Of a DNA stretch of 64,000 nucleotides, positions 1-64,000 are shown in pieces. The stretch is from the IMG/VR virus record IMGVR_UViG_3300044641_003209, positions 2,457 through 66,456 of that record; one strand, given 5' to 3'. The translations under genes and the position numbers were made by a program. The notes beneath the pieces are model-generated. The model was not told the origin of the DNA and made no database searches. It saw nothing but the letters and a program-made list of their open reading frames with translations. The DNA comes from a virus. How positions within the stretch are numbered: position 1 is the stretch's first letter; the number at the start of each line of letters is the position of its first letter.

Positions 1-3000
1 AACCTGCGCTTTGATAAGCTGGGCTACCTGGTAAACCGTAATGGCGTAGAGAACAAGGGCATTAACATCACCGGAGCATCGTTGCTTTCTGATACACAGT
101 CATTCCTCCGACCTATTGGAACGATGGGTATGGTGGAGTATGTGATTACGAAGCCTTGGGGTGTAGGTTCTGGAACGCAGTCGTGGCCTCCATACGACGA
201 TACGTATGTTAACTTGTTCTCACCTACAGTGCAGGGTGATAAGTTTACTGACCGATTCATGGTGTACATGATTCGTATTCCCGTTAGTGGCAGCGCACTG
301 CAAATGACGGATATGAATAACCGGGTCGCACTTGATCCGTCGATGAATACCGATAATACTATCAATCGCTATACATGGCGATATAAGGCAGCCTTGGTTA
401 TGGTGCCGCTTACGGGAGCTCAGGGCTGGAAGGATACATTTGCCTTTGCTCCTAACGGCAATCTCTTGGACCAGTTGAGTTCAGTAAGGCTTAGCGAGTA
501 TCTGCCGACGCTCATGGTCACGATTGGATCGCGCAGTATCGTTCGCGCAGATGATAAGCCTAGTCGATTGCAGATTTACGCGCCGTCTCGCTGGTTAGGT
601 GTTCATAATCTTTTCAGTGATGGGAACACACCAAAGGATCTGAACTGGATTGAACAATACAACAGCATGAGTCAATACCGCGACGCAATCGTGGTATCAG
701 ACATGACCAATGGCGACATGTATCTCGTGGATGAATACTCTGAATCGGAGTATTCCGAAAACAAGAAGCACCGATTTACCCTTCGAGAGAACACGCTTGC
801 TAAGTTCGATGTCGATGACGTCGTTGTAGACTTTGGTTTGAACTCCGGTGGATTCAATGCTGCTGGTGTAAAGTCACCAATGGCGCTGTACAAGTTCTAC
901 TTGACAAAGAATAGACTTCAAGCAAATCAGGATAGTTATACTCCATACTATACTGATGCAGAAAAAAGTCCGACGATTCAAGAGTACAGTTCAAACATAC
1001 GTGCTTGGAATGTAGGATCTCAGCTTAAAGCAGTTCCAAAGTCATTCATTGCCACAGAATATCTAAAGGTAAATGTAGATGACGGCAGTGATTTCATTAG
1101 CGCTGCTGGAATACGTTTTAATTTGAGTGTGAACTATACGTTTACCAATAGTCAGTTGGGCGAAGAATACGGTGACTTGTTCTCACCGTTGACGCTTAAG
1201 AATCCTGACATTAATCAAGACGATCAAGTATCAAGCGATATCTACAAGTGGGAAGATCTTGAGCTAACATACTATCCTGCATCTGGTAGCTCCCAAGGAA
1301 GGCTGTTCCTGACGGCAAAGGATAGGCTTTGGAATAAAACCAGCTCTAGCTCTACAAAGCTCATCAAACTCAAAACTAAAACTGGCGTAGAGCAGGATGT
1401 GCCTCTTGGCGTTTGGAGATATAGGTTCGTTTGGTATCTAGGTAACGGTGAGTACAGTGCTCCATCATCCGAATTGATAGTGCCCGATCTGATCTTTAGC
1501 GGGATTGATGATGCCGACGTAATTTCCGCTCTTGGCTCATACAAGAGGCCATTTGGCATGTCGTCGTACGCTGAAGCTGAACAAACAAGTCTGCTTCTAG
1601 CTTCTTCCCTGTTCATTAATAAGACGGCTAGGCTCCAAGGTCTCTCAGTGTTCAATGGATCTGGAGCACTGACGAACTATGGAAGTAACTTCCTCAAAGT
1701 AAAAACTGCAATCTTCGATTCTTCGCATACGTTCGGAGCCAGATATAGCAGCACAAGTGGGGCATCTTGGCCGGGAAGCTGGACGGGTGAAAGCGTTCTA
1801 GCTAAGGGTCAGCTTGGTGTTGTTTGCACGACGATGTGGCAGAATGATTATCTGCCACTGGAAGGGTGTGTAGCTGAAACAGCTTATTCGCAAATCAGCA
1901 CTGATGACAGCTATAAGTTTACAGAACAAACTGAGTATAGGCCATCAGCCGTACCTCTTCGTATCCCATTGTTCTCCGATGGTAGTAATAGCTGTACATA
2001 TAACAGCGTGTTTACGTCGTATGGAATTCTAAGAACATCTTATCAGAATACAACTAGGAATCCTGGTGACCCACTAACAAGTGGTAATCAGGGATATAGC
2101 AACCAGTACCCATCGTATCAGATAGTATTTGAAGGAATGCAGAGATACGGTGCGGACAAGAATGCTAATGAAGGAATTGATAATAAGGGTTGGGTTTGGT
2201 CCGACGTTGCAAATTCCAGCAATGGCGTTTGGATGAACATCATTCCTTTTTATGGTGGTACACCAGCAAAATCTATCATTAACCCTTTCCCTACTCCGCC
2301 TACAGTTCTTCCAATTGAAAACAATAATACACCAGACGATGACAATCTTAGCTGGGGAACGCCTCCTGGAAAGTACCTAGACCATCGGAACATGACGGTT
2401 GTGCGTGGTGTGCGCAAGGAAGCAGACAGACTTCTGCTGACAAAGCCTTCCGTTCCAACTGAGGTATCTAGTAGGCTCGTTCTTTCTGGAGTAGGAGAGA
2501 TTCCGCTATGTGACTTTGGTGATGTAGGAACATGGGTATGGCAAAAGAAGTTTTATCCATCAGCTAACTATGGTGATGACAAACTAGGTTATACTAGCCA
2601 GCGAGTTTTCTCAAGCGTTGGAAATAATGTCCCTGAAATTTACACCTTCCAGTCTCCATTCTCAGATAACTATCCAAGTGACTACAGAAGGTTCATATAC
2701 GCAAGTAATTTAGCTATAACTAGCGACACAGTAAGGTTCTCTAATCTACGTGTAATAGTTTCTGGCAAGGGTGAACGCCTCACAATACCTGAGCAACTCT
2801 CGATGTACATTCCTGCGTCGTTGCTCTTTGAGGCGCCGCACATCAAGCTGGTTGTCCCTGCCGATCGTGTTCCTCGTCGTGCGCGTCAGCTCATGATCTT
2901 CCGTACACGAGCAAGTCATGATAACGCATGGCAGCCACACGAGTACGGGCTTGTCAAAGCTATAGACCTTATCCGCAATGGGCAGACATGGAATTTGACT

Positions 3001-5310
3001 GGAGCCCAAGCAACAGAGATTTCATTCCTTGATGATGTCAAGAGTAGTGAACTCGATTACTCGTACAGCATCCCTGATTACGATGGATTTACTGCGCCGC
3101 TGAAGTCTCGGTTCTGCCTCCCACTGAACGAGCGCGTGTTCTATGCTAACATCAAGGAAGCCTATCGTCCGCATTCTCCGCGCAATGCTGTTAACATCCA
3201 AGCAGCCGTAGGAGATGGCACTACAGCGGAGCATCGTAATCGTAACTATGGATCGGCTTCTGAGCTTGTGCAGTTGTGGTCACACAAGATCTTCTCCGAT
3301 GGTGCTAGTACAACGAATATCAATCAGCGATATCTGTACTACTTCTTGGCATACAATGATCAAGCCCGATCATTCTCGCTCGCATCCTTCTCTGGCTTGA
3401 TTGACCGAGGAGCAGTTAGCAATAACAAACCCGTGATGTTCTGTCTGCCATCGGCATACGATCCATCAATAGAGCAAGCGAATATCTACCGTTTGTGCTT
3501 GTCTGCGCCGCTAAGTTCCATACCAATGACAATGACGGCCGGTGCAACTCCGCGCTTGCGTTCCGTGAATCAGTACACAACTGGAGTGTTCTTTGTAGCT
3601 CAGGGACTGGTAGAATACAATGGAGTAGTTTACTACCCGAACTCCATCATCCAAGCATTCCACGGCGGAGATGTAGGGTACACAACGGCTACGGTCAACT
3701 TCTTCTTAAGCTATTTTGATTCAGCAACTCCGGAGCAAAACCGTGGCAATGCTGGAACGTATAGCCAGCCAATCATCTACGACATCACCAATCACCTAGA
3801 TCAATACATCCTCCCGAATGGAAGCCCAGCTCCGGGTCCATTCATTGAAAAGATCGGAACCATTGAGCCGGAAAGCGAAGGCGTATTCTACGACAACGAT
3901 CTTCCGTCTCTAGGACGCCTGCCTATCAAGCAGATCTTCCAGAATGAAGATCACATGCCGTCGGCTGTACGTTGGTCTGAGCCATACCAGCAGAACAAAA
4001 TTAAGCTGGCTTCACTTATGGAGGTGCGTGCTGGCGATGGAGACCAGATCACTGGATTGGCAATGCTGTACGGCAACTTGATTGTACTCAAGGAGCGTAG
4101 TATTCATAGGCTTGCCGTGCAAGGTGCGGCGGTTCCAGTGTCTCGCGTGGACGAAATTAGCAATAACGTAGGGTGTATTGCTCCGAATACGATCATCACC
4201 GTAAACAATACACTGTACTTCCTATCATGGGCCGGGTTCTATAAGTACGACAACAACGTGCTTTCCAAGGTCGATGGTAAGTTCGCCGAGGAACTTCAAC
4301 TGCGCCTGCGTTCCGCACAGAATGGGGTCAGTAATCCAGCTATTCGCGATGCTTCATGCGGTTGGAACTCAACGTACCGTGAACTGTACCTGACTATCCC
4401 TATCATGACGACGGAGAACAATGAGGGCAGTTACCAGGATTATGACCCACTGTCTCCTCCGATCGTGCCTGGAACGATCGGCGTTACATTGACCGACAAT
4501 ATCGGGGCACGGCGCGTTCGTGGTATTACCTACGCCATCAACATTGACAATGGACTTGTAACCAAGCATCGGTACATGGACGACTCAGCCTACCATACCG
4601 ATCCGCCAGCATACATATATCACACAGACCCTATTGCTCCGACGCAACGTGCACCACGGGCGGCTGCAAGGCTATATTACACCAATACGCTGGGTCAGTT
4701 ACGCTCGGCTGAGGTGCTTCCACCACGTACAATTCAACACGCTTACGTTCTGGCGAACCCGAATGGCGTTGTAGCCTCGACCTCATCGTATCTCTTCATG
4801 CGCTCGTCGATGTTCATTGAGTCTCCGACAAAGTTCGGCTCCCGCGATAAAGCAAATGATGACTACCTCGTGTTCTCCTATAACCCACTTACTACAGAGC
4901 CGCTCACTCTTTCAGCGAAGAAGTTCGTACGGGTGTTCTGGGCAAGCAAAGATTGGACGGCAGAGGATAAGTCTATTCTCAAGCGTATTCGCAAGGTGTT
5001 CGCCTACATTGCAGCTAGTGACGAGCCTGTGGTTATCCGTGGATTAGTTCATACTAGTCCTATGGGTCCACGCGCAACGACGGATACGTCATGGCAGTAC
5101 GAATATGTAGATTCCCGGCCGACTTCACCACGTTTCAATTACAGCGTTACGGGTGAACTGATGTCTGTGCCGACGGAATCTGCTGGGCAGTCTACCTCTC
5201 CGAGTCAGAACCGTGCCGAACGCCATACTTTCAACATTGAGGGATCTGGTTCTTTCCAAATGGAATACTTTGGATACTACTGGAAACCTATCAATGGCTA
5301 CGAAAGGTAA
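1..5310 (+). CDS. Tail nozzle / tail tubular protein B-like (stabilisation protein), 5'-truncated by the window edge
   Basis: Frame is open from base 1 (NLRFDKLGYLVNRNG...). C-terminal beta-propeller-like segment VRWSEP..GDGDQITGL..LIVLKERSIHRL..NVGCIAPNTI..LYFLSWAGFYKYD is typical of podophage tail tubular B/P22 gp10-like proteins. Lies upstream of the internal virion proteins. Confidence 0.75.
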   Translation, partial: NLRFDKLGYLVNRNGVENKGINITGASLLSDTQSFLRPIGTMGMVEYVITKPWGVGSGTQSWPPYDDTYVNLFSPTVQGDKFTDRFMVYMIRIPVSGSALQMTDMNNRVALDPSMNTDNTINRYTWRYKAALVMVPLTGAQGWKDTFAFAPNGNLLDQLSSVRLSEYLPTLMVTIGSRSIVRADDKPSRLQIYAPSRWLGVHNLFSDGNTPKDLNWIEQYNSMSQYRDAIVVSDMTNGDMYLVDEYSESEYSENKKHRFTLRENTLAKFDVDDVVVDFGLNSGGFNAAGVKSPMALYKFYLTKNRLQANQDSYTPYYTDAEKSPTIQEYSSNIRAWNVGSQLKAVPKSFIATEYLKVNVDDGSDFISAAGIRFNLSVNYTFTNSQLGEEYGDLFSPLTLKNPDINQDDQVSSDIYKWEDLELTYYPASGSSQGRLFLTAKDRLWNKTSSSSTKLIKLKTKTGVEQDVPLGVWRYRFVWYLGNGEYSAPSSELIVPDLIFSGIDDADVISALGSYKRPFGMSSYAEAEQTSLLLASSLFINKTARLQGLSVFNGSGALTNYGSNFLKVKTAIFDSSHTFGARYSSTSGASWPGSWTGESVLAKGQLGVVCTTMWQNDYLPLEGCVAETAYSQISTDDSYKFTEQTEYRPSAVPLRIPLFSDGSNSCTYNSVFTSYGILRTSYQNTTRNPGDPLTSGNQGYSNQYPSYQIVFEGMQRYGADKNANEGIDNKGWVWSDVANSSNGVWMNIIPFYGGTPAKSIINPFPTPPTVLPIENNNTPDDDNLSWGTPPGKYLDHRNMTVVRGVRKEADRLLLTKPSVPTEVSSRLVLSGVGEIPLCDFGDVGTWVWQKKFYPSANYGDDKLGYTSQRVFSSVGNNVPEIYTFQSPFSDNYPSDYRRFIYASNLAITSDTVRFSNLRVIVSGKGERLTIPEQLSMYIPASLLFEAPHIKLVVPADRVPRRARQLMIFRTRASHDNAWQPHEYGLVKAIDLIRNGQTWNLTGAQATEISFLDDVKSSELDYSYSIPDYDGFTAPLKSRFCLPLNERVFYANIKEAYRPHSPRNAVNIQAAVGDGTTAEHRNRNYGSASELVQLWSHKIFSDGASTTNINQRYLYYFLAYNDQARSFSLASFSGLIDRGAVSNNKPVMFCLPSAYDPSIEQANIYRLCLSAPLSSIPMTMTAGATPRLRSVNQYTTGVFFVAQGLVEYNGVVYYPNSIIQAFHGGDVGYTTATVNFFLSYFDSATPEQNRGNAGTYSQPIIYDITNHLDQYILPNGSPAPGPFIEKIGTIEPESEGVFYDNDLPSLGRLPIKQIFQNEDHMPSAVRWSEPYQQNKIKLASLMEVRAGDGDQITGLAMLYGNLIVLKERSIHRLAVQGAAVPVSRVDEISNNVGCIAPNTIITVNNTLYFLSWAGFYKYDNNVLSKVDGKFAEELQLRLRSAQNGVSNPAIRDASCGWNSTYRELYLTIPIMTTENNEGSYQDYDPLSPPIVPGTIGVTLTDNIGARRVRGITYAINIDNGLVTKHRYMDDSAYHTDPPAYIYHTDPIAPTQRAPRAAARLYYTNTLGQLRSAEVLPPRTIQHAYVLANPNGVVASTSSYLFMRSSMFIESPTKFGSRDKANDDYLVFSYNPLTTEPLTLSAKKFVRVFWASKDWTAEDKSILKRIRKVFAYIAASDEPVVIRGLVHTSPMGPRATTDTSWQYEYVDSRPTSPRFNYSVTGELMSVPTESAGQSTSPSQNRAERHTFNIEGSGSFQMEYFGYYWKPINGYER

Positions 5311-5313
5311 GGT

Positions 5314-5340
5314 TTTGCCCGACTAGATTCAGTATTTTGT
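5314..5340 (+). promoter_or_regulatory. Putative FCB-type promoter (TTTG..TATTTTG)
   Basis: TTTG at 5314-5317 and TATTTTG at 5333-5339 lie in the gap before the 1.1-kaa gene. Confidence 0.35.
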
Positions 5341-5362
5341 GTCCGACTTACGGAGCACAATA

Positions 5363-8300
5363 ATGAATATCGGTCAAATGTTGGCGATGCTCGAAGCATC
5401 TGGTCAACTGCCTAGCACAAGTGTACCTCAGGCGCAAACAAGTTACCAGAAGCCACGGCTGAATTGGATGGATGTAGCCCAGGGGCCGCCTGCCGAATCC
5501 GACGTTGCGCCCGTATATCAGTTTCCTGAGGTGGTCGTCGAGGCCCCACGGTACGAAGAACCGCTGCCTCCTATTTACGGTGGTTACGCTCCGGAAACTC
5601 AGGACCCAGTGTTCGCCGAACTGTATGGCGCTCCGCCTGCTGGCTATGAGCCTATGGCTGGTGCAACTAGGCCGTCAGCTTTTATGCAGGGAACTCCGGG
5701 ACCAGAGGCATTTGGTCAGCCAACAAGTGCACTTCCGCCGCTTCCTATCAAGGGGGCAATGGCACAGCAAGAAACAAAGAAGAAGCCTTCTCGTAAAGAG
5801 GAAGCCGCTGCCGTTATCCCATACGAACCAGTAGCGCAGGACGTTCCAACTGGAGCTCAACGCCCAATAGGGTTTGCTCCAGGTCAGGGCATTGCAATGC
5901 TGCAAGAGCCAGTAGCTGCCGAACCAGTTCAACCCGAAGAACCAGCATGGCGTCCAGGACAAAAATGGCAGACGCAATTCAAGAACCGTCCTCTGACTAT
6001 TATCGGATCTACACTTGACGGGAAAACATCTACAGTTATTCAGCCAGGTGGATTGATTCAGGCGCGTGACGATAAGGGTGCTAAGATTAGCATTAGTCAG
6101 GAGAATAACCCTGAACTCTATGCAAAGATCGTCAAGGAGTATGAAGATAAGGTCAAGACTGCTACGCCAGTTGCTGCGGATCAAGGATATACTTCACAGA
6201 TCAAAGTCAACGGTGTCACTTATCCAGCAAAGATTGTTGGTGAGCCAGGCAAAGAGCAACTAATGTATCTCGACCCCGATTTCGGGCCAACGATTTACGA
6301 AGATGTTGGCACGCTTGATACTGAAGAAGGTGCTAAGGCTCAGTACATACCGCCTATCTCAACGACTGGAGAAGATACATCTAACCAATTCAAGCAAATC
6401 CAGCAGCGTGTTACTCGTCCTATGACGAACGTATCTACGCAATTGCGTCAGCGTACGGGTGATGTTAGAACTGTCTATACTCCGCAGCAAGTTCAGCAGA
6501 ACATTGTTTCAGATGTGCAAATCCCCGAAACTGGCGGAGCTCCTCTGGTAACTTTCTACATTAAGACTCCAGATGGACAGCAAATTCCAATCAGCGATGC
6601 TGAAGAAATTGGCTTGGTAGCAGAGGGAACAACTGAGCTGTTGAAAACAGCAGATGCACAGATGTATATGTTAGCCCGTCAGAGGGCAGATGCAGAAGCT
6701 CAGCTCCAAGGAACATCAGCCGAAACGCTATACGAAGCTGAGATAAAAAGGCTTAACCAACAACAGAAAGCAATCAAAGATAAGATTGCCGAACTTGATG
6801 CTCAGTCTAGAAATCCGGCGTATATGGCGACACTAAGTGCTCAGGAGAAGAAAGACTTCCAAGCTAGCCAGAAAAGAGAGGATAAGAATCTAGCCACTAT
6901 TAATAAGCGGATTAGCGATGCCAATCTTATGGGTGCATCTCAGTCTGTTGGTGGTGGTGCTACTCTTGTTCAGGCTCCTGCTACGCAGCAAGGATTCAAC
7001 ATTGATCCAAATACATTTGCTGGCATGACTGCGCTTATGTCTGGAGCGAGTTCAGCAACTCCTGGAACATATAGAATTATGACACCAAAGGAGTATGGAG
7101 ATATCGTATTCGAGAGCGTCAAGGATAGGCTTCCAATGAAGCGTATGCCTTCAAGAGCTCCGGGTTATCGCCGAGCTGTTGGTGGTTTGGTATCTGGTAT
7201 TGAAAACATCCAGAATAAGATTGCAGAGTATTCAGGTGGTGAGTATCGCAATGATGTAGAAAACATCCTGCGTAACCATACTACTGTGGATTACTACGAC
7301 ATGCGCGAAGGTAGGAATATCACGCAGCCTATTGACCTTATCAAGGCCACAGAAGAGTTCGATCAAGCGCTTGCTGAATACGATGCTAATCCAACGGCTG
7401 CGAATCAGCAGAATGCAATCTATAAGAGCTTGCCATTCACTCAGAAGATCACAATCAAAACTCCAGACGGAGAAGAGATAGACACATTTGGCATCAATAA
7501 CATCAGAGAATTGGCTGGCGGAATGGCGCCTGCATTCAACTATGACCTATCTGTCGGATCACAAACAGTTGGCTCAAGCGCCCGCATTGAGCAGAAGCCT
7601 GACACGTCTGTCGTCCGACCTAATGCTGGAGGTACCCCTCCGCCGGGTAAGCAGTTTGTATCAGTGTACCCACTGTGGAACCTTGGTGCTGACCCTAGTA
7701 ACAATTTAGGTTACGTTGAGTTCAGTAAGTCTACAAACATATTTGACAATATCGTAGCAAGTCCAAAGGCTTTTGAAACGCAAGCAGTTGCTTACTCTCC
7801 AAATGAGTCAGAACGAACATTTAAGGGTAATGTCGCTAGGGCAATGCTTGATGATGGCGGAAATCTTAGTCCCGCATCTATACAGGCTTTCTCTCAATTT
7901 GCAGTAAATCTCAATGACGCGATTGCTGGTAAGGATGGAGCAGATGTTCGCCGTGATATTACGAAGTCCATATACCGGAATCTCTCTGGACTTGGGTTCG
8001 ATGGACTTGACAATCTGGGTGAAGCTCGATTCTTAGCTGATGCACAAAAGGTCTACGATGGCCAAATGTCTGCGGCTGACTTCATTAAGACATACGCTAA
8101 TCCTGTTAATCTTGCACCGAAGTTCGTTGTATCTATTCCTGGGCAAGAGTCGCTAAATGCTGCTGGTTCTTACTACAAGGGCGCAAACACTGTGCCTGGT
8201 TCTAGTGGAACATCCTATCTCTTTGATCAAGGTATAATAAGCATCAAAGACTTGGCATACCTAACAGAAAACTCTGGGAAGTTTGCACGGGGTGAAGCTG

Positions 8301-8803
8301 GTGGAGCATCGCAGCATAAAAAGACTGGTGGTGAAAGGGTATTCTGGATCGTAAATCCTATGGCTCCAAACTACGTTCCTTCTGGTGAGTATTCAGTATT
8401 GACTACGCCATCATCGACATCGAGAGCTAATGCGCCTTTGATCAAGCAGCAGTCACAGGCAACAACCAATACATCAGCTAATGTAAATAGGCTTGCAAAT
8501 AATCAAGATGGTCTTATTGACCCTGCTGGTTCGTATGCAATGAATAACCTTAGCAAAACTATTGGACTAGCAAGTGATTCAATGAAAGCTCTTGCTAAGA
8601 AAGTTGGCTTAGGTCCGATAGAAAACATCATGCGCTCTAACCATAGAGAGGACATGTGGCAGAATGCTGGTGGAAAACGTGGCACTAAGGATAAGATTAC
8701 TAATCTTGATGCTGATAGTATTGACGGCGCTACAAACATGCTGACGCAATCCGTGCTGCTGTTTAATCTCTTCCCGCCTCACCGGTTCCGTAAACCTCAA
8801 TAA
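5363..8803 (+). CDS. Large internal virion (ejection/cargo) protein
   Basis: ~1146 aa with a Pro/Gln/Ala-rich N-terminus and central coiled coil, located after the tail nozzle. ATG at 5363 has a GGAG RBS (ORF track start is GTG 5339). Confidence 0.55.
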   Translation: MNIGQMLAMLEASGQLPSTSVPQAQTSYQKPRLNWMDVAQGPPAESDVAPVYQFPEVVVEAPRYEEPLPPIYGGYAPETQDPVFAELYGAPPAGYEPMAGATRPSAFMQGTPGPEAFGQPTSALPPLPIKGAMAQQETKKKPSRKEEAAAVIPYEPVAQDVPTGAQRPIGFAPGQGIAMLQEPVAAEPVQPEEPAWRPGQKWQTQFKNRPLTIIGSTLDGKTSTVIQPGGLIQARDDKGAKISISQENNPELYAKIVKEYEDKVKTATPVAADQGYTSQIKVNGVTYPAKIVGEPGKEQLMYLDPDFGPTIYEDVGTLDTEEGAKAQYIPPISTTGEDTSNQFKQIQQRVTRPMTNVSTQLRQRTGDVRTVYTPQQVQQNIVSDVQIPETGGAPLVTFYIKTPDGQQIPISDAEEIGLVAEGTTELLKTADAQMYMLARQRADAEAQLQGTSAETLYEAEIKRLNQQQKAIKDKIAELDAQSRNPAYMATLSAQEKKDFQASQKREDKNLATINKRISDANLMGASQSVGGGATLVQAPATQQGFNIDPNTFAGMTALMSGASSATPGTYRIMTPKEYGDIVFESVKDRLPMKRMPSRAPGYRRAVGGLVSGIENIQNKIAEYSGGEYRNDVENILRNHTTVDYYDMREGRNITQPIDLIKATEEFDQALAEYDANPTAANQQNAIYKSLPFTQKITIKTPDGEEIDTFGINNIRELAGGMAPAFNYDLSVGSQTVGSSARIEQKPDTSVVRPNAGGTPPPGKQFVSVYPLWNLGADPSNNLGYVEFSKSTNIFDNIVASPKAFETQAVAYSPNESERTFKGNVARAMLDDGGNLSPASIQAFSQFAVNLNDAIAGKDGADVRRDITKSIYRNLSGLGFDGLDNLGEARFLADAQKVYDGQMSAADFIKTYANPVNLAPKFVVSIPGQESLNAAGSYYKGANTVPGSSGTSYLFDQGIISIKDLAYLTENSGKFARGEAGGASQHKKTGGERVFWIVNPMAPNYVPSGEYSVLTTPSSTSRANAPLIKQQSQATTNTSANVNRLANNQDGLIDPAGSYAMNNLSKTIGLASDSMKALAKKVGLGPIENIMRSNHREDMWQNAGGKRGTKDKITNLDADSIDGATNMLTQSVLLFNLFPPHRFRKPQ

Positions 8804-8820
8804 CATCGAGCCTGAACTCT

Positions 8821-11800
8821 ATGCCAACACAATTTAATTGGCTTGATTTGTCAGACCAGGAAGATCAACAGCAGCGCAAAAAACGTGAGAATGATTGGCT
8901 GCAATACGCTTGGGCTGGAGAAAATCAGTTACGTGCAAAGCTGCTGGGGCTCGCTAGGGATCCAGTGTACATTACACAAGAGGATGAACGGCGTGCTTTA
9001 GACTATGAAAGAGCAACCCAACAGACTCCTCAGCGACGTGTATTTGATGAGGAGCCTGGCGTACAACGCATTGGTTCACTCAGTGCAAGTGATCAGCGTA
9101 GATGGGATGAACTGACTCCCGGAGAACGCCTAGCTCAACGCATGAGTTACGCAATGCAAACGGGTGTCGGCGGAATCCTTACTGGTGCCCGTTTGTTACC
9201 AGAGTCACAGAAGGGTGGTGGTTTCGTTGGTGAAGTCACAGACTTTGCTCGTGCCGCTGCCATGGCTCCAGGTCAAACAATCGCAGATATTGGTGGAGCT
9301 ATTGCTGATTTCGTTACAGGAAACACTGGTCGTAATCAGAACTATAACATCTACGGTAACCGCCCACAGGATTACTCGAACTATGGCGGTGTAGGTCAAA
9401 CACTTGGAAGCATTGCACCTGATATTGGACTGGCAATAGCTACTTTCGGTGGAACTGCGGCGGCCTCCACAGCAATGGCTGGCTCAAAGATTCCAGCACT
9501 TGCTCGCTTAGGTCGTATGGCTGTTGGCTCGGCTGAGGCAGCACCTACGGCCATTACAGCATTCGGTCGCGCTATTACCCCTGCCGCAACACGCCTGACA
9601 CGGGTAGCTGCTACAACGGCTGCCGCGCTTCCTACTGCTTTGAATGTAGCGCCGGAGGTGGTGGCTGGTCGCATGTCCCCAGTTGAGGGTGTAGCCATGA
9701 CTGGTATGGCTGGTCTCGGTGGCACACTTGCCGCTGGTACATGGGGCGGAAGCCGTCTAGCTAACTTCCTTTCTGACATGGGCGTCAACATGGCGACCCA
9801 AGCAGGATCGGAAGCTGTGACATTGCTACCTGGTGGGGCTGAGTTTGATGCAGCGCAGGCATGGAAGAACATGCTCTATGGCGCAGGACTTGGCGCGGCA
9901 TTCGGTGTGATGAACGCAGCACCTATGCAGGGCGAAGGTCAACGTGCTGTACTTGGTCAGCGTCCAGTAGAAGGTCCAGCTCCAACTCCAGTCGAGCCTA
10001 CGGTCACAGGTACTATGGCTAAGCCAGTACAGATCGCTCGCGAAACAGAGCGTATGCTCTTCGGTGGTGAGCCGACATTGGCAGAGACAGCTACGCCGGA
10101 GCAAGCTAACCTTGCCTTCCAGCAAATGCGTAAGCGTCCAATGGCGGATTATGCAACTCTAAGGCCAAATGAAGCTGGCGATATAACATCTCTCTCTGAC
10201 GCATATCTGCGTGGTGAAACTGAACAAGCCTACCCTGGTGTGTCGAAGTCTGCTATCGCTAACGCTGCCGACATGGAGCGTAAGACATACGCAGCATCTC
10301 TGGCTACCGAGTTCCAAGGAAACCCTGACGTACTCGTAAAACTTCTTGACTTAGAAGTACAGCCTGGTGAGATCACGCCGCAGAATGCAAAGCAAGTATT
10401 GGCATCGAAGATTGAGAACGAGTGGCTGAATCAAGCAGCCAATGGCAAGGGCCTTGCGGCGGTAGAAGGAATGCTTCGTCAGGCAGGACTGCGCCAAGGG
10501 CCACAAGCCGCAGCGCCCGCCCCTGAAACTGGCATTGCTCCTATTGCTGAAGCTCCTCCACAGGAAGCACCGACTACTGGGTTAGTGGCACCGGTTCAGG
10601 GTGTAGAACTCCCGTCCGAGGGGTATCTTCCGTACTCGCCTAGTGGATTTGAGACAGCTCGCGCAGTTAGGGAAGCTGGTATTCCTGTTGGCCCGCGTGC
10701 GGAACTTCCTGCTGCACCTGAAAGCACTGCGCCACTAGCGGGTCCTATGGAGTTGCCACCGGTAGCACCAGAAGTGCAGCAAGCTATCGACCAAGCAACC
10801 GCCGTATCCGACCTTACTGGAATCCCCGTAGAGGAAATCCTTCCGAAGGATTCCGACGCTTACCAAGCATACAGCCAGCAGCGCCTGCTCCCAGAGGCAG
10901 CGCCGATGGAACCACAGGCTCAGGAGTCTATCGCTCCGACGGAGGCGCAGCGCACCCAAGCCGAGCAACTTCCTATGGAGTTCGAGCAGAAGGCCAAGCG
11001 TAAGCGCATCGCTCGTACGATTGCACGCAATGACGCTGAGGCTTCTATCTTGGATTCAATCTCTGAGGCAGTACCCGATAAGGTGTCTGTATCCGAGACG
11101 GCTGTGGCCAGCATTGATCCGCGCGACGCTGTACCAAATAAGATTGGCCAGCAGATCGCTACATGGACTGAGCGTTTGAGTTCGCAGGCTACAGAGCTGG
11201 ATCGTTCTCGTGGCCGCCGTGCCGCAGCAGATCTGACTAAGCTCGCAGAGATGTTGCGTGGCGATGGTGCTGAGATCAAGATAGCCCCACCTACGCAAGG
11301 CTCCCGATACAGTATGTTCGAGGAGTTTGTTGCTGAACTATCCGACCTGACCCCACGCGAATTGCGTACAGCAGTTAGGGATGGACAGACGCTCTTTGCA
11401 GGTGATAACATTGAGATCAAGCCAGTGACAACTGAGGGTGCAAAGAACACCTACACGGTGAACTTCCTCAACAAGAATATGCTCGGTGTCATTGAGGATT
11501 CTTTCCTCTCTGCCCGTGAGACTGCGGCTCCGACAGTAAAGCAGAAGGCCGTTGAGTCTGAGCAAATCAGGACTACCTCTGACCGTATCTATGGAACATC
11601 GGAAGAGATCCGCGCGATCTTCGATGACGAGACTAGCCCTGATGCGATATTCCGTGAAGGTCCAGACATTGCCATGGAATCCCCAGCAGCAATGATGGAG
11701 TCTACCGGACATGATCCTTCGCTCGATGCACCGATGTTCACCGACGAAGCTGCATCTATTGAGGAGATCAAGTCTAGTTGGCGTGGCAACTTTAGCCGCG

Positions 11801-14800
11801 CACTGGCATCGGCTACCAAGTATGTCTCGGATCAACTGCGTGCCAATGGTTCTATGGACCAACTGGGCATCAAGGAAAAGGATGTCCGCAGCTATCTGAT
11901 TTCTGTGCTGGCTCCTAATGACTGGCAGAAGATGGGCGAGTTGTACTTGTCTCGTACCATGAAGCCTAACCTGCGTGAGCAAATGTCTGAGGCTGTCAAC
12001 ACCGTTATCGGTGCGGCAGAATCACGCAAGGGTGGAAGCGCTTACAAGCGTAATCCTTTGCAGACATTGGCTGAGGTTAGCGCTAACGTCCCTGATGCTT
12101 ACTTCGACAGGGCTTATGACAACTACGTACCGAAGTTCGTAGAAGCTCAGGAGCATGCAGCGACCATCGCTGAGAAGGCTGGCATTGAGGATGTCCGTGA
12201 CGTATGGCGGTATCTCGAATGGCAGAATGCAGGCAAGCGCCCGCGCGACAAGCAAACACTTATGGAGCGTTGGGCACGCCGCAATACTGAGCCTGTAGAG
12301 TTCTCGAATGATAAGGCTACGGATATCGGTCGCAAGATTGATGGCATCGTCAATACAGATGGAGACGTGTACTATGCCTACGACAGGCTGAAGTCATACG
12401 TCGTTGAGGACAAGGGTGCTCAGGCATTCCAAGAGATCCTCGACTACAATCTGCTTGGCAATCCAAAGAACCCGCGCATGAACCTGCGCAACATCCCGTA
12501 CATCCGTAACGCCGCTCTCTTCCCAGCACTGTATGCGCTGGATAGTTACGTTGAAAAGTTGGAAGATGACGAGACCTACATGGGTATCCCAGGTAAGGTT
12601 ATCAAGAACTTCCTAGGCGACGGCGAGACAATGACCTACGCGGCGGCTGGTCTCTTTGGCGTGGGCATGAAGGTGACGAATAAGCCTGGCCAAGCTAAGG
12701 GATATCGCGCTCGTATGGGTGATGCCGCTCGTAAGATGATTGATTCGAGTCGTAAGATGATTAGCTCGGACAATCGTTCAGTTGCACGCATGGCACCAGA
12801 GATGCAGAGTAAGCTGGGTGATGAGTACATGGCCCTGACCTACCCTACAATCAAGCCGGAAACTCCAGCGTACCAAGCGAAGAAGTCTGAATGGCTACGC
12901 GCTCAGTACGAAGCTGATCTATCTGGAGGACGTGTCATAGATGTATTCAATAAGCTGCGTGAAACAAGCACGGCAGGCACAGTTGGAATTATGACGAAGT
13001 TCTTCGCCGACATAAATAACCTTGGCATGCGCTCGCAGTTTGTCAAGGAGTATATCGTCGATGCCTCTGTCAACCAACAGACAAAGATCCGTCAACTAAG
13101 CAAGCAGGTAGAGGAACCAATCAATGCTGTGCTTCCAGGATTGGTATCGAAGTACAAGAGAACACCAGAGTTCTGGGATGCACTGTGGGCAATGGACTAT
13201 CGCATGAGCGGACTGGAGTTATCCTCTAAAGATGTATCTGCTGAAGTTGCAACGCTTGCTCGTGAAGAAGTAGAGAACGAAATAAAGCGTGAGTTCTTTT
13301 CAAAGAAGGGGGCTGGTGATGTTTACCAGCTTGATGAGCGTACATGGGGTGACTTTATGGCATTTCAAAATGCTCTCAACAGTCTACGTAAAGAACACCT
13401 ACGCGCTTTAGTTTCAAAGTCCATGGGCATCAACTCATGGGGCATCGAGTCTCACTACGGAGAACTCAAGATCCGCAAGGATGCTACACTCGAAGCTCAT
13501 GGTTCCGCCCGTGAAGCAGCCGAATTAGCTAAGCAACGTCTTGATGGATATGTGTCTCAATACAATGCTATCGTCAAGGCACAAGGACGTGAAGCAGCAA
13601 ATCAAGCGATACCTGGTTACAAGGAGATTCGCAAGGATCTACGTAAAGCCTATGCCGAAGCTGATGGAACACTGCGTCAGTTTGCTATGGAGCTCGAAGG
13701 TATCCAGAATCGCATGGATAAGATCCGCGATCTTGATGCCATGGTAGAGAAGTCAACATCGAACCGTTACCTGTATCGTCACCGTGACGGCAAGGCTCCA
13801 TTCGTGCTACGCTTGGAGTTCAACAAGGATACAGGTTTGCCTTCCGTGCGACGCGAGTACACCAACATACGCGATGCTGAACTAGGCCGCGCCGAATATC
13901 TGCGTGAGGCTGTCAAGAAAAGGATTGAGAGCCAAGGTGGATATGAAAAGCTAGTAGATGCCCGCAAGAAGTTGCAAGATGAACTTGAAGAGCTAACGTC
14001 GCTTGACGAGGTGACACCACAATCTGACAAACGAATCCGTGCTATCAATGCTGAACTTGACAAGCTCGATGGACTTAAGCCAGTAACTGAGATGACGGAT
14101 GCTGAGGTATTCCGCTTTGCTCGTACCTACGATATGCTTGGCGCTCAGCAAACAATCCGCGATATGCGTGGACGCTTGGCTATAAGGCGCGGAACAGCTA
14201 CGGCAAACATGATCATCGACCAGATTATGTCAGCCTCTGACCCTATCCGTGCACAGATCATTACACGCACAGTAGACCAAGGTTCTATTAGCCCACGCTA
14301 CATCGACGGTAAGGGTAACGCTTCACTCGTGGATTCCAATAATGGCGACGTCATGATGTTCGCAGAGAAGGATGCTCCGACCGTAGATGATATGGTAGAA
14401 GCTATTATCGGACGTGTTGATGAACCCGTTGACCGAGCGCAACTGCGTGAGCTTATCGAGCGCGAGTACACTTACCGAGATAAGACTATTGGTAATGGCG
14501 GAAAGGAAGTTGAGACTGTATGGATAGATATGGCAGCGATGCGTAAGGCAGTTAGCGCATATCTCGATCCATACATTCCGAACCTTCTCAAGCGTAATAA
14601 CTTCATTGGCTACTACAATCCTGATGGTACATGGGATACAAAGAAGAAGATCGACTATACAGTCGAATCTATCGAGACAATGCTAGGTCAGATCCGTAGC
14701 TACAATCAGCAGACGGCACTGCGCCGCTCTATCTCCGAGGCTACAGACTGGCTGAATAAGTATGACATCAACAATGGCCTGCGTGAGTACGTCGTTGGTA

Positions 14801-17166
14801 TGACGCACTACAATGAACCTATCTTCAATGAAGATGTAATCAAAACTCTAGCCGAGTATGAAGGTGCCACGAGCCGTATGATATCTATGGGTACGCTCTT
14901 TGCTAACGTCGGCAGTGCTATTGGCAACCGCTTGCAGGGTATCGCCACATCATTTGCTAACGGTATGCAGAATGCCGTTACCCGCTATGGTGTGCGCAAG
15001 GTCAACACTGACGGCACAGAAGGGCAGATTGAATGGCTACCTAGTCAAGCTGCCGCTGACGCTTATGTGTATAGCAAGCAGCAGGAAGGTGATCCATCGT
15101 GGCGTACTGTCGAAGGCATGAAGTGGAAGGGCCTCTTCAATGCAAAGACGTACGGCTATGGTGTAGCTGCATCGGTTGCACCTGGTATTACGCTGAAGTA
15201 TCTGGCCAAGCTGGATGGATATGGCGTAAAGCCTAAGTCTGAGTATGGATATTGGGCGATGATCTATGACCAGCAGAGACTAGCGAATCTCGAACAAGGT
15301 GGCGTCACCGGTAACTATGCTATCCGTGAGGGTATCAAAACAGGAATGCTTGAGCAGAAGGCCGAGGTAGCAGCAACGGCAATCACCAGCTACGTCGAGC
15401 GTGCCAATAACTTTGGCTCTATTCTTTGGGCTGGAGCTACAAGCGAAACCAAGTTTGGTCTAACCTCAACGGACTGGGGTGCGCTCAATGCTGGTCAGCG
15501 AAGCGACGTGGTAAATCAGGCGCTCATCCCATATCAAGAACAGATCAAGGTTAACTCCGCAGCTCGTGAACTTATCCAGCAGGAAATTGCCACGTTACAA
15601 AAGGAGATGGAGACAGCTACTCCAACTGAGCGCATATCCATGCAGAAGCGTCTGGATATGAAAGTTGATAAGCTAAGCCGCACGAAGAACGAACGCGACA
15701 TCCTCGTAGATCAACTCACCGATTACCTCGTATACAATCGTGGATTAGAGCAAGGTAACTGGGACCCAATCAGCAAGGCCAAGTTCGAGCGCATGATCCT
15801 AGCTGCTCCAGGCGGACGTCTGGCTATGACGATGACGGCTCCTATCCTGCGTTCGATGAATGCTTGGTCCGGCATGGCCCGCCGTGCCGGTGCTACACAA
15901 GGTGGAAAGATTGATAAGCTAGGACGCGCAGCCGCTCCGCTCATGGGTGCATCAATCCTGACGACGCTGCTTGGTGGTGCTGCTAGTATGGCTATGGCTC
16001 CAGGTGGTATCTTCCTTGCTGATATAGCTAACATCGCCGAGTATCTCTACGCTCAGCTCTCAAATGAGGAAGGCGATAAGCTCGACAATGTTGCTCCGCG
16101 TCAGATGTGGGAGAAGATCGCTGAGGATATGGCTCCGAAGTATGGTGTCAAGCCAGAAGATGCTCGCAACTTTGTTCGCGCATTCTGGTCAGAAGGTCTC
16201 ATCCGATATCACTATGATGTTAACATCTCATCCGGTGCTGGAGTCTATGACCTAACAACAGGTGGAACACCAGCGCAGACAGTCATTAGCGTTGGTAAGG
16301 CTGGATACAAGGCAGCAGAGGATATCGTCAACGCCTTCGGTGGTACGGCAACGCCATACGATTTCATGTGGAGCATTAGTAGCGCCCTGCCTACATCAGC
16401 CAAGCGTCTGACACAGACAGGTCTAAACCTCATACCTGCATCGGCTGGTGGCCAAGGTGCTGTCAAGCTCGACCGTGACGGTAACCCTATCATCGACCAG
16501 TTCACAGGTCAACCACAGGTACTGTCGGGCTGGGACCTAACACGGCAGACAATCCTTGGTAAGCCATGGAAAGACACACGCAGTATGCTCGTCACGCGCG
16601 AAGGTGGAACGCCACTCTACACCGCCAATGATCGTGCTGCATGGGCGAACCATTTGATCGCTACGCCGTACGTACGCTTCGGAACAACTGGCAAGAATGA
16701 AGTAGGCAACGCAGCATTCTTTGAGCGCAATGCCGAGGAACTCCAGAAGGCGATCACTGCCAAGTACGATACCTACCGCAAGATGGTAGAGGATGGGCGC
16801 AACACTATCCTCGATATCTATCGTAAGAATGAGCGCGTCCGACTGAGCAATGGTGAATCCCGTACCTTCCGTGAGATCCTTGCTGAGACAGCTACGTCGG
16901 GTATCATTCCAGAAACCGAGCTCAAAGGCAGAGGCGCTGAGAGTGTGCGCGATAAACTTCTGACGCTGGCTGATACATGGGGCCGTAGCCGTGCTGCCGC
17001 TGAGGCGGTACAAGAATACTACGGTGGAAATGTGTCAGTAGTTATCACTGATGATTTGCTGTCCGAGCCGTCGGCTGATGAATTTGCACTTAATAAACTT
17101 CGCAAGCTCTACAAGGAAGCCTACAAGCGAGGCAACATCAGGCGTAGGTTTAGGACGGCTCCGTAA
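8821..17166 (+). CDS. Giant internal virion / DNA ejection protein
   Basis: 2781 aa; Gly/Ala-rich hydrophobic segments near both ends and long helical/coiled-coil centre; typical position of a podophage ejectosome protein. Confidence 0.6.
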   Translation: MPTQFNWLDLSDQEDQQQRKKRENDWLQYAWAGENQLRAKLLGLARDPVYITQEDERRALDYERATQQTPQRRVFDEEPGVQRIGSLSASDQRRWDELTPGERLAQRMSYAMQTGVGGILTGARLLPESQKGGGFVGEVTDFARAAAMAPGQTIADIGGAIADFVTGNTGRNQNYNIYGNRPQDYSNYGGVGQTLGSIAPDIGLAIATFGGTAAASTAMAGSKIPALARLGRMAVGSAEAAPTAITAFGRAITPAATRLTRVAATTAAALPTALNVAPEVVAGRMSPVEGVAMTGMAGLGGTLAAGTWGGSRLANFLSDMGVNMATQAGSEAVTLLPGGAEFDAAQAWKNMLYGAGLGAAFGVMNAAPMQGEGQRAVLGQRPVEGPAPTPVEPTVTGTMAKPVQIARETERMLFGGEPTLAETATPEQANLAFQQMRKRPMADYATLRPNEAGDITSLSDAYLRGETEQAYPGVSKSAIANAADMERKTYAASLATEFQGNPDVLVKLLDLEVQPGEITPQNAKQVLASKIENEWLNQAANGKGLAAVEGMLRQAGLRQGPQAAAPAPETGIAPIAEAPPQEAPTTGLVAPVQGVELPSEGYLPYSPSGFETARAVREAGIPVGPRAELPAAPESTAPLAGPMELPPVAPEVQQAIDQATAVSDLTGIPVEEILPKDSDAYQAYSQQRLLPEAAPMEPQAQESIAPTEAQRTQAEQLPMEFEQKAKRKRIARTIARNDAEASILDSISEAVPDKVSVSETAVASIDPRDAVPNKIGQQIATWTERLSSQATELDRSRGRRAAADLTKLAEMLRGDGAEIKIAPPTQGSRYSMFEEFVAELSDLTPRELRTAVRDGQTLFAGDNIEIKPVTTEGAKNTYTVNFLNKNMLGVIEDSFLSARETAAPTVKQKAVESEQIRTTSDRIYGTSEEIRAIFDDETSPDAIFREGPDIAMESPAAMMESTGHDPSLDAPMFTDEAASIEEIKSSWRGNFSRALASATKYVSDQLRANGSMDQLGIKEKDVRSYLISVLAPNDWQKMGELYLSRTMKPNLREQMSEAVNTVIGAAESRKGGSAYKRNPLQTLAEVSANVPDAYFDRAYDNYVPKFVEAQEHAATIAEKAGIEDVRDVWRYLEWQNAGKRPRDKQTLMERWARRNTEPVEFSNDKATDIGRKIDGIVNTDGDVYYAYDRLKSYVVEDKGAQAFQEILDYNLLGNPKNPRMNLRNIPYIRNAALFPALYALDSYVEKLEDDETYMGIPGKVIKNFLGDGETMTYAAAGLFGVGMKVTNKPGQAKGYRARMGDAARKMIDSSRKMISSDNRSVARMAPEMQSKLGDEYMALTYPTIKPETPAYQAKKSEWLRAQYEADLSGGRVIDVFNKLRETSTAGTVGIMTKFFADINNLGMRSQFVKEYIVDASVNQQTKIRQLSKQVEEPINAVLPGLVSKYKRTPEFWDALWAMDYRMSGLELSSKDVSAEVATLAREEVENEIKREFFSKKGAGDVYQLDERTWGDFMAFQNALNSLRKEHLRALVSKSMGINSWGIESHYGELKIRKDATLEAHGSAREAAELAKQRLDGYVSQYNAIVKAQGREAANQAIPGYKEIRKDLRKAYAEADGTLRQFAMELEGIQNRMDKIRDLDAMVEKSTSNRYLYRHRDGKAPFVLRLEFNKDTGLPSVRREYTNIRDAELGRAEYLREAVKKRIESQGGYEKLVDARKKLQDELEELTSLDEVTPQSDKRIRAINAELDKLDGLKPVTEMTDAEVFRFARTYDMLGAQQTIRDMRGRLAIRRGTATANMIIDQIMSASDPIRAQIITRTVDQGSISPRYIDGKGNASLVDSNNGDVMMFAEKDAPTVDDMVEAIIGRVDEPVDRAQLRELIEREYTYRDKTIGNGGKEVETVWIDMAAMRKAVSAYLDPYIPNLLKRNNFIGYYNPDGTWDTKKKIDYTVESIETMLGQIRSYNQQTALRRSISEATDWLNKYDINNGLREYVVGMTHYNEPIFNEDVIKTLAEYEGATSRMISMGTLFANVGSAIGNRLQGIATSFANGMQNAVTRYGVRKVNTDGTEGQIEWLPSQAAADAYVYSKQQEGDPSWRTVEGMKWKGLFNAKTYGYGVAASVAPGITLKYLAKLDGYGVKPKSEYGYWAMIYDQQRLANLEQGGVTGNYAIREGIKTGMLEQKAEVAATAITSYVERANNFGSILWAGATSETKFGLTSTDWGALNAGQRSDVVNQALIPYQEQIKVNSAARELIQQEIATLQKEMETATPTERISMQKRLDMKVDKLSRTKNERDILVDQLTDYLVYNRGLEQGNWDPISKAKFERMILAAPGGRLAMTMTAPILRSMNAWSGMARRAGATQGGKIDKLGRAAAPLMGASILTTLLGGAASMAMAPGGIFLADIANIAEYLYAQLSNEEGDKLDNVAPRQMWEKIAEDMAPKYGVKPEDARNFVRAFWSEGLIRYHYDVNISSGAGVYDLTTGGTPAQTVISVGKAGYKAAEDIVNAFGGTATPYDFMWSISSALPTSAKRLTQTGLNLIPASAGGQGAVKLDRDGNPIIDQFTGQPQVLSGWDLTRQTILGKPWKDTRSMLVTREGGTPLYTANDRAAWANHLIATPYVRFGTTGKNEVGNAAFFERNAEELQKAITAKYDTYRKMVEDGRNTILDIYRKNERVRLSNGESRTFREILAETATSGIIPETELKGRGAESVRDKLLTLADTWGRSRAAAEAVQEYYGGNVSVVITDDLLSEPSADEFALNKLRKLYKEAYKRGNIRRRFRTAP

Positions 17167-18118
17167 ACATCATGGCAACAGTAGCCTTGGTGATCTCCGG
17201 TGATGTAGCATGAGCCAGGGCCAGGTCGATAGCAGCTATCTTGGCCTGGTCCGGCACGACATCCCTGAGCATGCGGTATCCCCATCCCCCGACGATGCTA
17301 TACTTGCCGACGGTGGCATTGCAAGCGAAGGATTCTATGGCATCCGACACGGGTATGTGCAACGTGTGGGCCAAGGAAGATATGCTTTGTGCTACCGACA
17401 GTAGGGTAGTCTGCTTGTCATAGCAGATCATCGGCGGTCCATAACAGGCAACGAGCGCCTGCGGGAACGTAGTGGCAATGTCAGCGAGGAACTTCTGCGA
17501 TGGCCTATCTCCGAACAAGATAGAGATAGCATCCGACAGCGTGATGCTGATGGTTCGTTCCAGCGATATGGTAGCCTTACCATTGTCACTCCATACACCA
17601 CGTTGTTCCAGTCCGATCACTGGCTGGTAGTCTGCCTTGGTAGGGGAGAGCTTGGGTAGAACCACCACCCTACCGTTGACTGCTTCGGGTAGGTAGCGGT
17701 CATCGGGGAAGTAGTGCACGATAGCCACGGCAATCTCGAAGGCATCCACCAAGGTAGGAGACATATACACCTCCTTGGAGAACGTGTCGATAATTATGCA
17801 GCGCTTCTCGTAGTTCCAGATCTTTACCCTACCATACTGCACACTGCATTCATCTAGTGTTTTCGGTGGAGTGTACACCCATGGAACATTGAGCTTATGG
17901 TGTGGCTGTACTTCCTGAAAGGCGTAGTAGTATTGCTTGCCGTGGTCAGCCCAGAACACCCCACCCGTGGAAGCCATAGCGATGAGCGTCTCCGCTCCTA
18001 CGGCACTGACAGCATCGGCGGTAGGGAATGGGCCATTGATCTCGCCCTCGCTGATGTCGAGGCTTATACGTGCGGCCATTGCTGAGCCAGAAGGATCATT
18101 GCTACACCGATCATCCAC
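17150..18118 (-). CDS. Hypothetical protein
   Basis: 322-aa ORF, convergent with the ejection gene, in an operon downstream of the recombinase. Confidence 0.6.
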   Translation of the reverse strand: MDDRCSNDPSGSAMAARISLDISEGEINGPFPTADAVSAVGAETLIAMASTGGVFWADHGKQYYYAFQEVQPHHKLNVPWVYTPPKTLDECSVQYGRVKIWNYEKRCIIIDTFSKEVYMSPTLVDAFEIAVAIVHYFPDDRYLPEAVNGRVVVLPKLSPTKADYQPVIGLEQRGVWSDNGKATISLERTISITLSDAISILFGDRPSQKFLADIATTFPQALVACYGPPMICYDKQTTLLSVAQSISSLAHTLHIPVSDAIESFACNATVGKYSIVGGWGYRMLRDVVPDQAKIAAIDLALAHATSPEITKATVAMMFTEPS

Positions 18119-18324
18119 AGTTTATTGTTCTCGAAGCTCATAAGCAGTCCCAGTCCGCACCCCATCAGTACGCCATGGGGACCGGGCCATGCAGACGAAC
18201 ACAGTTCTACCCACATGAAGCGAGCGGGGAAGGTCATGATATAGCCTGCCAGTGGCCAGTCTTTGAGCTTGGTGATACCGGCGAAGTAGCTACCGAGAGC
18301 GAGCATAACAAGGAAAGGTGTCAT
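18064..18324 (-). CDS. Small membrane protein
   Basis: 86 aa, several hydrophobic segments, ATGA-coupled to the recombinase stop. Confidence 0.5.
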   Translation of the reverse strand: MTPFLVMLALGSYFAGITKLKDWPLAGYIMTFPARFMWVELCSSAWPGPHGVLMGCGLGLLMSFENNKLWMIGVAMILLAQQWPHV

Positions 18325-19280
18325 TGTGTAACCTCATGGTTAGCGAAGTTTGAGAATCCGTTGGCGATGGTAGAGCGTGAGACGTTATCGTAGAAGTGTC
18401 CGGCGTAGCGCAATGTAGTACGCATATCGCTGTGACCCAAGAGTTGCTGTGCTTGCTTGAGACCAACGTGATCTGAGATGATACTGGCACAAGTGAAGCG
18501 GAACATGTGTGGAGTGATGTGACCACAGCCATGGTAGCGGGCGTGACGCTCCAAGTGGTGACGCATAGACATCTCCAATCCTGCATTGTGATTGTTGTTG
18601 ACGTCCATGAAGAACCAATCGCTTTGCAGGCGCACGTTCAGGTAGCGGTAGATCGCCTCACCAACTGGACGACCGTTCGGAAGCAGTACATCCAGTGGAA
18701 TATGGATGGTATGCGGCGCGTTATTGGCAGACTTCAAGCGGCGCATCTTGATCGTCATCTCCGTCTCGGTCAAAGTGTAATCGCTGTTCTTGATGTCAAC
18801 GATAGCCCTGTGCCGCGCTCCGGTTAGAAGCAGTAGTGCTGCTAGGCAATACGTACGGGCAGCCGTGAAGTCATGCGGATCATCGGTAAGGAATCCATCA
18901 AAGAGTTTCTTGAGGGTATCCCGTTGGATGATACGCTCGGCTACTGGCTTGTTCGGCTTGAACCTACGGTTGCCTTCCTTAGCCCACCACTTGTAGTCGT
19001 CGTCCGAAAGCAGGCCATGGTAGTTAGCGAACTGCGCGAGCATCACCATGCCAAAGGAACGGTGAGATTTGCTCTCGTCCTCTAAAGCAATGTCAAGCTG
19101 ACGCATAAGCTCAGGGCCAGTGACTCCAGAGACGAACACTTGCTCGGCTGCTGGGGTCATGAAGTACCGCATGCGGCGGGCTGTACCGTTTGATAATTGG
19201 CGCCCCGTTGTCTTGCTCACGCGCATCATATAGTGCTTGAGCGATTGGTTTAGGGCATCCGTTGTTGGGAACTGTGACAT
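18321..19280 (-). CDS. Tyrosine recombinase/integrase (XerC/D-like)
   Basis: Catalytic set: TGAR (R), K in RRLKS, HITPHMFR (HxxR), LLGHSDMRTTLRY (H, Y). AGGAGG RBS. No obvious N-terminal arm-binding domain. Confidence 0.9.
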   Translation of the reverse strand: MSQFPTTDALNQSLKHYMMRVSKTTGRQLSNGTARRMRYFMTPAAEQVFVSGVTGPELMRQLDIALEDESKSHRSFGMVMLAQFANYHGLLSDDDYKWWAKEGNRRFKPNKPVAERIIQRDTLKKLFDGFLTDDPHDFTAARTYCLAALLLLTGARHRAIVDIKNSDYTLTETEMTIKMRRLKSANNAPHTIHIPLDVLLPNGRPVGEAIYRYLNVRLQSDWFFMDVNNNHNAGLEMSMRHHLERHARYHGCGHITPHMFRFTCASIISDHVGLKQAQQLLGHSDMRTTLRYAGHFYDNVSRSTIANGFSNFANHEVTQ

Positions 19281-19286
19281 CTCATC

Positions 19287-19317
19287 CTCCTGTAAGTAAG
19301 TGTAACTTACATAGGAG
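19287..19317. promoter_or_regulatory. Inverted repeat over the recombinase RBS (TGTAAGT-N7-ACTTACA)
   Basis: 19291-19297 and 19305-19311 are perfect 7-bp inverted arms around a 7-bp spacer, extended by CTCC/GGAG. Confidence 0.5.
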
Positions 19318-19339
19318 ACGTCAATGTTCCAAGGTTATT

Positions 19340-19558
19340 TTATCCGGTAGGATTATCCGTAGCTGTGTCGTCGTTATTCGGTATCGGTCGGTAGAATCTT
19401 TGCTCGGCTTCTTCCCACCAGTCACCAATACCAGCCCAGTCATTGGCAATCATGATCGTACCATCATCTGGTGGTTGCCATGTGGCGAGGTTGCCATCCC
19501 ATAGGCAGACGTTGTAAACAAGGTTGTCTTTGACCATTGTGTAGCGCATAGGTTCCAT
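19340..19558 (-). CDS. Small tail-fibre-associated protein
   Basis: 72 aa (MEPMRYTMVKDNLVYNVCLWDG..AGIGDWW..FYRP), the type of small protein usually found right after Gly-rich fibres. Confidence 0.6.
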   Translation of the reverse strand: MEPMRYTMVKDNLVYNVCLWDGNLATWQPPDDGTIMIANDWAGIGDWWEEAEQRFYRPIPNNDDTATDNPTG

Positions 19559-19559
19559 T

Positions 19560-20696
19560 TTATGCTCCGTAATATTCAATGACAACACATAGACCGTTGC
19601 CACCATTGCCACCTGCTCCTGAGTTCTGTCCATCACGAGAGGCACCTCCTCCACCTCCTCCTGATGCACGTCCACCATTCCCGCCGTTGCCTCCTCCGAC
19701 CGTTGCAGCCAAGTCACCTGTAAATCCTCCTCCGCCCCCAGTTCCTATTGCATTAGTTAAGGTGTTGTCGATATCGTAAATGTATTTATTAGCAACATCA
19801 GTACCATTGCTACCTGATGATCCAGCGATGGCAGAACCACCAGCAGGTCCCGATATTAGAGTACCTCCGTTGTAAATAGCACCACCACTTCCCCCAGCCG
19901 TTGTTGCTATCGCAGTTGTTGACATACCACGTCCGCCACCGCCACCAGACGCAGCCGATGCACCAATGAAACCAGTAGTACCATCTGATGTTGTAGTTGA
20001 GTTGTTTCGTCCTGATCCACCAGCCCCACCACTCAAGGCATACGGACCGTATGGCGGTGTCGCTAAAGTTGCTGATCCACCAGACCCACCAGAAACTGCG
20101 CTGCTTGCAGCACCACCAGCCCCACCACTACCTCCTTGCGCGAGGACCAAAGAACCAAATGATGATCCACCACCCTGAGGACCAGTGTTGCCATTCGTGT
20201 TGTTGACAGTCTGTGCAGCACCACCAGCGCCACCAGCGCCGACGGTGATCGCATAAGTCGCATTGAGTAGTTGAGCTTTTCGAATAAGACGCGTCGCCAT
20301 TCCCCCACCACCACCACCGGCACCGCCTGAGTTATTAGTTGACGATGGTCCTCTTCTGCCCGATCCTCCTCCGCCTCCTGCACCAAGACAGATTATAAGA
20401 GCACCCCAAAAGTTTGACGCCGTCGGTTTCGTCCACGTGTCGTTTGCCGTGTATTCTCGAATGACGGGATTGGTGCCGGAACCGCCCGCAGTTGTTAGGT
20501 CGTACTCCGTACCCGCATCGTTCTTGAAATAGACTTTTCCGTCTGTCTTTGCATAGATCACACCATAACCAGACGACGGCGTTCCTAGTGAGGATGCCTG
20601 CTCGGCAAGGATGTTCCCCTGACCTGCGATCAGCTGATCGGCGTCCGGGTGCTCTTGCAAGTTGCCTGTGGTCGTTATCGGTCTTTTGTTCGCCAT
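19560..20696 (-). CDS. Glycine-rich tail fibre / receptor-binding-like protein
   Basis: 378 aa; TWTKP..GAGGGGGSG, repeated GGxGG, C-terminal GGNGLCVVIEY. Confidence 0.75.
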   Translation of the reverse strand: MANKRPITTTGNLQEHPDADQLIAGQGNILAEQASSLGTPSSGYGVIYAKTDGKVYFKNDAGTEYDLTTAGGSGTNPVIREYTANDTWTKPTASNFWGALIICLGAGGGGGSGRRGPSSTNNSGGAGGGGGGMATRLIRKAQLLNATYAITVGAGGAGGAAQTVNNTNGNTGPQGGGSSFGSLVLAQGGSGGAGGAASSAVSGGSGGSATLATPPYGPYALSGGAGGSGRNNSTTTSDGTTGFIGASAASGGGGGRGMSTTAIATTAGGSGGAIYNGGTLISGPAGGSAIAGSSGSNGTDVANKYIYDIDNTLTNAIGTGGGGGFTGDLAATVGGGNGGNGGRASGGGGGGASRDGQNSGAGGNGGNGLCVVIEYYGA

Positions 20697-20902
20697 TAGC
20701 TCAAAAGTGTTTCCGTGCCCGCGTCATTCTTGAAATACAGTAAACCGTTCGTCTTTACATACAACACGCCATAACCAGATGCCGGGGTTGATAGTGAACT
20801 AGCTTGTTCTGCTAAAATCAACCCCTGACCACACAACAGACCATCGGCGTCCGGGTGTTCTTGCAGTACGGCCGGTGTTGTGATCGGTCGATTGACTGCC
20901 AT
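20696..20902 (-). CDS. Stand-alone paralog of the tail-fibre N-terminal domain
   Basis: 68 aa that align without gaps to the first 68 aa of 19560..20696 (RPITT..LQEHPDAD..GQG.ILAEQASSL.TP.SGYGV.Y.KT.G..YFKNDAGTE). TAATG-coupled. Confidence 0.75.
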   Translation of the reverse strand: MAVNRPITTPAVLQEHPDADGLLCGQGLILAEQASSLSTPASGYGVLYVKTNGLLYFKNDAGTETLLS

Positions 20903-20924
20903 TATGTTTCCAGTTTGTTAAACC

Positions 20925-20952
20925 ATGTTTCCGAAATTCGTTTCGGGAACAT
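20925..20952. repeat. 28-bp imperfect palindrome (11-6-11)
   Basis: ATGTTTCCGAA-ATTCGT-TTCGGGAACAT; 10 of 11 arm positions pair. Confidence 0.7.
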
Positions 20953-21461
20953 CAGGCCAGCGTGATTGGTTGCTGTTCTTCGAAGTTGATCTCAGTTGCC
21001 GACAAAGCGATGCCGATCTCTTGCGAGATAAAGCCCGCAGTTGTCGGAGCCGTTGCCGTAGCCGCACCTGCTGTTGCTCCGCTAAGGTAATATGCCGCTC
21101 CCGGTGTGAGCGATGTGAGTCCCGTGATCGTGCCGTCCAAATACACAGTGGCATTGTTAGGCGTAGTAGATCCACTCAGCACAAAACCATGAGCGCGACG
21201 TCCATTGCTTGCATCTGCCTTTCGAGCTTTGATAGTACCACTATCGTTAAATAGATTAACCAACATTCCCGCCGAAAGGTTTTCGGTAGTTGCCGCAACT
21301 TTTGTAGTGGCGCCAATCCCTGTCGGTAGCGTCGAAACGTCGAGCTTACCCGATCCGTCTAGTGCTACAATTTTTCCAGCCTCAGTTGCACCTGTGGATG
21401 ATACAGTTGCTTCTACTTCAGCGAGCTGGCCCGCGTTGTTCTTGATATACTTTTCTGCCAT
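20952..21461 (-). CDS. Virion fibre/decoration protein
   Basis: 169 aa; ENLSAG..ADAS..AHGFV..GTITGLTSLTPGAAYYLS..QEIGIALSATEI; typical head/tail fibre domain. Confidence 0.6.
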   Translation of the reverse strand: MAEKYIKNNAGQLAEVEATVSSTGATEAGKIVALDGSGKLDVSTLPTGIGATTKVAATTENLSAGMLVNLFNDSGTIKARKADASNGRRAHGFVLSGSTTPNNATVYLDGTITGLTSLTPGAAYYLSGATAGAATATAPTTAGFISQEIGIALSATEINFEEQQPITLA

Positions 21462-21466
21462 AATGA

Positions 21467-21994
21467 TTATACCGTTAAAATGGTTGTGTCAATGTCGATT
21501 TGAATTGTTGTTGGTGTCAATGCTCGCGCGACATACACGAGCACTGCTCCGTTTGTGGGCGCAGTTTGTGTAAGCATACCATTGGTACCCAAAAAAACGG
21601 GCCCTTTTGTCCACGACCATGAATTGTCTGTAAACAATCCAGCAGCGGCTATTGTGACAGGTTGACCAATAGATGCCGATGTTATGGTTATTCCAACAAC
21701 TTGCGCGTTAGCGATTGTATTATTGGAAGCATACACTGCTTCACCATTATTATCAAAAGTAACAGCTCGCAATGCTGATAGATTTGTACCAGCTGTACAT
21801 GTAAGATCTGATCCACCTGTTGGAACTAAACCACCGCTAGCAACATCAAGGTTGATGATGTTATCGGTTAGTTGTAGTACTGGATTTAGATCGAGTACGT
21901 TTACAATAACATCATCGTTGATATTGATGATAGCATCAGTGCTCGGAACATTGATGCTCAGTTGACTATTGAGTACGTTAACGATATCGCTCAC
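21467..21994 (-). CDS. Virion fibre/decoration protein (distant paralog of the neighbour)
   Basis: 175 aa; AGTNLSALRAV..VVGIT..WSWTKGPVFLGTNGMLTQTAP. Confidence 0.6.
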   Translation of the reverse strand: MSDIVNVLNSQLSINVPSTDAIININDDVIVNVLDLNPVLQLTDNIINLDVASGGLVPTGGSDLTCTAGTNLSALRAVTFDNNGEAVYASNNTIANAQVVGITITSASIGQPVTIAAAGLFTDNSWSWTKGPVFLGTNGMLTQTAPTNGAVLVYVARALTPTTIQIDIDTTILTV

Positions 21995-22341
21995 TGGGTA
22001 GCCTCATCAACAACAGTGACCGTTCCACGCATAAGTTCAAATGTTAGACCAGACTGCGTGCATTCTAAGTCCCAAACGTAAGTCGTACCAATGGTAAGCC
22101 CACCAATAGCCGGAGCTGCCAAGGATATAGAGAACTGACCTTGAGCAGCATTTACTATAGTGCAACTAAACGTAGCCGCCAATACGCCGGAGGTAGTGCG
22201 TATCTGGCTTGCAAAGGTGTACCCGGAGATATTCTGAACTACTCCATTTGTCTTGTACGTTATCGTACGTCCAAATGCAGACCCCTTGCGTAGCAACAAG
22301 TTGACTGGTGCTCCCGTATTGGTAAGTGTTGTCGTCTGCAT
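21991..22341 (-). CDS. Ig-like/BppU-like structural protein
   Basis: 116 aa from MQTTT; ISGYTFASQIR..G.FSISL..YVWDLE..LMRGTVTV. Confidence 0.5.
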   Translation of the reverse strand: MQTTTLTNTGAPVNLLLRKGSAFGRTITYKTNGVVQNISGYTFASQIRTTSGVLAATFSCTIVNAAQGQFSISLAAPAIGGLTIGTTYVWDLECTQSGLTFELMRGTVTVVDEATQ

Positions 22342-22358
22342 TGCTAACCTGTCTAATA

Positions 22359-22391
22359 GAAAAAGGGCAACCACGTTGCCGCAGTTGCCCC
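22359..22391 (-). terminator. Intrinsic terminator ending the early leftward operon
   Basis: GGGCAAC...GTTGCCC stem followed by a T-run on the minus strand. Confidence 0.55.
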
Positions 22392-22418
22392 TAAATTACG
22401 GTGAGATCACCGCAAAGT

Positions 22419-22910
22419 CTATCGTTCTACGTGCTTGCGCAGTACCGATTGCAGTGTCTCCATGTTTATCCGTTGGATCCAGACCTCATTGCCAGTTTCC
22501 CGGACGGTGTACTGGTCACGAGCTTCGCCGCATTCGACTACAACGGTTGACTCACTGCCGATATCTACGGCTGAGAGTAGTAGCTTCTCGAATTGCGCCG
22601 ATTTCCACCGGTTGCGTGCCTCGCTGTCGTAGTTCTTCCAGAACGCACTGTAACCAACGAGTTCGCCATACGTGAAATGTATAAGTATCCGCTCCTTTTC
22701 ATTGCGCTTATACATAAGATGCAGGTTCCCGTTGGCTGTATCCTCGGACATACTATCGAAGATCAGCTTGGCATTACTCGCGGCCTTCATGACCTCGACG
22801 CGGTTAGCACCCCATGGCGCGATGAACTTCTCGCATAGCGGAACCACGGGTATTGGTTGCGCGATGGCTCCTACGGTCAGGGCAAAAAGCCCGATGATAA
22901 ATCCCTTCAT
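22419..22910 (-). CDS. Secreted/periplasmic hypothetical protein
   Basis: 163 aa; signal peptide MKGFIIGLFALTVGAIA; AAGGAGG RBS. Confidence 0.65.
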   Translation of the reverse strand: MKGFIIGLFALTVGAIAQPIPVVPLCEKFIAPWGANRVEVMKAASNAKLIFDSMSEDTANGNLHLMYKRNEKERILIHFTYGELVGYSAFWKNYDSEARNRWKSAQFEKLLLSAVDIGSESTVVVECGEARDQYTVRETGNEVWIQRINMETLQSVLRKHVER

Positions 22911-23107
22911 GTCGTCCTCCTTAAATTACGACGCGCCGTGTTCTTGGCCGTCAGTTTAGGTAAATGGTATTCGCAGGTTTGAGTAACCCTATCGTAGGGT
23001 ACTTCCATAAGCATAAAGATTCGATCCCCTACTGGGACTGGCGTGCGTGCACATGTCGAGCGTAGCGGGCAGCCAATAGCCTGGCAGAAAGCCATGTCAT
23101 TTGACAC
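22907..23107 (-). CDS. Small Cys-rich (Zn-binding) protein
   Basis: D-MAFC-x4-CP-x4-C-x-R..C motif; start uncertain (GTG 23107 or ATG 23095). Confidence 0.5.
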   Translation of the reverse strand: MSNDMAFCQAIGCPLRSTCARTPVPVGDRIFMLMEVPYDRVTQTCEYHLPKLTAKNTARRNLRRTT

Positions 23108-23345
23108 TGAAATACTCCGGATAGAGTAATCGAATCCGACGTGCTCGGTAATACATACTCTCATACATATCCGACACCTCGTCCGGTGGACAGGCTTCCG
23201 CTAGGTCATTGATAAGCCTGACCATGATCTCTCGGAACTTCTCGTCCCTAGCGTAGAGATATTCTAGTTCATGTATCGCTCGGTAGAATGATGGCATTGT
23301 TTCCATCGCTCTTCGTAGCGTCGGTCCGTAAGCGGGTTCTTGCAC
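23097..23345 (-). CDS. Hypothetical protein
   Basis: ORF in the tightly packed early block; start uncertain. Confidence 0.45.
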   Translation of the reverse strand: MQEPAYGPTLRRAMETMPSFYRAIHELEYLYARDEKFREIMVRLINDLAEACPPDEVSDMYESMYYRARRIRLLYPEYFSVK

Positions 23346-23559
23346 GGGACTCCTCCAAATGAATGTGTGCGTTTATGAACTGTGCGGCATTGCACTCCTC
23401 CGATGCCTTGATCTCGTCACGTAAATCTAGTAGCGTGTAAATGGTATTGTTCCAGTTTACCACGGCATACTTGTTGCCAGCGTGTGCTTCTTGCACCCCT
23501 CGTTCTACGCCGTACTCGATGACGGCATTCAGGAAACGTACGAGCCGATCATTGTGCAT
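23269..23559 (-). CDS. Hypothetical protein
   Basis: 96 aa; GGAG RBS; overlaps the upstream stop. Confidence 0.55.
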   Translation of the reverse strand: MHNDRLVRFLNAVIEYGVERGVQEAHAGNKYAVVNWNNTIYTLLDLRDEIKASEECNAAQFINAHIHLEESRARTRLRTDATKSDGNNAIILPSDT

Positions 23560-23836
23560 CTTCTGCTCCCTCTTCGCTTGTCAAAAGATCGCCGACCATC
23601 CTGACGTTATGCCTCAGACACGCAGCCATGGCAGTTTTCTTGCTGTTATACTGCTCGTCGGGATACCACCTATGGAAACTAGATTCTGCCTTCCACTTCT
23701 TGTCCGTCGTAACTGCGACATAGTAGGCAAGCTGTCCCCACACCTCGGCACTGTACATTCCCTCGTGCATCTTCGTGAATCGCAAAGGTTTTACCTTCAT
23801 GTTCCCTTTCAAAGTTAGGTTAGCAATATAACTCAC
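23549..23836 (-). CDS. Hypothetical protein
   Basis: 95-aa ORF in the early block. Confidence 0.55.
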   Translation of the reverse strand: MSYIANLTLKGNMKVKPLRFTKMHEGMYSAEVWGQLAYYVAVTTDKKWKAESSFHRWYPDEQYNSKKTAMAACLRHNVRMVGDLLTSEEGAEDAQ

Positions 23837-24095
23837 GGGCTATTCGTAGGCAATAGTCCCATGCCTGGCGCAGTTCCTCGTCGTTCATAGCATCGACGAA
23901 GATCGAGGCAAAGTCCTCCGATGGTACGGGTAGGTCGGGATCACCACCTAGTTGCCGTAGCATCATGCCGTTGTTGACTGCGAGGAACACCTCGTCGATC
24001 GTCTCCGGCTCATTCATGTTGACGCAGGCCAGCATCATGTTGCGAATTGTCTCGGTTGGTGCTGCCCCGAATATATCAAAGCTCCACGTCGTCAT
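23820..24095 (-). CDS. Hypothetical protein
   Basis: Start MTTWSF at 24095, TGATG-coupled with GGGAGG RBS. Confidence 0.6.
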   Translation of the reverse strand: MTTWSFDIFGAAPTETIRNMMLACVNMNEPETIDEVFLAVNNGMMLRQLGGDPDLPVPSEDFASIFVDAMNDEELRQAWDYCLRIARELYC

Positions 24096-24388
24096 CACTT
24101 CCTCCCTGATTGTTGCGCTGCAAGTATGTAATCGTCGTATCCTAATTGACGCACGAGAAGGTACGGGGTGCGACCGAGCAGCACCTCCCTGACGGAATCT
24201 GTCGGGATAAACATATTCTCGTGCGCCAGCAGGACGGAAACTCGTTCGAGCATAATGCCGTAGTTCAGTAGGGCGTTGCGGATATCGCCGTCCTCGCACC
24301 GTGCGGCAAGTTTTGCGACGTGCTCGATGGCGTCGCTGTTATCATACCGATTGATATTCTCGTGCTTCTCTGCGCCGTTCGCTGTCAT
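24095..24388 (-). CDS. Hypothetical protein
   Basis: 97 aa; GGGAG RBS. Confidence 0.55.
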   Translation of the reverse strand: MTANGAEKHENINRYDNSDAIEHVAKLAARCEDGDIRNALLNYGIMLERVSVLLAHENMFIPTDSVREVLLGRTPYLLVRQLGYDDYILAAQQSGRK

Positions 24389-24656
24389 AGGATGGCTCCC
24401 ACTGTGTGACTAGTCGGTACAAAGTTACGTCCGCGCCATACGATTGTGCGTAATTGGCAAGCGTTTCCTGTGCTACAAAGTCGGGGACGTTCTCTTGCTC
24501 CATCGACCACTGCTTCGAGCACGATCCGTGACCGGAATATCTATCCCATGCCGTAGCGTACTGTCCGCTAAGGTCATGCGGTAAGGTCGGGAAGATAAGC
24601 GATACGTAGTCCTCGGTTCCACGAGCCAGGACGGGGATGATTTGTTGCGTGTTCAT
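24342..24656 (-). CDS. Hypothetical early protein
   Basis: Start MNTQQ with GGGAG RBS; IFP.LP..Y.GHGSCS motif. Confidence 0.6.
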   Translation of the reverse strand: MNTQQIIPVLARGTEDYVSLIFPTLPHDLSGQYATAWDRYSGHGSCSKQWSMEQENVPDFVAQETLANYAQSYGADVTLYRLVTQWEPSYDSERRREAREYQSV

Positions 24657-24825
24657 TGTAGGTATCTCCCGATGGCCAGTAGTGCAGCCATCCCAAAAAT
24701 GAAAGTAAGTGCTCCAGCAAGTTTTGTAGTATCGCACCCCTTACTGTAAGGGGCCACGCGCCAGAACCATATAGATTCTCCGCGCTCCTCGTCGTAAATC
24801 TTACGACGTTTGAACTCAATGCCGA

Positions 24826-25068
24826 TCAACATGGATTGCTCCCTATGATAGTGTCAAGAATGTTGATGACCGGCTCGAACGCAATCGAACCTTTGAACGA
24901 TCGAATTGCTTTGTAGTCCTGCGTACCGTCGCGTAGTTCCTCGATCGTGCCGTACGGAAACTCACCTGTTGTGATGTTATCCGCAGTGCGAATTGTTCCA
25001 TGCCAACAATTTTGACCGTGGTCTGTTACGGTGACTGTGGCATGACCTAAATCAAAGTAGGTACTCAT
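24826..25068 (-). CDS. Hypothetical early protein
   Basis: 80 aa; GGGAG RBS. Confidence 0.55.
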   Translation of the reverse strand: MSTYFDLGHATVTVTDHGQNCWHGTIRTADNITTGEFPYGTIEELRDGTQDYKAIRSFKGSIAFEPVINILDTIIGSNPC

Positions 25069-25214
25069 GACTGACTCCCTTCTGTGTCTTGTGATTCTGA
25101 AATACGGTATCCAAGCGATAGAAGCGCATCGTACAGTGCATCTTCTAATGTTTTCCCTTTAACTTCAAACGAATCGTTGCCGTCTAGTTCGCGGCTGACA
25201 ATGTATGTTTTCAT
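25065..25214 (-). CDS. Small hypothetical protein (49 aa, not in ORF track)
   Basis: MKTYIVSRELDG..; preceded by the TTCACAGGGAG leader; ATGA-coupled to the next gene. Confidence 0.6.
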   Translation of the reverse strand: MKTYIVSRELDGNDSFEVKGKTLEDALYDALLSLGYRISESQDTEGSQS

Positions 25215-25329
25215 GACCTTCTCCCTGTGAAGTGTTGAAACTGTTGTGCGTTGTACAGTCGCACCCCTGCCTGTAAGATACGTAAGTCCCTGCTCTCTAG
25301 TGTTATCCTACCTACGTTCTAACTCTTCA

Positions 25330-26349
25330 TCAATGGCGTTCTGTCTTGCATCGTCCGAGGACGACACCATTGAAGTCGTCGATAGGTGCGACAGGCATAA
25401 CTAGTGCCACGACCTCGCCGTTGTGCTTCGCAGTCATTGCACAACGTTGATCGCTCCCTTGCCAAATGCACCGAGGGTCGAATCCTTTTGCGTATCTAAT
25501 CATCGTAGCGTATTCCATGAACGGAAGTAGGTGCTCGACGTTGAAATACTGATCGCCATACTTCACCCATCCAAATTGTGCAGTCTGATCCACCTCGATG
25601 CTCGTCAGTCCACGAATAGCATCGGCATACGTACGCAGTACCTTATTCTCGCATACTACGTTGTATAGGTCGGACAGGTTGACGTTATACAAATCAAGCG
25701 GAATCATATTCCTGTCGTCCGCATCCTCGACGACGCGCCATGTTCTGGCTTGCGCCCCTGATTTAGAATCGTAGGATCGCGCTCCGTTCTTATTGTATGT
25801 GCCCGTTGTATCCCAGTCGGGGCATGACCCTTCGGGAAGGATCGCCAGCTTGAACCCGTCAGTCGCGCACCAGCGTTCTAGTTTATCGGCATAGTAGAAG
25901 TCGGTAAATAGCTGGCTCCGACCATACTTTTCTCCCTCGCGGCCTAGGAACTTGGCGGCCTGCTTCATGAGCGTATCCTGCGACCATTTGCGTTTCAAGA
26001 ACGTCGTGGCCTGCTTGTTCCCGTCCTTGCCTGTCTGCCATAGGTTCACAACCCTGGCCCACATACGTAGTCTGTCGGGCCAGCAACCATTGTGGTCGTC
26101 GCACTCTTGTGCATGGGCTAGGATACACGCAGTGATGACCTCGTGCGCGATTGTCTTTTTCTTCTGCGTGTACACGTCGTAACTACCACGATACTTAGCT
26201 TCTCCGCACTCGATCGAATGAGCGAACAAGCGGTATGCTTCCACTAGTCCGTCCGTCGCGCCGTGCTTGGGTTTCCATCCCGATGTTGCTACGCCCTCAG
26301 CGTATGCAATTACCATATCCATTGTCGTTGTTGCTACTGTCGTTTCCAT
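25330..26349 (-). CDS. Early protein with a sliding-clamp (DnaN)-like C-terminal region
   Basis: 339 aa; CATDGFKLA, YFNVEHL and ALVMPV resemble beta-clamp ATDGHRL / FNxxYL / lvMP motifs. Confidence 0.5.
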   Translation of the reverse strand: METTVATTTMDMVIAYAEGVATSGWKPKHGATDGLVEAYRLFAHSIECGEAKYRGSYDVYTQKKKTIAHEVITACILAHAQECDDHNGCWPDRLRMWARVVNLWQTGKDGNKQATTFLKRKWSQDTLMKQAAKFLGREGEKYGRSQLFTDFYYADKLERWCATDGFKLAILPEGSCPDWDTTGTYNKNGARSYDSKSGAQARTWRVVEDADDRNMIPLDLYNVNLSDLYNVVCENKVLRTYADAIRGLTSIEVDQTAQFGWVKYGDQYFNVEHLLPFMEYATMIRYAKGFDPRCIWQGSDQRCAMTAKHNGEVVALVMPVAPIDDFNGVVLGRCKTERH

Positions 26350-26392
26350 ATCCTACTCCCTGTGAAATGTTAGTGTCGTTGTTTATTGTGGA

Positions 26393-26418
26393 CGCATATT
26401 GCGACCGGATATTGTGAC
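26393..26418. promoter_or_regulatory. Tandem 13-bp box array (2 copies)
   Basis: CGCATATTGCGAC CGGATATTGTGAC. Confidence 0.7.
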
Positions 26419-26423
26419 CTAAA

Positions 26424-27044
26424 TCAGTACGTCCATAGCGTACCGTCTTCCGTGTACTGTTCGTCACCAGAGAATCTGCCACATCCGCTCTCGATGTCAT
26501 CACGTACTCCTTCGGACGAACAATAGTATTCTAGCTCCTCCTCGGCCGATCGTTGTAATGTACGCGCGGCATCATTGCATAGGTCCTCGAATGTGTCCGT
26601 CGTGTTAGGACGTGCCAAGAATGCGCGAATAGGACGCAGTAAATCCTCGTCAAAACATACGCCAGTGAAGGGACAACACGTAGCTTGTCGCATGATCCTC
26701 GACCTACGTTTCGGACCTCGGCCGTATCTGTCGCCATATACTTTTGCTTCGCTGAAAATATGGCCGTAGTTATTCCATAGGTACGTCGCCAAGCGCACCC
26801 CTGTCAATTCGGTTTGCCAGTCCTGCAATGCCGTGCAGTAAATACCCCAGTAACCCCTATCATCTTCCCACTTTATGCCGAAGGTATCCGCGAATGCTCT
26901 CGCGCTATCATTGCGTTCCTCGTTCCAATGGTCTGCATCTGGGTCACATTGCCGACGTTCACGCTCGGCCTCAATGATTCGGTTTTGTGCATCCTCCGAT
27001 AGCTCGGAGAATTGATATAGCTTTACTTCGATGGTCGTTGACAT
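26424..27044 (-). CDS. Early protein of the LYxFxELSxxAQ family
   Basis: Start MSTTIEVKLYQFSELSEDAQ; CPFTGVCFD; ends YTEDG; conserved leader upstream. Confidence 0.7.
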   Translation of the reverse strand: MSTTIEVKLYQFSELSEDAQNRIIEAERERRQCDPDADHWNEERNDSARAFADTFGIKWEDDRGYWGIYCTALQDWQTELTGVRLATYLWNNYGHIFSEAKVYGDRYGRGPKRRSRIMRQATCCPFTGVCFDEDLLRPIRAFLARPNTTDTFEDLCNDAARTLQRSAEEELEYYCSSEGVRDDIESGCGRFSGDEQYTEDGTLWTY

Positions 27045-27092
27045 GATGTTACTCCCGTGAATGATGGTGTTCAATTGTTTCAAAAGTTAGGA

Positions 27093-27131
27093 CGTACATA
27101 CTATACGGATATTGCAACCGTATATTGCAAA
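27093..27131. promoter_or_regulatory. Tandem 13-bp box array (3 copies)
   Basis: CGTACATACTATA CGGATATTGCAAC CGTATATTGCAAA. Confidence 0.7.
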
Positions 27132-27139
27132 CATGAAAC

Positions 27140-27571
27140 TTACTTGGCGGAGAACTTCCATTCGATAGCGTCGTACATTTTGCCAGATTTGTGGATGGGT
27201 TCCTGGCTTCCATTGTTCTTAGCAAATCTATTGAAGCATTCGACACCTACCCCTGGACTGAACGATGCCTTACCGTTGCGTACTGCGATACCGTATTGAT
27301 CGGCGATAGCGTACGCGTAATTCTCCGCCAAGAATTGACAGAATGCTTCTGATTTGTTTACTGCCTGTGCAATGGCAGCCGATAGTTTGTCGTAACCGTA
27401 GCCCGATGCTTTACCTTCCAACAGCTCGAAAGAGCTACGACCGTCTGTGTCTTTCAAGTACAGCCGTACTTCAGCACGTGGACAGTATCCCCATGTCCGC
27501 GATTTGTACCATTCGACCGAAATATCTACGGTTACTGCGACAATCGCGCGTGTTTCATTTGTCGTTTCCAT
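27140..27571 (-). CDS. Hypothetical early protein
   Basis: Start METTNE; EWYKSRTWG..ASGYGYDKLSAAIAQA..GVGVECF. Confidence 0.7.
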   Translation of the reverse strand: METTNETRAIVAVTVDISVEWYKSRTWGYCPRAEVRLYLKDTDGRSSFELLEGKASGYGYDKLSAAIAQAVNKSEAFCQFLAENYAYAIADQYGIAVRNGKASFSPGVGVECFNRFAKNNGSQEPIHKSGKMYDAIEWKFSAK

Positions 27572-27606
27572 GTTCCTACTCCCGTGAATGATGGTGTTTT
27601 TGTTTC

Positions 27607-27870
27607 TTATCCAAGATATTCGCCGTCGGCGGTCCACCTATCGCGGTCGTCGCCGTGGAAGTAATTCCATCCGCCTGTAATTGCGGATACGACAGATTCA
27701 CGAGATAGGTAGTCGGCAATTTCATCCTTAGTCATAAATCCCTCAAAATCTTCATCTGCCCTACGTTCTAACTCCTCATCAATGGCGTTCTGTCTTGCAT
27801 CGTCCGATAGCTCCGCCCAAGTATAGCCCTTTTCGTCCATTACTTTGAGCGTATAGGTTGTCGTTTCCAT
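27607..27870 (-). CDS. Short paralog of the ELSxxA family
   Basis: YTWAELSDDARQNAIDEE..WTADG; conserved leader. Confidence 0.7.
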   Translation of the reverse strand: METTTYTLKVMDEKGYTWAELSDDARQNAIDEELERRADEDFEGFMTKDEIADYLSRESVVSAITGGWNYFHGDDRDRWTADGEYLG

Positions 27871-27902
27871 TGTGTCACCCCTGTGAAATAGGTTTTTGTT
27901 TT

Positions 27903-27967
27903 GCCCTTACTTGGGCCTTAGCTCTCGCGCGCGGAATCGAACCGTGCCGTACCACCAGGGGCGAGAG
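27903..27967 (-). ncRNA. Anticodon-less tRNA-like element A plus 3' hairpin
   Basis: CUCUCGC-CCCUGGUGGUACG-GCACGG-UUCGAUU-CCGCGC-GCGAGAG, then CUAAG-GCCC-AAGUAA-GGGC. Confidence 0.65.
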
Positions 27968-27976
27968 GGCGGACAC

Positions 27977-28189
27977 TTAGACGTTCAAAACATTGCGGCC
28001 GAATTGTGGTACGTCGGCGTCCGTGAACAGCTTTGTTCGGAACCTATCGTAGCCCTCAGACTTGGCCCATTTTTTCGCATCGTCCAATTTGTTGCGCCAT
28101 AGTTCGGCGTCCGTTGTGACCCAAAGTATTTCTTCCGCCCAATCGGGGGCGTCAATCTTTACGCCCCATAGAACATATTCGTTTTGCAT
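27977..28189 (-). CDS. Hypothetical early protein
   Basis: 70 aa (EYVLWGVK..WAEEIL..PQF); conserved leader. Confidence 0.7.
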   Translation of the reverse strand: MQNEYVLWGVKIDAPDWAEEILWVTTDAELWRNKLDDAKKWAKSEGYDRFRTKLFTDADVPQFGRNVLNV

Positions 28190-28221
28190 GATAGCCCCGT
28201 GAAAGTGTGTTGTTGTTTTGT

Positions 28222-28548
28222 TTAGAAACTTGGCACGTCAACAGCATCGTAGATAGCTCGCGGATAGTGTGGTAAGCCGTTCATATATTCGGTGAGCATA
28301 GGCCCTAAATCTACCGGCTCACCACGTCGAATACATACGCCAATTGCGCCATGCTCTCGGCTTACCCTTGCATAGTTTTCATGCGTATGTATGGTCTTGG
28401 ATAGGTCATTTATCCAATAGATAAGTTTCTCGGCATCCTCGCAAGAGGAGATAGAACGCCTGGCAGACTTGCACACCTCGGCCAAGTTCTTGCCGTTGAA
28501 GTATATCGGCCGATATTGGCCAAGAAAATAAATGTTCAGTGAAAACAT
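28222..28548 (-). CDS. Hypothetical early protein
   Basis: Start MFSLNIY after the conserved leader. Confidence 0.6.
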   Translation of the reverse strand: MFSLNIYFLGQYRPIYFNGKNLAEVCKSARRSISSCEDAEKLIYWINDLSKTIHTHENYARVSREHGAIGVCIRRGEPVDLGPMLTEYMNGLPHYPRAIYDAVDVPSF

Positions 28549-28604
28549 GATGTAAGCCCCGTGAAAGTGTGAATGTAGTTTGTTACTTGCCCTAAAACAT
28601 AGGA

Positions 28605-28630
28605 CGGATATTACGACCGGATATTGTGAC
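28605..28630. promoter_or_regulatory. Tandem 13-bp box array (2 copies)
   Basis: CGGATATTACGAC CGGATATTGTGAC. Confidence 0.7.
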
Positions 28631-28696
28631 CCTATTCGTGCCAATTTTGCCAAAGGATGACTGAGCCACCAAGGACCACGACCACCAAGAAAAGTA

Positions 28697-29014
28697 TCAT
28701 CGCGAAGCCCTTTCCAATAGGTCACCTACTGAGCCGATTTTTACCCTGTGCGTCCCTGCGATACCGCCACCGAAAAATATCATCACGGTCGTATCGTATA
28801 GGTCGCCCAAGTTTAGATAGTAGATAGGTCGTCGAAAATCGCCGTCGATCTCTACCGCTTCAACGCCGCAATGACTGACACCTGCCACCTTAGCCCCGTG
28901 AAGTAGTGCCCGTTCTAGTATATCATGTTCGGACAATAGCCCGTCCGGATTATCGACACGATAGTTCTTTACTCCGCGTTCAATGTTGCGCAATGTTTCA
29001 TGCTCTAGTGTCAT
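28697..29014 (-). CDS. Hypothetical early protein
   Basis: 105 aa; GVEA..YLNLGDLYDTTV..GSVGDLLE; conserved leader. Confidence 0.7.
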   Translation of the reverse strand: MTLEHETLRNIERGVKNYRVDNPDGLLSEHDILERALLHGAKVAGVSHCGVEAVEIDGDFRRPIYYLNLGDLYDTTVMIFFGGGIAGTHRVKIGSVGDLLERASR

Positions 29015-29047
29015 AACCTACCCCTTGTGAAAATGTGACCGATACTT

Positions 29048-29110
29048 GCCCTTGTTGGGCTTTGTTCCTACCTGCGGAATTGAACCGCAGCGAACCGCCA
29101 AGGGTAGGAA
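29048..29110 (-). ncRNA. Anticodon-less tRNA-like element B plus 3' hairpin
   Basis: UUCCUAC-CCUUGGCGGUUCG-CUGCGG-UUCAAUU-CCGCAG-GUAGGAA, then CAAA-GCCC-AACAA-GGGC. Confidence 0.7.
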
Positions 29111-29120
29111 ACGAGGGGAA

Positions 29121-29435
29121 CTATTCCGCGTCGTGTGTATCTGTCTGAGCGTTGACGTATTCTATAGCCTCTTCGCAGTGTTCCGCCAATTCGCGCCAAT
29201 TTACTTTATCGACACGCAGTAGGTCGCGAAGTAGGCCGTCGATATTCGCCGTCTCTAAAATACATTCGTCGAACATATTCTTCAGATGTTGCGATAGGTC
29301 ATATACCGTATCCCCTTCGTAGAAACTCTCTGCGTATTCCATAGCCCACACATCGAGAGTGTCTCCAATATGGACGTTTACGGCCCATGTTTCGTAGTTT
29401 GTCCATCCATTGTAGGATTCGTTGTTCGCGCTCAT
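29121..29435 (-). CDS. Early protein of the YNGWxNxETW family
   Basis: SYNGWTNYETWAV..VNWRELAEH; conserved leader. Confidence 0.75.
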   Translation of the reverse strand: MSANNESYNGWTNYETWAVNVHIGDTLDVWAMEYAESFYEGDTVYDLSQHLKNMFDECILETANIDGLLRDLLRVDKVNWRELAEHCEEAIEYVNAQTDTHDAE

Positions 29436-29483
29436 GATGTAACCCCGTGAAAAATTGGTGTTTGTTTGTTTCAGAAGATAGGA

Positions 29484-29509
29484 CGTATATTCCGTCCGGA
29501 TATTGTAAC
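29484..29509. promoter_or_regulatory. Tandem 13-bp box array (2 copies)
   Basis: CGTATATTCCGTC CGGATATTGTAAC. Confidence 0.7.
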
Positions 29510-29510
29510 C

Positions 29511-29792
29511 CTAAGCGCGAATTTCGCGAATCATTGTAGATAGTTCCCTGCGGTTAAGGGCTTTGCTATTCCATGCGATCCCGTCCGGTGTGCCGTTATG
29601 GAACGTCGAACCCTCTCCCGTGTATAAATCCTCGTACCTATCTATACGCTCTCCGTATAAGGAGACAAGGCGCACAAAATCGGTGTAGCTATTAGCGGTT
29701 CGCGCGATGTTGTATAGGCTCTCCGTGTTGGATATCCATAACGCGACGTTCCATGTTTCGCGGTTAGACCAGCCGTTATATTTTGCGGACAT
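29511..29792 (-). CDS. Early protein of the YNGWxNxETW family (paralog)
   Basis: MSAKYNGWSNRETWNVALWISN..TPDGIAW. Confidence 0.75.
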   Translation of the reverse strand: MSAKYNGWSNRETWNVALWISNTESLYNIARTANSYTDFVRLVSLYGERIDRYEDLYTGEGSTFHNGTPDGIAWNSKALNRRELSTMIREIRA

Positions 29793-29957
29793 AGGGAACC
29801 CCGTGTGAAGTTTGGGAAAGATTGATTCGGAGATTGAGACGTTGTACACTACCGTTTATTGCAAACACGTCACCTCGTCTCGCTCTCTCTAAGTGTACGC
29901 AATATCCGGTTGCAATGCTCAGTTTATACACTACCACAACACCAAAAACAAAACATA

Positions 29958-29978
29958 GGGGGAGGGGGAGGGGGGGGG
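29958..29978 (+). other. G-tract at the divergence point (G5AG5AG9)
   Basis: Lies between the leftward early block and the rightward dCMP deaminase operon. Confidence 0.6.
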
Positions 29979-30221
29979 TACATCACACGCGCCCGCCTGG
30001 GGGTATTGTGTTAGTCCCCACGCACGGATTTCCAATTTTTGAAAACACTCACACCGGACAATACCGCAGCATCATCGTCTACCGTGAGTGAGTTTGTGTA
30101 TCGTCTGTACTCTACAAGATCCTTTGTGTAGCGTGAAACGCGATATAGGCTCCACAACCACCTTGCACCATATCTCCCCCACTGCGTAACTTTGCTCAAC
30201 ACACTGCGTAAAGGGAAGGAT

Positions 30222-30653
30222 ATGTGGGACGAGAGGTTCTTAGCATTGGCTGAGCACGTAGCATTATGGTCTAAGGACCCATCGACGAAGGTGGGGGCTG
30301 TGATCGTAGACGAGAAGAAGCGAGTAGTGAGCTTAGGGTACAACGGGGTACCTAGGGGTGTAAAGGAGGTACCAGAGGGTGACAGGGACAGGAAGCTCTT
30401 ACGCACGATCCATGCGGAGGAGAACGCCCTGCACTTTGCGAACAAGGATGTCGAGGGGTGTACGTTATACGTGAGTATGCCACCGTGCGCTAAGTGTGCG
30501 GCACAGATGATTCAGAGGGGTGTGAGTAGGGTTGTGTGTCGTAGTGGCCCTGTGGAGTTCTGGACACGGTGGATGGGTCAGATAGTGGAGGCGAAGGCGA
30601 TGTTCGACGAAGCAGGGGTATCAGTAACAATCATCGATAAGGAGGAACCATGA
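30222..30653 (+). CDS. dCMP deaminase (deoxycytidylate deaminase)
   Basis: WSKDPSTKVGAVI, GYNG, HAEENA, PCAKCA zinc motifs; start MWDERF. Confidence 0.92.
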   Translation: MWDERFLALAEHVALWSKDPSTKVGAVIVDEKKRVVSLGYNGVPRGVKEVPEGDRDRKLLRTIHAEENALHFANKDVEGCTLYVSMPPCAKCAAQMIQRGVSRVVCRSGPVEFWTRWMGQIVEAKAMFDEAGVSVTIIDKEEP

Positions 30654-31291
30654 GCGTAGACCTAGTATCCATCACAGAGCCGCATGTACTGACGGAGGAG
30701 GGTAAGTTGTTGCTTCCGGAGGAGTACATCGTGTACATAGCCAGGGTATCGAACCCTGACAACCAGTTGAACACTGCGACGTCGGGTAGGTTATTACAGT
30801 ACCTAATAGATCACAAGCATTGGAGTCCGTTTGAGTTTGTGGACATGACGGTAAGGATTGTCACCCGACGTTCTATAGCGGCACAGATCTTACGTCACAG
30901 GTCATTCTCATTCCAGGAGTTCAGTCAGAGGTACTCTGCTGTGGCGGATGTCGAGACGATAGAGCTACGTCGTCAGGCTGACAAGAATCGGCAGAGTTCG
31001 GCTGAAGTGATAGACGACCCTGTACTGAATGACATGGTTCTAATGGCGCAGAACCATGCTATTGACCTATACGAGACATTGCTCGAAAAGGGTGTAGCAC
31101 GGGAAGTAGCTAGGGATATCCTACCTTTGTCTACCCAGACGACGTTGTACATGAAGGGATCTGTGCGGTCATGGATTCATTACTTGCAGTTACGTTGTGC
31201 TGAGGACACGCAGAAGGAGCACAGGGAGATAGCTGAGGCTATCAGGGATATCTTTGCGATTCAATTCCCGACGATAGCTAAAGCCTTGTAA
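30650..31291 (+). CDS. thyX: Flavin-dependent thymidylate synthase
   Basis: ARVSNP, HWSPFE, QILRHRSFSFQEFSQRY, EVARDILP, TQKEHR. Confidence 0.95.
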   Translation: MSVDLVSITEPHVLTEEGKLLLPEEYIVYIARVSNPDNQLNTATSGRLLQYLIDHKHWSPFEFVDMTVRIVTRRSIAAQILRHRSFSFQEFSQRYSAVADVETIELRRQADKNRQSSAEVIDDPVLNDMVLMAQNHAIDLYETLLEKGVAREVARDILPLSTQTTLYMKGSVRSWIHYLQLRCAEDTQKEHREIAEAIRDIFAIQFPTIAKAL

Positions 31292-31330
31292 AACAGGAAT
31301 CTGATTCCTGAATTGCGAGGATGAATACGC

Positions 31331-31358
31331 ATCATATTGTTGGCGTCAACAAAATGAT
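31331..31358. repeat. 28-bp imperfect palindrome (11-6-11)
   Basis: ATCATATTGTT-GGCGTC-AACAAAATGAT; 10 of 11 arm positions pair. Confidence 0.7.
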
Positions 31359-31370
31359 ATCACACTAAGA

Positions 31371-31402
31371 TTTGGAACATAGCGTCCCCTGTTGTAGATT
31401 GC
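31371..31402 (+). promoter_or_regulatory. FCB-type promoter
   Basis: TTTG-N20-TAGATTGC. Confidence 0.55.
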
Positions 31403-31437
31403 AGATATATTTCTAACCAATCACAGGGAACCAAAGA

Positions 31438-31510
31438 TGAGTGACACACCAAAGACCACGCCGACGCCGCCCAACGAATCGCCGACATTTATAACGAGGT
31501 GATGCCATGA
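31438..31510 (+). pseudogene. Chimeric gene remnant (MSDTPK start fused to the 3' end of a paralog of 31800..32117)
   Basis: 31456-31510 is 50/55 identical to 32063-32117 but out of frame with ATG 31438. Confidence 0.55.
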
Positions 31511-31803
31511 GCGGTAAAAAATGGAAGTTACGTCAAGACGGACGAAGGCACTACGCGCTTCTGGAGGATGCGGACGTGCCAGCGAATGTGCATACACCTC
31601 CGATAGCATTCTTATCATTTGTTGAGCAACAGCACAGAGACCTAATAGCCGCAGCGCCGGAGATGCTGGAGGCATTGGAAGCCATCATAGCAACGAATCC
31701 TCACAACGCACCGATGACACACGAGCAGATTAGAAGTGCGTACGCAGAATCGCTACGCAGTGCCCGCGCCGCCATTGCCAAAGCTAAAGGAGAAACGCCA
31801 TGA
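31507..31803 (+). CDS. Hypothetical phage protein (LIAAAPEMLEAL family)
   Basis: Motif LIAAAPEMLEALE..ARAAIAKAKG. Confidence 0.75.
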   Translation: MSGKKWKLRQDGRRHYALLEDADVPANVHTPPIAFLSFVEQQHRDLIAAAPEMLEALEAIIATNPHNAPMTHEQIRSAYAESLRSARAAIAKAKGETP

Positions 31804-32117
31804 GTAACTGGATAACAGACCGACTGCCGACGGTGGATGATGCAATGGCAGATGGTAAGGTTTGGACGATGTATTTAGGTAACGTTGTGCCATTAGCGGC
31901 CGATCGTATTCCGCTGGGCAGCCCTTGGCAACCCATCCCACGCCCCGCCCCCTACGCCAAGCCGAAGCGGTGGACGGTGGAGTGGTATGACCCAAATAAT
32001 TGCTGGCATGTCATAGACACTACGATTGATGGCGTAATGGGTTATCTGCATTTGGAATTAACCCACGCCGACGCCGCACAACGTATTGCAGACATTTATA
32101 ACGAGGCGATGCCATGA
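31800..32117 (+). CDS. Hypothetical phage protein
   Basis: MSNWITDRLPT..WQP; ATGA coupling. Confidence 0.7.
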   Translation: MSNWITDRLPTVDDAMADGKVWTMYLGNVVPLAADRIPLGSPWQPIPRPAPYAKPKRWTVEWYDPNNCWHVIDTTIDGVMGYLHLELTHADAAQRIADIYNEAMP

Positions 32118-32260
32118 ACCCCACTGATGTTCTTGGATGGGTTAGTGTCATTAGTTTGTCGTTGTTTATCCTCGGATTACCACTGGCACTCACCGTCGAA
32201 TTCATAGTTTTCACCGCAAAAAATTTCCGCGAAATCAAGCAACGAAAGACAACACCATGA
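32114..32260 (+). CDS. Small membrane protein (48 aa)
   Basis: MNPTDVLGWVSVISLSLFILGLPLAL..; ATGA-coupled on both sides. Confidence 0.55.
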   Translation: MNPTDVLGWVSVISLSLFILGLPLALTVEFIVFTAKNFREIKQRKTTP

Positions 32261-32514
32261 CCGAACCACATCAAACGACAGTAGTGGCAACGACGACGCA
32301 AGTAATAATCCACCTGAATGATAGCTCACCCTACAATGCCCACGGCTTAGTCGTGACAATGAAAGATGAGGGTGTAGGTGAGTTCATTTTTATCGAGCAC
32401 GTAGATGGATCTGGTGAGATTGCCTTGGATTTCAACATGATAGACGCACTCTACGAAGCGTTAGAGTTATTTCGCACTGAGCATGAAGCTCGCAAAGGAG
32501 GCAAGGATGAGTGA
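32257..32514 (+). CDS. Hypothetical protein
   Basis: 85 aa; coupled. Confidence 0.65.
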   Translation: MTEPHQTTVVATTTQVIIHLNDSSPYNAHGLVVTMKDEGVGEFIFIEHVDGSGEIALDFNMIDALYEALELFRTEHEARKGGKDE

Positions 32515-32722
32515 TATAAAAGACGGCGGGCCTGCATTTCCCGTCTATGACGACACACACATGTACCCAACCAGCACCGGCATGACCCTGCGGGACTGGT
32601 TTGCAGGGCAGGCGTTAGCAAGTGCAGGCAGCTCTTCACTTGATGCTGTAAGAATTGCAAAGGCTTGCTACGAACGGGCCGATGCCATGATCGCCGCACG
32701 GGAGAAGGGAGGCGAAGAATGA
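32507..32722 (+). CDS. Small phage protein (GGPAFP..GMTLRDWFA family)
   Basis: DGGPAFP..GMTLRDWFAGQAL..ADAMIAAR. Confidence 0.75.
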   Translation: MSDIKDGGPAFPVYDDTHMYPTSTGMTLRDWFAGQALASAGSSSLDAVRIAKACYERADAMIAAREKGGEE

Positions 32723-32970
32723 GTGATGAACAAGCCCAGTCAAAGGCCGCAGGCTACGCATTCCCGTCAATACTGAACATTCATGGACTGCAATACGAGC
32801 AAACGGGCATAACAATACGGGCATTGCTTGCAGGAATGGCAATGCAAGGCATGTGTGCAAATCCGAATTTCAGCACAACACGGATGCAGTTGGTCGCACA
32901 GATGGCTGTAATGCAAGCTGATTACATGATTGAAGAACTTGAGAAGGAAGTAAGCCATGACAGGCAATGA
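32719..32970 (+). CDS. Paralog of the AFP..GxTxR family
   Basis: YAFP..GITIRALLAGMAMQG..ADYMIEEL. Confidence 0.7.
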   Translation: MSDEQAQSKAAGYAFPSILNIHGLQYEQTGITIRALLAGMAMQGMCANPNFSTTRMQLVAQMAVMQADYMIEELEKEVSHDRQ

Positions 32971-33069
32971 ACTAGCCGCAATCATCATCATTGCCTCGCA
33001 GATATTCTCAACGCTTGCGATCCTATCGATTCACAATCTTCTCAAACGACACACAGAGAAAGGCAAGGT

Positions 33070-33432
33070 ATGAGCGAAGAACGAAATCCATACTATCCTC
33101 ATCCAGAGGGCACACCAGCGCCATGGTACGTTTACTCCAACGAGCTCATTGACGGAACCAAGACATTCTGGATAGGCAACTCGGCAGATGTCGTATTCGA
33201 CTGTTCACCGTATGGTCCGAAGGAGCTGTTCTTTCCTCCAAATGAACCAGACGCGCGATTGATTTGCGCCGCGCCTGACATGTTAGAGGCGCTGAAGTCA
33301 GCCATCGAACTGTACGGGAAGCCAGGCGGCCCATGGAATGTACCGAGCGACCCTGGTGGGTGGCTGGATATGGCACGTAAAGCAGTAAATAAAGCGGAGG
33401 GAATTGGCCCTGATACGGTGTATGTCAAATGA
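33070..33432 (+). CDS. Hypothetical phage protein (LIxAAPDMLEAL family)
   Basis: TPAPW..DARLICAAPDMLEALK. Confidence 0.75.
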   Translation: MSEERNPYYPHPEGTPAPWYVYSNELIDGTKTFWIGNSADVVFDCSPYGPKELFFPPNEPDARLICAAPDMLEALKSAIELYGKPGGPWNVPSDPGGWLDMARKAVNKAEGIGPDTVYVK

Positions 33433-33573
33433 TTGACCCGCCACTGCGGTATCGAGTCATAGACACGGTTACCGACGTTGTGTATGGCGAATACTTTAGT
33501 CTGTATGCAGCAGAAATGCGATGCACGGAGCTAGACAGATTCAAAACACGACCATTCCCTGTTTTCTGTATCG

Positions 33574-33882
33574 TTGAAATTGAGGACGAAAATGACGAAT
33601 GAACAACTCGCCGAACTACAAGAGCTTACCAAAGATGCGCTCAAAGAGTTTTACATCAGCAAGGTGACAGGCGAACTCTGCGTTATGAGTACGTGGCTGC
33701 TACGTAGATCAATTCTAGCCATCGAGGACAGGCTTGCAGCGCTGGCCGCAGAGGACCAGATCGCTACGTTAGAACGCCTACTGGTGCAGACTGCCAAGGA
33801 ACTACGGGCATGCAAGGACACAATGCGGTCGCTCAACGCCCCGCCTAGCGACGCCTACGATTCTGGATTGGGACACGCATGA
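33574..33882 (+). CDS. Hypothetical protein
   Basis: Helical ORF; likely start MTNEQ. Confidence 0.55.
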   Translation: MKLRTKMTNEQLAELQELTKDALKEFYISKVTGELCVMSTWLLRRSILAIEDRLAALAAEDQIATLERLLVQTAKELRACKDTMRSLNAPPSDAYDSGLGHA

Positions 33883-34008
33883 CAACTAAACGCAGACTGG
33901 CAAACATCGTCGCATTTGCTACGTTATTTGCCATAGCAACATGGGCTATGACCCATGTCATTGACTTGGCCTATAACCTTTACTTCATCTTCACACACTG
34001 AGGGAACC

Positions 34009-34401
34009 ATGAAAAAGAACTACGGAACGGTAACAGTCGTCGCACGCCAAGATGGCGAGTACGTCTATGGCGAATATGAGATCAACGGCAGGAAGCACAC
34101 CAAGGAGATCAAGCTCCGTGAGGATGGTAGCAACAAGGATACAGCCCTTGCCGTAGTCAATGCGTGGCGTGCAGAGATTATTGCTGCCTCATTCAGCAAG
34201 CGTGGTGCAGTCAATCGCCCCGACGTGCGCGAGATTCTTAGCAGCGTCAAGGAGCGCGTAGCAGAGCGCAAGCGTCAGAGGGAAGAGGACTCTAAGCAGC
34301 ACCAAGAAAAGATCATGACAGACATAGAGCACGTCATTAACCGCTACGGACGCTCGGCTATGGATCAATCCTACGAGAACGTATTCGGAGGTCGGGCATA
34401 A
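34009..34401 (+). CDS. Hypothetical protein
   Basis: Start MKKNYG with GAGGG RBS; C-terminal coiled coil. Confidence 0.6.
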   Translation: MKKNYGTVTVVARQDGEYVYGEYEINGRKHTKEIKLREDGSNKDTALAVVNAWRAEIIAASFSKRGAVNRPDVREILSSVKERVAERKRQREEDSKQHQEKIMTDIEHVINRYGRSAMDQSYENVFGGRA

Positions 34402-34406
34402 AATAA

Positions 34407-34436
34407 AAGATCCGGCCCAGGGAAAAGCCGGATCTT
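34407..34436. terminator. Hairpin between convergent genes
   Basis: AAGATCCGGC-N10-GCCGGATCTT. Confidence 0.6.
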
Positions 34437-34470
34437 CGAGGAGGGAGGAGGGAGGGAACCGTAGAACGGA

Positions 34471-34650
34471 CTACTTCTTGACGCGGGTGGGTAAGCCCTT
34501 GAGCTTTGTTCCTGCGTACTTCTTGATCTCTTTTGTGGTCATGGACTTGGCTGCCTTCTTGAGTGCGGGTGAACCACCCTTCATCTCACCACGTTTGGTA
34601 GCCAGGGCCATGCCCATGAACTTCTGTTGCTTCTTTGAAACTGCTGGCAT
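34471..34650 (-). CDS. DUF3008-like small basic protein (59 aa, not in ORF track)
   Basis: MPAVSKKQQKFMGMALATKRGE..AKSMTTKEIKKYAGTKLKGLP. Confidence 0.7.
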   Translation of the reverse strand: MPAVSKKQQKFMGMALATKRGEMKGGSPALKKAAKSMTTKEIKKYAGTKLKGLPTRVKK

Positions 34651-34799
34651 TACTTACTCCGAGCTGTTTTTGCTGACTGTCGAAATGCCTTAGCTGTTGG
34701 AGCACCTTTGCTACCGGGCTTACGCATCTTCTCGCCAGATCCAGCGGCAATACGCTTGCGCTTGGCGTTGATGTTCTCGTATAGTCCTTGCTTTGGCAT
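34650..34799 (-). CDS. Small basic phage protein (49 aa, not in ORF track)
   Basis: MPKQGLYENINAKRKRIAAGSGEKMRKPGSKGAPTAKAF; TAATG-coupled. Confidence 0.7.
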   Translation of the reverse strand: MPKQGLYENINAKRKRIAAGSGEKMRKPGSKGAPTAKAFRQSAKTARSK

Positions 34800-34802
34800 A
34801 CC

Positions 34803-34885
34803 GCAATATAATCAACTTACGATTAGACGCAAGAGAATTTGCAACTAGCCGAAATAGCATTTGCATTGTTGGGTCCGTAGTTTGC
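34803..34885. promoter_or_regulatory. Divergent promoter pair
   Basis: Minus strand: TTGC-N18-TATATTGC, 3 nt before ATG 34799. Plus strand: TTTG..TAGTTTGC before ATG 34902. Confidence 0.5.
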
Positions 34886-34901
34886 AGAAAAAGGATAATC
34901 T

Positions 34902-35903
34902 ATGGCTACACCCCTTAAAGTATTTAGCTGGAACATAGCACATTTCGTGCCCAATACGTTCAGCAACAACTGGAATCAGCACGTTTCTGACGTTGCTACC
35001 GCTATCCCTAACGATGCCGATATCGTCATGCTCCAAGAAGCATGGGAGAGTGCTCCTGGTGCCTCAAGCTGGCCTATATTCCCTGTAGCATCGGCTGCAT
35101 TCCAGGCAATTTATGGCGTTCCATTGCCATCAAGTATCACTGGGATCACCTCTGCCGGAGGCTTGGTTAGCCTCATGGCTGCCAAAGGATACCCTTACTA
35201 CATATCTTCGCCTTTCGGCAATGACATCCTGAATGCTGGCCTGATTACTTTCAGCAAGCACCCTATTACTGCTAGTGCTTTCTCCCCATGGGGATCGGAA
35301 AGTCTGCCGGATTCCTTCTCGAACAAGGGGTTCTTGAAGGCTCAGATTCAGATTGGTGGCGCCAGCGTACAAGCAATCAACGTCCATACGCAAGCAGGGT
35401 GGGATGCCACCAGTAAGGCTACCCGTGCGGCCCAGATTGCCCAACTGCGCACGTCGCTCGTATCACCAGGCAAGTACATCATTGCCGGAGACTTCAACTT
35501 CTCCCGTGCGTCCAACATCATTACTGGTCCAGGTGGCGGCGACACTCAGGAAGTAGCGAACTACACGCTGCTTACCACGGGTGGTAATCCAACGCTGACG
35601 GAAGCTCGTAATCTCGTCTCGACAGATATAGACTATATCTTCATGGCTGGGTTCTGTGACAGCATGGGATTCGCTACGTACGGTAGGACGGCTCCGGAGG
35701 AAGGCGTTTCGGATCACTTCACATATTACGCAACGACATCGCTGCTCGTATGTGACAATGACGATCCGACAAATTTCCGATACGATAACCCACTACCAGG
35801 CATCCTGATAAACAAGTGTCCGCTTTGTGGCATTCGCCTCAAACTACCGCGACCACTGCGATATCAAGCAGATGGAACCCCAGACTGCATCATGAGTAAG
35901 TAA
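34902..35903 (+). CDS. Endonuclease/exonuclease/phosphatase (EEP) enzyme, sphingomyelinase C-like
   Basis: SWNI, DIVMLQEAW, NAGLITFSKHPI, DSFSNKGF, INVHTQA, IIAGDFN, IDYIF, SDH. Confidence 0.8.
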   Translation: MATPLKVFSWNIAHFVPNTFSNNWNQHVSDVATAIPNDADIVMLQEAWESAPGASSWPIFPVASAAFQAIYGVPLPSSITGITSAGGLVSLMAAKGYPYYISSPFGNDILNAGLITFSKHPITASAFSPWGSESLPDSFSNKGFLKAQIQIGGASVQAINVHTQAGWDATSKATRAAQIAQLRTSLVSPGKYIIAGDFNFSRASNIITGPGGGDTQEVANYTLLTTGGNPTLTEARNLVSTDIDYIFMAGFCDSMGFATYGRTAPEEGVSDHFTYYATTSLLVCDNDDPTNFRYDNPLPGILINKCPLCGIRLKLPRPLRYQADGTPDCIMSK

Positions 35904-35906
35904 AGT

Positions 35907-35935
35907 AAAAGGGCCCTTCGGGGCCCTTCTTATTA
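35907..35935. terminator. Bidirectional intrinsic terminator
   Basis: AAAAGGGCCC-TTCG-GGGCCCTTCTTATT. Confidence 0.75.
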
Positions 35936-36019
35936 CTTCTTCTTGCCGCCCTTGCCTACGACCTTGACTGCGCCGTAGACCTGGCCCTTGCCTTTGCTCT
36001 TGCCTGTAGCCTTCTTCAT
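35933..36019 (-). CDS. Tiny Lys/Gly-rich peptide (28 aa)
   Basis: MKKATGKSKGKGQVYGAVKVVGKGGKKK with AAGGAG RBS. Confidence 0.5.
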   Translation of the reverse strand: MKKATGKSKGKGQVYGAVKVVGKGGKKK

Positions 36020-36040
36020 GGCTGTCTCCTTAGTGAATGA

Positions 36041-36889
36041 TTAACGAATGTCGTACTTTGGATTTAGTGGCGTGTTTATATTGGCAGGGTGTTCTGGAGC
36101 TGGAACCCGTAATCCTCGTGGAATAGCTATGCGTACTGGGCGAGCCATATTGTTAGCCTTCTTTCGATCTGGGGCCATCAATATGCCATATTGTTCAAGA
36201 GCTACTTGTGGCAACACAGGCCAAGCATAAGACAGTATATCAGGATAGTTTAGTTCAGTGCCTTTATGAAAGTCATATACATCGTTGACTACAATAGAAT
36301 CCTGATCCGGCGACACATTGAAGTTAAACGATCCAAGTGCGTATTCTAAATCATGGTTTGCATCACGGTACGCTTGAGGATCTTCACTGTTTGGATTAGA
36401 ATAAATATCATGACCGACTGGAAATCTACCGACGTTATCCCTGTAAAAGCCAGGGCCTTTGTAAATGGTATTCCCGTCTCGGAGAGCATAAGCCTCGTCC
36501 TCTAGTTTGCTTAGATCAAACATGTCGGTGTTGTTTGATTTCTTTTTTGATGGCTTAGTCTTAACAAGATACTTGTTGCTTGGATTCTGTGCATCTAGCT
36601 CTTGTGGTGTAATAGTCTGAGCCAGCCTATTTTCCAGCAAAGACAGCAACCGATCTTTATCTTCTTGTGATATATCCTTCTCTGTTATTGGACCACGTTC
36701 TTTATCCAAAAATGTAGACAAATAGAATCTTTCTGCTGCACCACGTTCATCGCGAGGAGTAACCGTAGATTTTACAGCATCCCATACCTGCAACAATTGG
36801 GGAACATACGACTTTAGGGCCGCATCATTCTTTGATTGAATGTAGGCTTTAGTTACATCTGCCCAATCAATTCCAAGACTGTTCACCAC
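36041..36889 (-). CDS. Hypothetical protein
   Basis: 282 aa; ALGSF..VNDVYDF motif. Confidence 0.65.
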   Translation of the reverse strand: MVNSLGIDWADVTKAYIQSKNDAALKSYVPQLLQVWDAVKSTVTPRDERGAAERFYLSTFLDKERGPITEKDISQEDKDRLLSLLENRLAQTITPQELDAQNPSNKYLVKTKPSKKKSNNTDMFDLSKLEDEAYALRDGNTIYKGPGFYRDNVGRFPVGHDIYSNPNSEDPQAYRDANHDLEYALGSFNFNVSPDQDSIVVNDVYDFHKGTELNYPDILSYAWPVLPQVALEQYGILMAPDRKKANNMARPVRIAIPRGLRVPAPEHPANINTPLNPKYDIR

Positions 36890-37143
36890 AACTTCCTAAC
36901 TGCATGATATGCTGGTGAGAGGATATCCTTCCATGCTGGTTTGCCGTTCTTCTTAACGCCCTTCATCCGATCGAGGAACCGCTGGCGACGCTCTGGATCT
37001 TTGTGCTTGGTAAAGTCTGAATACCCCGTAGCACCGAAGTGAACCTTCTTATCCTGACCACGCGCCTTGACGCGGATCATGAGCTTCTTTCCCTTGCGGT
37101 CGGACTTGTAGTATTTCCCGACCTTCATGTCAGACTTGTTCAC
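36883..37143 (-). CDS. DUF5754-like small basic protein
   Basis: SDRKGKK..VHFGATGYSDFTKHKDPERRQRF.R..SPAYH...LW. Confidence 0.7.
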   Translation of the reverse strand: MNKSDMKVGKYYKSDRKGKKLMIRVKARGQDKKVHFGATGYSDFTKHKDPERRQRFLDRMKGVKKNGKPAWKDILSPAYHAVRKLW

Positions 37144-37146
37144 GGC

Positions 37147-37920
37147 TTACCGTTTATTTCGTTTGCTCTGTTCTATTTGGTACTGTTGCATGCGCACGCG
37201 CATAGGATCTTCTGTGTACGCAGCGGGAACTGGTAGTGGGCGGGTTAGAGCTTCAGGTACATACATTGTGCTTTGTGAACCTGGAGCCTCACGATTTTCA
37301 CCAGACCAGTACGACATATTTGTTGCACGTCCCGTACTTGTCGGTTGTACCTTAGGGTATCCTATTTGGCTTAAATCTACATAACGCTGGTAACTATCGA
37401 CAGGTGCGTTGTAAGCGTTACGCGCCTGTAGGGCATCCGAGTAGCGTTGCTTCATAAATTGGTCAACGACGCCGCCGTAGAGTGCCGCTGCTTCAGAACC
37501 CCTAGGGTCGAATCCACGAAGTTGCGCAATCTCTTGTGAGAGTGCATAAGCCTGGTCAGGAATTACCTCGCCCTGAGCGCCCTTGCGTCCAAACAGGGCG
37601 GCTCCTGGCATTTCCCGCATACCAGTAAATGTCTTTTCAGCATTAGCCCTAGCTACCTGTGGATCTTCACTGTAGAACTCGGGGCTTGCTACATAATTTG
37701 AAGCATTGGTCCGACTCGCAGCGGTTGGGCTTTGCTCTCCTAGCTGATTAGAGAATGCTCGCAATTGGGCCATCTTCTGTTGCACTTGTTCGTTGCGAAT
37801 CATTTGCTCAGCCGCGTCCCGTGCTGCTTTATCCTGAGGCGTTTCTACCGATGGCGCAAATTGCGGAACAAGATTTGGCATCATCGAGTTGAATGTCTTG
37901 CTGTTATTGAGATTCGGCAT
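37147..37920 (-). CDS. Hypothetical (possibly virion-internal) protein
   Basis: 257 aa; Gln/Ala/Pro-rich. Confidence 0.6.
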   Translation of the reverse strand: MPNLNNSKTFNSMMPNLVPQFAPSVETPQDKAARDAAEQMIRNEQVQQKMAQLRAFSNQLGEQSPTAASRTNASNYVASPEFYSEDPQVARANAEKTFTGMREMPGAALFGRKGAQGEVIPDQAYALSQEIAQLRGFDPRGSEAAALYGGVVDQFMKQRYSDALQARNAYNAPVDSYQRYVDLSQIGYPKVQPTSTGRATNMSYWSGENREAPGSQSTMYVPEALTRPLPVPAAYTEDPMRVRMQQYQIEQSKRNKR

Positions 37921-37997
37921 AGGTATCTTGCCAGAAGAGTTAATGAGACCTTTCCGACAAATTACGCAAACTTCTTAGCGGCAGCTTAGACTTTGCG

Positions 37998-38029
37998 TTT
38001 GGTTTGTACGTCATGAGACGATATATTGC
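37998..38029 (+). promoter_or_regulatory. FCB-type promoter of the replication operon
   Basis: TTTG-N20-TATATTGC. Confidence 0.55.
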
Positions 38030-38073
38030 AACAACAAGCTCACGCAGGGTGGGCGTCTTTCTTTGAAACTAAT

Positions 38074-38169
38074 CTTGTACGGCGGCGATAGCGCGTCCGA
38101 CCCCGACATAATGCGCTGCATTCCTACCCCGTGAATGTCCCTGCCCCGCCGCCGTACAAGTGTTTATTT
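38074..38169 (+). ncRNA. Structured RNA (three-way junction with C-rich loops), candidate sRNA
   Basis: Perfect 14-bp IR CTTGTACGGCGGCG / CGCCGCCGTACAAG encloses AGCGC..GCGCT and CATTC..GAATG hairpins, followed by TGTTTATTT. Confidence 0.55.
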
Positions 38170-38178
38170 GGGGATCTC

Positions 38179-38370
38179 ATGAAGAAAGAACCTCTCGACG
38201 AATTGTTCTCGCGCTTTGACAGGCAACATGACCTGTTTAATGAACAGCGACGCAGAACATTCGACGCTATTATTGAACGGCAGCTAGAGCGCTATGACAA
38301 AGCGCTGAATCGAAAGATTGACAGGCTGATACGTCCACTCAGTATCCGTCGCTTAGGGGAGGATGAATGA
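38179..38370 (+). CDS. Small hypothetical protein
   Basis: Start MKKEPL; ATGA-coupled to the next gene. Confidence 0.5.
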   Translation: MKKEPLDELFSRFDRQHDLFNEQRRRTFDAIIERQLERYDKALNRKIDRLIRPLSIRRLGEDE

Positions 38371-38636
38371 GCACCACGGATCGCGAGGACGACGTTTACG
38401 AAGATGCGTCAGGGTGGGATAAATTCAAGTATGCTATCAAAGCCGCTTGGTCAGTAATGATCAACCGGCCTATTATTGTTTACTTTGATGACGGCACAAT
38501 GTACTGTCGGTCGAATCCATTCTACCTTCAAGCGGCGGCGAAGAACCTCAACGAGATTGCTGAGGAACAGATCAATCGGCAGATAACCGACCAGATCAAT
38601 AACCTGCTTGAAATACCGAAGGTGCGTCGTAACTGA
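38367..38636 (+). CDS. Hypothetical protein
   Basis: 89 aa; GGAGG RBS. Confidence 0.65.
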   Translation: MSTTDREDDVYEDASGWDKFKYAIKAAWSVMINRPIIVYFDDGTMYCRSNPFYLQAAAKNLNEIAEEQINRQITDQINNLLEIPKVRRN

Positions 38637-39529
38637 TGTCACGGGCGGAATACTATAGGGAATATCGTCGTCGCCGAAAGGTTGCAACTGTTGCGCAACA
38701 ACCGCAACAAATCGCCAGCTCGTCGGCAGGAACGGACCTTGCTAATGACTTTATACTAAGTTTAGCGGGTTTACGGGAAGTTTGTAATATGTTGCACAAT
38801 GTTGCGCAACAAATGCAACAATCGGCGCAACAAATGCAACAATCCGTGCAACAATTGCAACATGTTGCGCAACAAGTGCAACAGTCAGTGCAACAATTGT
38901 GCAACAGTTGCGCAACACTTGATGACAAGATAAACAGCATAAATTGCAAGGACTTAGGTCAGGACGCTTCAGATATTGTTGCGCAACAATCGCAACAAAA
39001 TGTTGCGCAACACGTCGAACCTGAAAAAAAGCCAAAAAGAAAAGGTTCTTCCCCCCCTTCTTCCCCCCCCTCTCTTCCCCCTCAGACTCCCCCTTACTCT
39101 CCCCCCCTATTATCCCCCCCATCTCCAAAAGAAAAGCCCCGCGAAAATTTTGCGATTTCGTCAGGGGAAGTTGCCAAGGTCGAGCTGGACCACAACCCAG
39201 CTTTCCCCGACATCGAGGATAACCCTGACGCGCCGCTGGTCGATCCGGGCAAAGCCAAGGGCCGTGACCTTGCGACGTGGCGAGAGCTTGAGCAGGCCGC
39301 CGCCGAGATCTGGGAGGAGACGCGGAGTCACCGATTGCAGGACGCATTTTACTCTTGGGTCGAGTACAAGCAGGAACGCGGCGCCAAGGAATTTTACACA
39401 CGGAAGGGAATGATTGCGGCAGGCAAGCATTTCATCCGACGACACCTCGACGAGTTCGATGTCCACTCCGCAGTTCAGCGGGCGATCGCATCGAACTGGC
39501 AAGGGTGGGATCATGAACTGAAAAGGTAA
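38636..39529 (+). CDS. Replication initiator-like protein (lambda O-type architecture)
   Basis: Internal iteron-coded Q-rich repeats, Pro-rich linker, C-terminal W.EYK.ER..AIASNWQG domain; directly upstream of the primase-helicase. Confidence 0.65.
   Translation: MSRAEYYREYRRRRKVATVAQQPQQIASSSAGTDLANDFILSLAGLREVCNMLHNVAQQMQQSAQQMQQSVQQLQHVAQQVQQSVQQLCNSCATLDDKINSINCKDLGQDASDIVAQQSQQNVAQHVEPEKKPKRKGSSPPSSPPSLPPQTPPYSPPLLSPPSPKEKPRENFAISSGEVAKVELDHNPAFPDIEDNPDAPLVDPGKAKGRDLATWRELEQAAAEIWEETRSHRLQDAFYSWVEYKQERGAKEFYTRKGMIAAGKHFIRRHLDEFDVHSAVQRAIASNWQGWDHELKR
38681..39126. repeat. Putative replication origin: palindromic iterons plus C-rich tract
   Basis: GTTGCGCAAC at 38690, 38801, 38864, 38907, 38978 and 39002; many GCAAC half-sites; pyrimidine tract 39046-39126. 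Confidence 0.7.
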
Positions 39530-39539
39530 CGGGGTAAAC

Positions 39540-41633
39540 GTGAATCACTACAACTTTGATACGAAGAGAGTCAAGTGCCCATACTGCGGATCATCCGACG
39601 GTTTTGCTGAGCTCCTTCACCCTGACACAAAGTCTGCTGTAGGGGCGGGCGTTGGGAAGTGCCACTCGTGCAATGTGTTTCGTACGCAGACTGAGGCTGG
39701 ATTCGTCACTGACACTGGCGATCTTGTCGTTAGCAAGGGGCCAATCGAAGCAAAGTTCTTTGACGTATCCATCCTTCCGTCCAAGGGCTTGTCTGTCGAG
39801 CGATCTAATCTTGTGACCTTCGTAGAGTCGCTCATTGGTTCGGATGTTGTGCAACAGGTTGCGCAACAGATGCTGGTTTACGGCGATTCATGGGGCAATA
39901 CAAGTTTCGTCTATGCCGATGTTGAAGGACGGGGTATGTCGGTCAAGACGATCCTGTACGGAGAGAACGCCAAGCGAGATAAGACTGGCATAAAGATTGG
40001 CTCACGCAGCCTAGAGACATCGCAGATAGCTGGGTATGTTCCCGTAGAAGGGACGGTTCGTTACGTTCGTGTTGCTGACGGCGCGTATCAGTTCCTGTAC
40101 GGCCAGCAATGTTTGAAATCGAACCCGATGGCCGATGTAGTCGTGATTGTAGAGTCTGAAAAGACAGCGTTCATGGCTACCGTGTTTGCCCGAATACTGA
40201 ATGTCAAGGCTATCTTCCTCGCCGCTGGTGGAACCAATGGCGTGACGGTATCAAAACTGCGCGGATTGACACCGACCAAGGCAATCCATGAGAACTTTAC
40301 CAGCTTGATGAGCAAGAGGCAGGTTGTTATCTGCTACGACAACGACGAAGCTGGAGAAAAAGGCAGTAGTCTGTGCCAGCAAGCGCTATCTACCTTGAAG
40401 ATTGAAAGCCGGACTTTCAATATGCAAGATGTGCTTGAGGAGTACGATATAAGTCTGCCACCCGCTATGCGGCCTAAGGCAGATCTAGCCGACGTTATTA
40501 TCAATGCGATGCAAAATGGGAATATGCTCGACGAAATCGAGGTTATCCTACGTGGCATCTACAATCGGGCTAAGGGTATCGTTGACGTGCAGAACATAAT
40601 AGCCGACAACGAGCTTGAAAAGATACAGGTATCGGATTATGCCAAAGAGCCTCCTAAGCCCAGCCTGACATTCAGCGAAGCCTCAAGCGATAAGGTAAGC
40701 CAGTTAGCCATACCTGGGAATATCGTTATGCTGCTGGCGTCTCCAGGAGTCGGTAAGTCGTCGGTAATTAGCGCGATTGTAGCTCGGCATATATCGCCAA
40801 AGACGAATGCGTTTGGCCTTGACATCAATGCTCCGCGCGGCTTGGTTGTTGTCGATACCGAACAAAGCAAGGACCAAGTAGTCCAGCTCCATAAGCGTAT
40901 GGCACGCCGCATTGGATGTTACGCCGAGGAGCTGCCAGCGATGTTCGCTGAAACCAATGTGCACTGGTTTGTGTCAAACAAAAAGCTCAAGGTAGAAAAG
41001 CAGTGCGACAATCTGTTCGCCGTTGTAGCGCAGACCGATCCGAGCTTTGTGATCGTGGATCAAGTCGGCTCACTGGTCAATAACGTCAACTCGACCGAAG
41101 AGGTCCAGAGTATCATCAGGCGCATTGCCGTGGACGCAGAAACAAATCTTCGTACATGGGTGGTCGTCCTGCATACCAACCCGACTAGTGATAAGGGGCG
41201 TGGGGTTTTGGGCTCTGACATTCATCGCTGGGCCAGTTCAGTTCTATTTATCAAACGTCCTGCGGAGCCAACAGACCCGTCACTGCTGACGACGAGTAAC
41301 ATAGACGGCATTATGGCTAAGGTTCGCTCTGGGCCACCTGTGCGCTGCTTCTTTAGTTGGGACGATAGCCGAAGTGATTTTTACCCGACGAACTACGAAC
41401 CCGTGGTTGGCTTTGATGCCAGCATAGTAAAGGCCGCTATCGACGCAATCTTTACACAGGATTCCGGTATGAGTCAACCATTAAGCATGGCGGACTTACG
41501 AAAGAATCTCAAAGATGCCATGGGGTACGAACAGGGCAACCAAATGATGGGATACATCATCAAAGAGTCCATCGTAAAGCGGACGGGAAGTGGCAAACTG
41601 TGGCCAGACTACGAGAAACTTAATAGTATGTGA
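39540..41633 (+). CDS. Primase-helicase (Zn finger + TOPRIM/DUF6371-like + RecA-like AAA helicase)
   Basis: CPYCGSSD..KCHSC, IVESEKTA, CYDNDEAG, Walker A ASPGVGKS, VDTEQ, IVDQV, VLHTN, RGVLGS. Confidence 0.85.
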   Translation: MNHYNFDTKRVKCPYCGSSDGFAELLHPDTKSAVGAGVGKCHSCNVFRTQTEAGFVTDTGDLVVSKGPIEAKFFDVSILPSKGLSVERSNLVTFVESLIGSDVVQQVAQQMLVYGDSWGNTSFVYADVEGRGMSVKTILYGENAKRDKTGIKIGSRSLETSQIAGYVPVEGTVRYVRVADGAYQFLYGQQCLKSNPMADVVVIVESEKTAFMATVFARILNVKAIFLAAGGTNGVTVSKLRGLTPTKAIHENFTSLMSKRQVVICYDNDEAGEKGSSLCQQALSTLKIESRTFNMQDVLEEYDISLPPAMRPKADLADVIINAMQNGNMLDEIEVILRGIYNRAKGIVDVQNIIADNELEKIQVSDYAKEPPKPSLTFSEASSDKVSQLAIPGNIVMLLASPGVGKSSVISAIVARHISPKTNAFGLDINAPRGLVVVDTEQSKDQVVQLHKRMARRIGCYAEELPAMFAETNVHWFVSNKKLKVEKQCDNLFAVVAQTDPSFVIVDQVGSLVNNVNSTEEVQSIIRRIAVDAETNLRTWVVVLHTNPTSDKGRGVLGSDIHRWASSVLFIKRPAEPTDPSLLTTSNIDGIMAKVRSGPPVRCFFSWDDSRSDFYPTNYEPVVGFDASIVKAAIDAIFTQDSGMSQPLSMADLRKNLKDAMGYEQGNQMMGYIIKESIVKRTGSGKLWPDYEKLNSM

Positions 41634-41692
41634 TTGAGAAATTGCATAGTATGTGACGATATATTGCGCGATATCTTAATCTAGAATCGCCC

Positions 41693-41914
41693 ATGATAGA
41701 CGGTAGTCAGCGTCAGCCGCAAGGTGCAGCTATATCTTTTTCATTCTTCGCCATTGGACAAGTATTTCAGTGGCTTAGTGAACCAACGGTTGTACAGGCG
41801 TTGAAAGACTATCTGTCGATTATCTCATTCTTGATTTCGATTACCGTTGGACTGATTTCACTTGCGGCTACCATACGCAAGATGGGCAATAAGAACAAGC
41901 GATCGAAGGATTAA
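41693..41914 (+). CDS. Putative holin
   Basis: Two hydrophobic helices and a basic C-terminus; first gene of the lysis cassette; TATATTGC promoter box at 41660. Confidence 0.55.
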   Translation: MIDGSQRQPQGAAISFSFFAIGQVFQWLSEPTVVQALKDYLSIISFLISITVGLISLAATIRKMGNKNKRSKD

Positions 41915-41915
41915 C

Positions 41916-42239
41916 ATGAGCTTTTTGAAGTCGATCTGGCGTTGGGCCAGTAAGCCAACCATGAACAAGCTATCAGCCGCTTTGTGCGTCGTGTTCTTGA
42001 TCTTGTTCCTACTTTCGTTCTTTCAGACATCTGGCGAACTTTCGTACTTCCCTGCCGCCTGGCTATGTTCTGCCGGTATTATCACTTTGGTTTATTTGGT
42101 TGATCGAGTCGGCTTCGCTAAGATTGACACCATTGCATACCTCAAAACCAAACCAGATGTCTACTTCAAAATCGTTCTTCCGATCTATGTGGCTGGTATT
42201 GTTATTGGCCACATCCTCGCACTGCTTCTCGCTTGGTAA
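41916..42239 (+). CDS. Membrane protein (holin/antiholin-like)
   Basis: Three predicted TM segments. Confidence 0.55.
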   Translation: MSFLKSIWRWASKPTMNKLSAALCVVFLILFLLSFFQTSGELSYFPAAWLCSAGIITLVYLVDRVGFAKIDTIAYLKTKPDVYFKIVLPIYVAGIVIGHILALLLAW

Positions 42240-42816
42240 TGACTATCGGTTCTATGTAAAACCCTACAATGGGATGCGTGAAACGGGCTACAATCGCGGC
42301 CCGTTCATTGATTCAGCCAACCGACGTTATGCCTACCTAGGTGCTCCGTATTGCGCATCATCCGTGTCAATGATACTCGATCGGTCAAAGGCGATAGCGC
42401 CAAGGACTAGGAGTGGCGCGTCTAGAGCGTTTATTAACGCTATGAGTGTACCGGCTCGGCGAGTGTGGGAAGGAAGGGTAGATCCTCCGAGCAACTGCGT
42501 AGTTGTATTTACGCGAAATGGCGGAGGGCACATAGAGTTTCTCATACGTAAATCCGGCGACACAATGCTGTGCTTCGGATTTAACACGAGCCCAGATGGT
42601 AAAGCTGGCAGTCAGTGGAATGGAACTTGGTCTGGCTACAAGTACCGGAGCATAAAGAAAAGCCTCTCGCCATACAATGTTTTTCGCGTAACGCACTTCA
42701 CACCGGTTGAATATGAAAGAAATAGCCCAGGACGCACTGAAACTGCTAACAGTTCTCGTAATCGCATTGGCACTTATACAAGCGTGCGAGGAATTGGTAG
42801 GCCCGAAGTACGATAA
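42157..42816 (+). CDS. Endolysin, CHAP/NlpC-like cysteine amidase with signal peptide
   Basis: RETGYNRGP..APYCASSVS..GGGHIEF..FNT; hydrophobic N-terminus. Confidence 0.7.
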   Translation: MSTSKSFFRSMWLVLLLATSSHCFSLGNDYRFYVKPYNGMRETGYNRGPFIDSANRRYAYLGAPYCASSVSMILDRSKAIAPRTRSGASRAFINAMSVPARRVWEGRVDPPSNCVVVFTRNGGGHIEFLIRKSGDTMLCFGFNTSPDGKAGSQWNGTWSGYKYRSIKKSLSPYNVFRVTHFTPVEYERNSPGRTETANSSRNRIGTYTSVRGIGRPEVR

Positions 42817-43183
42817 GATAGATACCGTCACAGTAGAAAGAAAGATCATAATTCCACCAGACACGGTTACGCTGACTGAGTATAAACCTCGAATCGTCTA
42901 TCGTCCGTATTTTGTCCATGATACGCTTATCGACACAGTTTTTGAAACCAGAGCATTCACGGCATACATGGACACGACCATCAATTGCAAGTCACTCAAG
43001 ATTGAGTACCGATTCCCAGAGAACGTCTTTGCTAACATGCAAATGACTGAGTGTCCCGATACAGTGATCGTACACGACACCGTGATTACGAACACCAATG
43101 TCACTGGTAGCTTCTGGAGTGACGTTAAAAATGTAGCTATTGGCTTTGTAGGTGGGTTTGTGGTGGGTCAAGTCATCAAGTAA
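42713..43183 (+). CDS. Spanin-like membrane protein
   Basis: N-terminal TM (possible lipobox IQAC), beta-rich DT repeats, C-terminal TM. Confidence 0.55.
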   Translation: MKEIAQDALKLLTVLVIALALIQACEELVGPKYDKIDTVTVERKIIIPPDTVTLTEYKPRIVYRPYFVHDTLIDTVFETRAFTAYMDTTINCKSLKIEYRFPENVFANMQMTECPDTVIVHDTVITNTNVTGSFWSDVKNVAIGFVGGFVVGQVIK

Positions 43184-43191
43184 AATTTATA

Positions 43192-43222
43192 TTTGCGATG
43201 TCAGATAATTTTATTACATTGC
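43192..43222 (+). promoter_or_regulatory. FCB-type promoter (leaderless)
   Basis: TTTG-N19-TACATTGC, 3 nt before ATG 43226. Confidence 0.5.
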
Positions 43223-43225
43223 AGT

Positions 43226-43687
43226 ATGAGCATCGCAACAACGGATATAGTGGCAGGATTGCTACTGCGTATTGGCGGCCTAGATATGGCCAGCATGGAT
43301 ACGCGCCGCAGAGTTGTTGACACGATCTCGCCTATACACAAAGAGCATGGACTATGGCAAGCCAATGATAACGTGCTTGGTGCGTCATGGATTGTAGCAT
43401 TTGGTGAAAACGACATTGAGCAACTGATTGCTCGTCGCCATGACGGTGAACAGTGGAAGTCATACAAGCCGAGCGCTCGTGCTAGAATCTGCGAAATAGA
43501 CGACAATGGCATTGTAGACGTTGAAGCGGTTGTGGCATCATTCCACGATTCGCGACATGGTGTTGCGCCGCCATGCTTTCTACGCATAGGTCCATACTTC
43601 ATCTACCGTAATGTCTCTGGTTATTCCGTTCCGGTTCCAGAAGATGTGGCTAAAAGAATCATGGAGGCCAACGGTATCAAGGAATGA
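43226..43687 (+). CDS. Hypothetical protein
   Basis: 153 aa from MSIATT. Confidence 0.6.
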   Translation: MSIATTDIVAGLLLRIGGLDMASMDTRRRVVDTISPIHKEHGLWQANDNVLGASWIVAFGENDIEQLIARRHDGEQWKSYKPSARARICEIDDNGIVDVEAVVASFHDSRHGVAPPCFLRIGPYFIYRNVSGYSVPVPEDVAKRIMEANGIKE

Positions 43688-44166
43688 ATCTTATCTACCC
43701 AGATGGATCAGGCAAACTAGACGTCGGCACTCGCTCATTGCAATTGTCGCTTGCCGATGTCGTCAATTTGATCAAGGCTGGTGTAGAGTTCTTTTACTTC
43801 GAGGGAGGTCCATTCCATGTTGAGGCAAGCATGGATATTATGGAGACGATAGCAAAGAAGCTCAATCTAGGCAGACCCAAAAGGCAGCGTATCGTCACTG
43901 CAAAGGATAGGGCTCCTACGCGAGTTTCGCGAGTTCTCGTGATAGATCCTGACGGCAGAGAGTTCGAGGTGAACAATCTGCTAGGATGGATGAAGGAAAA
44001 CTTCCCTGACCGCTACAAGTCCCTGTACTTCGCCGCAATACGAACGCAGCAGTGTGCAGGGTACAAAATCAAGCAACTAGGATGGGTTACAATGACGGTA
44101 CTGGGTACCGAAGAGTTCATAAAAAACAGCAAGGAGAAACATGTCCGTCGAAATCGTAGAAGCTGA
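43684..44166 (+). CDS. Hypothetical protein (possible DNA-binding C-terminus)
   Basis: 160 aa; IDPDGREFEVNNL..W motif. Confidence 0.6.
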   Translation: MNLIYPDGSGKLDVGTRSLQLSLADVVNLIKAGVEFFYFEGGPFHVEASMDIMETIAKKLNLGRPKRQRIVTAKDRAPTRVSRVLVIDPDGREFEVNNLLGWMKENFPDRYKSLYFAAIRTQQCAGYKIKQLGWVTMTVLGTEEFIKNSKEKHVRRNRRS

Positions 44167-44851
44167 AAATCCACAGGTACCTGAGAAGCGTGCCAAGTTC
44201 GACGCGCAGTATTACAAGGACCTGATACGTTCACTCGGCTGGACGCCGGAGGAGCTTAAGGTGATCTATAGTAAACTTCCTACTGGTATCCCACTTGAAG
44301 AAGCGTTTGCGTTCCTGAGCCAAGCCAAAAAGTTGGGCCTAGATCCTATCAGTGGCCAGATCATCATGCAGGAACACCGTATGAAGAATACGGGCGAAGT
44401 CAAGTACACTATCATTGTGGGCATTGACGGCTATCGTAGTATGGCAATTCGCACTGGTCTATATGCACCAGGCGACGACACAATCTACAAGTACAAAGAC
44501 GACGGCACGTTGTTCTCAGCTACAGTCTATGTCAAGCGCTATCACCCAGAATCGAAGCAGTGGAACCAGTTCAGCGCAACGGCACTCTATGACGAATACT
44601 GCCAGATGTACTATGACTCTGCTTCTCGTGAGCGCAAGCCTACGCAGATGTGGGCGAAGATGGGTCACACAATGCTAGAGAAATGCGCCGAAGCTCGTGC
44701 TTTACGCCGTGGATTCCCTGAAACGCTGTCTGGATTGTATACAATCGAAGAACTAGCGCAAACAGCTAGTGCCACCAATGATGGTGAGGACGCTGCACGG
44801 CGTGGGGCTAAGCTCAACAGCAACGCAGTCAAAGCACTGGGAGCTGCTTGA
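44141..44851 (+). CDS. bet: Bet/RecT single-strand annealing recombinase
   Basis: LGLDP..QI, IVGIDGYRS.A.RTG.Y, WAKM..MLEKCAEARALRRGFP. Confidence 0.88.
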   Translation: MSVEIVEAENPQVPEKRAKFDAQYYKDLIRSLGWTPEELKVIYSKLPTGIPLEEAFAFLSQAKKLGLDPISGQIIMQEHRMKNTGEVKYTIIVGIDGYRSMAIRTGLYAPGDDTIYKYKDDGTLFSATVYVKRYHPESKQWNQFSATALYDEYCQMYYDSASRERKPTQMWAKMGHTMLEKCAEARALRRGFPETLSGLYTIEELAQTASATNDGEDAARRGAKLNSNAVKALGAA

Positions 44852-45873
44852 TGAAACCATGGAACGGACTAGAGTTTCACGCATTCCAATCACGGGATGA
44901 GTGGCTCGCAAAACGACTAGAGATGGGTGTCGGAGGATCGGAGAGCGCGGCTATTCTTGGCCTGTCTCCGTACTCATGCTCGGCTCAGGTGTTCTATGAG
45001 AAGCTAGGTTTTGCTCGTAAGTTCAACACTTCGCTGCCAATGATTATCGGCAACGAGGATGAGGCAAAGATTGCGAAGCTATGGTCGTACTACGATTCAA
45101 ACTTTGGAGTCGAGTCTATCCCAGTGAACTACATGGCTGACAAGGTGATACGCAAGCCAATCAAACTCAGTCGTATCCTTGTCAATCCAAAGCATCCTTT
45201 CCTGTTTGCTAATCCTGACAGGCTGTTCAAAAATGGCAAAGAGCGCTCAATCCTTGAGATCAAAACGATCAACCACTGGGAATCGCAAAAGTGGGAAAGC
45301 GGAGTGCCAATTCATTACATCATTCAGATTCAGCATTACATGTTGGTATGCGAGGTGAAGTATGCGGAGCTGGCAATCCTCGAAGCAAACAACAAGATTG
45401 ACGTGATTCCATTCGAGCCATCGAAAGAGATCCAAGAACGCATCATTGAAAAGTGCGGTAGCTTCTGGAACGATGTACTTGAGGCTAGGAAGATTCTGGC
45501 GGCAGGTGGAATGGAACTCGACATCCAGCACCTTGTTCCCCCGCCTGATGGCTCGGACGCATACACCGACTTCCTGAAGGAAAAGTACAAGGAATCTTCG
45601 CCTGACCCTGAGCTTACGGTTACGGCAACCGAGTCAGACCTTATGGCCGTGGCCAATTACTTTAGGTACAAGTCTGAGATTGAGGACCTATCTAAGCAAA
45701 TGGCTCTAGCCGAGCAGATGTTGCGTGAGAAGCTGGGCGAAGCTCCGGTGCTCGACTTTGGTGAGCAGTACGGTAGAATCACTTGGCGTGCTGATAAGAA
45801 CGGTCGGCGCACATTCAAAACCAATGGGATCAAGAAAGAAGAAGTTCTCGCTCAGTGGGCTGTTGACGAATGA
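44848..45873 (+). CDS. YqaJ-like viral recombination exonuclease
   Basis: WL..R..GVGGSE.AAILGLSPY, FANPDR, LEIKT, YIIQIQHYM. Confidence 0.9.
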   Translation: MMKPWNGLEFHAFQSRDEWLAKRLEMGVGGSESAAILGLSPYSCSAQVFYEKLGFARKFNTSLPMIIGNEDEAKIAKLWSYYDSNFGVESIPVNYMADKVIRKPIKLSRILVNPKHPFLFANPDRLFKNGKERSILEIKTINHWESQKWESGVPIHYIIQIQHYMLVCEVKYAELAILEANNKIDVIPFEPSKEIQERIIEKCGSFWNDVLEARKILAAGGMELDIQHLVPPPDGSDAYTDFLKEKYKESSPDPELTVTATESDLMAVANYFRYKSEIEDLSKQMALAEQMLREKLGEAPVLDFGEQYGRITWRADKNGRRTFKTNGIKKEEVLAQWAVDE

Positions 45874-46415
45874 GGCGCATACTGAAAATTGGTAAGGATG
45901 GCAAACCAATCATCCCTGAATCTCAATTGCAGTCGTCGATTGTAGACTACTATGTGAAGTCAGGATATGAGGTCATCCGTTTCAATAGCGGTGGTGGTAA
46001 AGCAGGAAGCGGGAACTGGGTGTGGTACTATACCTGGTTTGGCAGGATCGGAAACAAAGAGCACAGCGGAGTAACAGATCTGTTTGTGTTCGGTAAGGGA
46101 ATCTATTTTTGGGTCGAAGTCAAAAGGAAAAACGGTGCAAAACGAACAAAGCAAAAAGATTTCATCGAAGCAGTCAAAGAAAACGGAGGGAACGCCATCT
46201 TCGTTGACTCACTTGATCAAGCGATTGCCTACGAAAGCGAACTACAAAGGCTTCGACGTGAGGGTGATGTATGTGAACCCACGGGGAAGCAGGTCGGGAT
46301 GGTTGAGTCTAGCAAAAAAGGACAACGTAATCGTAGCCGGAGTGGACTCAAAGGGGCATCTGATTCTGTCAAAGAACGAAAAAGAATCAATGACTCATAT
46401 ATGCTCTCTGATTGA
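45870..46415 (+). CDS. VRR-NUC nuclease (Holliday junction resolvase-like)
   Basis: ESQLQ, GVTDL, WVEVK, Q..FIE..GG. Confidence 0.8.
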   Translation: MRRILKIGKDGKPIIPESQLQSSIVDYYVKSGYEVIRFNSGGGKAGSGNWVWYYTWFGRIGNKEHSGVTDLFVFGKGIYFWVEVKRKNGAKRTKQKDFIEAVKENGGNAIFVDSLDQAIAYESELQRLRREGDVCEPTGKQVGMVESSKKGQRNRSRSGLKGASDSVKERKRINDSYMLSD

Positions 46416-46482
46416 TCTTTCAGAGGCAAGTGATTCTCATGCACTTAGTATGCACACAATCGACAGGCTTTTCAATGACTGA
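46267..46482 (+). CDS. Small hypothetical protein overlapping the VRR-NUC 3' end
   Basis: GAGGGTG-ATG start; its stop overlaps ATG 46475 of the next gene. Confidence 0.45.
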   Translation: MYVNPRGSRSGWLSLAKKDNVIVAGVDSKGHLILSKNEKESMTHICSLIDLSEASDSHALSMHTIDRLFND

Positions 46483-46741
46483 AAGAGATCACGTCGTATC
46501 CGTACTGTGCGGATTTAGTATGGATAAGCTCCTCAATACCGTCGATCTGATAGAAGCTGTTGTAGGGCAGTCAGGATTGCGGCATGGCGATAAGCTGGCA
46601 TTGCAATTTTGCCGACAACATCGGCTTCCTAAAATGAACGTAATGGAATTGATATCATGTCTCGGAGCAGCAGCTAATCGAAAGATGTTGCTCATGGACC
46701 CTAATGACGGCAATCAAGAAAAACCATCAATCATTCACTAA
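46475..46741 (+). CDS. Hypothetical protein
   Basis: Start MTERDH. Confidence 0.5.
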   Translation: MTERDHVVSVLCGFSMDKLLNTVDLIEAVVGQSGLRHGDKLALQFCRQHRLPKMNVMELISCLGAAANRKMLLMDPNDGNQEKPSIIH

Positions 46742-46755
46742 GAAAGGAGACTGCT

Positions 46756-47049
46756 ATGGAAACAATAATCTTCCTAGTAAGTTTCGGCACTGTAGTCAAT
46801 GCAGTTTTGACGACATACGCTATCTATCAAATTGATTCTTTACGGCAGAATCAAGATAGCGCGTTGACATGGGCGTTAAATGAGGTCCGCGCAATCCAAG
46901 AAGGCATTCGATTGCTCCGAGGATATGCACGTCCATGCGAATACAAGGCTGCCAATCCAAAGCTCGAAGATCCCATTACAATTGAAGCTCCAAAACAAAA
47001 GGTCAGCAAACCACGTTCAGTAAACTACAACCGGAGAGTAAAGTCATGA
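46756..47049 (+). CDS. Membrane-anchored hypothetical protein
   Basis: AAGGAG RBS; N-terminal TM. Confidence 0.65.
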   Translation: METIIFLVSFGTVVNAVLTTYAIYQIDSLRQNQDSALTWALNEVRAIQEGIRLLRGYARPCEYKAANPKLEDPITIEAPKQKVSKPRSVNYNRRVKS

Positions 47050-47273
47050 ATGAAGAAAACCTGATTCAGTTGCCAGATGGCGTGCAAGTTGAAAGCACTG
47101 AGCCTGCAACAGATGAGAACGGTTTAGACCGAGTGCTCGAAGTCAATCTGACATTCAAGCAGGAAGGTATCAAAATCGACGTACGCAGTAACCTGACGGC
47201 ACTAGAGCAATTGGGTGCCATTGAGATCTTCAAGGCCCACCTGCTTGCTAGTGCACTCGGAGACAAGAAGTAA
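47046..47273 (+). CDS. Hypothetical protein
   Basis: 75 aa; coupled. Confidence 0.65.
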   Translation: MNEENLIQLPDGVQVESTEPATDENGLDRVLEVNLTFKQEGIKIDVRSNLTALEQLGAIEIFKAHLLASALGDKK

Positions 47274-47950
47274 TGCAGATTGCCGTGTCATACGATGATA
47301 GTCCTGGAACCGCGCTGGCTGAGGCTCTTAGGCTTTACCGCGTTGGCAAGGAGTGCGCTACGGCTGTAGAGCTTGGCGTAACTCAAAGGCAACTGTGCGT
47401 CATGACAGGGCTTAGCATTGCTGCCTTGCAAGAGTGTATGAAAGTCGCTTCGACTTATGACAGTGACGATCGTTTTATCAAGGCATTTCAAGATCATGAT
47501 CTACCGGCAGGAGCGCCATACAGAACGTGGGGGTCGTTTCTTATCTCGATTGGTGTGAATACTATCAGCCAACGAGAAGCTAACGATGTACTGGCGTATG
47601 TGAAAGCTGCCGTCAAGCGCGTCGCGATGATAGCGCAAGGCTCTGCCGATCCAGCAATAGCTCACGCTACGTTGGGTCATCTTCGATCGTGGCTTATGGG
47701 CAGGATCCCCCCGACTGCCTGGGCTACGATTGACCGCAACTTCTTTGTTTATCAACGATGCAGCTATTGTTCTCAGGATGCCGAAGAGCCTGAGCTTGTA
47801 GAGCATCAAGGTTTGTTGCTCACCAAATGCAATCAGTGTAAAGCCGAGGGCGTGACACCGAGTTCTGTAGATTGGCGAGTAGTGGCAGAAAGCTATGCAG
47901 CATACGCACATGAATGTAACCACGCCGCAGAGATCTACCGCTCCGCGTAG
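47273..47950 (+). CDS. Hypothetical protein with HTH-like N-terminus and CxxC..CxxC
   Basis: VTQRQLCVMTGLS; CSYC..CNQC. Confidence 0.6.
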   Translation: MQIAVSYDDSPGTALAEALRLYRVGKECATAVELGVTQRQLCVMTGLSIAALQECMKVASTYDSDDRFIKAFQDHDLPAGAPYRTWGSFLISIGVNTISQREANDVLAYVKAAVKRVAMIAQGSADPAIAHATLGHLRSWLMGRIPPTAWATIDRNFFVYQRCSYCSQDAEEPELVEHQGLLLTKCNQCKAEGVTPSSVDWRVVAESYAAYAHECNHAAEIYRSA

Positions 47951-48752
47951 CCTGACTGTACCAAAGTCGATAGCACAGCTATTGATTGCGGGGTCAGTGA
48001 TCCTCGAAAGGCGTCGGATGGTCAAGCATACGATAAGCGACACTATAATGGTTGCGACAAAAACCGTTATGGAGCTATCGCGTGACCAAGTGCGCCTACT
48101 CTCTCGGTTCTATGTCAATACCGACGAGGAGAACCGTGTGCTGCGGGTTAGCTATGACGCGAAGCAGTTTGTTGACAGCACAGCAAAACGCCTAGACGTC
48201 ACCAAAGCCGCCTTGCTGTATGCAATCATGACAATCTTTGTACGTGCTGCGTTGGCATCGTACTGGAAAACACAGAAGAAAAGCTACTACGACTTGATCT
48301 CGGATTTGCCAGAGTTCAGCATCAAAGGAAATCGAAGCATGTTGGATGTACCAAGAGCCAAGATGCCTCGAATGAAAACCAGACCACTTTCAAGAAAGCA
48401 GGATCAAACAGCTATGCGACATTACAATTACATGCAGGAGTTCAAATCCTACATGGATACTTTGGGCGGAATAGATCAGTGGTTGAACAAGAATGTTGCC
48501 GTTGACATCTATGCACATCCATTGGAAGGTAACGTAAATAGGTCTGTCCAAGGTGACAAACCTAAGAACGAGAACGCCTATGCGACACATACTGTGCGTA
48601 TGTGGAAGCGTGGCCGAGGCTACAACGTAACAATTCTCGACGTAAAGAGCCAGCCTGACTCTGGAGCTCCAGAGCTCGAAGTAGGTAGCGTCTTTCGTCT
48701 CTACGACATCTATCGGAACATCGACTGGACAACAATTCAACAAGCAGTTTAA
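47895..48752 (+). CDS. Hypothetical protein
   Basis: Long ORF; true start probably near 48000. Confidence 0.55.
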   Translation: MQHTHMNVTTPQRSTAPRSLTVPKSIAQLLIAGSVILERRRMVKHTISDTIMVATKTVMELSRDQVRLLSRFYVNTDEENRVLRVSYDAKQFVDSTAKRLDVTKAALLYAIMTIFVRAALASYWKTQKKSYYDLISDLPEFSIKGNRSMLDVPRAKMPRMKTRPLSRKQDQTAMRHYNYMQEFKSYMDTLGGIDQWLNKNVAVDIYAHPLEGNVNRSVQGDKPKNENAYATHTVRMWKRGRGYNVTILDVKSQPDSGAPELEVGSVFRLYDIYRNIDWTTIQQAV

Positions 48753-48764
48753 CAAGGAACGACA

Positions 48765-49145
48765 ATGGTTTTCACCTTCACAGGTAGGGTAACTTACATT
48801 TCTGGCGTCGAACAATTCGGGGCTGGCAAGGAAAGCAAGCGGATTATCGTCGAGCAAGGCGATCGCTACCCTAATTTTTTCCCAGTGACATTCTACGGCG
48901 ACAAGATGCGCTGGTTGGATAACATTGCTGTGGGCGATATGGTTACTGTAGACACCTTCCCGGGCGGACGGCTTAAGAAGGGCGACGAGACGCAGGCGTT
49001 TGCCTATTTCAACGGTAATGGTTGCGCTAAGATGAACACCGGAGAAGGTGCTCCAAGCACCAAATCTGAGCCATCTGCACCCCAGCCTACGGCTACGGCA
49101 AAAGCCGAACCTCGTCAGTTCTTTGAAGATGACGTTCCATTCTGA
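48765..49145 (+). CDS. Single-stranded DNA-binding protein (DUF3127-like)
   Basis: OB-fold-like (DRYPN..FYGDK..VGDMVTV..GR) with acidic tail EDDVPF. Confidence 0.8.
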   Translation: MVFTFTGRVTYISGVEQFGAGKESKRIIVEQGDRYPNFFPVTFYGDKMRWLDNIAVGDMVTVDTFPGGRLKKGDETQAFAYFNGNGCAKMNTGEGAPSTKSEPSAPQPTATAKAEPRQFFEDDVPF

Positions 49146-49173
49146 GCAAAGCCTGACAGATAAGCGCAAACGA

Positions 49174-49204
49174 GAGGGTAACTTCGCAAGAGTTATCCTC
49201 TTTT
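49174..49204 (+). terminator. Intrinsic terminator
   Basis: GAGGGTAACT-N7-AGTTATCCTC-TTTT. Confidence 0.65.
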
Positions 49205-49210
49205 GCGTAA

Positions 49211-49420
49211 ATGAACAAGAACTGGCTACATAGACCTAGGGCAACTGTCCGTATTATGCCAGGCAAAACGTCGCCTATTGGCAAGACGAGCACAGGCCGG
49301 GTAGGTTTGATATCAAAACGTTATGAAGGAAGTAACGTAAACATTGGCGAAATTTGGCTGGTGGATGTGGTATATGAAACGCCAAACTACTTTATCATGA
49401 TACCAATAGAACGGTGCTAA
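49211..49420 (+). CDS. Small hypothetical protein
   Basis: 69 aa; abuts the next gene. Confidence 0.5.
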   Translation: MNKNWLHRPRATVRIMPGKTSPIGKTSTGRVGLISKRYEGSNVNIGEIWLVDVVYETPNYFIMIPIERC

Positions 49421-50890
49421 ATGCCTCCTAAGCGACCCAGAGTAGTACCGTCGCAAACCAATCTATCGGTCCAAGATGTACGAGATTACTCCACGCCTGA
49501 TGGTGCATCCATGGCGAACGAGGAGATGCGTCGTCTAAAGATGGGGTTGCAGGCGATTCAAGAGGCGCAAGCCCAAGCCGTAGTGAACCAGCAGGCAGCA
49601 ATAGCTCCAGCTCCAACGCCAAGTACGCCAGGCGAAACTGCAAAGCCAGAAATGGTCAAGTATTCCTGGTTCGTCAAAGCTGAGAACTACGCCGCTGCCG
49701 AGGTCAAGAATGGGGAGACAGTTGTATTCCGTGGTATTAGGGGTGTAACGGTATCTAATGTAAACAAGACGGTGACGATTGCGATTCCACCGGTTGTCTG
49801 GTTGCTGCGTGGGGATTCTATATCTAATACCCAAGGATCGCATTCAGTCCAATACGGTGGCGTTGTAAATGTGCGCGGCATCAATGGCGTCACCACAACG
49901 GTGTCTCCAGGAACTAACGTAGGCACTCTGACAATAGACCGCCCGCTGACAATCCAACAGCGATCTGTTAGTATTGGTGGCCCAGATACAGTAACCATAG
50001 ACTTTTACAATCACCAAAACCACATCAACAAACACCAGCACGAGCAAATTTATTTCCATGTAGATGACATGGGTAATGGAAAGCGGCGTGTTACGGGGTG
50101 GACTAAAACAGGCGGCGGTAGTAGTTCTCTTGAAGGTGCATTGTCTACAGTCTGGATAAAGGACGCAACAACCGATCCAGCATTGAGTGTAGGGTACAAT
50201 ATCCTTACGGGTCAATATATCAATCAGTTGTTTGTTGGCCCGTGGGGGTGGCAAAGCGCATCTGGTGTTACGACTCCGTACGCTGGAAGCAACTATAGCA
50301 ACAACGCTATTGACACGCAGTGGGATTGGGGGGTATCAGAGCGATTTAGTGTGCAGAGTGCTTATACACGCTTCGGTGCAGTAAATGAAGATGGATTGTA
50401 CCTCATAAGCGGCACGACGCAAGGCATTCGTTACCTGACAAGTGCGATCTATACAAGCATTGGGGTGCCGTTCATCAACATACGACTGCATTACTACCTA
50501 GCAGTGAGGCGATTAGAGGGTGAAACATACGTAACTCGCATTTACAAAACCCTCGATGTCTGCCCTTTAGATATATGGAATTTCAACACTAGTGGCAATG
50601 TAGAGGACATCTATGGCTTTGTAATACAAATGAGTACGCTTCCTTGGTCTCTACAGGGTACGGCGCAAATATGGCTAAATGCCGGGGATGAAGTTTCTCA
50701 TCTCATTAGCTACAACTTCGGTAACAATGGTGAAACGCGGATACTGTTTCAAGTTACATATCACGCATTTGAAGCAATCAAGATAGCCGATTCAACTACG
50801 CTAGATCCAGCTACGCAAGTCACTTTGCAGCCAGTCAACTACCTCGAAGGTCCAGCCAACTATCATCCAATGCAATTTACGAACGTATAA
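49421..50890 (+). CDS. Putative tail fibre/structural protein
   Basis: 489 aa; repeated V.F.G..GVTV..TVTI beta units and a C1q/TNF-like C-terminal region (GLYLI..WLNAGDEV). Confidence 0.55.
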   Translation: MPPKRPRVVPSQTNLSVQDVRDYSTPDGASMANEEMRRLKMGLQAIQEAQAQAVVNQQAAIAPAPTPSTPGETAKPEMVKYSWFVKAENYAAAEVKNGETVVFRGIRGVTVSNVNKTVTIAIPPVVWLLRGDSISNTQGSHSVQYGGVVNVRGINGVTTTVSPGTNVGTLTIDRPLTIQQRSVSIGGPDTVTIDFYNHQNHINKHQHEQIYFHVDDMGNGKRRVTGWTKTGGGSSSLEGALSTVWIKDATTDPALSVGYNILTGQYINQLFVGPWGWQSASGVTTPYAGSNYSNNAIDTQWDWGVSERFSVQSAYTRFGAVNEDGLYLISGTTQGIRYLTSAIYTSIGVPFINIRLHYYLAVRRLEGETYVTRIYKTLDVCPLDIWNFNTSGNVEDIYGFVIQMSTLPWSLQGTAQIWLNAGDEVSHLISYNFGNNGETRILFQVTYHAFEAIKIADSTTLDPATQVTLQPVNYLEGPANYHPMQFTNV

Positions 50891-50893
50891 GCC

Positions 50894-51292
50894 ATGGCAA
50901 TTCACGCACACTCAGGTCGCATAACGACTGCCAACACCAGTCTAACGACGTTTACAACAGCCGATGCTGACTACACAGCTCTTGTGACTGGTTCTAACCA
51001 AGGAACGGTAATTGATGAAATAACCGTCAACTCATCGCTGAATGACACCCAAGCCGGTACATTACGATTCTTTATCTACGACACAACGGAAACACCTGTG
51101 GCGACATTGCATAGCCAATATGCAATCCCAGCTACAACACGCACTCCTAATACAGGGCAGCCTACATACTCTTTGGTATTACAGCCGCTGAATCTCAAGC
51201 TGCACCACAATCAAGTTCTTCGAGCGACTTTCGCGACGTCCTCCGTAACGGCGATAGCATTTCACCTAACAGCATCGGTAACAAACCTATGA
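50894..51292 (+). CDS. Putative virion structural protein
   Basis: 132 aa; Thr-rich beta protein (GRITTAN..G..IDEI..LRFFI). Confidence 0.55.
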   Translation: MAIHAHSGRITTANTSLTTFTTADADYTALVTGSNQGTVIDEITVNSSLNDTQAGTLRFFIYDTTETPVATLHSQYAIPATTRTPNTGQPTYSLVLQPLNLKLHHNQVLRATFATSSVTAIAFHLTASVTNL

Positions 51293-52395
51293 CCAGACGG
51301 CGTATAAGCGATGAAGAGTGGGAAATAATCTATAGTGAACGCCAAGCTAGGTTGCAAGAAGGCAGGAAGCTCGGAGGTCAGGTACGTGGATCACAGATTA
51401 AGAATGCGCACGCTATGGCTGCGGAGGGTAAACCGGAGAAGAAGCGCCGCATAGCAAAGAAACCACGTACGACAGTTCCACCTAGATCCAAAGAAGCTCA
51501 GTCAAAAGGTGGAAAGAATCTCTCCAAGAAGCTGCACGAAATTGCACAGACGTACGATGCGATTGTAAGGCCAGAGGCTGACTATGGTTTTGTACCTGGA
51601 ATATCTGATACTGGCTTGCACTCAGGCGACCTGCGCAATGATGTAGTGTACGAACTTCCATACGGCAAGATTGGGGTTCTCTCCGACGCCCATTGGCCCT
51701 TCCATGACTTGCAACGTACAGCAGATGGGCAGTTCCATGGATCGTACATAACGGCTCTGAGCTTCCTGAAGGATGCAGGTATCGACTCTCTTGTGCTCAA
51801 TGGTGATATGATGGATCTCTTCCATCTATCGGCACATGAGAAGATCGAAGCTAAGCGTAACTGGAAGTGGGAGCTTGATGTATCGAAGGCAATGCTCAAG
51901 CACCTTCGAGAGTTCTTCGGCGATAAGGTTCGCATCGTCTACCGTGAGGGCAATCACGAAGAGCGCTTCAAGCGGTACCTTGCAAAGAAGGCTGAGGTAT
52001 TACAGGATACAATCTACCTGCAAGAGTTCCTTGGCCTACGTGATTTGAATATAGACTGGGTAGAAGATAGAGCGAAGATGACGGCAGGTAAGCTCTACAT
52101 CGACCATGGCCACGAATACTATGGCGGTGGCGCTGTAAATCCTTCGCGCAGCTACTTCCTGAAGGCATACGATAGCATTCTCATTGGCCACGTTCACAAG
52201 AAGTCTGACACGATTGTGCGTCGTCCATTGGATGGCAGTTACTTCCAGGCTTCAACCGTTGGATGCTTATGTGATCTGAATCCACGCTATGCGCCACGTA
52301 ATCAATGGACACATGGTTTTGCTATCATTGAGGTAGGCAAGGACCGTGAGTTTACCTTGCACAACAAAATGATTGTTAATGGCAAGGTTATATGA
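51289..52395 (+). CDS. Calcineurin-like metallophosphoesterase
   Basis: SDAHWP, NGDMMD, GNHEER, HGH, GHVH. Confidence 0.88.
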   Translation: MTRRRISDEEWEIIYSERQARLQEGRKLGGQVRGSQIKNAHAMAAEGKPEKKRRIAKKPRTTVPPRSKEAQSKGGKNLSKKLHEIAQTYDAIVRPEADYGFVPGISDTGLHSGDLRNDVVYELPYGKIGVLSDAHWPFHDLQRTADGQFHGSYITALSFLKDAGIDSLVLNGDMMDLFHLSAHEKIEAKRNWKWELDVSKAMLKHLREFFGDKVRIVYREGNHEERFKRYLAKKAEVLQDTIYLQEFLGLRDLNIDWVEDRAKMTAGKLYIDHGHEYYGGGAVNPSRSYFLKAYDSILIGHVHKKSDTIVRRPLDGSYFQASTVGCLCDLNPRYAPRNQWTHGFAIIEVGKDREFTLHNKMIVNGKVI

Positions 52396-52739
52396 AGCCA
52401 GTAGCAACATCCATGCAGATACCGACGTCCTTCAAGCTAGGGGCGCATACATGGCGTGTCCGAATTTCAGACACACTAGGTGTAAGTCAAAATTTGTATG
52501 GCCTGTGCGATTACGAAGCAAACCTGATTCGCATAGCTAGAAACGTCAATGGTAAGGCGTTGTCGCAGCAGTCTATGTTCCAGACATTTCTGCATGAGTT
52601 TATCCATGCAGCCTTGCACATTCTAGGCAAGAATGACGACGAAGAGTTCGTAGCTGGGATGGAGCAGATGTGGTTTCAGCTATACAAGACAGCCAAGTAT
52701 GGCAAGTCTAACGCCCCTGCCCACGGTAAGGCTTCGTAG
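52392..52739 (+). CDS. HExxH metallopeptidase-like protein
   Basis: YGLCD..I.I..TFLHEFIHA..EEFV. Confidence 0.7.
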   Translation: MKPVATSMQIPTSFKLGAHTWRVRISDTLGVSQNLYGLCDYEANLIRIARNVNGKALSQQSMFQTFLHEFIHAALHILGKNDDEEFVAGMEQMWFQLYKTAKYGKSNAPAHGKAS

Positions 52740-52860
52740 CTTTATTCGCTGACGAAGCCGAATGCTTGGTGCGCTGTGATGCACCCTGACGAGTTTTCTT
52801 AGGCTTACCTGCGGAATGCTGAGGAGTAGATCCAAGTCCTGATTTCTTTGGCTTGCTCAT
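52708..52860 (-). CDS. Small basic protein ending YRGQGR (50 aa, not in ORF track)
   Basis: MSKPKK..KKTRQGASQRTKHSA..KPYRGQGR; TAATG-coupled. Confidence 0.65.
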   Translation of the reverse strand: MSKPKKSGLGSTPQHSAGKPKKTRQGASQRTKHSASSANKATKPYRGQGR

Positions 52861-53342
52861 TATGGCTGAAACATGTACGGTGGAAGCAATTCACGCAACC
52901 ATTCTAATTGGTTGTATGTATCTCCATTCACGTCGTTAATCGGCCATCCACCTACACTTGGTCGCTGTAGTGGTTGGGCTCCAGGAAGCGGCATTAAATT
53001 AACGCCAACCTGTCTACCTGGCACACCTGGTGCTACCTCTGGATTTACACCCATCTGCGCTGCGCGACTACGCATGATGGCATCCATAATTTGCTGGCCA
53101 TATTTTGTAGGCGGAACGAAATTTTTATCTTGTATCGGCATTCCACTAGGACTAATGCGATTCTCCAACAGTTCACGTTCACGCAAAATCTGGCGCTCCA
53201 TAGCTTGATCAGCAAGAGACTGCTTGTACATATTATCAGTAGCAGTTGCTATTGCCTGGGCGTAGATGTTCGAGCGCTGCTTCTGTTGTTCATTCGCTTC
53301 TTGCATCCCCATCAAAGATGGGTTCTGGATGTATTGCGGCAC
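52860..53342 (-). CDS. Hypothetical (possibly virion-internal) protein
   Basis: 160 aa; Q/P/M-rich. Confidence 0.6.
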   Translation of the reverse strand: MPQYIQNPSLMGMQEANEQQKQRSNIYAQAIATATDNMYKQSLADQAMERQILRERELLENRISPSGMPIQDKNFVPPTKYGQQIMDAIMRSRAAQMGVNPEVAPGVPGRQVGVNLMPLPGAQPLQRPSVGGWPINDVNGDTYNQLEWLRELLPPYMFQP

Positions 53343-53355
53343 GCCTTATTCCTTC

Positions 53356-54237
53356 TTATGGTATTCCAAGCATTTTCTTGAGCTCCGCCAATGTTCCAGG
53401 ATCTTTAGCGAGACCCATCATTAGTTGGCGCCTGGCCGTCTCATCCTCATACGGCTTGTTTATTTGCTGTGTTCCAAGCTGACCACCCATTGCTTTGAGT
53501 AGCGCCATTGGATCTTCGGCAGCAGCCATACCTTGTTGAGTTTGCTGATAACCGCCGACTTGACCGAGGCTCGTTCCGCCAAACTTCTGTAGTGCGTATG
53601 GTTGGAAGTTAGCTAGTTGTTGAGCTAAATCTGCATTTCGTGTCTGTTCAGAAGCGGCGAATGCTTGGCCAGCCTGCGCTAATCCAGCTTGCTGTGCCTG
53701 TGCTCCTTGTTGTGCAAGAGAGTTTAGCGTCTGAGTATTTGACTGACCAAGATTAGATGCAATACCAGCAAGGGCGGCAGGACTTGACCCACCGGCGGCG
53801 GCTTGCTGCATAAGATCCCGACGTTGGTTGCCGAGGTTCATCATGGCGGCTGACCGGGCTAGGTCTGTAGTCTGCTGCGCGCCACCAAGTGCCATCGAGC
53901 CGAGTGCCTGCTGTTGCTGTGCGGCACGAAGTCCTTCGGCTGTAGACTGACCGATAAATTTGCGGGCAGCCTGAGCTGACTCACGGTTTGCAGCAGGACC
54001 TTCTGCTCCAGTAGCTGTAAAACTGGCAAGTTGCTGTATCTTGGCAGCATCTTCCATGGCCTTTTGCGGCGAACCAGCTCCACCTCCACCATCCGTGATC
54101 CCAAATCCTTGACCTAATGCTTGCAGAACTCCGGTGCCAAGGCCAAGCCAAGGTGCGGCACCAGTTCCTAATGCTTGCCCAGCGATAGGAAGAGCTGCCC
54201 CAAGTGTGTTGGTTATTAAGTCCCAGCTAAATGCCAT
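53356..54237 (-). CDS. DNA pilot/ejection-like protein
   Basis: 293 aa; Gly/Ala hydrophobic N-terminus and Ala/Gln-rich helical body. Confidence 0.6.
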   Translation of the reverse strand: MAFSWDLITNTLGAALPIAGQALGTGAAPWLGLGTGVLQALGQGFGITDGGGGAGSPQKAMEDAAKIQQLASFTATGAEGPAANRESAQAARKFIGQSTAEGLRAAQQQQALGSMALGGAQQTTDLARSAAMMNLGNQRRDLMQQAAAGGSSPAALAGIASNLGQSNTQTLNSLAQQGAQAQQAGLAQAGQAFAASEQTRNADLAQQLANFQPYALQKFGGTSLGQVGGYQQTQQGMAAAEDPMALLKAMGGQLGTQQINKPYEDETARRQLMMGLAKDPGTLAELKKMLGIP

Positions 54238-54271
54238 GATGCTACCATTGATATTTGTTGTAAATTAGAGC

Positions 54272-54658
54272 ATGAGGAAAGCAAAACCTAAAAGTATTAG
54301 CGACGATGACATCGACGAAATACGGTTGTCGTCCTCTGCGGTTCGCTCTACTGACAACCAAATTGTCCTTGCTGTCAATAGAATTATCGACGGACTGGAC
54401 ATTGATCTGGACTCGCTGCAAAAAGGTGCGAGCGCTGGAATGATCCTTTCAATTGAACGTCTGACTGATATCATTGGCAACGTAGCCGATGATGATATCC
54501 GTATCAAGGCAATCAATTCCCTGACGTCAATAGCAAACCACATCATTAGGCGGCGCGAACTAGCACTGGAAGAAGGCGGTTCGATTACCGTAAATGTATC
54601 AGCTACTCATGTTCCACCATCCCTGTCTGATAAGAGCGTCAACCAGTTAGATGGCTAA
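54272..54658 (+). CDS. Putative terminase small subunit
   Basis: 128-aa helical protein overlapping the start of terL. Confidence 0.55.
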   Translation: MRKAKPKSISDDDIDEIRLSSSAVRSTDNQIVLAVNRIIDGLDIDLDSLQKGASAGMILSIERLTDIIGNVADDDIRIKAINSLTSIANHIIRRRELALEEGGSITVNVSATHVPPSLSDKSVNQLDG

Positions 54659-56090
54659 AACGCAGCAGATAAATATATCCGACATCATCAAGTTCTCGGA
54701 TAAGCAGCAGGAAGTCTTTAACCACATCGGTCGCAAGTCGTATATCGTCGCCGGTGGTGCTCGTGGTGGTGGAAAAACATATCTAGTCGTAGCAATAGCG
54801 GTGCTCTGCGCCGTTCTATTCCCAGGCTTGCGTATCATGATTATACGTAAGTCGCTGGACGAACTCCGACAGCAGATCATTGAAAATGAACTACTCAAGA
54901 AATACTACCCAGGAACGCTATTCAACTGGCGTGAGACTAAAAAGACAGCTTATTTCCCGAATGGAAGCAAGATCTACTTCCGTTCTATCGAGGAAGATGC
55001 GGATGTCAGTAAGCTCCAGGGTGTTGAAATCGGTCTACTCATTCTGGATGAAGGCAATCAGCTCTCTGAAAATGCTATTCGTAGGCTCCTAGGATCGTTG
55101 CGCGACTTCGGTAATACCGGTTTCAAGCCGACGATGATCATGACCTGTAACCCTGGCGGTATGTCTGACGGATATGTCAAGCGTTACTGGGCTATGCCTG
55201 ACTACAACAAGTGGGCGCCAAAGGAACTCCTGAAAAAAGACGAGTACGCTTACGTACCGTTCGGCGTTTACGATAACCCGCACGCGACCCAGGATTACAT
55301 AGATTACCTAGAAACTCTCCCTGACGATCTGCGTGCCCAGTGGCTTTTAGGATCATGGGACGTCATGAGCGGCGCATTCTTTGGCGAATGGGACCCGCGT
55401 GTACATATTGTCCTAGAACCATTCGAGATACCGCAGGACTGGGTGCGATGGCGCTCGGTTGACTTGGGCTACGGCGTTCACCCGTCCGTATGCCTATTTG
55501 CCGCACAGGACCCTAAGAATGGAACTGTCTATGTCTATGACGAAGTATCTACAAAAGATACCACAGATATCTTCATCGACATGATTGTCAATGCCAGCGG
55601 GGATGCGGAGTTCGCGGCTACATACTTTGACCCTAACTCGATGAAAAGTCGGCGCGGTGAGACTGCCGACGCCCTCTCGCCAGCTACGATGTTCGAGCAG
55701 CAAGGAATATATGTGCAGCCAGCTATCAATGAACGGGTAAACGGCTGGATAAACATCAAGACATACATGTCTAATAATCCGCCCTCTAGACCTACGAAGC
55801 TGAAGATATTCGCGCACTGCATGGGTCTGATTGAAACTATCCCACTGCAACGCTACGCCAATAACAAGCCCGACCTCAACACCCGTGGTCAGGATGACTA
55901 TGTAGATGCACTGCGCTATTTGCTAAGCCATATTCCGTATGGGTCCACAATCAATTACGACGGTACGATAAATACCGACGAAAAAGAATTAGGGACTGAG
56001 CGTAGCAGATATGCAAATTTGCCTAGTACCGGCGATACTATGTATGTCGAGTACGAAGATTTGGTTGTTTCACGCTATGCGATTTACTGA
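54651..56090 (+). CDS. terL: Terminase large subunit
   Basis: Walker A GGARGGGKT, Walker B LILDEG, TCNPGG, DNPH, SVDLGY, DDYVDALRY. Confidence 0.95.
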   Translation: MAKTQQINISDIIKFSDKQQEVFNHIGRKSYIVAGGARGGGKTYLVVAIAVLCAVLFPGLRIMIIRKSLDELRQQIIENELLKKYYPGTLFNWRETKKTAYFPNGSKIYFRSIEEDADVSKLQGVEIGLLILDEGNQLSENAIRRLLGSLRDFGNTGFKPTMIMTCNPGGMSDGYVKRYWAMPDYNKWAPKELLKKDEYAYVPFGVYDNPHATQDYIDYLETLPDDLRAQWLLGSWDVMSGAFFGEWDPRVHIVLEPFEIPQDWVRWRSVDLGYGVHPSVCLFAAQDPKNGTVYVYDEVSTKDTTDIFIDMIVNASGDAEFAATYFDPNSMKSRRGETADALSPATMFEQQGIYVQPAINERVNGWINIKTYMSNNPPSRPTKLKIFAHCMGLIETIPLQRYANNKPDLNTRGQDDYVDALRYLLSHIPYGSTINYDGTINTDEKELGTERSRYANLPSTGDTMYVEYEDLVVSRYAIY

Positions 56091-56091
56091 T

Positions 56092-56346
56092 ATGGACAAG
56101 CCATCACTCGGAAAAGACTTCCTTAAGATTACCTATAAGATCAAGCCTAAGGGCATGGCATCTGAAAAGGAAAAAGAGCCAGAAGCAGAGTCCGAATCCG
56201 AATCGTCACCAAGCGACATGCTCCGCCAAGCGGCAGATATGATTGAAGAAGGTAACATCCAAGAGGCATACGACGTAATCGACGAAGCCGTAGCTATGTG
56301 TCAAGACATGCACGGTGAAGGCGAGGACGAAGGCGAAGATTATTGA
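56092..56346 (+). CDS. Small acidic protein
   Basis: 84 aa, Glu-rich; between terL and portal. Confidence 0.6.
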   Translation: MDKPSLGKDFLKITYKIKPKGMASEKEKEPEAESESESSPSDMLRQAADMIEEGNIQEAYDVIDEAVAMCQDMHGEGEDEGEDY

Positions 56347-56347
56347 T

Positions 56348-58339
56348 ATGACCGAATACGTCCCATTCAAAGCATCTGAGATTCCAGATAGTGTTATCAC
56401 GAAGGATATCTTCGCTGATGAAAACCTGTCTGATGTATATACTAGAATCTGGAGCGACATAGAGACAGCTCGTCCTTTGTTCATGAATGCTTGGGATGAA
56501 GCACGGCGCAATTCAGCTTTCGTGCAAGGCAATCAATGGGACGACGATGAGCGTGAGGCGCATGCTAGGCAGAATCGAATCCCTTATGTATTCGACCAAA
56601 TCTCGCCAAAGGTTAATGCTGTTCTTGGAGTGCATTCAGCACGCCGAGTGGAAGCGCAAGCTATCCCTACTGAACCTGGTGATGAACCTACAGCCTACGT
56701 AGCCAACCGGCTTATCAAGTGGTGCGAGCAAATCAATCGTATGGACGAAGTGGAGAACGAAGTCTTTTACGACATGATTGTGAAAAAGGTCGGCTGCACT
56801 GTAACTCGCTGGGCTTTGTCCGACGGGCTTTCGGGGCGTCCAGTCGTAGAGCGAATCCCGGTCTACCAAATGATGTGGGATCCAAACTCGGTTGACGTAG
56901 GACTGTCTGACGCAAAGTGGATGGCGCGAATCCTTCCGGTATCACGGCAGGATGCAATCGAGCGCTGGCCGGAGTTTGAGGAAGCTATCCGTAATGCCGC
57001 TGGATTTGGAAACGAATCTACTATTGCTCGCTTTGAGGTGATGACCCCACGCCAGCAGTATATGGCTGAGGCTGGTAGGTCTCTCAAGGAAACGGATATA
57101 CGCGGAGATATCATTGCGGTCGAGCACTTCGAGAAAGCTCGTCAATACATCTATATTGTTGTCGATCAAGTCTCCAATGAGATGACTGAGTATGACACCC
57201 AGAGTGTAGCTCAAAGTCATATCGACGGATTGATGGAGCAGTATGTCGAAGGATCTGTCAATCTGATTGATGCTGAAGGCAATGATCTAGTTACGATGGT
57301 CACGCTCTCTAAGGATATCGTCATCCAGTCTCTGATGTTCGGCGACGAGTGCGTGTCACGGGAAGTAACAGAACTTCCCGACTTCCCATACCAGATATCG
57401 TTTTGTTATCATGACGATGGCGAGTATTGGTCGTTCGTCGATCAATTGATTGACCCTCAGTTGTTCCAGAACCGCATGATTTCCGAGCTCGATAACCAAA
57501 TCGGGCGAGGCAATAAGAACATCATGACGGTGATTGAGGCCAAGCTCAAGCGTGGATTTACGATTGAGAGCTTGAATCGCGAGGCATCGAAGGTATCTCC
57601 AAAGATTCCTGTGCTGTCTCATGACGCCATCAATGTTGTACAGAACCAACCGGCACAGTCAGACTTGGTTCCCGCAATCAGCATGGCCATCAACCATATG
57701 ACGGATATTGTCGGTGGTCGTAATGCCTTGGGCCTTCAGGAGAACGCCGCTGAATCTGGCGCCGCCGTTCGCGCTCGTCAAGAGGCAGCGGGCATGGCTC
57801 GTATGCCAGTATTCGCGCACATCAATTCATGGCGGCGTAAAGTAACGGAAATGTGCCTTTGGTACATGCGAAAGTATCTGGCACCAGACCAGCAAATGCG
57901 CATTCTTGGTGCAGATGGCAAGCCAGAATGGTTGCTTGTGGAACAGCCAGTGCTTGATTCCCTAGCGAATGCCCGTATGGATATTGCGATTACCGAGGCT
58001 GTCGATACTGTTACGGCCAAGGAACGCCAGTTCGTACAAGTGAAGGAGCTCTTCCAGACAATCGGGCCTATGCTCCCGCCAGATATCGTTATCACGACGT
58101 TGCTTGAATACTCTTCGCTAGAGCAGGTTACAAAGGATAAGATTCTTGGAATGATTCCTGCTATTCAGCAGTATCAGCAGCAACAAGCTGAACAACAGAA
58201 GCAAGCAAAGTTGCAGCAGTCCGTACAAGACTCGATGCAAAAGAAGCAGATGAAAGATCAAATGGAAATGCAGCAGGCTGTAACCGCCACGCAGCTTGCC
58301 GCTGGTAATTCTTTGGGCGGCCAACCATCTACCATGTAG
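56348..58339 (+). CDS. Portal protein (P22-like)
   Basis: F.QGNQW..RQNRIP..FDQI.PKVN, WDPNS..LSDAKW, LIDPQ..N, ESG.AVRARQ; Q-rich C-terminus. Confidence 0.9.
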   Translation: MTEYVPFKASEIPDSVITKDIFADENLSDVYTRIWSDIETARPLFMNAWDEARRNSAFVQGNQWDDDEREAHARQNRIPYVFDQISPKVNAVLGVHSARRVEAQAIPTEPGDEPTAYVANRLIKWCEQINRMDEVENEVFYDMIVKKVGCTVTRWALSDGLSGRPVVERIPVYQMMWDPNSVDVGLSDAKWMARILPVSRQDAIERWPEFEEAIRNAAGFGNESTIARFEVMTPRQQYMAEAGRSLKETDIRGDIIAVEHFEKARQYIYIVVDQVSNEMTEYDTQSVAQSHIDGLMEQYVEGSVNLIDAEGNDLVTMVTLSKDIVIQSLMFGDECVSREVTELPDFPYQISFCYHDDGEYWSFVDQLIDPQLFQNRMISELDNQIGRGNKNIMTVIEAKLKRGFTIESLNREASKVSPKIPVLSHDAINVVQNQPAQSDLVPAISMAINHMTDIVGGRNALGLQENAAESGAAVRARQEAAGMARMPVFAHINSWRRKVTEMCLWYMRKYLAPDQQMRILGADGKPEWLLVEQPVLDSLANARMDIAITEAVDTVTAKERQFVQVKELFQTIGPMLPPDIVITTLLEYSSLEQVTKDKILGMIPAIQQYQQQQAEQQKQAKLQQSVQDSMQKKQMKDQMEMQQAVTATQLAAGNSLGGQPSTM

Positions 58340-58355
58340 ATTTTGAGGAACAGCA

Positions 58356-59306
58356 ATGGAAGATACACTTAACCCACAGGAGCAATACGATGAAGAACTC
58401 CAAGAAGAAGGGCTCGAAGAAGAAGGGTTACTAGACGAGAAAGTTGAAGAAGTATTGGATGAAGAAGAGATCGTAGATCCTGACACCGATGTAGTCGATG
58501 CACCGGAAGATTGGCAGGTCGAGATACCTGTTCGTCAGCTCGATGGCACCTACAAAGAGTCGGTATTTGACCAGGATTCTTTAGCCGACGTTGTTTCCAA
58601 GGGCCAGCACTTCGACGAACTTTTGGAGCAGGCGCAAATCTTGCAGCAGCAAGTGGCAGCAGCCCACCAAAATGCGCAGCAGTCGAAAGCGCTAGTAGAC
58701 TTTGTGGCGGGCGATCCCGTGCTTTCACGTATGACGTATATGAAGGCCAACGGTTATTCAGTCCAAGAAATTTTGAACGATTTGCAACAACTTGCCAGCA
58801 CTATGAACTCAAACACGAACGACCCATACCTCGACGAACTCGACGATACTCAGAAGCAACTTTATCTCAAGGTCAAGGAAGAAGAGAATCGTCGTGCGCA
58901 TCTAGAGCAACAGGTGGCGGCAATGCAAGCCGAACGCATGGTAGAGACGGTAGCTACGCACAACTCCCGTGTATTCGACGAAGCACTGGTGGATCTTGGT
59001 TTGGATTACACCGGAGAAGCTGATATCCCTAAGATTCAGAAAGCTGTCGCTGAACTCTATCCAAATGTAGATGCGCGTACGACGAAGTTCAGTAAGCAGC
59101 AAGCTCAAGCAATTCTGCGCTATGCTGGCTTGAGTAAGCGTAGCTCTAAGACGAGTTCAAAGATTCAACAAGTTAGCAAGGCAAAGACGGCGCCACGGGT
59201 CATTGGTGGCTCTAAGTCTGCCGGTACAAACAAGCGTCAGATCCAACAAAAACTGGGTAATACGATTGAAGAACGCCGAAAGGCTTTGCTAGGTTTGGGA
59301 CTGTAA
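58356..59306 (+). CDS. Capsid scaffolding protein
   Basis: Acidic N-terminus, coiled coil, basic C-terminus; between portal and MCP. Confidence 0.75.
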   Translation: MEDTLNPQEQYDEELQEEGLEEEGLLDEKVEEVLDEEEIVDPDTDVVDAPEDWQVEIPVRQLDGTYKESVFDQDSLADVVSKGQHFDELLEQAQILQQQVAAAHQNAQQSKALVDFVAGDPVLSRMTYMKANGYSVQEILNDLQQLASTMNSNTNDPYLDELDDTQKQLYLKVKEEENRRAHLEQQVAAMQAERMVETVATHNSRVFDEALVDLGLDYTGEADIPKIQKAVAELYPNVDARTTKFSKQQAQAILRYAGLSKRSSKTSSKIQQVSKAKTAPRVIGGSKSAGTNKRQIQQKLGNTIEERRKALLGLGL

Positions 59307-59338
59307 ATTAGGTATTATATTCATAAAGGAGACGCCTA

Positions 59339-60628
59339 ATGGCATACCTCAATTCTACGCGACGCGGTATCCGGACCACTCAGACGGTCAACCCGCAGAA
59401 CCAAAAGCCGGATATTAGCGAGCAAATCCGTACCCTCTACCCAGAGGCTACACCAATCATCACGCTGATGGAGAAGATCTCCACGGCTGGTCGTCCAAAG
59501 TCGAAGAAGGTGCAAGTACGTAAGTATTATGCTACTGACTTCCTGGATCAAATCACGGCATCTGCTGCTGGTATTGCAGGCAACAACGAAACGCGCTTTG
59601 GTCGCCTGACTGTAGCTCAATCGTCACGCCCCGGCATTTCTGGCATGCTGTATCAGCCACAGGACAAGCTCTATATCGTGGCCACTGGTCAGACGGTTGA
59701 AGTCGTTATGACTCCAGATGCCGCTTACAAAGTGAACGGTACGGAACTTCAGCTTTCAACAGCACTTGTGAGCAATGGTGCTTCGCAAACGCGCACAGCC
59801 GCAAGCAACATCATCGTTCGCGTTGTCGAGCCTGTCGCATTTGTCGCCCCAACGACGTCGGATTTCTGGCACCTCGGTCGTACAATCTGGGAATCGCAGC
59901 CAATTGAGGCAAGCGGCTATCAGCGTGACGTGGTGTTTGACTACAACTTCGTCGAGCACAAGGAAGCCGTTCTCGAAGTCACAGAAGATGAACTTGAGTA
60001 CGTGCAAACGTATGGTTCGATGAAGGACTTTGACTTCCAAAAGCGCGAAGTTATCGAAGAGTTCAAGAAGCAGATCAATCTGACGTGCTGGTACTCCGAG
60101 CGTGCTGTGAACTTCGATCAAACAGGCCGCCCTACGCATCACATGCGCGGCGTTCTGAATGCTATTCGCACGAATGTCACGGTTTACAATCCGGCTCAAG
60201 CTGGTTTGGACTTCGAGAACCTCGTCAGCGAGTTTATGTACAAGCAGGCATTTCTCCATCAAGGCGCAAAGCGTAAGTGGGCATTTGTCGGCGCGGACTT
60301 CCTCAATAACTTCAACAAGGCTTTCCGTGAATATCGCCGTAGCGATCTGAACGTAAGCAAGCAGACACCAGGTCTGAACATTACGACGTATGACTGGATG
60401 GGCTATCAGCTCGACCTCGTGCGCAATGAGACGTTCCGCCTTGGTACTCCGCAGTCGCACTGGTGTTGCGTGATTGACCCTGAGCAGGTCGATTACCACG
60501 TAGCCAAGAACTTCGATGTTCGTGAATACTCGAATAACAACGAGCGCGACAAGAAGCTCATGGTCGAATGGTCCGGCACGCTGTCGTTCCACCTTGAAGA
60601 GCATCACGCCCTTCTCCGTACGGCCTAA
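59339..60628 (+). CDS. Major capsid protein (DUF5309/SU10-like)
   Basis: 429 aa after the scaffold; PDISEQI..P..TPI, HMRGVL..I.TN, E..L..HLEEHHA. Confidence 0.8.
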   Translation: MAYLNSTRRGIRTTQTVNPQNQKPDISEQIRTLYPEATPIITLMEKISTAGRPKSKKVQVRKYYATDFLDQITASAAGIAGNNETRFGRLTVAQSSRPGISGMLYQPQDKLYIVATGQTVEVVMTPDAAYKVNGTELQLSTALVSNGASQTRTAASNIIVRVVEPVAFVAPTTSDFWHLGRTIWESQPIEASGYQRDVVFDYNFVEHKEAVLEVTEDELEYVQTYGSMKDFDFQKREVIEEFKKQINLTCWYSERAVNFDQTGRPTHHMRGVLNAIRTNVTVYNPAQAGLDFENLVSEFMYKQAFLHQGAKRKWAFVGADFLNNFNKAFREYRRSDLNVSKQTPGLNITTYDWMGYQLDLVRNETFRLGTPQSHWCCVIDPEQVDYHVAKNFDVREYSNNNERDKKLMVEWSGTLSFHLEEHHALLRTA

Positions 60629-60655
60629 TTATTCACGAAACAAAAGGACAAAACA

Positions 60656-61255
60656 ATGCGTTACATCGCAATTGACGATAGCTTGGCCCTTCTTGCTGCA
60701 TCTGGCAAGGCCAAGTATCAGTTCAAGAATGGCGTGCTGCAAGTCGGCACAGCCACTGGAACTGGAGCAGGTAACGAGATTGTTCCGGATCTTTCCGGTA
60801 CGGATCTCGATTCCAAGATGCAAACTCTCTACCCTAATGCTGCGACGGATCTGGGTAAGGTCGGCCTTGATGAGATTTTCTTCGCCGCCCCTCCCATTAT
60901 AGCAGCCGGTACTTTGGCGTCTGGTAAGTATTACACGCTTCTGTCTGGAACGGTAGATCTGACTGGTGCGAACTACACTGGTAAGTACACACTTGTGCTT
61001 CCATCGCAAGTTCCATCTGCTGACCTGACTGAGTTCCCAATTGGATACGTGATTAAGGCAACTGCTGCAATCACCGTTCCTGCTGGTGATGCTACGTGGG
61101 CACTGTCGCTTGAGCCACGTTTCCTCGACGATCAAGAGCACAATCTCCGTAGCGAGAACTTTATCATCAATGAACTCACGACGTTCAAGGATGAAAGCTC
61201 TTGGAACGGCAAGACATATAGCTCTCGCATTAAGGATCCAAAGTACGTTCGCTGA
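60656..61255 (+). CDS. Putative capsid auxiliary/decoration protein
   Basis: 199 aa directly after the MCP and before a terminator. Confidence 0.55.
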   Translation: MRYIAIDDSLALLAASGKAKYQFKNGVLQVGTATGTGAGNEIVPDLSGTDLDSKMQTLYPNAATDLGKVGLDEIFFAAPPIIAAGTLASGKYYTLLSGTVDLTGANYTGKYTLVLPSQVPSADLTEFPIGYVIKATAAITVPAGDATWALSLEPRFLDDQEHNLRSENFIINELTTFKDESSWNGKTYSSRIKDPKYVR

Positions 61256-61262
61256 TTCTAAC

Positions 61263-61299
61263 GGGGGCCTGGTAAGGCACTGGGCCCCCTTTTTGTTTT
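61263..61299 (+). terminator. Intrinsic terminator
   Basis: GGGGGCC..GGCCCCC-TTTTTGTTTT. Confidence 0.8.
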
Positions 61300-61311
61300 C
61301 CATTATTTTGA

Positions 61312-61788
61312 ATGAACGCCATGGATTTGAGCCAAAAGAAAGCCAAGCAAACTAAACCATATCTGCATAAGTCCGAGGAAGATCGAGAGCTCGTACCAGT
61401 GCAGAATGTCTATGACCAAGTAGATCTACCGCAGGCTTCCCTAGAAGAGGAAGCTGAGCTGTTTATATCCCGACATCGTGGACTAACTCTGCGTGGACTC
61501 ATGGTTGAAGAACCAAGTCAGCCAGGATATTTCAGCCAGACTACTGTTACATTTCGTGATGGGAAGTATCGCGCTTCCGATTCAAATGTAATTGCAGCAA
61601 TGAAGAAGCACATGAACTTTGGTGGTACTCACTCGAAGTCTTTCGCAGATCTGCCACCAAATTCACGTAGCGCCCTGTTCTATGCAGGTAGCCTTCCTGA
61701 CGAGCTCCAGCGCCAAGAGCGTTTGGAGGCCGAACAACTGACACGAGATAGAGATCAATACGAAGACCCATTTAGGATTGCACGATGA
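61312..61788 (+). CDS. Hypothetical protein
   Basis: 158 aa. Confidence 0.65.
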   Translation: MNAMDLSQKKAKQTKPYLHKSEEDRELVPVQNVYDQVDLPQASLEEEAELFISRHRGLTLRGLMVEEPSQPGYFSQTTVTFRDGKYRASDSNVIAAMKKHMNFGGTHSKSFADLPPNSRSALFYAGSLPDELQRQERLEAEQLTRDRDQYEDPFRIAR

Positions 61789-62201
61789 ACGACACAGTAT
61801 TCAGCTTTGAGGAGTTCATGGGTGGTATCCCAGTCAAGAACTCCAAGGCAACTAAGGACACCATGGATGGCAAGGCGTATCGCCTAGGTTTCCAAGCCGC
61901 GAAGCTGGAGACTGACCGTGCTAAGTTGAATGAGGAAAAAGTTTTGTTTGAGCAACAGAAGGCTGCTGTTATCCAACAGCTCCTGAGTGCTCAAGCTCAA
62001 ATAGCGACGATGCAGGGCGCCTCCGCAGGTGCTACTGCCGGTGTTGCCGCTGGTCTCGGCATGGGTGGTGTGCCTGTCGGTCCTGGTGGTTCTATTGGTG
62101 GTCCGGCTCCTATGGGCGGCGCCCCATCTCCTATGCCTGATATGGGCGGAATGCCTATGGGCGCCCCTGCTGGTGGTGGTGGAATGCCTCCAATGATGTA
62201 A
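61785..62201 (+). CDS. Hypothetical protein with coiled coil and G/P/M-rich tail
   Basis: 138 aa; ATGA-coupled. Confidence 0.65.
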   Translation: MNDTVFSFEEFMGGIPVKNSKATKDTMDGKAYRLGFQAAKLETDRAKLNEEKVLFEQQKAAVIQQLLSAQAQIATMQGASAGATAGVAAGLGMGGVPVGPGGSIGGPAPMGGAPSPMPDMGGMPMGAPAGGGGMPPMM

Positions 62202-62307
62202 GTATCTACAAAAGAAAAGTACAGCCGTCGGGCCTCTGCACAAGCATGCTATCTTACGACGGCTATTCTTTTTAGGGGTTGCCTTCCCGCTTCACTAATT
62301 TGCTGGC

Positions 62308-62931
62308 ATGCCTACTGCCGCGCAAATGAGAGCCAAAGTACGAGCGGTTCTGGATGACCAGACATCGCTTTGGAAACAAGGCACGATGTGGACTGATACG
62401 CAAATTGATGCAGCACTCGATGCCGCGCAGTTTGCGTTTGTCCGTTACAGCTATCTCAAAAAGCAGTGGCACCTTATATCGAATCTGTATGCGAATACCT
62501 CTGGCCAGTCGCCTCTTAATATGCCTGGCAACTATATGTTCTATGCTTCTGCAACTATCGACGTCAATAGCGAGCCGTATGCAGCGGTATTGTACATTGG
62601 ATGGTCTGGTTCGATATACAGCACAGATCCTACGCGCTATGTTGCGCATATCCGAGCAGGTACTATAAACTTCCTGAATGGCCTGACCCCTACGACTGGA
62701 ACGCTGTATTACTATAGATTCCCGACGACGATATCTGGTGGTTCTAATCATACTGAAATGATTGATGCCTGCTATGATGCTATGGTCTACCATGCTATAG
62801 CAATCTTGCAGCAAAAGGACTGGGGCCAGTGTCAGCGTGCATTGAAGAACATGCAGGCAGTTATGGCTCCGCTTCTGAGTGAGCCATCGGAAATGTATCC
62901 TGTAAACCTCAATCAGAATACCGACGCATGA
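62308..62931 (+). CDS. Tail ring/adaptor (tubular A-like) protein 1
   Basis: V..VLDD..WTD..I..ALD.AQ, MP.NY, YYRFP, MVYHA. Confidence 0.65.
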   Translation: MPTAAQMRAKVRAVLDDQTSLWKQGTMWTDTQIDAALDAAQFAFVRYSYLKKQWHLISNLYANTSGQSPLNMPGNYMFYASATIDVNSEPYAAVLYIGWSGSIYSTDPTRYVAHIRAGTINFLNGLTPTTGTLYYYRFPTTISGGSNHTEMIDACYDAMVYHAIAILQQKDWGQCQRALKNMQAVMAPLLSEPSEMYPVNLNQNTDA

Positions 62932-63608
62932 CAGTCAACCAGGCCATAGAGTTCGTGCGCAATATCTTGGATGAACCTAAGTACGAATACTTTGGTTCAG
63001 ATGCAGATCTTACGTCTATCTTCGTCGATGCCCTGCGCGAGGCGGCTGTTGTGGTAGCTCGTGAATGCTGGAATCGTGGCGAGAAGGAAGCTATTCAGCC
63101 GCTCTGGGCCGAGGTAACCCTGACTGTAGACGTGAACCAGGTAGCAACGATGCCTAACCAGTTCTTGTTCATCGAATCAGTTAGGTCGAACTTCCAAGAC
63201 AACGCTGATAAACTGTGGCCACACAAGTACGTATCCCCTGCCGTATTCTCACGCAGGCGTAATCGTACTCCAATGGAACCGCAGGTAGGAACTCAGTTAA
63301 GCCGTTCCTCTGCGTTCTATACTCGTGCTGAATACACGGTTGTTGGTGGCAATATCTTGGCAACAAGCAACGCTATCATTGCTACGCCGAACAAGGATAT
63401 CGCTGTATCGTATATCCGTGTTCCGACGATCCCTACTACGTTGACCAACCAGATGCCAATGGCGGTGTACATTCATCCCTTCATCTGCGATAAGGCCGCT
63501 GAGATTCTTTATCGCAAGGAACATCCCGGCGACGATAGGCCATCCATAGGTGGCATCATTGATATCGAGTCAGCATTGTATAAGGTCATGCGAGGTCAGC
63601 GTCAATGA
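62928..63608 (+). CDS. Tail ring/adaptor protein 2
   Basis: VRNILDE, MPNQFL.I.SV, SYIRVP, HP.ICD.A. Confidence 0.65.
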   Translation: MTVNQAIEFVRNILDEPKYEYFGSDADLTSIFVDALREAAVVVARECWNRGEKEAIQPLWAEVTLTVDVNQVATMPNQFLFIESVRSNFQDNADKLWPHKYVSPAVFSRRRNRTPMEPQVGTQLSRSSAFYTRAEYTVVGGNILATSNAIIATPNKDIAVSYIRVPTIPTTLTNQMPMAVYIHPFICDKAAEILYRKEHPGDDRPSIGGIIDIESALYKVMRGQRQ

Positions 63609-64000
63609 TAAGCATATCCTCAATGACCCTAGCGGATGCGGTAAACGCCATCGAAATGCGCGTATCGGACATGATGACGCCGTACAATTCGGACTGGCAG
63701 ACCATGGCTCAGTATATCCGAGATGCGCGTCGAGATCTGTTTAACCGCACTAATGCCTACAAGGAATGGTCATATCAGCAAACGGTACAGCTCACTCATT
63801 TGCAGAGCGTACCTCAGGATTTCATTCGACCAATACGTCTTACGACATCTCTCCCTAATGTCGATCCTACGCTTGCAATGCGGTACGAAGCACGTATGGC
63901 AGATCCCCGTGAGTGGCGATCTCTGACAAATCCAGCTAGGCCAATTAGCTTTACAAAGGGCTGGGTGAAAACTGGCGTGTACATGATCTGGGCTAACCCT
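63605..64000 (+). CDS. Tail ring/adaptor protein 3 (3'-truncated)
   Basis: ATGA-coupled and open to the window end: MTLADAVNAIEMRV..YIRDARRDL..VPQDFIRPIRL. Confidence 0.6.
   Translation, partial: MISISSMTLADAVNAIEMRVSDMMTPYNSDWQTMAQYIRDARRDLFNRTNAYKEWSYQQTVQLTHLQSVPQDFIRPIRLTTSLPNVDPTLAMRYEARMADPREWRSLTNPARPISFTKGWVKTGVYMIWANP

Follow-up and report, generated by a model that had tools for sequence, protein, structure and literature searches.

In an uncultured lake phage, a folded RNA leader lies at the head of the DNA-replication operon. The window, that is the whole 64,000-nucleotide stretch of viral DNA that was analysed, carries this operon on its plus strand in the order 63-aa gene, 89-aa gene, gene for a 297-aa VAQQ-repeat protein, and primase-helicase gene. 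The first of these (38179-38370, 63 codons) encodes a basic, helical protein without family, for which the ESM Atlas returned nothing. Its frame is under purifying selection, because seven of the eight changes found within 38268-38353 in a contig of sequencing run X8 fall at third codon positions and the other is TTA to CTA. The leader itself is covered by one of the four DNA runs compared (X5), with no differences; 24 sequencing runs are listed for the stretch, none of them an RNA run. No homologue was found for a 257-aa gene, which also has no match in G001-G003, and both this gene and the 63-aa gene proved unrelated on comparison to their counterparts in the related locus L011. A search for tRNA and tmRNA genes found none. 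An array of conserved TGTTGCGCAACA palindromes follows about 520 nt downstream of the folded element.

The core of the element is a three-way junction on the plus strand (38074-38160), seen in the sequence, in an inverted-repeat search and in MFE folds. It is closed by helix P1 (38074-38087/38147-38160), a 14-bp stem whose arms CTTGTACGGCGGCG and CGCCGCCGTACAAG are perfect complements, as the preliminary description of this DNA had stated. With the VAQQ repeat array excluded, P1 is the longest perfect inverted repeat of the window with a loop of up to 120 nt, and about 0.03 repeats of 14 bp of this kind per 64 kb are expected by arithmetic. Folding of the 38030-38169 region gave a plus-strand RNA of the shape drawn in that description, including the two hairpins within the stem whose loops both expose ACCCC, in fact ACCCCG, and the open junction strand. 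These hairpins are P2 (38090-38096/38111-38117), with the loop CCGACCCCGACAUA (38097-38110; ACCCCG at 38100-38105; mean P(unpaired) 0.80), and P3 (38118-38124/38131-38138), with the loop UACCCC (38125-38130; predicted P(unpaired) 0.98); for the C-rich loop motifs of both the predicted P(unpaired) is 0.77-0.98, and the junction strand J3/1, CCCUGCCC (38139-38146), is open in the MFE folds with a P(unpaired) of 1.0. ACCCCG occurs seven times on the plus strand of the window, two of them here and 26 nt apart. Upstream of the junction the MFE folds show a 5' hairpin, P0 (38038-38054; GCUCAC-GCAGG-GUGGGC, loop 38044-38048), which is followed by GUCUUUCUUU and was flagged as terminator-like in a promoter/terminator scan, and downstream of P1 the plus strand continues (38161-38181) with a U-rich tail, UGUUUAUUU (38161-38169), a Shine-Dalgarno (SD)-like GGGG (38170-38173) and the ATG at 38179. 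In a longer fold this GGGG is 0.4 unpaired. The P0 loop GCAGG can pair in full with CCUGC (38140-38144) of the junction strand (duplex -6.8 kcal/mol), and the two probably form a pseudoknot. The plus-strand fold has z-scores of -2.78 and -3.17, matched by one and by none of 200 shuffles, respectively, as compared to -1.06 for the minus strand (30 of 200). Rfam has no family at gathering score in the window, and at E<=10 there is a single hit within 37900-38250, to an unrelated lncRNA model.

A promoter of the form TTTG-N20 had been proposed in front of the element. A promoter-like site does lie upstream on the plus strand (37999-38029), but it is better read as TTGGTT (37999-38004), N17 and TATATT (38022-38027), with 3/6 matches in the -35 and 5/6 in the -10, the latter sitting inside GACGATATATTGC (38017-38029); a sigma-70-like consensus scan of 37700-38400 called no promoter site. 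The TATATTGCA motif with a -10-like TATATT stands upstream in all four loci compared (the window, L011, L012 and L013), the equivalents being TTGGTG-N17-TATATT in L011, TTGTGC-N17-TATATT in L012 and TTGGAG-N17-TATATT in L013. From this motif we infer transcription that would probably start about 7 nt past TATATT. P0 begins a few nucleotides past the expected start in all three loci that bear the element, and in each of the four loci, L013 included, the expected 5' end carries a hairpin. At the other end, P1 and the first ATG are 19 nt apart in the window; in L012 and L011 the gap is about 21-22 nt. The element had been taken for a discrete sRNA of about 95-140 nt. Nothing found shows such a discrete RNA. 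In the window UGUUUAUUU does follow P1, which, however, is the closing helix of a multibranch loop and is separated from the next start codon by only 19 nt; the -10-like TATATT is conserved, the -35 is poor, and in L011 and L012 no U-run follows the stem. With these U-runs missing and only 19-22 nt between P1 and the first start codon of the operon, the RNA is more probably a 5' leader belonging to the replication-operon mRNA than a free-standing sRNA. Read in reverse, TATATTGCA looks like the latter half of an early promoter and could for this reason be a minus-strand promoter or operator. A second exact copy of GACGATATATTGC is present at 41655-41667, within a region in which all genes are on the plus strand.

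L011 and L012 are distant relatives from metagenome contigs, with primases 47-48% identical to that of the window. Both carry P0, P1-P3 and a C-rich junction in the same place and in unrelated sequence, with a P1 of about 19-21 bp, P2, P3 and a J3/1 of UCCCACA, and both folds are well beyond their controls (z-scores of -6.80 and -5.02, respectively, each unmatched by any of 200 shuffles; minus strand of L011, -3.58). Among 42 predicted pairs compared between L011 and L012, two differ by compensatory and five by one-sided changes (of the G.U to A-U type), and none is broken. Their P0 loop, GUGGG, is complementary to the junction CCCAC (duplex -6.8 kcal/mol), so that both lineages show a full 5-nt loop-junction complementarity, each in its own letters: GCAGG:CCUGC versus GUGGG:CCCAC. 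The G.U pairs, the stronger plus-strand z-scores and the compensatory changes in the relatives argue that the functional strand is very probably the plus-strand RNA. L011 and L012 have no Rfam hit at E<=1, and the first gene behind the element shows no homology between the lineages. The structured leader is real and undescribed: P0, the three-way junction and the loop-junction complementarity make up a conserved RNA structure without Rfam match that heads a phage replication module, and this holds independently of any pairing with other messages.

The element occurs in three loci, which represent two independent lineages. The primase-helicase has 40 homologues besides itself. The IMG/VR relatives L008-L010 are without the element because their contigs all break inside the repeat gene. 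A motif scan with the 89-aa protein found the contig of L013 alone, and a scan with the N-terminus of the 297-aa protein picked up L013 together with L014, an unrelated locus. No match came from GenBank phages (blastn with 36000-42000), from a search of species genomes for relatives, or from scans for two patterns, the palindrome pair and the L011 stem.

What might such a leader do beyond its own operon? The early-gene block of the phage (25214-29810, minus strand), whose genes are the proposed targets, is marked by starts of the form TTCAC(A)GGG[GA]-N4-10-ATG. Ten leaders had been claimed, and ten sites of this pattern do precede an ATG (start codons at 25214, 26349, 27044, 27571, 27870, 28189, 28548, 29014, 29435 and 29792); the pattern, however, has 11 sites between 25214 and 29792, the eleventh being at an internal GTG (28888), and beyond these it matches at 38121, inside the element. 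P3 contains the anti-leader TTCCTACCCCGTGAATG (38121-38137, plus strand; ACCCCG at 38126-38131), which is the reverse complement of the leader motif of 10-11 minus-strand genes, so that the antisense relation put forward in the preliminary description stands. More precisely, the gene that starts at 27571 has the leader CATTCACGGG(A)GTAGGAA, and TTCCTACCCCGTGAATG is the reverse complement of this leader as well as of the TTCACGGGG core found in the others. The individual matches listed there are real too: that to 27573-27590 holds at 17 of 18 positions with one gap, that at 29017 exists, and CCCCGTGAA matches exactly on the plus strand at 28195, 28557, 28894 and 29443 as well as at 38127. These five copies of CCCCGTGAA, all on the plus strand, compare with 0.37 expected from shuffles, none of 100 of which reached five; the element holds one of them and the early block the other four, antisense to its genes. 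The excess loses significance once one mismatch is tolerated (16 matches versus 10.2 expected, reached by 7 of 100 shuffles). In IMG/VR the 17-mer anti-leader has four exact hits, all in unrelated coding sequence and at about chance level. Of the early-leader motif, the SD of the replication operon itself shares GGGG alone. Duplicated modules abound in the early block, and the inverted leader copy could hence be a recombination relic.

Predicted pairing between the element and the early leaders exceeds that of shuffled controls. When the junction interior (38088-38146) and 150 mononucleotide shuffles of it were paired with 89 start regions, the complementarity to the leaders was above chance, with none of the 150 shuffles reaching it: the mean energy was -22.3 kcal/mol with the nine leader start regions versus -16.6 kcal/mol with the other 80, and the minus-strand RNA gave +6.7 in the same test. 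By raw duplex energy the leaders rank 3, 5, 6, 7, 8, 18, 32, 33 and 45 of 89. With opening costs included, leader genes fill seven of the first nine places among 89 (1-4, 6, 7 and 9), P3 being the pairing hairpin in six cases; of the nine leader genes, 27044 and 27870 fall outside the best 25, and 28548 owes its rank to P0 and not to the anti-leader. Opening P3 is costly (10-11 kcal/mol), and the net energies are therefore modest (-10.2 to -2.9 kcal/mol).

These results lead us to propose that the replication operon is transcribed with a structured plus-strand 5' leader, composed of P0, the three-way junction and a likely pseudoknot, whose two apical loops would display ACCCCG and whose P3 would carry the 17-nt anti-leader. 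Once the operon is transcribed, the loop seeds would pair with the early mRNAs that share TTCACGGGG at their Shine-Dalgarno core, CGGGGU, and such pairing in vivo may lower the translation or the stability of these mRNAs. The active form might be the intact mRNA leader, a fragment ended at P1 and its U-run, or a piece cut from the long P1 helix. The computations show the complementarity, the promoter-like motif, the fold and its conservation; transcription, the termini of the RNA and the pairing with its effect in vivo are deduced. That the leader silences early genes in trans by loop pairing is, on this modelling, plausible yet unproven, and we hold it tentatively, at somewhat less than an even chance. 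If true, a single RNA cotranscribed with the replication genes of a lytic phage would damp a whole class of that phage's own early messages through their common RBS tag.

The preliminary description had also named relatives that keep the leader motif and lack the loop as speaking against its proposal. The complete relative G004 goes part of the way: it has a variant leader, TCAAGGGC-N6-7-ATG, on at least four early genes, and at the syntenic site it has a simple hairpin leader in place of the element, with no anti-leader 7-mer at a sensibly transcribed place. Since G004 does without it, the element is dispensable in the family. TTCACGGGG is absent from G001-G004, no early block was found in the stretches of L011 and L012 examined, the P2 and P3 loops of these two are without ACCCC, and the P3 loop differs between them. 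The further-reaching idea, that a new class of phage riboregulator exists in which a pseudoknotted three-way-junction leader pairs with the private tag of a whole early set and times the early-to-middle switch without a RegA/RegB-like protein, with the scaffold kept and the loops re-tuned or lost as the leaders change, we consider possible but rather unlikely.

The proposed silencing has partial precedents. The Rfam family C4 (RF01695) takes in the c4 RNA of phages P1 and P7 and the CI RNA of P4. The c4 RNA is a structured phage RNA within a longer transcript whose loops pair near the RBS of ant (PMC12197685), and the element likewise has loops complementary to RBS sites of the phage's own mRNAs, in this case in silico. 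However, the element matches no Rfam model, C4 included, and has a different fold, with its three-way junction, P0 and probable pseudoknot; c4 acts just downstream on its own transcript on one gene, ant, in lysogenic immunity, whereas the element would address about ten separate early mRNAs that lie 8-13 kb away on the opposite strand of an apparently lytic phage. RsaE and RNAIII bind the Shine-Dalgarno sequences of several mRNAs through unpaired C-rich loops and thereby block initiation (PMC2790875). The element too has open C-rich loop motifs, but RsaE/RoxS and RNAIII of Staphylococcus and Bacillus are free-standing sRNAs of bacteria, each ended by a terminator of its own, while the element is a phage RNA of unrelated sequence that abuts an operon start and whose seed extends into a phage-specific UUCAC tag beside the SD. 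In T4, early expression is ended via common features of early RBSs, and replication genes have structured, partly pseudoknotted leaders (PMC3014915). The conserved structure just upstream of a replication-gene RBS in all three element-bearing loci resembles this (RegB and RegA; gene 32 and gene 43), but the agents in T4 are proteins, a nuclease and repressors, and it is to proteins that the same job falls there, whereas the agent proposed here is RNA. Among the titles and abstract openings covered by a literature search, no published case of such RNA silencing of an early class was found, and in a 2025 review of phage sRNAs the words 'own genes' are absent and 'early' appears solely in a reference title.

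Would the leader then rather act purely in cis, with P0, the junction and the pseudoknot controlling the mRNA of their own operon as a 5' stabiliser, a translational operator for a phage protein by the RBS, an RNase III helix or an attenuator? With its 14 bp, and about 19-21 bp in L011 and L012, P1 is long enough to serve as an RNase III substrate. Such a role, in which the anti-leader of P3 would be incidental or recombination-derived and merely build a hairpin, accounts well for an architecture that is conserved while the loop sequences are not, for the constant 19-22 nt between P1 and the start, and for the hairpin that all four loci have where the 5' end is expected, and the duplicated leader modules of the early block could have been copied here. 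In T4, gene 32 with its pseudoknot leader and gene 43 with its hairpin operator are replication genes autoregulated alike (PMC3014915). Against this, the 17/18 match together with a second ACCCCG in the other apical loop is unlikely by chance, and no common protein partner is evident, the first genes being non-homologous between lineages. We thus regard control in cis alone as doubtful, if a serious contender, and a cis function is in any case compatible with additional pairing in trans.

The complementarity on which silencing in trans is based is identical if the effect runs in the reverse direction, that is if early mRNA leaders pair with P3 and P2, remodel the replication leader and license the replication genes by relief of attenuation at the P0 and P1 U-runs or by opening of the RBS. 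In the window P0, which is terminator-like, and P1 are each followed by a U-run (GUCUUUCUUU and UGUUUAUUU, respectively), and the SD GGGG at 0.4 unpaired in the longer fold would fit an RBS to be opened; the equivalent helices of L011 and L012, however, are without U-runs, and we consider this direction improbable. Slightly more improbable still is that the element works as DNA, be it as a single-stranded or cruciform structure, a priming or helicase-loading signal or a protein site, with TTCACGGGGTA as a duplex DNA operator common to the early genes. Structured single-strand initiation signals are known from phage G4 and RSF1010, and the element does head the replication module, about 520 nt before the TGTTGCGCAACA palindrome array. 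But G004 encodes both the primase-helicase and the repeat protein and lacks the element, which thus is no essential part of an origin, the leader motif lies at a fixed 4-10 nt from start codons and hence is a translation signal, and an RNA is the better fit for the constant distances from the element to the promoter-like motif and the start codon, for a plus-strand bias that depends on G.U pairs and for the loop-junction complementarity.

The minus-strand alternatives of the preliminary description, a decoy RNA with GGGG loops or an eleventh early leader for a 36-codon ORF (38011-38121, minus strand, from the ORF list and the leader pattern), are very improbable even though CATTCACGGGGTAGGA-ATG (also CACGGGGTAGGA-ATG at 38121) has the form and the 4-10 nt spacing of an early leader, since the early-promoter motif AATATNCGKNY (10 copies in the window) is absent right of the site, the next minus-strand ORFs in a crude ORF list start beyond 48 kb, the minus strand folds no more stably than its shuffled versions, L011 and L012 differ by a 1-nt indel that puts the minus-strand frame out of register, and the start codon would fall in a hairpin stem.

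The folded region upstream of the replication operon (about 38038-38160) is quite probably a structured plus-strand leader RNA of a kind that is absent from Rfam. It sits in a 258-nt divergent intergenic gap between a minus-strand gene (37147-37920), for which no homologue was found, and a plus-strand operon comprising, in order, a 63-aa ORF (38179), an 89-aa ORF, a 297-aa protein and a DUF6371/Toprim/AAA_25 primase-helicase (39540). Judged by its substitution pattern, the 63-aa ORF directly 3' of the element is a real gene, as seven of its eight changes in a diverged contig (38268-38353) fall at third codon positions and the eighth is TTA>CTA. The window spans positions 2457-66456 of an IMG/VR virus record of 66,456 bases, which is complete by CheckV. 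The window also encodes a P22-type portal, an SU10-type capsid protein, a large terminase, a RecE-like exonuclease and three giant proteins without a Pfam family, one of which matches a virion structural protein in PHROGs. A blastn search of GenBank phages gave no match; near-identical DNA is present in lake-water and freshwater metagenome runs, and the one run compared (X5) is identical across 37800-38421.

All sequence observations of the preliminary description are indeed present, including the perfect stem: outside one repeat array, the arms 38074-38087 and 38147-38160 are unmatched in length among the window's perfect inverted repeats (loop up to 120 nt), and by our own arithmetic about 0.03 such repeats are expected in 64 kb. 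The plus-strand RNA is predicted to fold into a three-way junction in which this 14-bp stem (P1) encloses two hairpins, P2 (38090-96/38111-17, loop CCGACCCCGACAUA) and P3 (38118-24/38131-38, loop UACCCC), followed by the junction strand CCCUGCCC (38139-46) and then the tail UGUUUAUUU; both apical loops carry ACCCCG, and both loops and the junction strand are open by prediction. Against shuffles the fold scores z -2.78 (1 of 200 as good) and z -3.17 (0 of 200) on the plus strand, versus z -1.06 (30 of 200) on the minus strand.

A further 40 proteins are homologous to the primase-helicase (26-66% identity), and the upstream region was compared in three relatives. Two of these, the metagenome contigs L011 and L012 (primase identity 47-48%), are syntenic with the window from the 297-aa gene on, with unrelated genes upstream of it. 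At exactly the corresponding place both carry the TATATTGCA motif, a 5' hairpin (P0) that begins a few nucleotides past the expected transcription start, and a three-way junction whose P1, about 19-21 bp long (ACCCCUUACUAGCGGUGG/CCACCGCUGGUAAGGGGU), encloses two hairpins and a C-rich, 7-nt junction strand, UCCCACA. The end of P1 lies about 21-22 nt from the first start codon, versus 19 nt in the window, and the helices have no sequence resemblance to those of the window. Their plus-strand folds score z -6.80 and -5.02 (0 of 200 shuffles each), the minus strand of L011 more weakly (z -3.58). Of 42 pairs predicted by RNAalifold, two are changed on both sides between L011 and L012 and still paired (one each in P2 and P3), five are changed on one side (G.U to A-U or the reverse) and none is broken. 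The P0 loop GCAGG of the window (38044-48) is complementary to CCUGC (38140-44) in the junction strand, and the P0 loop GUGGG of L011 and L012 to CCCAC in theirs, so that in both lineages the 5-nt loop is fully complementary to the junction strand with differing letters. We regard this pairing as a candidate pseudoknot, with two covarying positions and two independent lineages in all. In L011 and L012 it can be extended to a perfect 10-bp complement (GTGTGGGACA/TGTCCCACAC; L011 3901-3910/4008-4017, L012 1144-1153/1255-1264), which overlaps the P0 apex and P3/junction strand; since it and parts of P0 and P3 are mutually exclusive, the element there may switch between two folds instead of forming a static pseudoknot.

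That the element is a plus-strand RNA and serves the replication-operon mRNA as its 5' leader is suggested by its strand bias and G.U pairs, by the -10-like TATATT, conserved and suitably spaced upstream, by the hairpin that all four loci have where the transcript should begin, and by the fixed distance from P1 to the start codon. The plus orientation of the motif that holds the TATATT, GACGATATATTGC, is supported by a second exact copy (41655-41667), as this lies just past the primase-helicase gene in an all-plus region, ahead of plus-strand ORFs. A consensus scan found no sigma-70-like promoter at the element, and read backwards the motif is like the second half of the early promoters. A U-run after P1 is present in the window only, which speaks against the free-standing sRNA originally proposed. 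P0 of the window is also followed by a U-run and was flagged as terminator-like by a scan; attenuation is thus possible in the window, but is not a conserved feature.

The proposed targets share the pattern CAC(A)GGG[GA]-N4-10-start, found at 11 minus-strand sites within 25214-29792, 10 of which precede the ATG of an ORF of 49-339 codons and one an internal GTG. As the minus-strand genes that follow next in this block have GGGAG, GGAGG or similar at equal distance from their start codons, the GGGG/GGGAG core is a Shine-Dalgarno (SD) sequence, extended on its 5' side by a private (U)UUCAC. Duplicated modules, promoters and 5' coding ends among them, make up the early block, and the uniformity of the leaders is therefore due at least in part to duplication. 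The matches to these leaders noted in the preliminary description are real: CCCCGTGAA occurs five times in the window (0.37 expected; 0 of 100 shuffles reach five), always on the plus strand, four times in the early block and once in P3, and 38121-38137 agrees with the leader that precedes the 27571 start at 17 of 18 positions with one gap. With one mismatch permitted, there is no significant excess of CCCCGTGAA in the window. ACCCCG, the complement of the CGGGGU SD core, has seven plus-strand copies in the window, two of them the apical loops of the element.

When 89 start regions, called by a crude ORF and SD rule, were ranked against RNA 38034-38169 by duplex energy plus the opening cost of both partners, early leaders took ranks 1-4, 6, 7 and 9. 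The best partner is the early gene starting at 29435 (-10.2 kcal/mol), followed by 29014 and 27571 (-7.7 kcal/mol each) and 28189 (-4.7), with 29792, 28548 and 26349 at ranks 6, 7 and 9. The pairing runs through P3, whose opening costs 10-11 kcal/mol, in all seven but 28548, which uses P0. The early genes 27044 and 27870 are outside the best 25 of the 89. In raw duplex energy the junction interior favours the nine leader regions over the other 80 by a mean of 5.7 kcal/mol, a margin that none of 150 shuffles reaches (shuffle mean +2.3, sd 1.55; minus-strand RNA +6.7), with individual ranks of only 3-45 of 89. Based on these rankings and shuffles, the ACCCCG loops and the predicted openness of loops and junction strand, we consider the complementarity real and specific, and its predicted energies moderate.

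We tentatively favour an action in which the open ACCCCG loops would pair with the SD region of early mRNAs, the pairing RNA being the mRNA leader or a fragment thereof. The trans-pairing mechanism first put forward is thus kept, but for a different RNA species. Two findings speak against it: ACCCC is absent from the apical loops of L011 and L012, and a third relative, G004 (a 65,283-base record rated complete), keeps a variant of the leader without the element. Its locus L013 shows the motif as TTGGAG-N17-TATATTGCA and has genes homologous to those for the 89-aa and 297-aa proteins; all that separates motif and genes is a leader of about 70 nt with a simple hairpin, and both a three-way junction and a 63-aa gene are lacking. 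The variant, TCAAGGGC-N6-7-ATG, precedes early genes at four of five plus-strand sites; the two opposite-strand copies of TCAAGGGC lie inside minus-strand ORFs, where plus-strand RNA is not expected. The element is therefore an accessory of the family and not an indispensable origin part or switch. A purely cis-acting leader is rather unlikely but a serious alternative; it could serve as stabiliser, RNase III site, attenuator or protein operator, the last as in the leaders of T4 genes 32 and 43, whose position the element's parallels (PMC3014915). That the early leaders conversely remodel the element's leader is improbable. Even less probable is a DNA-level signal for the neighbouring primase-helicase, given that G004 shows the element to be dispensable as an origin part. 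Although 38121 is the sole minus-strand site of the leader pattern in the window outside the early block, a minus-strand leader or mini-ORF is extremely unlikely, since a single-nucleotide indel that distinguishes L011 from L012 throws the sole open minus-strand frame across the element out of register, so that nothing is encoded there on that strand.

CI of phage P4 is grouped with c4-type phage RNA. In function the element would resemble c4 RNA, whose loops pair at the ant RBS (PMC12197685), and the C-rich-loop anti-SD sRNAs RsaE and RNAIII (PMC2790875). It belongs to neither class: it matches no model, its proposed targets lie in trans on the other strand, it is more likely a leader than a delimited sRNA, and it folds differently. 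Its proposed role is paralleled by the protein-based early shut-off by T4 RegB and RegA (PMC3014915).

The 297-aa gene (ORF 38636-39529), upstream of the primase-helicase, contains at least six copies of a 12-bp palindrome, TGTTGCGCAACA (plus TGTTGCACAA variants; 38683-39013), which encode VAQQ repeats. The array recurs in L011 (4319-4508) and L012 (1563-1752), conserved at the DNA level where the protein is 36-37% identical (tblastn), and the contigs of three IMG/VR relatives (L008, L009, L010) and the G004 record all begin or end in this gene. In phage lambda, origin iterons lie within the initiator gene O; the palindromes may likewise be the iterons of an origin that lies within an initiator gene.

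Within the early block, near-identical duplicated pieces (25311-25358 and 27760-27807, 98% over 48 nt; 27027-27122 and 29418-29513, 72% over 96 nt, promoter and leader included) mark the early genes as a family of duplicated cassettes. Two tandem 13-nt units, AATATNCGKNY (10 copies, 1.7 expected; 0 of 100 shuffles reach 10), stand ahead of the early transcription units, on the minus strand at 26390/26403, 27103/27116, 28602/28615 and 29481/29494, with a plus-strand site at 29901; the spacing is not sigma-70-like. The early leaders of G004 are preceded by another conserved motif, ACCAGTACGACCGTA..GTATAAC, and together these motifs hint at a polymerase or regulator specific to the phage. Between the divergent early units lies a G-run (29958-29980; GGGGGAGGGGGAGGGGGGGGG on the plus strand), with a C/G-rich stretch at the corresponding place in G004. 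Finally, tRNA-like minihelices, in which ARAGORN called no tRNA and whose folds are not better than shuffles, lie between early genes on the minus strand (27905-27985 and 29050-29125) and in G004 (about 11260-11300 and 9900-9960). Each combines an acceptor-like stem of 7-8 bp with a T-arm bearing GGTTCGATTCC or GGTTCAATTCC and immediately precedes the following promoter or leader; a role as RNase P/Z processing signals is possible.
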